DNA of 41,457 nucleotides. Origin: Nemertoderma westbladi. Lineage: Eukaryota; Animalia; Xenacoelomorpha. Each line of letters begins with the position of its first letter. Position 1 is the stretch's first letter. The stretch covers positions 1 through 41,457 of the forward strand of contig JAUCBJ010002966.1 in NCBI GenBank assembly GCA_032718475.1. Reading direction: 5' to 3'. The translations under genes were made by a program, and so were the position numbers. The notes beneath the pieces are model-generated. The model was not told where the DNA came from. It searched no databases and was given only the letters and a program-made list of their open reading frames with translations. Positions 1-41,457 of the stretch are shown here, piece after piece.

Positions 1-2619
1 ATGTAGCATATTACTACGTAAGCCTATTTCAGTATCTGAGTATTGCAGCTTTACTTCATTAAGTAAGGTTTACCGGTGACCGGTACACATTTTTTAATAT
101 TCAAGTAGCATATATATATATATATATGTTTTATTGACCAATTACGAAGTTTGATAAATTCAATATAGTAACACCAAACGCATTAGTCCAAATTATACAA
201 CTAGTACAGTACTACCAATTATTATAGTACCGGCTGGACGGCATTATACGTTTAGTGGTATTATAAATCTAATCTGTAGGTAGGCCTTACCATAATCAAT
301 ACAGATTGGAATGCCAAAATGTAGTATTGCGGCTGAAAAAAACTGCTGTAAACATCATTTTATCAACCTTCCTCATCATGAATGTAATAAATGGTAGTGT
401 CGAGAGACGCGCAAGACTCTCCGCTTTTAATTGATATAAGCCAAGTGTGAAATGATTGAGATTTAAGCAAGGTATATATGAATAGGATAAGAAATCACTA
501 TCCATAGAAACCAAGATAAGAAACTATCAGAGCACTTTGTAGTGACGTCATATCTGTAGCAGCCAACCACAGCCTATTTTCAAAATTGGCATCCCGCGTT
601 TACTTAAACCCGACATTTCGACCGTTTCCAAGTAGTTTTACAAAAAACACACCCCGCCAATCGATTCAGGGCACCTTCTTACCCCTTATTCATTAAATTG
701 TTTCTAGCCCAACAATTTTTTCGCGCATCAACCCTTCTGCAGTGCTGTTATATTTCACTTCATTTTACCCCGGCATGAAGAATAGCAGGTTTTCACTAAA
801 AATCAAGGCTACAGAAGTGTTTCAATTTCAATGTTTCAATTATTTATAATTTAGTAACCAACAAATATATCATATTATCATATCATATGACACAAAATAT
901 GAAGAACTGCAACGCCTAAAATTAATTTGACTTCAAATATTGTAAAACGTAATCCCACCACCAGCTGATATTACCAAGGTAACAAACATAAACAATAACA
1001 AGCAAGCAAGGTAGGCCTAGCAGCAAGTTCTGTAGTTTTGGTTCTGTAGTTAGGTAGGCTGCAGCTACTGTTCTTAACAAAAACAAAAAAACGAATTTAT
1101 TATCTGTAGGTCTACCTACCCTAGAGCGCTACAGCCGCTACAGGTTATAGAATAGAAATAAGTAGACGTAATAAAACACGCAATAGGGTGAAATTTAAAA
1201 AATACAAATTCTTCGTAAATAAAATTTGACCCAAAAGTGAAGACCTGGCATTTTTCACTCCAACTACTGTATAAAGTAGAAACATGTATTAATTATACTC
1301 ACATCTTTTGGTAAATAACCATATTGGCATTTGGTATTATTAGCTGCCATTTGATAAGAATATTAGTCAATAAATCACTCGAAACGATAAAGAGAACAAT
1401 AATGTGAGAATCTGTTTGCGCGTTCCGTACGTACGTTTACCTACTTTACCGTAACAATAAGCAGTACCGGTACCGGTACCACTGAACATAATACAGTAAT
1501 ACACCTAAACGTAATCGCCGTCACCCTCCCCACAACAATTCATTTAAACGTAATGATAATTCTACTAATATTGTTAAATTGTATCCGTGATCTTCCAAAC
1601 CATACGCCTGGTGTATAGAAGAAGGCCATAGCAGCCCGGTGCCCAATATAGCCTAGACAAGTAATAAAATAAATATCTATAAATAAATTTTTCCTTGAAC
1701 AATCTTCGGCATCAGCCCAACCCTAACTGAGCTGAGTGTATTGTGTCACATTGCTGTAGTGCGAAGCAAAACATGAGGCTGATAAGGCATAAAACACTGC
1801 TTAGACACAAAAAAAATCGTTATATTTATGTATTATTTGGGAAAATAAATAAATAAATCAATCAATCAATCAAAAACGAATAGGCCTACTAACTAAAAAA
1901 CTAAATGTAGTGCACAGGTAGTGTCCCAGTGTCTCCTTAACTTTAAATCACTTCTCAATTTAGGTTGTACCCACCTACTGAAGACTCCACACCACACTGC
2001 CACACCCACCCACACCCCTACCTTCGTAAATATCTGCCTACGCCACTGACTACTGACACAGGACAAAGCAAAAAATCCCCTTAATTAAGAATTGTTCTGA
2101 TTCTGACTGAAAAAATGACAGTTAATTTGTTTCTAGTCAACCGTCAACGAACAGTACAGGTCAAAGCAACGGAACATCTTACTGTACTAATTAATCTCAT
2201 TCGTTATATTTAAATTAAGTAAGTATATTAGTAGTGGTAATGGCGCAATACAACCGAAATAATATTGCCTAATATCCCCCTAACATTATTGTTACGCAAA
2301 TAATAAGACTTACTGTCTGTCTCACGCTTGATAAAACATGTGATTCTTATTAACTTTAGACAATTTAAATATAACAATGGAGAGTGTAAAGGCACTACAA
2401 CAAACTGTTGACTTATCAAACAGTAATATTGGGCAATTGTTACACTCCATGGTGCAATACTTACTAGGCCTAGATCTTCAACCAATCAAATTTCCATTCT
2501 TGAAATAATTTGTTTTGATTCGTTCATTGGTTGCTAAGCAGAATTCTGACAGGAATTAAGGCATTTTCGATGAAATGGAAGCACATAATAGTGGAATTAC
2601 TGTATGTGCATATCTAACA

Positions 2620-4162
2620 CGTTCGTGGGGCCTTCGCGCAGGACGAGGCTAAGTTATCAGATACAGATTAAAATTAAGCAATTCAATCCAAAAATCGGTA
2701 CTTAAGAAATTCAAATCGATTAATAAGAAATTTAACCAAACTGCCAATAAGAATAAATCAAAGAAGAGAGGAAATTTGCTTAAATAATCAGATGGCACTA
2801 GCTGAACCCAGTCAGCCAGTTGTTAATAATAGAAAAATATCGGCTGTAAATACAGTTTGTTTTACACAAGATGACTAGGGCGTTACATCCTGTTGTATAA
2901 GAAATATAAAAATGTAACACACAATACAAGACTATCGGCTAATCGGGAGGAATAACTAAACCTCCCCGACTGTAGTCCTCCAATAATTACCATGACTATT
3001 ATTCATAAAATTTTTAATTAAGTATCACCGTGGTTTCTTTGAATACTACCTGGTATTTTATGTCCAATAGAAAGCGCTACATTACTTCATCAATGTCGAC
3101 TTCCTCAAATTCCGAGTATAAATAAATAACAATAACAAAAAAAACATAATTATAAACAGATCAGAGCTATCCAGCTATCGGTATCTCCGTCCAACACAAC
3201 CAACTCTCTATCCGCCTCGAGCATCGAGAATACGAGAAACTCGATCGAAATACCTGCCTGCCTGCCTGCTCATCCCAGTATCCGTCCGTAGCCGCCGGAC
3301 CGTTGCGGTTTATTCCTGTATAACAGTAGAATTCCCGCAGCTTCAGACCCAATTCGACAACGAATTCGACTCACACTTTCGCGTGGCAGAGAATGTAATC
3401 CGGTGCGATACACGTCTGCCCGACTTTCAACAATTTCCCCCAGGTGATCCCAGGATCCGGCTGTCCGGGCCGCCGCTAAACCCAAATCGCAATCCTCGTC
3501 GATTCGTCCAGTCGTCGACGTAAGTCGGACTCTTCCCACCGCACTCCAAGGTGGGTGGCCTGACTGAGGCATGAGGAACTTGGCAGTGGCCCGCATTACG
3601 ATCCAACCGACCGCCGTATTCCCAGTGTAGTAAATATAATCTTACAGACAAGCAAGCAATTCCGTAGTATTTATTCCTCAGTTAATCGCATCTTGATGCC
3701 ACTCGGCTGCTGGGGTCCAGATACATCGGACTGTTGGAAGCTGTTTAGATGATGAAGTTGTTTAGATGGCCTTGCCAACGACCAACGACCTGAAGACGGT
3801 ACCGGTAACTCTGTACCACTGTAACAGTTAACAGTACCGGTACCGTACTGTAATCCTGTAGTCCCCTAGCAACCAGCTGATGCCAAGCCTAATAATTTTT
3901 GGGTAGATTTATTTATTATAACTGTAAGACAGTTACACAGATGCTGCACGAAGACCCCACGCAAATTCAACTTGGAAAATTTCTAAACTTTTGCCAGACT
4001 ACATGTACCAAGTTTGGATATATTTTATCGAGATTTGGCTGAGTTATTAACGTTTAAAATTGGACACAACAGATCAACAGAACAACAGAGCAACGGACAC
4101 ACCGATTGAGTTAGTGGTACCTGTATGCTAAGCTCGCTTACTTTCGTCGCTCGTCCCACAAA
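2620..4162 (-). mobile_element. Non-autonomous Helentron/HINE-like element, same family as 5360-6775, with a GC-rich interior
   Basis: 2625-2641 GTGGGGCCTTCGCGCAG is the exact reverse complement of 6753-6769. The reverse complement of 4127-4162 (TTTGTGGGACGAGCGACGAAAGTAAGCGAGCTTAGC) aligns with the start of the 5360 element (TTTGTGGGGCGAGCCACGAAGTTGGCGGAGCCTTAGC). Boundaries are approximate. Confidence 0.5.
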
Positions 4163-5436
4163 GTACATGTAGGTTATACAGCTACTGTAAACTATGTTAC
4201 ACAACCTGAGCTCCGTTTAATTAGTTCATCGAAAGTTAGTTTCACAGAAAAATAACATTTGAAAATAATGCATTTCGTGGAATAGGAATATAACGCCCAT
4301 GTTAAGTTTGAGTTTCCCAAGATTCCCTTTCCCAGCGAAAAAAAAACACATCGGAAAAGAATTTGGCCCATTCACTATCATTAGAGAACTTTCGTAATTT
4401 CGACTATCTCACAAACAGTCTGGGAAAGTTCACTATAATATTGTATATGGGCATTGGCCTGAATTAAAGATAACATAACATAACATAGCATGGAAGGTAT
4501 TTTGGTATTCACGTGCTTCGCGAAGTCCTTTTATATTTTGAGGGGGGGGGGGGGGTGGTGTGTTGATCAGTCGAGGTCCCGAGCGCGTTCCGGACCTTGA
4601 TTTTCGCTTCGGAACTCAGGATCTCGGGCGCCCGAGGGTTTGGAGAGGGTCTCGAAAGTCGGTATATTCGGGCCCGGGCACCCGAGCATTCTCGGGTAGG
4701 CCCGAGGTTTGGGTGTATCCGAGGGTCACGACACTCCCGAGAACACAAGCCCGTCGAGCTCCCGAGAACCCCACCCTGGAGAGCTTGGGAGGTCCGGACC
4801 ACCCAAGTGCAATACAATTATTAGTTTTAAATCTTACCATTCCGGCACAACTGTATATGTATTACAGTAGAAGCCATTGACTCCGATTCTGAAATATCTG
4901 TTATTAATATAGATGTACACTTGACTTGCCCGTGGGAAAATGTAGATAGTGATTGAATTTATATATTGTATTTTGGCATTGGCATAAGAAACATTGTGTC
5001 ATTGACATAAAATATTTTTTGTCGGGGGATAGCCTTGCGCAGGTGCGGTGCATAACCATGCAACATTTAAACGCCCATATCTGAGCTATTTTTCAACGAA
5101 AATCAGATTGTGTTACATATTTGGAATTAGGGGTGTGCCGGATATCCGGCCGGGCCGGAATTCCGCTTGATTTTGAAATCCGGTACCGGCTTCGGCCGGA
5201 TTTTAATTTTTTGGCCGGATTTCAATTTCAACGAATTGTTGACAAAATTTAAAATTAATGTAAATTTTCGAAAATAACATCAAAATAAATTTTCTTTTAA
5301 ATTCAAACAAATTTAAACATAAGCAAATACAATGCAATACAAAACAATTATTTTGATAGTTTGTGGGGCGAGCCACGAAGTTGGCGGAGCCTTAGCGAAT
5401 TGACACTGTTAGGGGGTGGGTCAATTTATGCAAATA

Positions 5437-5510
5437 GTTGTCGTCGTCGTCGTCGTCGTCGTTGTCGTCGTCGTCGTCGTCGTTGTCGTCGTCGTCGTCG
5501 TCGTCGTCGT
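5437..5510 (+). repeat. (TCG)n microsatellite
   Basis: Read directly; interrupted by TTG variants. Confidence 0.97.
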
Positions 5511-5629
5511 TACGATTTTGACATGCTAATAACTTTGTCGGATTTAAAGCTGCCAAGTTGAAAATTTGTAGGTATCAATTTGAGCAAAAGTTGAGATTTT
5601 TGAGAGACTTTCAGACACCATCAGTGCAA

Positions 5630-6675
5630 TGGTCTCCCGCTAGAGGGCCACATGTCTAAACATTAAATGGCCACCCATTTCTTTGCTTTTATTCCGTTTA
5701 AGCTGAAACTTGGGAAGTATGTACTAGACCATTAGCTGTAAATTTAAAAGGAGGCTAATCTGTCTGCAGTTCTCCAGTCTGCCGCTAGAGGGCGAAATGT
5801 CCCGAATGTGAAATTATTCTTCCATTTAGTTGTTTATGATCTGATTACGCTGAAACTTGTCATATATGTACTAGATGACATCCTGAGTCTTTGTGTGGAT
5901 TGTAATCGGTCCGAAGTTTTCCAGTCTGCCGGTAGAGGGCCACATGTCTAAACATTAAATGGCCACCCATTTCTTTGCTTTTAATCCGTTTAAGCTGAAA
6001 CTTGGGAAGTATGTACTAGACCATTAGCTGTAAATTTCAAAGGAGGCTAATCTGTCTGCAGTTCTCCAGTCTGCCGCTAGAGGGCGAAATGTTCCGAATG
6101 TGAAATTATTCTTCCATTTAGTTGTTTATGATCTGATTACGCTGAAACTTGTCATATATGTACTAGATGACATCCTGAGTCTTTGTGTGGATTGTAATCG
6201 GTCCGAAGTTTTCCAGTCTGCCGGTAGAGGGCCACATGTCTAAACATTAAATGTCCTTCCCATTTTTTGCTTTTAATCCGTTTAAGATGAAACGTGGCAG
6301 ATATGTACTAAACCATTAGCTATGACTTTCAAATGAGGCGAATCCGTTTACAGTTCTCCAGTCTGCCGTTAGAAGGCAAAATGTCCCGAAAGTGAAATTA
6401 ATCTCCCATTTAGTTATTTATGATCTGATCAAGCTGAAACTTGTCATATATGTACTAGAAGACATCCTAAGTCTTTGTGTGGACAGTAATCGGTCCGGAG
6501 TTTTCGAGTCTGCCGCTAGAGGGCGAAATGTAGGAAAGTGAAAACCTTCCAACATTTCGTTATTTATGATCCGTCAATCGGAAACTTGGTAGATATGTAA
6601 TAGACCATAGGCTGTGGCTTTGTAGGGAAACTAATCCTTCCTTCTTCAGTTACCCAGTCTCCCGCTAGAGGGTTA
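5630..6675 (+). repeat. Tandem array with 292-bp period, a dimer of ~146-bp subunits
   Basis: TAGAGGGC anchors at 5641, 5933, 6225 and 6517 (period 292), with intermediate anchors at 5786, 6078, ~6370 and 6666. Confidence 0.9.
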
Positions 6676-6957
6676 ACGTTTTCCGGGAAAATCTTCTCCT
6701 ATGTTTTTATAATCCTTTCGAGTTGATACTTAGCATTAACTCATTTCACGTGCTGCGCGAAGGCCCCACTTCGTGTATCATATTCATTCATATTATGAAT
6801 ATGATAAACTCTAAAGCAGAGCTATAATTTTATGACCATCTACAGGCTGAGCTGACTGACTAGTTTTTACCAATAATATTTGTATTTGGTTGGGCTCAGC
6901 CTCACTATCAAACGTTAATTTAATAAATAGTACATGTATGTATATTGTATACCCATA

Positions 6958-7915
6958 TAGTCCGGCAGCCAAGTACCTCTTTTTGGCCCAACCGAAATTT
7001 TTTGGACGGATTACATTTTTTGGATGTTTTGGTGTCTAGGGGTCCCTCTTAACATAAAAAAGTGATTTATGGACTTTGACACCTTGGGCAATTTGAATTA
7101 ATGACCCGTTTCTATGGACTACAGCAATTTCTTTGAAAGCTTAGCAATCAGAATGGCGATTAACTGGTGGGTTTGAACTGGTTGTAATTTTGATGGAAAA
7201 TATGAAAATTTTAGAGAAACTATTGAAGTGTTGCTATGGTAACGAAGGCACTACAACTATCGCTCTATCTTTCCAAGGAAAAAGTACTATGCCTACTGAC
7301 ACTCATGTGTTTTTTGTTTCGTCTGTGCGCTTTATTAATAATAATGTTTCCCTAAATAATATGCACCACATCAATTTTTTGTAGAAATATGTTTAGCAAC
7401 AAATACCCGTTTTCATGGAAAACACAGTAATTTATTGCGGACATCACATCGGAAGCATTTAAAACCTTGACAACAAATTATTACTTTAAAATGTATATAT
7501 AAATAATTTGTTTCCTGCTTGTTTCAGATAGTGGCGCACTTTGACCGCAAGTGAAAATAGTGATCTGCAGCGCTAATTGTATTTAAAGGCGTTTGAAATC
7601 GCAACACTAAACTCGAATGCCGTCTCCATAGCAACAGGATCTAAAAATCAGACAAAAAATATTGTCATTATTTCGTAAATGAACTATATTGACTTTGTAG
7701 AAGATTTCAGTCCATTGTGTCATGCTGTTTGCAGTTGCTATGCTTTAAATGATAATTACGTGGTCCTTAGCAACTAGGTCGTTATTTCAAAATGCCCAAA
7801 GTTAAAAATGTTATAATCGCCATTTCCTCATTAAGTGGGACCTATAGAACTCAAAAGATCAAAAAAATTGAATCCGTCCAAAAATTTTCGGTATACCATT
7901 GTGGCTGCCGGACTA
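6958..7915. mobile_element. Non-autonomous TIR element with TAG...CTA ends, probably Academ-derived
   Basis: Perfect 14-bp TIR TAGTCCGGCAGCCA/TGGCTGCCGGACTA, extending imperfectly for ~100 bp. TAG...CTA termini are typical of Academ. The TSD is unclear because piggyBac begins 2 bp downstream. Confidence 0.75.
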
Positions 7916-9603
7916 ATCCCTGTATGCCCCACTGAGACCTACAGGTAACAACTTCTATTCTTCACTACTACAGCCGCGTTTCAGCATTGTGTGGTTTCTT
8001 GATTGGTTGGATGGGTTCATTTGTTATCCAAGTTACCCAATCAGCGTCATCTTGGGTCAGAGGCAATCTCAAACTGAATATTAAATCATTTGTGTCTCGT
8101 GGTCAGAGTTATTCCAAGTAGTGTTCAAGTGCTGATTGTGCAATCCAAAAAAGCAAATCGAGTGCAATTATTTGATTCAGAAAAATTATTTTGGTGAAGA
8201 TTCATCATTATTTTACTTAATTATACCAAAATTGATGCAAGGTATAGTACTATGAAGAATTCACAGCCAAAATTTCAGTCGTTACTTTAGGGTAACGGTG
8301 GGCCACTCTGACATCACTTTTTGCGCTAAATGTGAACTGGTCAATAAATTGATATACAATAGTCTCTTATGATTCCACGTTGTTTTGTACACCTAGGTAA
8401 AGAATAAGTTTGCTGACTAAACTACTAAATATATTATTATAAATAGATATGAATAAATAGTCGGAATATTCAATAAATAGATAGAAATGTTCGTATTCTC
8501 TGTACAGCTGTGCGTAAGTTACACTGTAGAAACGTATTTGATGATATGGATACTGGAAAATTTTATGGAACACGTTATAAAAACTCTCATGTTGAGGTGG
8601 CCATACCGTCAGATGATAGCGACGATCAACTGATGAGTGATTCTGGCAGCGAGGATGATGCATATGGTGATACAAACTGGAGTGATGAAGGTGATGACTC
8701 TGACGAATCAGACGAACGCGATGATGACGTCATTATAGAGTTCGAGGAAATAGAGGATGTACTAGCAGATCCAACGATCAATACCGATGATGAGAACATA
8801 CAGCCAAATCAGATAGAGGTAGATGCGCCAGGGGAGACAGTACATCATACAGAGGACGAACAGAGTAGTGGTGGCGATGTGCAGGTCGAACCAAAGACAA
8901 ACAAGAAATCTAAGAAGAATGTAGTCAACCGGAAGTATTATACAGTAGGACAAAGACGATTTCTGCAGAGCCGAAATGGCTGGGTAGTTTACCTGATGTA
9001 GATGATGTTCTAGAACCAATCGGATATTTCAAGAAGCTTCTCAAAGATGATGTGTTGAAGGAAATAGTTTTCCAGACTAATTTGTACTCTGCAGAAAAAC
9101 GCCTTGATAAACAAATAAATATAACACGAAACGAAATTGAACAGTTCATAGGAATTTGCTACTATATGTCTGTGTACGGTCTTCCTAGATGCAGATCATA
9201 TTGGCAGGCCGGTACAAGAGTTGATAAAGTTGTCAACACAATGACGCGCAATCGCTGGGAGAGTATAAAAAGAGATCTACACTTGAATGACAATAGTAAG
9301 CAAATCGCTAAGGGGTCTCCTGGGCACGATAAAATTTTCAAAATCCGACCACTGGTTACTGCTCTCCAGACCAGTCTAAGAGACATTCCAAAGGATGAAG
9401 AGCTTTGTGTGGATGAACAGATGGTGCCATTCAAGGGGAAAAATAAAAGCGGAATAAAGCAATATATGCCCAAGAAACCAAAGAAGTGGGGCTATAAGCT
9501 GTTTGTTCTTTGTGATAGCCATGCTATAGCTTACGATTTCGATATTTACACGGGAAAGATCGAACCGATTGCTGGACGGCCTGACATTGGGGCAAGTAGT
9601 AAT

Positions 9604-9606
9604 TCT

Positions 9607-9639
<33 letters not shown>

Positions 9640-10162
9640 ACCTGTTCCTGCGTTCTATGTTCCCAGTTCTTGTTATCGTTATTCAGGTACCTGCCCCCCC
9701 CCCCCCCCCCCCCCCACCTCATTTTTTCTAAAAATCTTAATGGGATTGCATGAAATTTGAAACAGTAGTTTACAGTAGACAGTGGACAGTTTAGTAAACA
9801 GTGGGTAATGCGGATGTTACAGTGGCATGCTATTCTAACAAAAACAATAAACGAAAGTCAATAGTTAAACACTTAAATATTTTTCACCCGGGTGATAAAT
9901 GTTTTTCACCCGGGTGATAAATATTTTTAACCCGGGTGATAAATGTTTTTCACCTGGGTGATAAATGTTTTTCACCCGGATGTTAAATGTTTTTCACCCG
10001 GATGATAAATGTTTTTCACCCGGGTGATAAATGTTTTTCACCCGGGTGATAAATGTTTTTCACCCGTGTGATAAAGGTTTTTCACCGGGTGATAAATATT
10101 TTTCAGCCGGGCGATAAATGTTTTTCACCAGGCCAATAAATACCAATGAATAAGTAATTCAG
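9604..10162. other. ~560-bp insertion interrupting the transposase ORF
   Basis: The protein stops at GASSN and resumes at VIQLAVGIPRHMSYKLFFDNWF. The insert contains a G-run/C-run inverted repeat and a minisatellite. Confidence 0.85.
9874..10130. repeat. 22-bp minisatellite TTTTTCACCCGGGTGATAAATG, ~11 copies
   Basis: Read directly; each unit has the palindromic core TCACCCGGGTGA. Confidence 0.95.
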
Positions 10163-12593
10163 CTAGTAATTCAACTAGCTGTTGGCATACCTAGACACAT
10201 GTCATACAAACTCTTTTTTGACAACTGGTTTACTAGTGTTATTCTCCAGGTGACACTGGCCAATGAAGGAATATATTGTCTTGGGACAGTCAACGAGAAC
10301 AGATTAGGTGACTGCCCTCTGCCCACGGATAGCGCAATGAAGAAGAAAGGTCGTGGATACCATGAGGAACTGAGAGTTACTGTAAACGGAGTTGACTTGC
10401 GCGTTGTAAAGTGGTTTGATAACCGTTGTGTTACTCTCTTATCGACATTCTCTTACGCAAATCCGACGTCTCTTGTAAAACGGTGGTCTAAACTAACTAA
10501 ATCATTCATTGAAGTAGATCGCCCACGTATTGTTGGCACGTACAATAGCTTCATAGGTGGGGTTGATACACTGGATTCTTTGTTGAGTTTGTATAGGATA
10601 CGAATACGGTCTAGGAAATGGTACCTTCGATTGGTCTTCAATTTCCTCGATTTTGTCTGTGTCATTGCTTGGCTCTTGTACCGACGTGACTTGCGTAGCT
10701 GTAATCCAGCACAAAAACCAATTCCACTCCTTCTATTCAAGACGACATTGGCCGAGACCTTGTGTGCACGTGGAAAGTCTGTCTGCAACAAGCGACGAGG
10801 GCGACCAAGTCTAGAAATTGAAAACGGTATTCTTCAGAAGAAAGCGCGATCAATAACCGTTGGTCTGTTGCCTTCCATGGCAGTTCGACAAGATCAGGTT
10901 GGCCACTGGCCTGTGTTCGCTGAGAAAAGGGGACGGTGCAAGAATCCAGACTGTGTTGGGGTTCCTGAGATTATGTGTGACTAAGTGTGAGAAGTGTAGT
11001 GCGGTGTTTGGAGGAAAGGTATATTTGTGTCTTGGACCGGACCGTAACTGTTTCAAATGCTTCCATTGTGATTGATAACAAATTGGGTATCTATCAATTT
11101 TGGTAATTGCTATCGCATTGATGTTGAATTGATGTTTGGTTTTCGATATTACATACAGTACAGGGATACAATTTTAGTTGAAAATCTATAATTTTGTATA
11201 TAATGTAGAGTGCGGAGCAGAATAATACAGTTTGTACATTTCTGCATATTTTACACATGAACACAAAATGAAAAAAGTTGTCGCGTAATATGTTTCCAAC
11301 TTTTTCACAAAATTTTTTTCAAACTCCTAAATTTCATTTCTTAATGGCCCACCGTGACCTCCAGGTCACGTGATTCGAAAATCTTCATAAATTAAATATT
11401 TTGAAATTTTTTGATGAAAATCATCTCATTAGGTTCATTTTAATGTGAAAGTTATGAAAAAAAAATTTTTGGGACATGGCATCATAATTCGGGCTATAGA
11501 GGGATATACTAATTATAACTAGTCAATAATTATTATATTGTCCCAGCTCGCAAGCCTTGATGTTAGGTCTAGGTAGGTTTGTTATTAAAATTGATATTAA
11601 GCTTACCACCGTGAATGACCAGTTTATATAACGACGGGCAATTTAGAAACTCTAGTAAATCCAATTTAACTCAGAGAGTATAAAAACACTACAGCTATTG
11701 TTACTTTGTTCTATTTTTCAATTTGCACTTAATTTATCAAATCAATCCATTACATCAAATATGAAATCGGCGTAGGTTATGGTACAAAATTATTAGTTTC
11801 TCTCCACAATCCGAAAGTAGACGAGAGCGGTTCTCATCTAATAATATTACCATTTAATATAATATTACCAGCCTCGCAGCCTCTACAAATATTTGCTCGG
11901 AATAAATTGAAGATTTGTAAATTAGGAAATGATTCCTTATTTGCAGCCCACCATCGCAAAACACTCTTCTCGTCCCGTTTAGTTTGGATAATTGACATAT
12001 ACTTACTTATCTACTTCTGAATTCTTATTAAAGTCAAATTCCTTATCATGCATGACCTTGCTGATATGATAACGATCCAGCACGTTATCTATCGATGCAG
12101 GACCTAACGCCCAAAGGACCAAATGACGTGATACCCTCCCTCCCTCCAGTTCTGTTCATGCACAAAGGTAAATAGCTGATTCAAGGAAAAAATTGGTGAT
12201 ATATTAAAAAAATCCGACTTGGCCGGAATTCCGGCCGGATTTTTTTTACAAATCCGGCTCCGGCTCCGGCCTGGCCGGTTTGAAAATAGTCAATCCGGCA
12301 CATCCCTATTTGGAATCCTTGCATGGCCAGCTTTCCATTGGTACCAACAAACAGCTTTTTTAAACGCTTGTAGCTAAAGATTTAAAGCAAAAATAAAAAT
12401 TCTGGCTCACCCAAGCAGTGGTCGGGAGGTGAAACAGTGTTCCCAGCTTAGGCTGAGACGACTAAGGAGTGTTCTCAGCCTAGGCTGAGACGACTGGGGA
12501 TTCATTTCAAGAGGGAGTTATCTCAGCCTTGTGCACCGGCCGTGTCACTGAATTACGACACTATATTCTGGGACATGATGTAGTTACTTTAGC

Positions 12594-12773
12594 AATTTAG
12601 CGGGCATGATTGTAATTTAGCGGGAATGATTGTAATTTAGCGGGAATGATTGTAATTTAGCGGGAATGATTGTAATTTAGCGGGAATGATTGTAATTTAG
12701 CGGGAATGATTGTAATTTAGCGGTAATGATTGTAATTTAGCGGGAGTGATTGTAAAATCATTCCCGCTAAATT
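12594..12773. repeat. 20-bp minisatellite AATTTAGCGGGAATGATTGT (~8 copies) followed by one inverted copy
   Basis: Read directly; AATCATTCCCGCTAAATT at ~12756-12773 is the reverse complement of the unit. Confidence 0.95.
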
Positions 12774-12993
12774 TATTAATAAACACTATACCGTTCATGT
12801 AGGAATATCGAATCATAAAGAAATTGGTAAAATATTGTCTACTTTAGCTTTAGCAACAGAATTCTAGAATTTAAATTTTTTAGTTTCTACAAAACGCAAA
12901 TGTAATTTTATATAAATTTAACAGCTTACAGTAATTAGTGTGTCATCGTAAAAGGATCTGATCTAGATAGGCCTACCATTTACTTACATATTA

Positions 12994-13656
12994 ATGGCTG
13001 CGAGCGCAGACAGTGACAATTATGGAGCGGAGCAGGTTGAAGTGCCGGGTTCGGGTTTAGTTGACGATCGGGGGGAAACAAGCAAGAAAGAAATGGAGAA
13101 AAGGAGACGAACGACGAGAAAGGGAGGTAATAAGGGAAAGAAGAGCAGGTCAAGGAGTCGCCGAGGTAAAGGAAGTAAGTCAAAGAGTCGAAGAGGAAAG
13201 GGGAAGAAAGGAAAGGGGAAGTCGAAAAGGAGAGGGTCGAACGTTAGAGGAAGACCGAGTGGCGGAGTGAAGGTCAGATTAAATATTCATTTGGGAATTA
13301 TTTATTATCGTTTCTAATTAATTATGGGACCTCCATGTCATTATAATTATATTCTGATTGGTTTACTAGACTTATTTTTTAGTATAAGATTACATTAGTC
13401 ACAATTATTTAGAATTATATATAGCTACATAATTGGTAGGTGAGATCATATTGTAACTAAAATTATTTGGTTCTTTTTTTATTATTTTAATTAGGATAAA
13501 AATATTCGAGGAATAAGTACCGGTACCAGAATTCGAGAAAATAGTGAAGCAAAGACTAGCACCAATCCAGCCAAGTCTCAAAAACGAGCAGAGATGACAG
13601 GATGGGAGTTCATGAAAATGGTTTCACACAACAAGAAAACATTACCTAAACGTTAG
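12994..13656 (+). CDS. Putative two-exon small Lys/Arg/Ser/Gly-rich basic protein (exons 12994-13272 and 13495-13656)
   Basis: ATG-initiated purine-rich ORF. AAG|GT donor at 13273; T-rich tract and TTAG acceptor ending 13494. The phase-0 join stays open for 53 further codons to TAG. No homology recognised. Confidence 0.35.
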
Positions 13657-13734
13657 AGAAGAGAAAGGGAATGAGTTGGTGTTGTTACATTACCTAAACG
13701 TTAGAGAAGAGAAAGGGAATGAGTTGATGTTGTT
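13639..13734 (+). repeat. 48-bp tandem duplication
   Basis: ACATTACCTAAACGTTAGAGAAGAGAAAGGGAATGAGTTG(G/A)TGTTGTT occurs at 13639 and 13687. Confidence 0.9.
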
Positions 13735-14578
13735 AAGGACTTTGTGGTCATATCTGTGGACATTGTTCATCAAATAATCAAATTTAATCATTAATTTAAT
13801 CAAATACTTTAACATTTAACTTAATTGTTCAGCATTGTACTGAATCGAATAGTACAACTTAGGTAGACATTAATATTCCGAAACTTTATATGTCGTAATT
13901 AACAATCATAATATCGTTTAATTAATAAAATGATGAGCAATTTTTGAATAGAAACACTCAAATATATAAGATATATTTTCGGTAATATAAAAAAAAATTA
14001 GGAATAAACGTTGAACGCTGAAATATACTGAATTATTCGTGAATGAATTATGTCACGCATTAGGGGGAAGGGGGGTCTCGACTTGTGTGACAGTCACGGC
14101 GATGTTATATACTTTAATATAGCTTGACTTTGACTTGCACATTTGTAGACTTTAAAGGGGGTGGGGTACATCATTTTCGGACAACTTTTCGATATATCAC
14201 TCTCAGCGTTTCAAAATTTGTTGTTTTTGGTTAAATTTGCAATATAAGTACCTAAGATGCCATTCTACATAATAGGTCGGAAATTTTTTTTTCGCTATTT
14301 AATATTAGTTAATAATAAAAAAAACTTGGTTGCGCTTAAAACCCTAAGGCTTTTACAATTTTGAACCTAATCACATGAAAGTTTTTATATATGATAGATC
14401 AAAGATGGGGCAACATAACTATCAGGCGAAATTTTGTGAAAATAATTCGGCACCGCTAGGTGGAGCTGCAAATTTATGTTAATTTTCTAGGTTTGTTATA
14501 AATAGTATGAAATTGTATTAACAAAAATTTCGAAAGGTTGTCTGATACTTTTATGCAGGGTGGCTATGTAGACATCCA

Positions 14579-15636
14579 TCAAGGTGTACTAAATAACAGG
14601 TCATGCAGCGAGCTGATTGCTGAAATTAGAGGAGGCCTATCGTTTCCCTATTTATGGAACTATTTTAATAATATTTCCTTAGAAACTTCTTTTATGCTAC
14701 TTTGGTTAGGTGGATATGATGACTAGGATTCATATCATGTAATAAAATGTTTTTCTGGAATTTTTATCTTGTAGTTGCCAAGGTAACCGGGTGCAAAGTT
14801 CAAACTTTGCGCGTCTGTATTTCAAGGCGACAATGGATTCTTCCCTTGAGATTTGGTAGGTGATTAAAGGAAATAAATGTCTATCAAAATATTTTACATT
14901 GGAATTTGTTTACATTCCCGTTGCCATGGAAATAAGTAGAATGAAAAATTTTTTAAAATTGTCTACCAATTCTATAAAACACCATTTTTATTCAGGTTGT
15001 CAGTCTAAATAATAAGTTAAAATTGCCAACAGTTTATTTTATAATTCAACAATTGTGAATCATATTTCTAAAAGTCAATATTTGCAAATAAACTAAACTG
15101 TCCAATCAGAGAGCAAGATCTGTTATAGCATGATTTTGACATTCCAGAATATTAAATTTCGGTTAGCCAAAATTAGAAATAAAGGACAGCCACCAGGCAT
15201 GTTTGTTGAAAATTATATAAGTAGTAAATAGTAGCCAAATTTCAATCTGGCGGTCATAATGGGAAATTATCGTAATTCCCGTCACCATGGAAACGGGATT
15301 GAAAAATAAATTAAATGTATAATATTTTGATAGACTTTTATTCCCTTTACTCATATACCGAATCTCAAGAACAGAATCCCTTGTCGTCTTGAATTACAGG
15401 CGCTCGAAATTTGAACTTTGCACCCGGTTACCTTGGCAACTACAAAATAAAAATTCCAGAAACACTTTTTATTACATTTCTATGAATCCTAGTCATCATA
15501 TCCACCTAACCAAAGTTGCATAAGAGAGGTTTCTAAGAAAATATTATGAAAATTGTGTCATAAATAGGGAAACGAACGGCCTCCGCTAATTTCAGCAATC
15601 AGCTCGCCGAATGACCTGTTATTTAGTACACCTTGA
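14579..15636. mobile_element. MITE with ~260-bp imperfect TIRs, possibly Kolobok-like
   Basis: TCAAGGTGTACTAAATAACAGGTCAT at 14579 is inverted at 15611-15636. Arms ~14579-14841 and ~15373-15636 align throughout. Confidence 0.85.
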
Positions 15637-16602
15637 CACCCACAGAAATGTTCAGACTAATTACTCAAAAATTGTAAAAGTAGTAAGATTTTGAAGTTGA
15701 CAATTTCATAAAAAAAATATTTGGAGATAATCAACCTTTCATTATAGGCCTACATACAGTATATAATCTCTAAAACCTATGTTTACTTTCAGGGTAGTAT
15801 TAGCAGTTCCTTTCAGATGCTGCGCTTTAAATACTATACAGAGTTAAGACTTACGATAATTACAACGGAATATTTACTAGAGCCAGTGTTATTTACATCC
15901 TTTAAGGATGTAGTATTATGTAGGCTACTCGCACTCACTCCACTGACAATAATATGGGAATACACTGATTTGCTGACGATTACCAATTTTGCTCATGTAT
16001 AAGGATAATTTCAGCTCACTTACGTTGGTATTATGAAATAGCATAAATATCACACAAACCACTTGAATTTGATCTGAACTAGAAAGCCAGCAAGCTGGCT
16101 GGAAGGAGCCCGGGGGAAGAATCCTAGCCAAGACTATATTACAAATGAACTATGTCAGTCAGCTGTAGGCCTACTGTAGTAAGTAGGCCTAAACTAAACA
16201 ATTGTCTAAACTGTAAGGCGTGAGGCTAGCTGACTTTGTGGATCGTCCCACATAATAAAAAATTAAACTTTGCTACCACTAACAAAAATATAATATGAAG
16301 CAAATCATTTCATTGTCAAGCACGTTTACAAGATATAAGATTACCGAATATTTATGAAAAAATGCCCATAATGCACAACCAGGACACCGAGTGAGTGATG
16401 ACCCTGAACCCACCATAGAACCACCCTATATTATAAATCAAGACTCCATTTCCATACGAATATTACAACACCGGCTGCTAAGGCGATCAACCAATGCTGC
16501 ATTATAGAACAAAACTAACAATAGAAAGGGGTAGCTATAGTTACTAAAACTAAAACACAAACAAAGCGCAAATATCCTACAGTAGCTGTTCCACATTAGT
16601 GT

Positions 16603-16756
16603 ACCCTTGTAAAACGAGGATCCCAGCAAAATCCGCGGATCCTGTTGCGGATACCATAGAAGCAATGACGGATCCCAGTAGGATCCGGGATCCACTGTCT
16701 ATGGTATCCGCAACAGGATCCGCGGATTTTGCTGGTATCCTCGTTTTACAAATGCC
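16603..16756. mobile_element. Short palindromic MITE rich in GGATCC
   Basis: Near-perfect ~55-bp arms within 16607-16751, flanked by the direct repeat CCACATTAGTGT (16591-16602 and 16757-16768). Confidence 0.8.
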
Positions 16757-17458
16757 CCACATTAGTGTCAGTAGTTCTAGTAAGATAATAATAGTGATAA
16801 CAGTTTCATTCAATGTTTTGAATAAATACAAATTATATAATATATTATAGAGCAAATGTATAAACAAAAACTCAACTAATATTATGAAAATTGAAGGTCT
16901 AAACAATATGAAACAAAATAATACATTATCAAAGACAAATTAAATTTTAGCATCACAACAACTATCCAAGAAATTTAACAAAACCGCAAATCAGTCAAAG
17001 TGAAAAGGGGGGACAGTTCCCCCCTTCAACCCCCCTTTCAATCAGCACCCCGTCCCAAAAGCAAAGCCGCACCCAGACCCAGTCAAGCAGAATAACCTAT
17101 GGAGATAGATATTATGACAACACACCCGGTTCTTTTAAATTTGTGTGATTTGAGTTTTATGTTCGCACCACTATTGAGTTTTATAATATTTGTAAGAAAT
17201 GTTAAAACTTATCTTATGCCAATGTAGTAATGGTATTAAAATATAATTAAATTAACAATGAACAACAGTTCAAAGCAGCAAAATGCCGGCGGTGACGGCA
17301 ATAATGCCGCAGTGCATTTAATCAACAGTCATCAGTTGGTTGATATGCGTATAATTGAGTTCTTATAGCCGAGTGGTCGGTGAGTATAGTGAAATGAGTT
17401 GATTAGGTAACTTGTATAGTGCTCTATAATTTATGCCACTGTTGTTTTTGGGCTAGCA

Positions 17459-17515
17459 CATGGCCTACTTAAATAGGCCATGTGTTTTTAAGTGTGTCTA
17501 TTTAAGTAGGCCATG
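17459..17515. mobile_element. 57-bp micro-MITE with P-element-like ends
   Basis: 18-bp TIR CATGGCCTACTTAAATAG/CTATTTAAGTAGGCCATG and 7-bp TSD GCTAGCA (17452-17458, 17516-17522). Confidence 0.75.
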
Positions 17516-17687
17516 GCTAGCACCATCAGACTGCAGGAACTTAGCTATGTACTGCACTAAAATATCAACAAAAAGGTGAGTCATAGAATTCTCCGAATTT
17601 ACCTCCAATCAGGGGCCAGTAATCCTTGCCAGCTGTCCGTAACCCATGTATCCAGTTTTCTGTGTAATGGAACTCTACGGGGAGGGT

Positions 17688-17726
<39 letters not shown>

Positions 17727-18039
17727 GAAAGTAAAAATTGCCCTGATTGGTCGTTTGAAATAACAGGGGGCTACCGGACAATGAAACCAGGGTTCTGTTC
17801 CTGGGCTGTTCAAGGCATTTGTGGCAATTCAGAGTCGTAGTATACCAAAACCAAACACAGCAGCAAGGCGTAAGTTTATATGTTCTCAACAACCTTGAAA
17901 TATTGCTGCGTTTAGAGTAGTTCGCGAATTGCACAAAAAGATATATTTTTGCCGCAAAAGTTTGTTGTTTTGGTATGAGGTATGTACAGTAACAACAACA
18001 TCGTTTATTGTTTGGTTAGAAAAGCTTTAGCTACAATCG

Positions 18040-18470
18040 CGTTTAAAAGAGGTGTATCCGGCGATATTTCTCCAGTTACACTCCAGTTATTCTTCAATTT
18101 CATTGTGATTTGTTGGTTGATAGAAAGCTGGCCATGCAAGGATTCCAAATATGTAACACATTCTGAATTTCTTTGCAAAATTGGCGAGATATGGGCATTC
18201 AAAAGCTGCATGGTTTTGTACCTGATAAACCTCATGATTCTTTACAAGCACCAAATTTTCAGCTCTGGAATGTGAAGAAAGAGTTGATAAATTTTCTAAA
18301 CTTTCCATCTACTACTTATCTACTAAGTTTGGTTCAATTCTGAGCCAGCGATGCCTTGAAATTCGCTTTCAAACATTTACCAGACGGACAGACAGACAGA
18401 CGGACATACACCATTTGCTCTATATGAACCGTATGCCAAGACTCGCTGACTACATGGCACGCACCACATA
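18040..18470 (-). mobile_element. Partial HINE-like repeat relic with a short (GACA)n tract
   Basis: CAGACGGACAGACAGACAGACGGAC at ~18381-18405; terminus loosely resembles the 4127-4162 end; shares sequence with 5055-5127/12317-12340. Left boundary uncertain. Confidence 0.4.
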
Positions 18471-18568
18471 GGGGGAGCGCCAACCAATATATTGATACTG
18501 TATATTACACAGTGAATATGAAGGGTGTTGACTGTTGAGTGTTAGATGAATAGCTGCCGCTAGGTGCC

Positions 18569-19560
18569 TTATTAGTAACCGAAGGTTACTTTCTGTAAGA
18601 ATTTGATGTAATTAGTTAATGACTGTAAGAATTGCTTAAGCATTGCTGACTGATCTACAGCCAAAACTATTCTAACGATTTTCACAGCGGCTGGCTGGCC
18701 GGATTCTAAGGTCCCTGGCATGATCGGCTACTCCGACCACAGCCTCTGGGCTCGAAAAATAGACATAAACTAAAAAACGCTATAGGCGCAATAATAAAAA
18801 CACCAGCTGGCACTTATGAAAAATGGATAGAGTTGGCCTAGAAATGCTATTCTATAGGAAGGGCCAACTAACAAGGGAGTACTTTCTGTGCCAAGCTTTC
18901 ACTCTTTCAACACAGACTATAAGCAAACATTAGCTGATTTAGCTGGCTATTACAGCCTCAGCTGAATAACTCATCCCAGTGCATCCTATGGGAATATCTA
19001 CAATGTTACTCTCTCCGCTATGTTAATTGGCGTGCAAGCTGAATGACTGTTAGTTACACAGTATGTTGCCTACTATTGATTGCACTGTACTCTCATCTAA
19101 TAATAATTGTTTTATTTAGAAATCTCTGGGCCAACATTAATACTGTGGAGGCTGTATGCTTATAAGGCTGAATGTTTACTCAGCTTCATAATGATTCTCC
19201 ATAAAGCTAACATTATAGTTTGAAATGTAAAAATCAATGCTTATTATCTGTATCAGGTTATACACTGTGGCATTCAAAATGTTTTATGTTTTATGAAATT
19301 TAGAGGCTAAGAGTACTCTCTGTCAGACATCCCTTCAGACCATAAGCAAACGTTCATCCTATTGTGTGTTTGTAATTTGTTACATGCCAAATATTAGCCC
19401 TGCCCTATACAGAGTGGGATTTCTCTCTGACCAAAGGCAAATAATCATTTTACACAGCTAATAGCTCCTTTCACAGAATACAACACAAACTCTTGCCCTG
19501 GATTCAATGAATGCGAAAGTCTATTACAATAGGTTCCTGAGAAATGCTGGTCACCTGAAT
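18569..19560 (+). mobile_element. HINE-like element with terminal hairpin
   Basis: TTATT followed by the AGTAACC-GAA-GGTTACT hairpin. 18700-18800 is homologous to 20260-20360, and 18855-19205 to 35968-36216. Right boundary uncertain. Confidence 0.55.
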
Positions 19561-19570
19561 TGTTTTTTAG

Positions 19571-20400
19571 TTATTAGCAAGTCGTAAGACTTGATTACTG
19601 TAAGAATTGTCGACTGACTGACTGACTGACTGACTGACTGACTGACTGACTGACTGACTGACTGACTGACTGACTGACTGACTGACTGACTGACTGACTG
19701 ACTGACTGACTGACTGACTGACTGACTGACTGACTGACTGACTGACTGACTGACTGACTGACTGACTGACTGACTGACTGACTGACTGACTGACTGACTG
19801 ACTGACTGACTGACTGACTGACTGACTGACTGACTGACTGACTGACTGACTGACTGACTGACTGACTGACTGACTGACTGACTGACTGACTGACTGACTG
19901 ACTGACTGACTGACTGACTGACTGACTGACTGACTGACTGACTGACTGACTGACTGACTGACTGACTGACTGACTGACTGACTGACTGACTGACTGACTG
20001 ACTGACTGACTGACTGACTGACTGACTGACTGACTGACTGACTGACTGACTGACTGACTGACTGACTGACTGACTGACTGACTGACTGACTGACTGACTG
20101 ACTGACTGACTGACTGACTGACTGACTGACTGACTGACTGACTGACTGACTGACTGACTGACTGACTGACTGACTGACTGACTGACTGACTGACTGACTG
20201 ACTGACTGACTGACTGACTGACTGACTGACTGACTGACTGACTGACTGACTGACCGTATTTTAAGGTCCCTGGCATGATCGGCTACTCCGTCCCCCGTCC
20301 ACAGCCTCTGGGCTCGATAAATAGACATTAACGAAAAAAAGCCATAGGCGCAATGGTAAAATAACTCTAATAATAGCTGGTGTTCACGATGAAATATTGC
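19571..20400 (+). mobile_element. HINE-like element, related to 18569, with a greatly expanded microsatellite
   Basis: TTATTAG followed by the CAAGTC-GTAA-GACTTG hairpin, then CTGTAAGAATT, (GACT)n and TAAGGTCCCTGGCATGATCGGCTACTCCG shared with 18707-18736. Confidence 0.6.
19612..20254. repeat. (GACT)n microsatellite, 643 bp, ~160 units
   Basis: Read directly; no interruptions seen. Confidence 0.99.
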
Positions 20401-20579
20401 TTAATATGTTAAGAGTTATTCACTGGAATAGTAAACCGTGTTGGTTGCCAAGTTTTACTCGTAGGCTATATAAGGAAAGGCTATGTTTACTCACACATAG
20501 GATACTAGGATTGGCATGCTGCATTGCAGCTGCATTTTTAAGAATGCTGTGCCGGCTTGTTGACAAAATTGCGCCGTCA

Positions 20580-21119
20580 TAACTCCCTATCACCCATGAG
20601 GCCATGACATTTGCTAGATCATCCGCATCTTCAAGGCCAGTGTCCTTTAAGATGCGTCTCAAGAAAGTCGTGGGCTGTCCACCATGCTTATTCTCTCCAT
20701 GAGGCTGCCAAAGTACAAGATTATGCACTGGCTGGTCCTCACGGCGAAAGCAATGTCCTGCAAAGCGGAGGCGACTTTGTTCCAGTGTCAAGCTTGGGGG
20801 AACCCATGAGACACCTCCAATGTTATATAGTGTGTGGTTGGAGATGTGTGCATTGTACTTGACACAATGAACCCGGCGTAGCATTCTTGTGAATGTGCCA
20901 TCCAGAGATTTGGTGCCCTCAGCAGTTAGAGCCCAGCATGGACTCCCATAGAGGAGTACTGGAATTACTGCTGCTCTAAAAAATCGGACCTTAAGTTTCC
21001 CATTAATTCTCGGTGACTTCCAAATCCTGGAAAGCCTATTCAAGGCTGCCCATGCCTTTTCCTTACGTATTCGAAGGTCCCTACCTGACTTCCGGATCCA
21101 TGATCCCAGGTAACAGAAG
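20580..21119 (-). pseudogene. RTE-like LINE ORF, C-terminal fragment
   Basis: FCYLGSWI (RT end), KAWAA.NRLSRIWKS, VLLYGSPCWALT, FTRMLRRV and RLRFAGHCFR are typical post-RT motifs of the RTE clade. Confidence 0.85.
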
Positions 21120-21960
21120 CAGAGCCGTATTAACGGCGGGACTTTTGGGGTTGCAGCTCCGGGCCCCGTGAAGGTTTAGGGCCCCCCAGAAAAATAGAAA
21201 AAGTAATGGTCCCTCCCCCCTTACATTAAAAAAAATATTTTTGGAACCACGTTAAAACTAACACATACAAGCTACATGTACAAGGAATATTGTACCCAGA
21301 TGAACAAATGCGAAATTCACATTCCAAAATCTACAACTGAAAATATACCATACATACTTCTCCAATTTCTCACTGTAAACATTGCCAAAGCGCAAGAAAG
21401 GCGGGGGGGGGGGGTGGTCATAATGCAAAGAACACTTCGTAACAGTAATAAAGGAAGGGAGCATCACTGAGCTTTATACAGACAGTATTACCTATACATA
21501 TATTACCTAAATATTATGAAATCGAGAAAACTGGCGGAAATTTATTGAATCTTATGAAATTATAACCTTTCATATAAATAAAAAATTGCAAAAAACGTTT
21601 AAGAAATGGAGGAGGAGTGATATTTTTCGCGCGAAAAAATGTCATTCAGAGATAATTGCCTGAAGTTCAAAGCTTCCTGCGCAAAATTGCCTGTATGGGG
21701 TCCTGTTGGATAATAGAGTCTGACAGGAAGGAAGCACACCACTGAGCAAAATTATATTCACATATTTTCGGGGTCGCTGATTTCATTTCCGGAGGCAGTT
21801 TTAATATTTGATGGAATCTAGTCTGTCCGTCGGTCGGTTGTCTGTCTGTCTTACATTTTGACATTCAGATTGCCAGACAGATATTCCACGATAATTCGAG
21901 AACTAAAAGATATCTCTCTAAGCAGTTTTAGATTTGAAATCCCCTCAAATTCTGCTCTAG
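21120..21960. mobile_element. Composite of TE fragments replacing the RT core
   Basis: Starts CAGAGCCGTATTAAC, a hAT-like terminus with no partner found. A (GTCT)-type tract at ~21821-21850 suggests a second element. Confidence 0.4.
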
Positions 21961-22830
21961 ATACAATAAATCCCATATAATGAAAGTATGCTGAATATAC
22001 GTGAGCGAGAAACTGAATCAAAGGCCTTGAAGAAGTCAACAAAGATAACAGCCAGATGCCTGTCTTTCTTTTTTGATAACTCTTCAATTATCCTTCTAAG
22101 TGCCAAAATGGGCTCCATGGTCCCACGACCTTTACGGAACCCTTTCTGATTTCCAGGGAGCAGTCTCTCAATGGGATCCCTGATGCGATTTAATAGAATT
22201 CTATTGTATAGCTTTGCAGCAATCGAGATCAATGAGATTCCCCGAAAAGAACCATAGAGTGTTAGGTTGCCCTTCTTGGGAACTGGCACCAACTTATTTG
22301 TTTTCATTTCTTGTGGGACTCTTGTTGTACGGTACATGTCTACTATGATGGGATAGATGAGCTTTAAACACTCAGGTATTTTAAAGACCTCAGGGGGAAC
22401 ACCATCTACTCCACTGGCACGATTGGTCTTAATGCTCTTTGCAGCAGCCTTCACTTCTGCAAAGGAGATATCACCAATGGGAATATTTGGGAGTACAGAC
22501 TCAGACACTTTTACTTCTATAAAGTTATCAGGCAATACCCTGTCATTATTGAGGAGCTTTTCAAAGTGGGCCTTCCAACCATATTGAGGCGATCGACTGG
22601 TGATTCAGCCTTAACCTTGGTGGTTGGATGGCTCTTTCGACCAGCAAGCAAGTTGATCGATCTCCATGCCTGGGATGATTGCCTGCTGTCGTCAGCATCA
22701 TTGATGGCATCAACCTGTTGGTTTATAAGCTCCTGTAAATTAACAGAGTACTGCCTGTTCAGGGACCTAGATGCAGCTTTAACTGCATTCTTGGCCGCTG
22801 TAGTCTGTTTGAGTCGGGACTCTTTCTGCT
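21960..22830 (-). pseudogene. RTE-like LINE ORF, linker and N-terminal RT fragment
   Basis: RASGVDGVPPE, PVPKKGNL...FRGISLISIAAKLYNRILLNRI, QKGFRKGRGT, FVDFFKAFDSV. Frameshift near 22580; the YADD region is absent. Confidence 0.9.
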
Positions 22831-23473
22831 TAAAAGTTCCAACTAGTGGTACAGATAACACATTCCCAGTTGCGTAAAATTTAATCGCGAAGTCTATGTT
22901 CAAATGAGTAATTTTTGTATAAAAACATCTGTTTTCAGCGGTTGTCATGGTAACTGCAAAATAGAACAATCGAATTCGGACGCAGAATAAGTCATATAGT
23001 GGGGGTAGGGGTTGGTCCCAAGACATAACACCTTGTCCTTAGGCTTCAAATTAACATTTTATAAATTTTAACATCTGTTAACCCGGTTGCCAAGGTAACT
23101 GGATTTTCTATTCATCCTCAATCGGCTCTGCTATGGACCTTATAGTTGAGTTGAGAAACCCCAAGTTTATATCTATTATAGTTTTCCTACAAATGGAGTT
23201 ATAAATATTGACTTGAAATACATAGACTTTTTTTTAAGTCCGTTGCCATGGAAACCAGATTTTTCCTGGATATGAGACCCGGCCCAAAAGATGCGCCTCG
23301 ACGAGTAGTATATACATGCAAAATTTCAGGGTACTTTTAAAGGCTAGTTTTTTCACCGGTCAAAAAAAACCTAATCTGCCTCACACAAGTAAAATAGCCC
23401 ACTATGAATAGACCATCTCAGCTAAGGAAAATCTTTCTTAGCGAAAGTAGTTGATTTTCCTTAGCTTCGTGGA
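22831..23473 (-). mobile_element. Helitron/HINE-like family copy A, hairpin-CTAG end lost
   Basis: Matches the right half of the full copies and ends ...TTTTCCTTAGCTTCGTGGA at 23473. Confidence 0.85.
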
Positions 23474-23480
23474 TTAAAAG

Positions 23481-23535
23481 CTACTGACTACTGACTACTA
23501 CTGGCTACTGACTACGGGCTACTGATTACTGGCTA
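23481..23535. repeat. CTACTG(A/G) microsatellite, left part; continues at 35712-35782
   Basis: The same 7-bp-type units resume in register immediately after 35711. Confidence 0.85.
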
Positions 23536-23747
23536 CTAGAAAGGCATTTCCTAAAGGAAATGCAACCACGAAGCTAAGGAAAATTAAACAAAGGGCCACA
23601 ATTTGGTTTGTTGCTTAGCCTAGTTTAGAAGCCTTTGCCAATAAATAACTTCTATTCCCATGGAAACTAGAATTCTCTGGAACTGTTGGTTTTACCTTAG
23701 AAAAAAGATTCAGTCCAGATTGTGGTTCAGATAACACATACCAAGTA

Positions 23748-25016
23748 CTAGAAAGGCATTTCCTAAAGGAAATGCAACCACGAAGCTAAGGAAAATTAAA
23801 CAAACCGCCACACTTTGGTTCGTTGCTTAGCCTAGTTTAGTAGCATTTGACAATAATTAACTTCTATTCCCATGGAAACTAGAGTTCTGTGGAACTGTTG
23901 TTTTAACCTTTGAAAAAAGATTCAGTACAGATTGTGGTTCAGATAACACATATACAAAGTTTCAGAAAATATTGTAGTTTAAGTCCAAATTACCGATTTT
24001 CTATCAAAATGCATCTGTTTGTAGTGGTTGTCATGGAAACTGAAAAATAGAACAATGTAATTCGGATGCAGAATAAGTCATATAGTGGGGGTAGGTGTTG
24101 GTCCCAAGTCTTAATAGTATTAACTTGTGCTTCAAATTATCATTTTATAAATTTTAACATCTGTTTAGCCTTGTTGCTATGGTGACTGGAATTTCTAATT
24201 AACCTCGAACGGCTTGGATATGGACCTTATAGTTGAGTTGAGAAACCCCAAGTTTATATCTATTGCGGTTTTTCTACAAATAGAGTTATGAATATAGACT
24301 TGAATGATATAATCTGTAATAAACTCCAGTTACCACGGTAACTAGATATCTCTGGAATGTTTTCAGTTTCACTAAAAGTTCCAACTAGTGGTCCGGATAA
24401 CACATACCCAGTTTCGTAAAATTTTATCGCGAAGTCTATGTCCAAATGAGTAATTTTTGTATAAAAACATCTGTTTTCAGCGGTTGTCATGGTAACTGCA
24501 AACTAGAACAATGAAATTTGGACGCAGAATAAGTTATATAGTGGGGGTAGGGGTTGGTCCCAAGTCATAACACCGTAACCTTAGGCTTCAAATTTACATT
24601 TTATAAATTTTAACATCTGTTTAGCCCTGTTGTCAAGGTTACTGGATTTTCTATTTAACCTCAATCGGCTCTGCTATGGACCTTATAGTTGAGTTGAGAA
24701 ACCCCAAGTTTATATGTATTATAGTTTTCCTACAAATAGAGTTATAAATATTGACTTGAAATACATAGACTTTTTTCTAAGTCCGTTGCCATGGAAACCA
24801 GATTTTTCCTGGATATGAGACCCATCCCACACGACGCGCCTTGATGAGTAGTATATACATGCAAAATTTCAGGGTACTTTTAAAGGCTAGTTTTTTCACC
24901 GGTCAAAAAACCCCAAATCTGCCCCATACAAGTAAAAGGGCCCACTATGAATAGACCATCTCAGCTAAGGAAAATCTTTCTTAGCGAAAGTAGTTGATTT
25001 TCCTTAGCTTCGTGGA
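23748..25016 (-). mobile_element. Helitron/HINE-like copy C, full length, nested in B
   Basis: On the minus strand it runs TC...hairpin GCATTTCCT/AGGAAATGC...CTAG and is inserted at A|T with no TSD. Confidence 0.9.
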
Positions 25017-25325
25017 TCAGAAAATATTGTAGTTTATGTCCAAATTACCGATTTTCTATCAAAATGCATCTGTTTGCAGTGGTTGTCATGGAAACTGAAA
25101 AATAGAACAATGTAATTCGGATGCAGAATAAGTCATATAAGGGGGGTAGGTCTTGGTCCCAAGTTATAATACTATTAACTTGTGTTTCAAATTATCATTT
25201 TATAAATTTTAACATCTGTTTAGTCTTGTTGCTATGGTAATTGGATTGTGTAATTAACCTCGAATGGATTGTATATGGACCTTACAGATGAGTTGCACAA
25301 CCCCAAATTTATATTTATTACATTA

Positions 25326-26594
25326 CTAGAAAGGCATTTCCTAAAGGAAATGCAACCACGAAGCTAAGGAAAATTAAACAAAGGGCCACAATTTGGTTTG
25401 TTGCTTAGCCTAGTTTAGTAGCATTTGCCAATAAATAACTTATATTCCCATGGAAACTAGAATTCTCTGGAACTGTTGGTTTTACCTTTGAAAAAAGATT
25501 CAGTCCAGATTGTGGTTCAGATAAAACATACCAAGTTTCAGAAAATATTGTAGTTTATGACCAAATTACCGATTTTCTATCAAAATGCATCTGTTTGCAG
25601 TGGTTGTCATGCAAACTGAAAAATAGAACAATGTAATTCGGATGCAGAATAAGTCATATAATGGGGGTAGGTCTTGGTCCCAAGTCATAATACTATTAAC
25701 TTGTGTTTCAAATTATCATTTTAGAAATTTTAACGTCTGTTTAGTCTTGTTGCTATGGTAATTGGATTGTGTAATTAACCTCGAATGGATTGTATATGGA
25801 CCTTACAGATGAGTTGCAAAACCCCAAATTTATATTTATTACATTATTTTGCTACAAATAGAGTATTGAATTTAGACTTGAATGATATAGACTTTAATAA
25901 ACTCCAGTTACCATGGTAACAAGATATTTCTGGAATGTTTTCAGTTTCACTAAAAGTTCCAACTAATGGTCCAGATAACACATATCCAGTTTCGTAAAAT
26001 TTTATCGCGAAGTCTATGTCCAAATGAGTTATTTTTGTATAAAAACATCTGTTTTCAGCGGTTGTCATGGAAACTGCAAAATTAAACAATGAAATTCGGA
26101 CGCAGAATAAGTCATATAGTGGGGGTAGGGGTTGGTCCCAAGTCATACCACCCTAACCTTAGGCTTCAAATTAACATTTTATAAATTTTAACATCTGTTT
26201 AGCCTGGTTGCCAAGGTAACTGGATTTTCTATTTAACCTCAATCGGCTCAGCTATGGACCTTATAGTTGTGTTGAGAAACCCCAAGTTTATATGTATTAT
26301 AGTTTTCCTACAAATAGAGTTACAAATATTGATTTGAAATACATAGACTTTTTTCTAAGTCCGTTGCCATGGAAACCAGATTTTTCCTGGATATGAGACC
26401 CATCCCACACGACGCGCCTTGATGAGTTGTATATACATGCAAAATTTCAGGGTACTTTTAAAGGCTAGTTTTTTCACCTATCAAAAAACACTAAATCTGC
26501 TCCATACAAGTAAAAGGGCCTACTATGAATACACCATCTCAGCTAAGGAAAATCTTTCTTAGCGAAAGTAGTTGATTTTCCTTAGCTTCGTGGA
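25326..26594 (-). mobile_element. Helitron/HINE-like copy E, full length, nested in B
   Basis: Same termini; splits CATTA|TTTTGCTAC, which is intact at ~25842-25855. No TSD. Confidence 0.9.
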
Positions 26595-26734
26595 TTTTGC
26601 TACAAATAGAGTATTGAATTTAGACTTGAATGATATAGACTTTAATAAACTCCAGTTACCATGGTAACAAGATATTTCTGGAATGTTTTCAGTTTCACTA
26701 AAAGTTCCAACTAATGGTCCAGATAACACATTCT

Positions 26735-28739
26735 TGTGGTGTTGTAATAACAATAATGGTTAACAACAGTTCAGTATAATATAGGATTATGATTATAAGA
26801 TATTCCAGTATTCTATACAGCATTCAGTCAATAGCTTTTACTGGTAGTCAACCTGTATCACGAGAAAAGCATTTCCTAAAGGAAATGCAACCACGAAGCT
26901 AAGGAAAATTAAACAAAGGGCCACAATTTGGTTTGTTGCTTAGCCTAGTTTAGTAGCATTTGCCAATAAATAACTTATATTCCCATGGAAACTAGAATTC
27001 TATCAAAATGCATCTGTTTGCAGTGGTTGTCATGGAAACTGAAAAATAGAACAATGTAATTCGGATGCAGAATAAGTCATATAGTGGGGGTAGGTATTGG
27101 TCCCAAGTCATAATACTATTAACTTGTGTTTCAAATTATCATTTTAGAAATTTTAACATCTGTTTAGTCTTGTTGCTATGGTAATTGGATTGTGTAATTA
27201 ACCTCGAATGGATTGTATATGGACCTTACAGATGAGTTGCAAAACCCCAAATTTATATTTATTACATTATTTTGCTACAAATAGAGTTTTTATTGAATTT
27301 AGACTTGAATGATATAGACTTTAATAAACTCCAGTTACCATGGTAACAAGATATTTCTGGAATGTTTTCAGTTTCACTAAAAGTTCCAACTAATGGTCCA
27401 GATAACACATTCCCAGTTTCGTAAAATTTTATCGCGAAGTCTATGTCCAAATGAATTATTTTAGTATAAAAACATCTGTTTTCAGCGGTTGTCATGGTAA
27501 CTGCAAAATTAAACAATGAAATTCGGACGCAGAATAAGTCATATAGTGGGGGTAGGGGTTGGTCCCAAGACATAACACCTTAACCTTAGGCTTCAAATTT
27601 TCATGTTTTCAGCGGTTGCCATGGAAAGTGAGAAATAGAACAACGTAATTCGGATGCAGAATAAGTTATATAGAGGGGGTAGGGCTTGGTCCCATGTCAT
27701 AATAGCTTTAACTTTTGCTTAAAATTATCATTTTATAAATTTTAACGTCTGTTTAGCCTGGTTGTCATGGTAACAGGATTTTTTAATTTACCTCAATCTG
27801 CTCGACTATGGCCCTTGTAGTTGAGTTGAGAAACCCCAAGTTTATATCTATTGCGGTTTTTCTACAAATAGAGTTATGAATATAGACCTGAATGATATAA
27901 TCTGTAATAAACTCCAGTTACCACGGTAACTAGATATTTCTGGAATGTTTTGAGTTTCACTAAAAGTTCGAACTAGTGGTCCAGATAACACATATCCAGT
28001 TTCGTAAAATTTTATCGTGAAGTCTATGTCCAAATGAGTTATTTTCGTATAAAAACATCTGTTTTCAGCGGTTGTCATGGTAACTGCAAAATTAAACAAT
28101 GAAATTCGGACGCAGAATAAGTAATATATTGGGGGTAGGGGTTGGTCCCAAGACATAACACATAAACCTTAGGCTTCAAATTAACATTTTATAAATTTTA
28201 ACATCTGTTTAGCCCGGTTGCCAATGTAACTGGAATTTCTATTTAACCTCAATCGGCTCTGCTATGGACCTTATAGTTGAGTTGAGAAATCCCAAGTTTA
28301 TATGTATTATAGTTTTCCTACAAATAGAGTTATAAATATTGACTTGAAATACATAGACTTTTTTCTAAGTCCGTTGCCATGGAAACCAGATTTTTCCTGA
28401 ATATGAGACCCATCCCACACGACGCGCCTCGATGAGTAGTACATACATGCAAAATTTCAGGGTACTTTTAAAGGCTAGTTTTTTCCCCGACCAAAAAACA
28501 CTAAATCTGCCCCACACAAGTAAAATAGCCCACTATGAATAGACCATCTCAGCTAAGGAAAATCTTTCTTAGCGAAAGTAGTTGATTTTCCTTAGCTTCG
28601 TGGACTTACTGTACCGGTACTGCCGCACGGTACCTACCTACTCCCTTCAGTCCTGACTCTCCCCTACTGCTGTACCGCCGTCCTCCCCTACTCTAGGGGG
28701 CCGCATCCGCTTCACCCCCTGTGCGACTACCCTAACACA
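26735..28739 (-). repeat. 3' LTR (26735-26860 plus 28605-28739), split by copy G
   Basis: Both halves match 34860-35098. Confidence 0.92.
26861..28604 (-). mobile_element. Helitron/HINE-like copy G, 1744-bp rearranged variant inside the 3' LTR
   Basis: Same termini but ends CTCG rather than CTAG. Internal deletion near 27000 and an extra internal module. Empty site TGTATCA|CTTACTG is in the other LTR. Confidence 0.9.
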
Positions 28740-28795
28740 TCACCCCCAGTTTCTATAGAAACTAATTATTTTACAATTTTAGTTTGCAAATTGTA

Positions 28796-30062
28796 CTAGA
28801 AAGGCATTTCCTAAAGGAAATGCAACCACGAAGCTAAGGAAAATTAAACAAACGGCCACAATTTGGTTTGTTGCTTAGCCTAGTTTAGTAGCATTTGCCA
28901 ATAAATAACTTCTATTCCCATGGAAACTAGAGTTCTCTGGAACTGTTGGTTTTACCTTTGAAAAAAGATTCAGTCCAGATTGTTTTTCAGATAACACATC
29001 GAGTTTCAGAAAATATTGTAGTTTATGTCCAAATTACAGATTTTCTATCAAAATGCATCTGTTTGCAGTGGTTGTCATGGAAACTGAAAAATAGAACAAT
29101 GTAATTCGGATGCAGAATAAGTCATATAGTGGGGGTAGGTGTTGGTCCCAAGTCATAATACTATTAAATTGTGCTTCAAATTATCATTTTATTAATTTTA
29201 ACATCTGTTTAGACTTGTTGCTATGGTAAATGGATTTTCTAATTAACTTCGAACGGCTTGTATATGGACCTTATAGATGAGTTGCAAAACCCCAAGTTTA
29301 TATATATTACAGTTTTTCTCCAAATAGAGTTATGATTATAGACTTGAATGATATATAACTTTAAAAAAACTACAGTTACCATGGTAACTAGATATTTCTG
29401 GAATGTTTTGAGTTTCACTAAAAGTTCCAACTAGTGGTCCAGATAACACATACCTAGTTTCGTAAAATTTTATCGTGAAGTCTATGTACAAATGAATAAT
29501 TTTCGTATAAAAACATCTGTTTTCAGCGGTTGTCAAGGTAACTGCAAAATAGAACAATCAAATTCGGACGCAGAATAAGTTATATAGTGGGGGTAGGGAT
29601 TGGTCCCAAGTCATCACACCTTAACCTTAGGCTTCAAATTAACATTTTAAAAATTTTAACATCTGTTTAGCCCGGTTGCCAAGGTAACTGGATTTTCTAT
29701 TTAACCTCAATCGGCTCTGCTATGGACCTTATAGTTGTGTTGAGAAACCCCAAGTTTATATGTATTATAGTTTTCCTACAAATAGAGTTACAAATATTGA
29801 CTTGAAATACATAGACTTTTTTCTAAGTCCGTTGCCATGGAAACCAGATTTTTCCTGGAGATGAGACCCATCCCACACGACGCGCCTTGATGAGTTGTAT
29901 ATACATGCAAAATTTCAGGGTACTTTTAAAGGCTAGTTTTTTCCCCGACCAAAAAACACTAAATCTGCTCCATACAAGTAAAATAGCCCACTATGAATAG
30001 ACCATCTCAGCTAAGGAAAATCTTTCTTAGCGAAAGTAGTTGATTTTCCTTAGCTTCGTGGA
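28796..30062 (-). mobile_element. Helitron/HINE-like copy H, full length, in the gypsy 3' UTR
   Basis: CTAGAAAGGCATTTCC...CTTCGTGGA termini on the plus strand. Confidence 0.9.
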
Positions 30063-30101
30063 CATAACCGAGTCGTAGTAATTATTATCTCATCGTCCAT
30101 A

Positions 30102-31368
30102 CGAGAAAGGCATTTCCTAAAGGAAATGCAACCACGAAGCTAAGGAAAATTAAACAAACGGCCACACTTTGGTTCGTTGCTTAGCCTCGTTTAGTAGCAA
30201 TTGTCAATAATTAACTTCTATTCCCATGGAAACTAGAGTTCTCTGGAACTGTTGCTTTAACCTTTGAAAAAAAATTCAGTACAGATTGTGGTTCAGATAA
30301 CACATATACTGAGTTTCAGAAAATATTGTAGTTTATGTCCAAATTACCGATTTTCTATCAAAATGCATCTGTTTGCAGTGGTTGTCATGGAAACTGAAAA
30401 ATAGAACAATGTAATTCGGATGCAGAATAAGTCATATAGTGGGGGTAGGTGTTGGTCCCAAGTCATAATACTATTAACTTGTGCTTCAAATTATCATTTT
30501 ATAAATTTTAACATCTGTTTAGACTTGTTGCTATGGTAACTGTATTTTCTAATTAACCTCAAACGGCTTGGATATGGATCTTATAGATGAGTTGCAAAAC
30601 CCCAAGTTTATATATATTACAGTTTTGCTACAAATAGAGTTATCAATATAAATTTTAATGATATAGAGTTTAATTACCTACAGTTACCATGGTAACTAAA
30701 TTTCTGGAATAATTTAAGTTTCACTAAAAGTTCCAACTAGTGGTCCAGATAACACATACCCAGTTTTGTAAAATTTTATCGTAAAGTCTATGTCCAAATG
30801 AATAAGTTTTGAATAAAAACATCTGTTTTCAGCGGTTGTCATGGTAACTGAAAAATAGAACAATGTAATTCGGATGCAGAATAAGTTATATAGTGGGGGT
30901 AGGGGTTGGTCCCAAGTCATAACACCTTGCCCTTAGGCCTCAAATTAACATTTTATAAATTTTAACATCTGTTTATCCCGGTTGCCAAGGTAACTGGATT
31001 TTCTATTTAGCCTCAATCGGATCTGCTATGGACCTTATAGTTGTGTTGCGAAACCCCAAGTTTATATCTATTATAGTTTTCCTACAAATAGAGTTATAAA
31101 TATTGACTTGAAATACATAGACTTTTTTTGAAGTCCGTTGCCATGGAAACCAGATTTTTCCTGGATATGAGACCCGGCCCAAAAGATGCGCCTCGTCGAG
31201 TAGTATATACATGCAAAATTTCAGGGTACTTTTAAAGGCTAGTTTTTTCCCCGACCAAAAAACCCCAAATCTGCTCCATACAAGTAAAATAGCCCACTAT
31301 GAATAGACCATCTCAGCTAAGGAAAATCTTTCTTAGCGAAAGTAGTTGATTTTCCTTAGCTTCGTGGA
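30102..31368 (-). mobile_element. Helitron/HINE-like copy I, full length, in the gypsy 3' UTR
   Basis: CGAGAAAGGCATTTCC...CTTCGTGGA termini; 39 bp from copy H. Confidence 0.9.
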
Positions 31369-31402
31369 TCGGCGATCGGTGTCCTAACCCCAGAACACCA
31401 CG

Positions 31403-34400
31403 TCAGTCAACATCGAACCCGTAATATCGCGGAGCCCGTATTTGTCTACCAATACATGTCACAATCGGCTCCGGATCGCAATCATCGCTGATATTACTAT
31501 CAGTATCATCAGTTTCAGAGTTCTCAGAACTTTCAGTTTCGGAGTTACTTATTTCAGGCTTTTTAGAACTTTCAGTTTCGTGCCCCTTTTCCTTATCTGT
31601 ACCTGTCCGGCTGGGCACCTTCCGTACATCGTGTAGGTGTCGCCGCACCCCCTTCACCATGACCGACCGAGTGTCAACTGCATTTACCTGAACCGGTCCC
31701 CTCCATTTTTGAGTGCATTGGACGTGCTGGCCAGGTTATACGTAAACCATGTCACCCTTCTCTATAGTAGAATGCGGGAACGCGAACGTTTTTCCTGGAT
31801 GTTTGAGTTCGTCCTGCTCTGGGGAAAGAGCAGTTACCCCTGGTAGTTTCCTATGGCGTTGTGCCAACCCCTGGAAGCACTGGCTGGCCGGGCAACGTTC
31901 TTGGCCCTGCCCCTTCGTTTGATTGTACCAGAATGTGGCCTGCTCCAATGTTTTCCCTGATCGAGCAGCCCATTTCTTTATAGTCCTATGAACTCTTTCC
32001 ACAGAATTACCTTGTGGTCGATAGGCGCAGACGTACTTTAGTTTTACCTCCCACTTCTCGAGAAATTCTTGGACTTCACGGCTCCAATATGCTGGGCCGT
32101 GGTCTGCCAAGAATTCGTCTGGCGGACCGAATTCGATGAACAGCTGTTGCAGTTCCAGAACAACAGTTGACGCTTTCTGATTGGCTGCTCGTCGACATAC
32201 AGTGTAGTTGGTTGCACAATCTAATATCGTTAAATACTTTCTGTTTCCATAGTCTGTGAAATCGCTTGAAAGTCGCCCCCACGGTTGATTAACCTTACTA
32301 GTTCCTGGTTCCCATGGTAACGGACTGGGATCGATGCTAATACACTGTTCACAGTCGCGGCACACCTTCTCAATGAGTTTTTTCGGCACTATATTTTTTA
32401 TTTCGCGGTCGTTCTGGCAGAGTTCAGCGGTTCGTTCCACCCCTGGGTGGAAAATATTGTGGATTTCTCTAACTCGCTCTATTTGTCTGTTTTCTGGGTT
32501 AGTATTCTCAGAGACGGTTGTCGCCGCTGCTATCACATTGCCCCCCTCATTAGTTTCAGTTTCTAGTTTTATCCATTTTTGGGGAACTCTCGTGAGGGGG
32601 TCTGCTATATTCTTTTCTGATGCAACTTGATGTACTCGAATAGTGAGTTTATATTGCTCGATCATGTTTCCTATCAGATCAAGTCGCCGTGCCACTAACT
32701 TTCACGCTTGCCCTTTTGTGTGGATCCTATGTGAGTCGTTTATCACTGCTTTCAACCAACTTCCAGCAGTTACAGAATCCACATATAAGTCGATATCTAC
32801 CAACCCCCAATCGATGGCTAGGTTTATCCCCTCCACAATGGCATCGAGTTCTGCTACGTTTATGTGGCTAGTGTCATTAGGTTTTCGCAGCCAGGCCGCA
32901 TCTTCCACTATCACACCTCCGATTTTTATCACCACACCCTTTGCTATAGAGCTAGCATCCGACCATACCTCACCGTGTGTCGTCATCGGGACTACCCAGT
33001 CACCTGTCACCGGATCGCTGGTCTCTAGACGGGCCAAGGTTTCACTCAACATTTTTTGGACCCCCTTCTCTACAGCTGTGTCCCACGCTTTCCCTGCACT
33101 GCAGCGCTGCAGCCATGCACACGATGGTCTGAGCCACCCCGCCACCGGGTAGTGTCCACGCAGCTTCCCACATTATCGAGTGAAGCACCCGACGTGTAAT
33201 AACATCCGGTATGGTTTGAGGCAGTTCTGAGTCTCTGCTCCATCGCAGTGTCTGCGTACAATCAGCATCCATTCGCAGACCAAGTACCTTACTCCCAGGC
33301 CTAACCATTTCCGCCTCTTTAGTAATAAGTCCATATTTCCAGAGATGATTACGCACTTCCTCGGCTGATATTTGGTTGGTATCGATATGAACGTCGTCCC
33401 GGAAGTTGTCTGTTGCCTCCTTAACTTTATCGTCTCATGTTAGCACTGTCTCCACGATCCGGTCCATCGCTTTGGGTGCTACTGCCAGTCCGAACCCCAT
33501 CTTTGTTACAACATATCTGACATTCCTTATCACAACTGTTTGGAAAGATTGGAGATATTCTGGAACATTCACTTGCATATATGCCCATTTCAAGTCGACT
33601 ATGGCCGTATTGTGTCCCATTCGGCGCCATTTTCTCATCTTCTCGCCACACGCCGCAGCATCTCAGCCTGGTGAATTCTCAATATATTGGTTTAACTCTC
33701 GATAGTCTAATATTGGGCGTATTCGCCTTTTCTTTGGCTCGTATTTTCCCATCAATGGGATGGTCCCTCGCACCTTCCCGTGTCGCTCTTTGTCATAGGG
33801 TACCACCCAGCCTTTGTCTATCCATTCATCTAAGGCTTATCATACATTTCGCGGTGTTCGGGACGAATTTTATACTCAGTTGTATGGTTCTTCAGTGTTG
33901 GTGGACCCTCATCTGTTTTCCACTTCCACTCAACTGACCAATGTTTCCCGTCATAATTGGCTCGGAAATCCGATTCATCTATATTGATATTCCGCGGGCC
34001 TGGAATGTCTTGTCCCGTATTTATCTCATCTATCTTTGCCACCGCCCCAGCTGCTCCAAATACAACCCGGATAACGTCGCGGCCCCAATCCGTTTAATTG
34101 TGTCATACCCAAGAATTATTGTCGCGATCCCCAACAGCTTCTCCACTACCAGGAATGTACACTTCACCAGTTGTTGCTGACCTTCAACCTCGATTATGGT
34201 GAGGTCAACTTCTCCAACAATATTAGCCTGGGCTTCACCATCTAGCATAGTGATGTTTCACCTTTGGCCTGGATTCGACATAATACTGAGTTTATGCTGT
34301 TTACACCAAGGGGCTGACACCACACCTCTAGTACACCCTGTGTCAACTAACGCCATCACTGTCCCTTCTACATCTTCTATGCGTACGCCAACTACTGGTG

Positions 34401-34850
34401 CATCCAGCTTCCCTGGGAAACGTCCGTTGGCCGCAACGTTCCCCTCTTCTCGTTTCCCGTCGGTTCCGGACCAACACTTCCAGGTGCCCCCCGGTCGCCT
34501 CCGCCGCCTCGACAACCCCTAGCTAGGTGGCCCGCGTTACCACATTTAAAGCATACCACCTTCCCTGATGGTGACCCTCCTGCCGACTGTCATTCCCTCG
34601 CAAAATGTCCTGGTTTCCCACAGTTATAGCAGCTGCTTGGGTTCGCCCCCAGTCCGCCCCACGCCGCCCCGACCCCGACCCCGACGGTAGTCCGATTGGT
34701 CTCCTTGATATCGTTGATATCCACCTGCTGCGCCCATCTGCTCGCTGACTGTTTGCTCGGACAACATTCTCCTTGCATGATTTAGCAATTCGCCGACACC
34801 CCCCTTTGATGCCATCGCTTTTACTTCCCCGCGCACTCTATCAGGCAGCC
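31403..34850 (-). pseudogene. gypsy gag-pol, with multiple frameshifts and stops
   Basis: Zinc knuckles CYNCGKPGHFARE and CFKCGNAGHLARGC; protease ALVDTGC; RT VDLKWAYMQV, MGFGLAVAP and FRDD; RNase H WSDAS, HINVAEL and YVDS; integrase HHCC (HNIFHPG..CEQC) with SDF, ADHG and VERVHRTIK. Confidence 0.93.
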
Positions 34851-34859
34851 CTGGTTAAC

Positions 34860-35098
34860 TGGTTAACAACAGTTCAGTATAATATAGGATTATGATTATA
34901 AGATATTCCAGTATTCTATACAGCATTCAGTCAATAGCTTTTACTGGTAGTCAACCTGTATCACTTACTGTACCGGTACTGCCGCACGGTACCTACCTAC
35001 TCCCTTCAGTCCTGACTCTCCCCTACTGCTGTACCGCCGTCCTCCCCTACTCTAGGGGGCCGCATCCGCTTCACCCCCTGTGCGACTACCCTAACACA
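34860..35098 (-). repeat. 5' LTR lacking its inner 22 bp
   Basis: Matches the 3' LTR from 26757 onward and is fused directly to mid-gag at a TGGTTAAC duplication. Confidence 0.9.
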
Positions 35099-35711
35099 AT
35101 TCCCAGTTTCGTAAAATTTTATCGCGAAGTCTATGTCCAAATGAGTTATTTTTGTATAAAAACATCTGTTTTCAGCGGTTGTCATGGTAACTGCAAAATT
35201 AAACAATGAAATTCGGACGCAGAATAAGTCATATAGTGGGGGTAGGGATTGGTCCCAAGACATAACACCTTAACCTTAGGCTTCAAATTAACATTTTATA
35301 AATTTTAACATCTGTTTAGCACGGTTGCCAAGGTAACTGGATTTTCTATTCAACCTCAATCGGCTCTGCTATGGACCTTATAGTTGAGTTGAGAAACCCC
35401 AAGTTTATATCTAGTATAGTTTTCCTACAAATAGAGATATAAATATTGACTTGAAATACATAGACTTTTTTCTAAGTCCGTTGCCATGGAAACCAGATTT
35501 TTCCTGGATATGAGACCCATCCCACACGACGCGCCTTGATGAGTAGTATATACATGCAAAATTTCAGGGTACTTTTAAAGGCTAGTTTTTTCTGGAATAA
35601 AAAAACACTAAATCTGCTCCATACAAGTAAAAGGGCCTACTATGAATACACCATCTCAGCTAAGGAAAATCTTTCTTAGCGAAAGTAGTTGATTTTCCTT
35701 AGCTTCGTGGA

Positions 35712-36216
35712 CTGACTACTGGCTACTGGCTACTGACTACTGGCTACTGACTACTACTGGCTACTGACTACTGGCTATTGACCTAGAGCAAAAACGGCTC
35801 TAACGATTTTGATGAAATTTTGCATGGACCATGAAAATAGATTTCTATGGGTAGGCCTACTTGTGAAATCGCGGTTTAAATTGAAACATCTCAACTTGTT
35901 GAAATAGCCCCAAAACACGAAAATTGCTCATGAAAAATGTATAGAGATGGGCTTGTAATGAATTCATTAGGAAGAGCCAACTAACAAAGAAGTACTTTCT
36001 GTGCCAAGTTTTATTATCACTCTACTCTACAACCCAGACAGTAAGCAAACATTAACTGGTTTAGCTGGTTATTACAGTCTCAGCTGAATAACTCTTCACA
36101 ATGCATCATAAAGGAAAATCTACAAGGTTACTCACTCTGTTATGTTAATTAATTGGCGTGCAAGGCTATGCTTATAAGGCTGAATGTTTACTCAGCCTCA
36201 TAATGATTCTCCATAA
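35712..36216 (+). mobile_element. Microsatellite-bearing HINE-like host element, related to 18569-19560
   Basis: CTACTGG/A tract, then GCCAACTAACAA..GTACTTTCTGTGCCAAG and GCTTATAAGGCTGAATGTTTACTCAGC, shared with 18860-19205. Confidence 0.65.
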
Positions 36217-36239
36217 TAGTAGGGACGTTAAGCACCATA

Positions 36240-37136
36240 CTAGAAAGGCATTTCCTAAAGGAAATACAACCACGAAGCTAAGGAAAATTAAACACTCTTT
36301 GACTCATCAGTTCATTGCTTTACAGAGTTAAGAGGCATATGCCTTAAAACTCATATTACCATGGCAACCGGAGTTTTCTAGAACTGCTGAGGTTTACATT
36401 AAGATCCGGTTTGTGGTTCCAGGTGACACATACTTCAATTCAGTTTCATTGAGTAGTTAATGTGCAAAACTAAGGATTTAATTGTTAAAACGTCTGTTTG
36501 TAGTGGTTGTCATGGAAACTGAAAAATGGAACAATTTAAATTGGATGCGGAATTAGTGATATAGTGGGGGTAGGGATTGGTCCCAAGTCGTAATACCTTA
36601 AAGTTATGCTTCAAATAACCATTTTATAAATTTGATTTATAAATTTAGCATGGTTGCCCTGGTAACTGGATTTTCTAATTAACCTCAATCAGCTCGACTA
36701 TTGTCCTTATCATTGAGTTAAGAAACCCCAACTTTATATCTATTGCGGTTATTCTATAAATAGAGTTATGAATATAGACGTGAATGATATAATCTGTAAT
36801 AAACTCCAGTTACCATGGTAACTAGATATTTCTGGAATGGTTTGAGTTTCACTAAAAGTTCCAACTAGTGGTCCAGATAACACATATCCAGTTTCGTAAA
36901 ATTTTATCGCGAAGTCTATGTCCAAATGAGTAATTGTTGTATAAAAACATCTGTTTTCAGCGGTTGTCATAGTAACTGCAAAATAGAACAATGAAATTCG
37001 GACGTGGAATAAGTTATATAGTGGGTAGGGATTGGTCCAAAGTCATAACACCTTAACCTTAAGCTTCAAATTATCATTTTAAAAATTTTAATATCTGTTT
37101 AGCCTTGTTGCCAAGGTAACTGGATTTTCTATTTAA
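36240..37136 (-). mobile_element. Diverged Helitron/HINE-like copy K, 5'-truncated
   Basis: The CTAG-hairpin end is at 36240 and the TC end is missing. Flanked by TAAGCACCATA at 36229-36239 and 37137-37147. Confidence 0.85.
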
Positions 37137-38339
37137 TAAGCACCATATTTTGGAGGAATTGTGCATTTTGTGATAAAAGCACCAAAACTTACCCATAGAT
37201 AGTCCATATAAGGGCGAGTGTCTTAAGATAGGGAACCATCTCTGAATATCATCGGTACCCTGTTACCATGCCAACGAAGACTACTTACCTTAGTAATGGG
37301 TGATTGGCTGAATGAAATTTCCCCAAAATTGGTCAAGTTTTACACCTTGTTATATAGCGATTACTTAAAAGTTTAGGTGACCGAATATTCAAATGAGGAC
37401 CATAACAACGGGCAATTATTTACTTAGCAACTGATTTTTTTCCCAAAATATAACTTTTTCTGCCCAAATATATCTCCTAAATTGATCAATAAGTAACCAT
37501 CCACGGGAGTAATGAACAAAGTTAATGTTAGTAAACTCTACTAATCATGTTGCCATGGATACGAGGAAATAATTTGAAATGTATTAATCTGATCTGTTTT
37601 TATTATGCCATCAGATATTCTATTAATAATAACAACAAATAGTCCGGTATAATTAGAATTAAATATAGATTTATCGAGATTGCACAAAAGGGCACTACAA
37701 ATATGTGAAATCGTTAGTAACAGAAGATAGAAACAAAGCCAAGAACGGCCTAAACCCATATTAACCATATTAATAAGATTAAGGGCAATTAATCAGATTT
37801 TGGTTAGTGTCAGAAACTATAAAAACTATAGGCTTACAGTAAAGTATCTCTGTATCATTCCTAAGACAAGTCGTTGGAGTCCCCCGTGTTTTACAAAATA
37901 GAAATGGTATACAATACATAATAGGCATAGTTGGGCGCATTAGAGCGACTACTGCATGCATTCCAAAAATATAATGAAAATATTATACTTACTTTTAGTT
38001 ACATGTGGTTGGCACAATGGAAAATATGGTAAAGCAAAAAAAAGGTAAATATAATTATATGGTTAGATACAAGTTAGGTAAAACGAAAAATGTCGCAGGA
38101 CTTTATCCATAAGATTTAAAGGTTAGTAGTGCAGATAATATAATTATGGTGGGGCCGGAGAACCAAACACAATGGCAACCACGGCTAAATATTGACCCGA
38201 AGCATTTATGTGGGTTAAAGCAAATTTAATTTAATGTCATTGGGCACTAGTGCGAGTCCTGTGTTAGTGTTGGTTCCAAAATAAAGAATATATCTTCTAC
38301 AGGGCACATGCAGGGAAAACCTATGTATTTCTGTACTTC

Positions 38340-39400
38340 TACAGGGAACAGAAGCACAGTTCAGTTGATGTAAGACAGTTTTTCTTACAAGTACACGTGT
38401 TTTAATTGCACTGTTTCTTGCACCCACACCTCAACAATTGTCTACAAGCGACCGAAGCTGGTGGTAAAGTAGACCATACTGGGTTCCATTTGACACCAAT
38501 TTTCCAACTTCCATCCCCAACCTTCAGGCGATGTCACTTCGGGTTGCTTAGCCAAAACATTGTCAACATTCCATATATGTCCTGCTTGGTAAGCTGCCCT
38601 TAGGGTGTGTTGTATCAGCGCTGCTTTTGTTGGAGGAATGTTGGTTATAGAGCGATCTTTATGAGCAAATAAATATCGACGGACTTTGTTGACTTCGGTC
38701 TTTTGTGTTAACTTATCATATACCAATGAAATGTATCTTTCAACAGCTGGAAGAATTTCCACAACATCAGAATTAGCTGGTTTGCTAGATAATTGCAAGA
38801 AGGATTTTTTTTTACAAACATTTGGATATGTTTCAAATATGTTCCAGAATGTTTTCTTCCCTTTTGAATCAAATGATTCTACTGTATCACACCCACTAAA
38901 AACGTATATGAATTTCATCCTTATGCACCACTCCGGCGACATCGACGAAACAATCTCATGTATCGGAAGGTACTTAAAGGGGTTCCCTGTTCCGAATAAA
39001 ACCCACAGAATTGAAATTGATGATAGTCGGTGAAAAACTGACACTGCAAGAACAACAATGTCGCTATCCACAGTACGTATTCCCACCCTTGCAAACCCAC
39101 TATCAACTGTATCTCTCGCATGTACAAATCCAGGTATCAGCTTTCTCATGAGAACAAGGTTCGATATTACTTGTATCCTGGTTATGATTGTTAACTAGGA
39201 TATTTGGTCCACTTGTAGATATCAACATTTTATTTGTTGATATTTCCTGAATTATTTTACTTAGAAAATCAAAAAGTTCCACTTTGTTTACATTAACTCT
39301 CGGGAATGTCTGTGACTAGACACACAATTCTGGGGTAGAACAGTTCTTCCTTCAACACGTCTCCTTGTACCCAATCCTCCCTTCTCTCTACAAATCCGCT
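38340..39400 (-). pseudogene. Academ transposase C-terminal region (XPG/PIN-like nuclease plus Cys8/CXC-like domain), frameshifted
   Basis: GTRRRV..PQN, NKVELFDFLS, CSHEKADT, TVDSDIVVL, FSGCDTV, GKKT, IPPTKAALIQHTLRAAYQ and SPEGWGW; then in another frame ACRQLLRCGCKKQC*NTCTCKK..TELCFC. Confidence 0.8.
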
Positions 39401-39505
39401 TTAATAATAATAAGTGAATTGTTGTGGGGTGAGTGACGCGGTGAATTAAATATATAATGTAAATAGGACAATATGATAATGCTCTCCATAGCGAAAAATA
39501 TCAAC

Positions 39506-39590
39506 CGACCCTGTTGGGGCTCGAACCCGGTACCTAGGTTTCAAACTTCTGGTTATCATCAGCCGGGTGAGTGTACTGAGCTACCAGGCC
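39506..39590 (-). ncRNA. tRNA-like Pol III cassette (not a decoding tRNA), repeated every 369 bp, 6 copies
   Basis: Minus strand reads GGCCTGG TA GCTCAGT (A-box-like) ... GGTTCGAGCCC (B box) ... CAGGGTC, which pairs 6/7 with the 5' end. TTTTT follows at 39498-39494. Confidence 0.7.
39525..39568 (-). ncRNA. Minimal type I hammerhead ribozyme motif, copy 1; also at 39894, 40263, 40632, 41001 and 41370
   Basis: Minus strand reads ACCCGG CUGAUGA UAAC-CAGAA-GUUU GAA ACCUAGGU A CCGGGU. This gives a 6-bp stem I, a complete core, a palindromic stem III and a GUA cleavage triplet. Stem II is weak (U-U plus 3 bp). Confidence 0.8.
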
Positions 39591-41457
39591 GGATGAATAT
39601 TTCGTTATGGAGTGGAAGATCATATTAAGGCCATACAATCACTCAAAGTAAAGTACAACTTCCGTTATTCCCGTGCTCTGCCAGAAATGGCAACCATGCC
39701 TCAAAGAATAACTATTATACAGTGTTGTAGAAACCACTGTAACCCCGTATGCCTGGCCCAGGCTGTTAGTTAATGATAATAAGTGAATTGTTGTGGGGTG
39801 AGTGACGCGGTGAATTAAATATATAATGTAAATAGGACAATATGATAATGCTCTCCATAGCGAAAAATATCAACCGACCCTGTTGGGGCTCGAACCCGGT
39901 ACCTAGGTTTCAAACTTCTGGTTATCATCAGCCGGGTGAGTGTACTGAGCTACCAGGCCGGATGAATATTTCGTTATGGAGTGGAAGATCATATTAAGGC
40001 CATACAATCACTCAAAGTAAAGTACAACTTCCGTTATTCCCGTGCTCTGCCAGAAATGGCAACCATGCCTCAAAGAATAACTATTATACAGTGTTGTAGA
40101 AACCACTGTAACCCCGTATGCCTGGCCCAGGCTGTTAGTTAATGATAATAAGTGAATTGTTGTGGGGTGAGTGACGCGGTGAATTAAATATATAATGTAA
40201 ATAGGACAATATGATAATGCTCTCCATAGCGAAAAATATCAACCGACCCTGTTGGGGCTCGAACCCGGTACCTAGGTTTCAAACTTCTGGTTATCATCAG
40301 CCGGGTGAGTGTACTGAGCTACCAGGCCGGATGAATATTTCGTTATGGAGTGGAAGATCATATTAAGGCCATACAATCACTCAAAGTAAAGTACAACTTC
40401 CGTTATTCCCGTGCTCTGCCAGAAATGGCAACCATGCCTCAAAGAATAACTATTATACAGTGTTGTAGAAACCACTGTAACCCCGTATGCCTGGCCCAGG
40501 CTGTTAGTTAATGATAATAAGTGAATTGTTGTGGGGTGAGTGACGCGGTGAATTAAATATATAATGTAAATAGGACAATATGATAATGCTCTCCATAGCG
40601 AAAAATATCAACCGACCCTGTTGGGGCTCGAACCCGGTACCTAGGTTTCAAACTTCTGGTTATCATCAGCCGGGTGAGTGTACTGAGCTACCAGGCCGGA
40701 TGAATATTTCGTTATGGAGTGGAAGATCATATTAAGGCCATACAATCACTCAAAGTAAAGTACAACTTCCGTTATTCCCGTGCTCTGCCAGAAATGGCAA
40801 CCATGCCTCAAAGAATAACTATTATACAGTGTTGTAGAAACCACTGTAACCCCGTATGCCTGGCCCAGGCTGTTAGTTAATGATAATAAGTGAATTGTTG
40901 TGGGGTGAGTGACGCGGTGAATTAAATATATAATGTAAATAGGACAATATGATAATGCTCTCCATAGCGAAAAATATCAACCGACCCTGTTGGGGCTCGA
41001 ACCCGGTACCTAGGTTTCAAACTTCTGGTTATCATCAGCCGGGTGAGTGTACTGAGCTACCAGGCCGGATGAATATTTCGTTATGGAGTGGAAGATCATA
41101 TTAAGGCCATACAATCACTCAAAGTAAAGTACAACTTCCGTTATTCCCGTGCTCTGCCAGAAATGGCAACCATGCCTCAAAGAATAACTATTATACAGTG
41201 TTGTAGAAACCACTGTAACCCCGTATGCCTGGCCCAGGCTGTTAGTTAATGATAATAAGTGAATTGTTGTGGGGTGAGTGACGCGGTGAATTAAATATAT
41301 AATGTAAATAGGACAATATGATAATGCTCTCCATAGCGAAAAATATCAACCGACCCTGTTGGGGCTCGAACCCGGTACCTAGGTTTCAAACTTCTGGTTA
41401 TCATCAGCCGGGTGAGTGTACTGAGCTACCAGGCCGGATGAATATTTCGTTATGGAG

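Follow-up and report, generated by a model that had tools for sequence, protein, structure and literature searches.

Tandem array of a 369-bp unit

The window, i.e. the whole 41,457-nt stretch of DNA analysed here, ends in a tandem array of a 369-bp unit, each copy of which carries one tRNA-hammerhead module on the minus strand (Table 1). The array extends beyond the window, position 41457 being the last base of the window and not the limit of the array. A single mismatch was found across all units, at position 39406 next to the left junction, and this junction (39401–39406) is AT-rich and displays microhomology to the unit. The unit is non-coding, with a GC content of 42.5% and one type I hammerhead. 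The array has the sequence characteristics of retrozymes, namely a non-coding tandem unit of 150–450 bp with low GC content and one type I hammerhead, and the 369-base element is likely mobile. No further copy of the unit, and no further hammerhead, was found elsewhere in the window except for a 28-nt match at 1519–1546.

Table 1. Features of the array and of its first tRNA-hammerhead module (window coordinates; tRNA positions in standard order from 39590)
Feature	Coordinates	Strand	Remarks
369-bp unit tandem array	39401..41457	(-)	5.6 copies, one tRNA-hammerhead module per unit (TRF)
AT-rich stop point of family contigs	39462..39464	(-)	match ends, other DNA continues
T5, candidate Pol III terminator	39494..39498	(-)	8 nt past tRNA position 72
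tRNA-like frame	39506..39590	(-)	position 1 = 39590, position 73 = 39506
Acceptor-like 3' strand	39507..39513	(-)	tRNA 66–72; common variants at 39508 and 39513
B box	39517..39527	(-)	full match to GGTTCRANYCC, 11/11 positions
Helix I 3' strand	39525..39530	(-)	tRNA positions 49–54 (T-stem 5' strand and T54)
GAAA, helix III and GUA triplet	39531..39542	(-)	GAAA at 39542–39539; helix III of 2 bp with palindromic tetraloop; GUA at 39533–39531 (tRNA 46–48)
Helix II	39543..39555	(-)	3 bp above a basal U.U; loop of 5 nt with a final A
Catalytic core C3–A9, CUGAUGA	39556..39562	(-)	at the anticodon loop place; matches anticodon-loop consensus
Helix I 5' strand	39563..39568	(-)	at the place of the anticodon stem 5' strand; 39568–39563 pair with 39530–39525 (6 bp)
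Half A box, 5' part	39575..39583	(-)	tRNA 8–16; closing GG absent from the window copy

A type I hammerhead between tRNA-type boxes

Every unit of the array contains, on its minus strand, a complete type I hammerhead as a sequence motif. The core CUGANGA, the GAAA, an NUH triplet and the three helices of this class are all present, with a U.U at the usual place of the G10.1–C11.1 pair. The cut is predicted between 39531 and 39530, that is, between tRNA positions 48 and 49. None of 20,000 dinucleotide shuffles of the unit, searched on both strands, matched the hammerhead descriptor. The Rfam HH9 model matches the module weakly, with 19.7 bits (E 0.053) and well below the gathering score of 52, and at gathering level Rfam returned no match in the window.

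We numbered the tRNA-like frame from two anchors, U8 (39583) and T54 (39525), which places position 72 at 39507. The initial annotation had described a ribozyme nested between tRNA-type boxes, and we recovered this layout on the minus strand with all named motifs at their places: the hammerhead replaces the anticodon and variable arms, in a register more exact than had been stated. The sharing of bases between the 3' strand of helix I (39530–39525) and the T-arm and B box (39527–39517) was likewise found as described, and so was the T5 run (39498–39494), located 8 nt after the acceptor-like stem when counted from tRNA position 72. The A-box-like sequence held up in part, its 5' half being present at 39583–39575 (positions 8–16 only) and the closing GG of a full A box missing from the window copy.

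The two boxes differ in how informative they are. The B-box consensus is GGTTCRANYCC; 0.22 occurrences of the pattern are expected per window, it was seen only in the six units, and the chance of finding it within 50 nt of a given site is ~1e-4 by simple arithmetic. Its GGTTC also appears in the available text of PMC10886601. The half A-box pattern alone is common in the window, with 47 occurrences found vs 37 expected. Besides the T5, the unit's minus strand has no run of at least four T, a uniqueness without statistical significance (1,594 of 5,000 shuffles have no or one such run); at least four T end Alu transcripts according to the accessible portion of PMC12199147. In the register set by the A and B boxes the acceptor stem forms six of its seven pairs, a score equalled by 11 of the 369 possible registers. 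The T-stem keeps three of five pairs (51–53 only) and the anticodon stem one of five, tRNA positions 49 and 50 both being C, which fits helix I and not the T-stem. The module does not have the cloverleaf, with anticodon, D and T stems, of a functional tRNA gene, and neither ARAGORN nor Rfam called a tRNA on it. As judged from this arrangement, the hammerhead sits inside a real tRNA relic. Since its parts occupy the places of the anticodon loop, the variable loop and the T-arm, the element likely brings its own tRNA-type (Pol III) promoter.

Predicted folding of the module

Competition between a tRNA fold and the ribozyme fold had also been proposed for this locus and is not borne out: the T-arm, with three of five T-stem pairs, has a predicted probability of 0.1–0.4% vs 4–18% for helix I. 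A switch based on the T-arm was ruled out by the folding energies (3-bp T-arm, <0.5%). The competitor that does emerge from the predictions is a helix between the 5' strand of the acceptor and the strand of the cleavage site, with a probability of 45% in a 99-nt RNA and 9% in the whole unit, and this helix could keep the short RNA uncut. The acceptor-like stem itself is compatible with the ribozyme and closes it, its outer pairs reaching probabilities of 0.56–0.98. In the best helix I fold, the GCUC of the A box can pair with the GAGC of the B box, extending helix I. The complete three-helix hammerhead has a predicted probability near 1e-4 in a calculation that leaves out tertiary contacts. 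The module folds no better than its shuffles (z 0.24), and the circular monomer (−92.0 kcal/mol, z −1.9, 3 of 100 shuffles equally stable) is only mildly stable.

The hammerhead of the unit is predicted to be weak as a monomer. The unpaired U at position 1.7 (tRNA 55) and the final A of loop II would permit the loop contact of fast hammerheads. A conserved reverse Hoogsteen pair is described in the available part of PMC6155905. The palindrome of helix III would let two ribozymes pair through a self-duplex of 8 bp with a computed energy of −12.0 kcal/mol, and this type of self-duplex is the usual route to dimeric hammerhead activity in the accessible text of PMC4209133.

A large family in sequencing-run contigs

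We examined family copies in contigs of coded runs (X1, X3 and X4) from one organism, aligned at 80%, a threshold that favours conserved copies; none of the runs matching the unit is recorded as RNA. The unit matched 1,268 contigs in X1 and 1,071 in X3, with varied flanks, and the family is large, extending across four contig sets. These numbers, which are contig counts and not a true copy number, show the many dispersed copies or arrays of a retrozyme. The summed depth, which is likewise not a copy number, amounts to 2e5–4e5 over 39465–39569, ~9e4 over the A-box part, <2e4 over parts of the spacer and ~190 in the flank, the module being the most widely common part of the unit among family contigs. 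Two contigs of depth 3–4 in X5 (organism B), a run whose RNA nature is a guess, were left out of the evidence. No match was obtained at 80% in X7 and X8 (organisms C and D of the same study) or in X9, which is not proof of absence.

Among the variants listed, none falls at a catalytic position or in the B box, the half A box or the T5. Those in the core and helix II lie at N7 (39558), at 10.1 (39555), where the change restores a pair in one contig, and in loop II (39550). In helix I, a C-to-U change at 39566 keeps a wobble pair, and a further variant affects an unpaired base at 39570. Three of the five listed acceptor alleles keep the pair with their window partner (39508 to C, 39513 and 39588), the change of 39589 to A keeps a pair with U if so phased, and 39508 to G breaks its pair; the pair-breaking allele reaches 18% in X1. 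Note that the alleles are unphased and that C-to-U changes opposite G keep pairing by default.

In some relatives the A box is complete thanks to nine additional bases behind 39574, which put GG directly downstream of position 16. This form accounts for a depth of at least 107.8 of 107,765 in X1, 0 in X3 and at least 220 of 1,780 in X4, the values being lower bounds because of clipped contigs. The form with the nine bases is thus a minority among the relatives. The ancestor likely had a full promoter, of which the amplified form keeps a half A box.

Family contigs also end at recurrent places. Loose ends at the AT-rich stop point (39462–39463(4)) were found in at least 39 X1 contigs and at least 26 X3 contigs, and 39462–39464 is likely a second 3' end register of the family. 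Two apparent 3' end registers, 39402 and 39462–39464, are both AT-rich. Several contigs match just the interval from 39462–39464 to 39594–39599; their 5' limit lies ~14 nt upstream of U8, at the expected place of a Pol III start. These contigs point to short copies of module size whose 5' limit is close to that start, a pattern that spacer divergence could also mimic. Four single contigs switch strand between 39521–39531 and 39574, where the A-box deletion lies; they are either inversions that accompanied insertion or artefacts caused by the inverted repeat of helix I.

The module-sized matches, which have an intact cleavage site, would fit a short Pol III SINE with a hammerhead that is rarely or never active in cells, copies of the SINE arising from uncut RNA and its arrays from unequal crossing-over. 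The weakness of helices II and III points the same way, as does the helix that is predicted, at 45%, to mask the cleavage site of the short RNA. We nevertheless hold this explanation to be improbable: no variant is listed at any catalytic position over hundreds of contigs, the palindromic helix III is typical of dimer-active ribozymes, and the units are identical, as one rolling-circle event would give.

Occurrence of the layout in other sequences

We scanned viral, metagenome and prokaryote collections for patterns combining the hammerhead core and a B box at the spacing of the unit. The viral scan gave no match with a strict pattern and 37 with a looser one, the metagenome scan gave ~160 loci, of which 120 were examined, and the prokaryote genomes gave 3. 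Formation of both helix I (≥4 bp) and helix II (≥3 bp), as in the window, was observed in 0 of the 120 metagenome loci and in 0 of 40 further matches. None of the 120 metagenome loci resembled the unit by blastn, and a distant blastn search of the unit against phages gave no match. The blank outside the window says little on animals, because the scanned collections hold little animal DNA.

In 85 of the 120 metagenome loci the match is tRNA-like, with a T-stem and an anticodon stem of at least four pairs and an insert in the anticodon loop, and in these loci the slot of the core 7-mer is the anticodon loop. tRNA and hammerhead are close in sequence, and the module in the window is no tRNA of this kind. 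U8 and the core lie 23–25 nt apart in 63 of the 85 tRNA-like loci, 21 nt apart in the window and 30 nt apart with the nine extra bases of the relatives; because this spacing differs, the 3' half of the module is in exact tRNA register and the 5' half only roughly so.

The predominance of tRNA-like loci with an anticodon-loop insert (85/120) among the matches bears on a further explanation, in which a decayed intron-containing tRNA gene was amplified as a satellite and its likeness to a hammerhead is accidental. We consider this very improbable, since the window forms helices I and II where 0/120 and 0/40 pattern matches do, and since its anticodon stem (1/5) and T-stem (3/5) are degraded with positions 49–50 fitting helix I instead.

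Many tRNA-Phe-like loci with an insert after the anticodon carry CUGAAGA, GAAAC and GUC at hammerhead spacing. These loci presumably are archaeal and contain introns. ARAGORN missed or mislabelled most of those tried. Five of them can pair a 6-bp helix I without helix II; because helix I pairs and helix II is missing, they are few changes away from a hammerhead.

Comparison with known systems

The unit resembles animal non-LTR retrozymes, described in the available text of Cervera and de la Pena (2020; PMC7229834) as tandem units of 150–450 bp with a type I hammerhead: it shares with them a non-coding unit of this size, a GC content below 50%, one type I hammerhead per unit and a short palindromic helix III. 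The 2-bp helix III with a tetraloop and the basal U.U of helix II likewise have precedents in animal retrozymes, among them axolotl HHR_Amex2. On its own this ribozyme cleaves 22% within an hour, and its dimer is far more efficient (same source, in the part available). Animal retrozymes are described as promoter-less and thought to rely on read-through in the accessible portion of PMC7761336, unlike the unit, which interleaves a tRNA frame and a B box with the ribozyme. Pol III goes unmentioned in the available text of PMC7229834, as do tRNA and promoters in that of Li, Clavereau and Pollet (2026; 10.64898/2026.07.22.740005).

As the initial annotation had pointed out, a comparison with Sm-alpha is apt. 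Like the repeats Sm-alpha and Sj-alpha of Schistosoma, as far as these are described in the available parts of PMC6765202, PMC2770079 and PMC8490949, the unit combines a tRNA-derived Pol III head and a type I hammerhead in repeats. In Sm-alpha the promoter comes first and the ribozyme follows (PMC6765202, available text); because single cut monomers lose the ability to propagate, according to the accessible description, Sm-alpha needs tandem copies. The ribozyme of the unit differs in lying between the A and B boxes and using variable-loop, T-stem and B-box bases; instead of a promoter wholly upstream of the hammerhead, as in the Sm-alpha text available, the B box is situated downstream of the cleavage site and shares bases with helix I. 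Since the ribozyme sits between the two boxes, cleavage would occur within the promoter.

With the minimal hammerheads of Penelope-like elements (PMC4209133, accessible text) the unit shares the type I topology, the palindromic helix III and the predicted activity as a dimer. Those hammerheads have a helix II of 7–8 bp and a short helix I and lie in pLTRs beside an ORF, in contrast to the unit, with its helix I of at least 6 bp, short helix II and no ORF. In a viroid, the CUGANGA U-turn of the hammerhead has been equated with the anticodon loop and proposed to recruit tRNA ligase, and this U-turn aids joining by tRNA ligase (Ortola and Daros, 10.1101/2022.01.19.477025, available portion). The viroid, as described there, mimics one loop, whereas in the unit the core lies in a tRNA-derived frame with an acceptor stem and promoter boxes, within a genomic repeat.

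We did not find the nested tRNA-hammerhead layout in the literature searched; the supplement of PMC7229834 may show such sequences, and Dfam and Repbase lay outside the search. The unit would appear to be a retrozyme like the known animal ones, but tRNA-headed and nested, with the nested layout as what is new.

Proposed propagation and its alternatives

The hammerhead, the tRNA frame, their overlap, the perfect array and the large family can be read directly from the DNA, and from them we infer the mechanism that follows. We consider it moderately probable that the element belongs to the non-LTR retrozymes and has a Pol III head derived from a tRNA, into which the hammerhead is fused in register. 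TFIIIC would bind the intact B box and Pol III would start near 39597–39590, many transcripts ending at the T5 and giving ~100-nt RNAs that stay uncut or are cut slowly. Multimers would arise when transcription reads through the T5 or when the array is transcribed from outside. Their cleavage would take place between tRNA positions 48 and 49; since helices II and III are weak in a single ribozyme, it would most likely be carried out by dimeric hammerheads that join via the palindrome of helix III. The resulting 369-nt monomer would have the T-arm and B box at its start and the A box at its end, its promoter being split because the cut separates A box from B box. Closure of the circle by the host tRNA ligase (RtcB) would restore the promoter, with the acceptor-like stem keeping the ends close; RtcB circularises retrozyme monomers in vitro. 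Finally, a Penelope-type reverse transcriptase, the proposed reverse-transcription partner of retrozymes, would copy around the circular RNA and insert the resulting head-to-tail arrays at AT-rich sites. None of the seven window ORFs scanned against Pfam is Penelope-like.

Two observations argue against a Pol III head: the dominant family form lacks the A-box GG, and copies run ~30 nt past the T5 or span the whole unit, though the T5 should stop most transcripts. Both bear on the main alternative, possible but rather unlikely in our view, in which the element is a promoter-less retrozyme with a tRNA fossil: its tRNA head would have provided a promoter in the past, and the amplified subfamily would have lost the A-box GG, kept its tRNA bases as an extended helix I and relied on outside read-through. 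The A-box-complete form is indeed a small minority, the T5 stands in the way of a Pol III RNA of unit length, and losing the 9 nt makes the internal loop shorter in the helix I fold that includes the pairing of the A-box GCUC with the B-box GAGC; dependence on read-through is also how retrozymes are thought to be transcribed in the available text of PMC7761336. Against a fossil, the B box matches at 11/11 positions and, like the T5, is without variant among those listed, and several contigs stop matching near 39597, as a Pol III 5' end would predict. Note that conservation of the B box is no proof of a promoter, because its bases also serve helix I.

Origin of the nested layout and its significance

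Whether the hammerhead was imported by recombination or arose in place, both scenarios fit the data; we regard an origin inside the tRNA-derived repeat, without import, as unlikely. In such an origin the anticodon-loop U-turn would have become CUGANGA and the variable loop the cleavage triplet, the 5' strands of the anticodon stem and T-stem would have re-paired as helix I, and a short insert would have provided helix II and the GAAA. It is favoured by the distance to the B box, by the palindromic loop and by the way T-stem pairs were given up for helix I. Only these three points speak for it, because G-U-H is required by any hammerhead and the AG follows from the palindrome.

If true, the retrozyme with a Pol III head would be self-promoting, splitting its own promoter and offering tRNA-like ends to tRNA ligase, and an origin in place would make it a natural record of a tRNA becoming a ribozyme. 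The likeness of the anticodon loop and the hammerhead U-turn has so far been treated as structural or as mimicry; here the core lies in what reads as a real tRNA frame, and the in-register overlap bears on how hammerheads arise. Should the hammerhead cut, the promoter would be split and propagation would then depend on circles or tandem copies; the unit would also offer a natural, compact cassette for producing circular RNA. Animal retrozymes are abundant RNAs that seem to carry no promoter according to a review (PMC7761336), and the family, with a B box within a ribozyme, offers a small and directly testable case.

Surrounding window

The rest of the window is repeat-rich, animal-type DNA with piggyBac-like, reverse transcriptase and integrase fragments, and five of the seven ORFs scanned have such transposon domain matches above or near the Pfam cut-off. 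The array adjoins the end of a broken transposase-like ORF (38442–39400, minus strand) without Pfam match. We take a motif of this ORF to recall Academ DNA transposons. The 28-nt match at 1519–1546 (89%) corresponds to the 3' end region of the unit in opposite orientation, and another short stretch of similar sequence lies close by; the whole of 1519–1610 is possibly the end of a related element with a common priming motif. A tandem repeat with a 147/292-bp higher-order period occupies 5632–6605, and a piggyBac-like transposase (PF13843) at 8477–10984 is interrupted by a G run and a 22-bp minisatellite (9874–10129). Three regions (19612–20254, 20420–22604 and 31736–33434) comprise a perfect (GACT)160 microsatellite, fragments of LINE-like reverse transcriptase next to it, and a broken pol region of an LTR element (rve, DUF7047).
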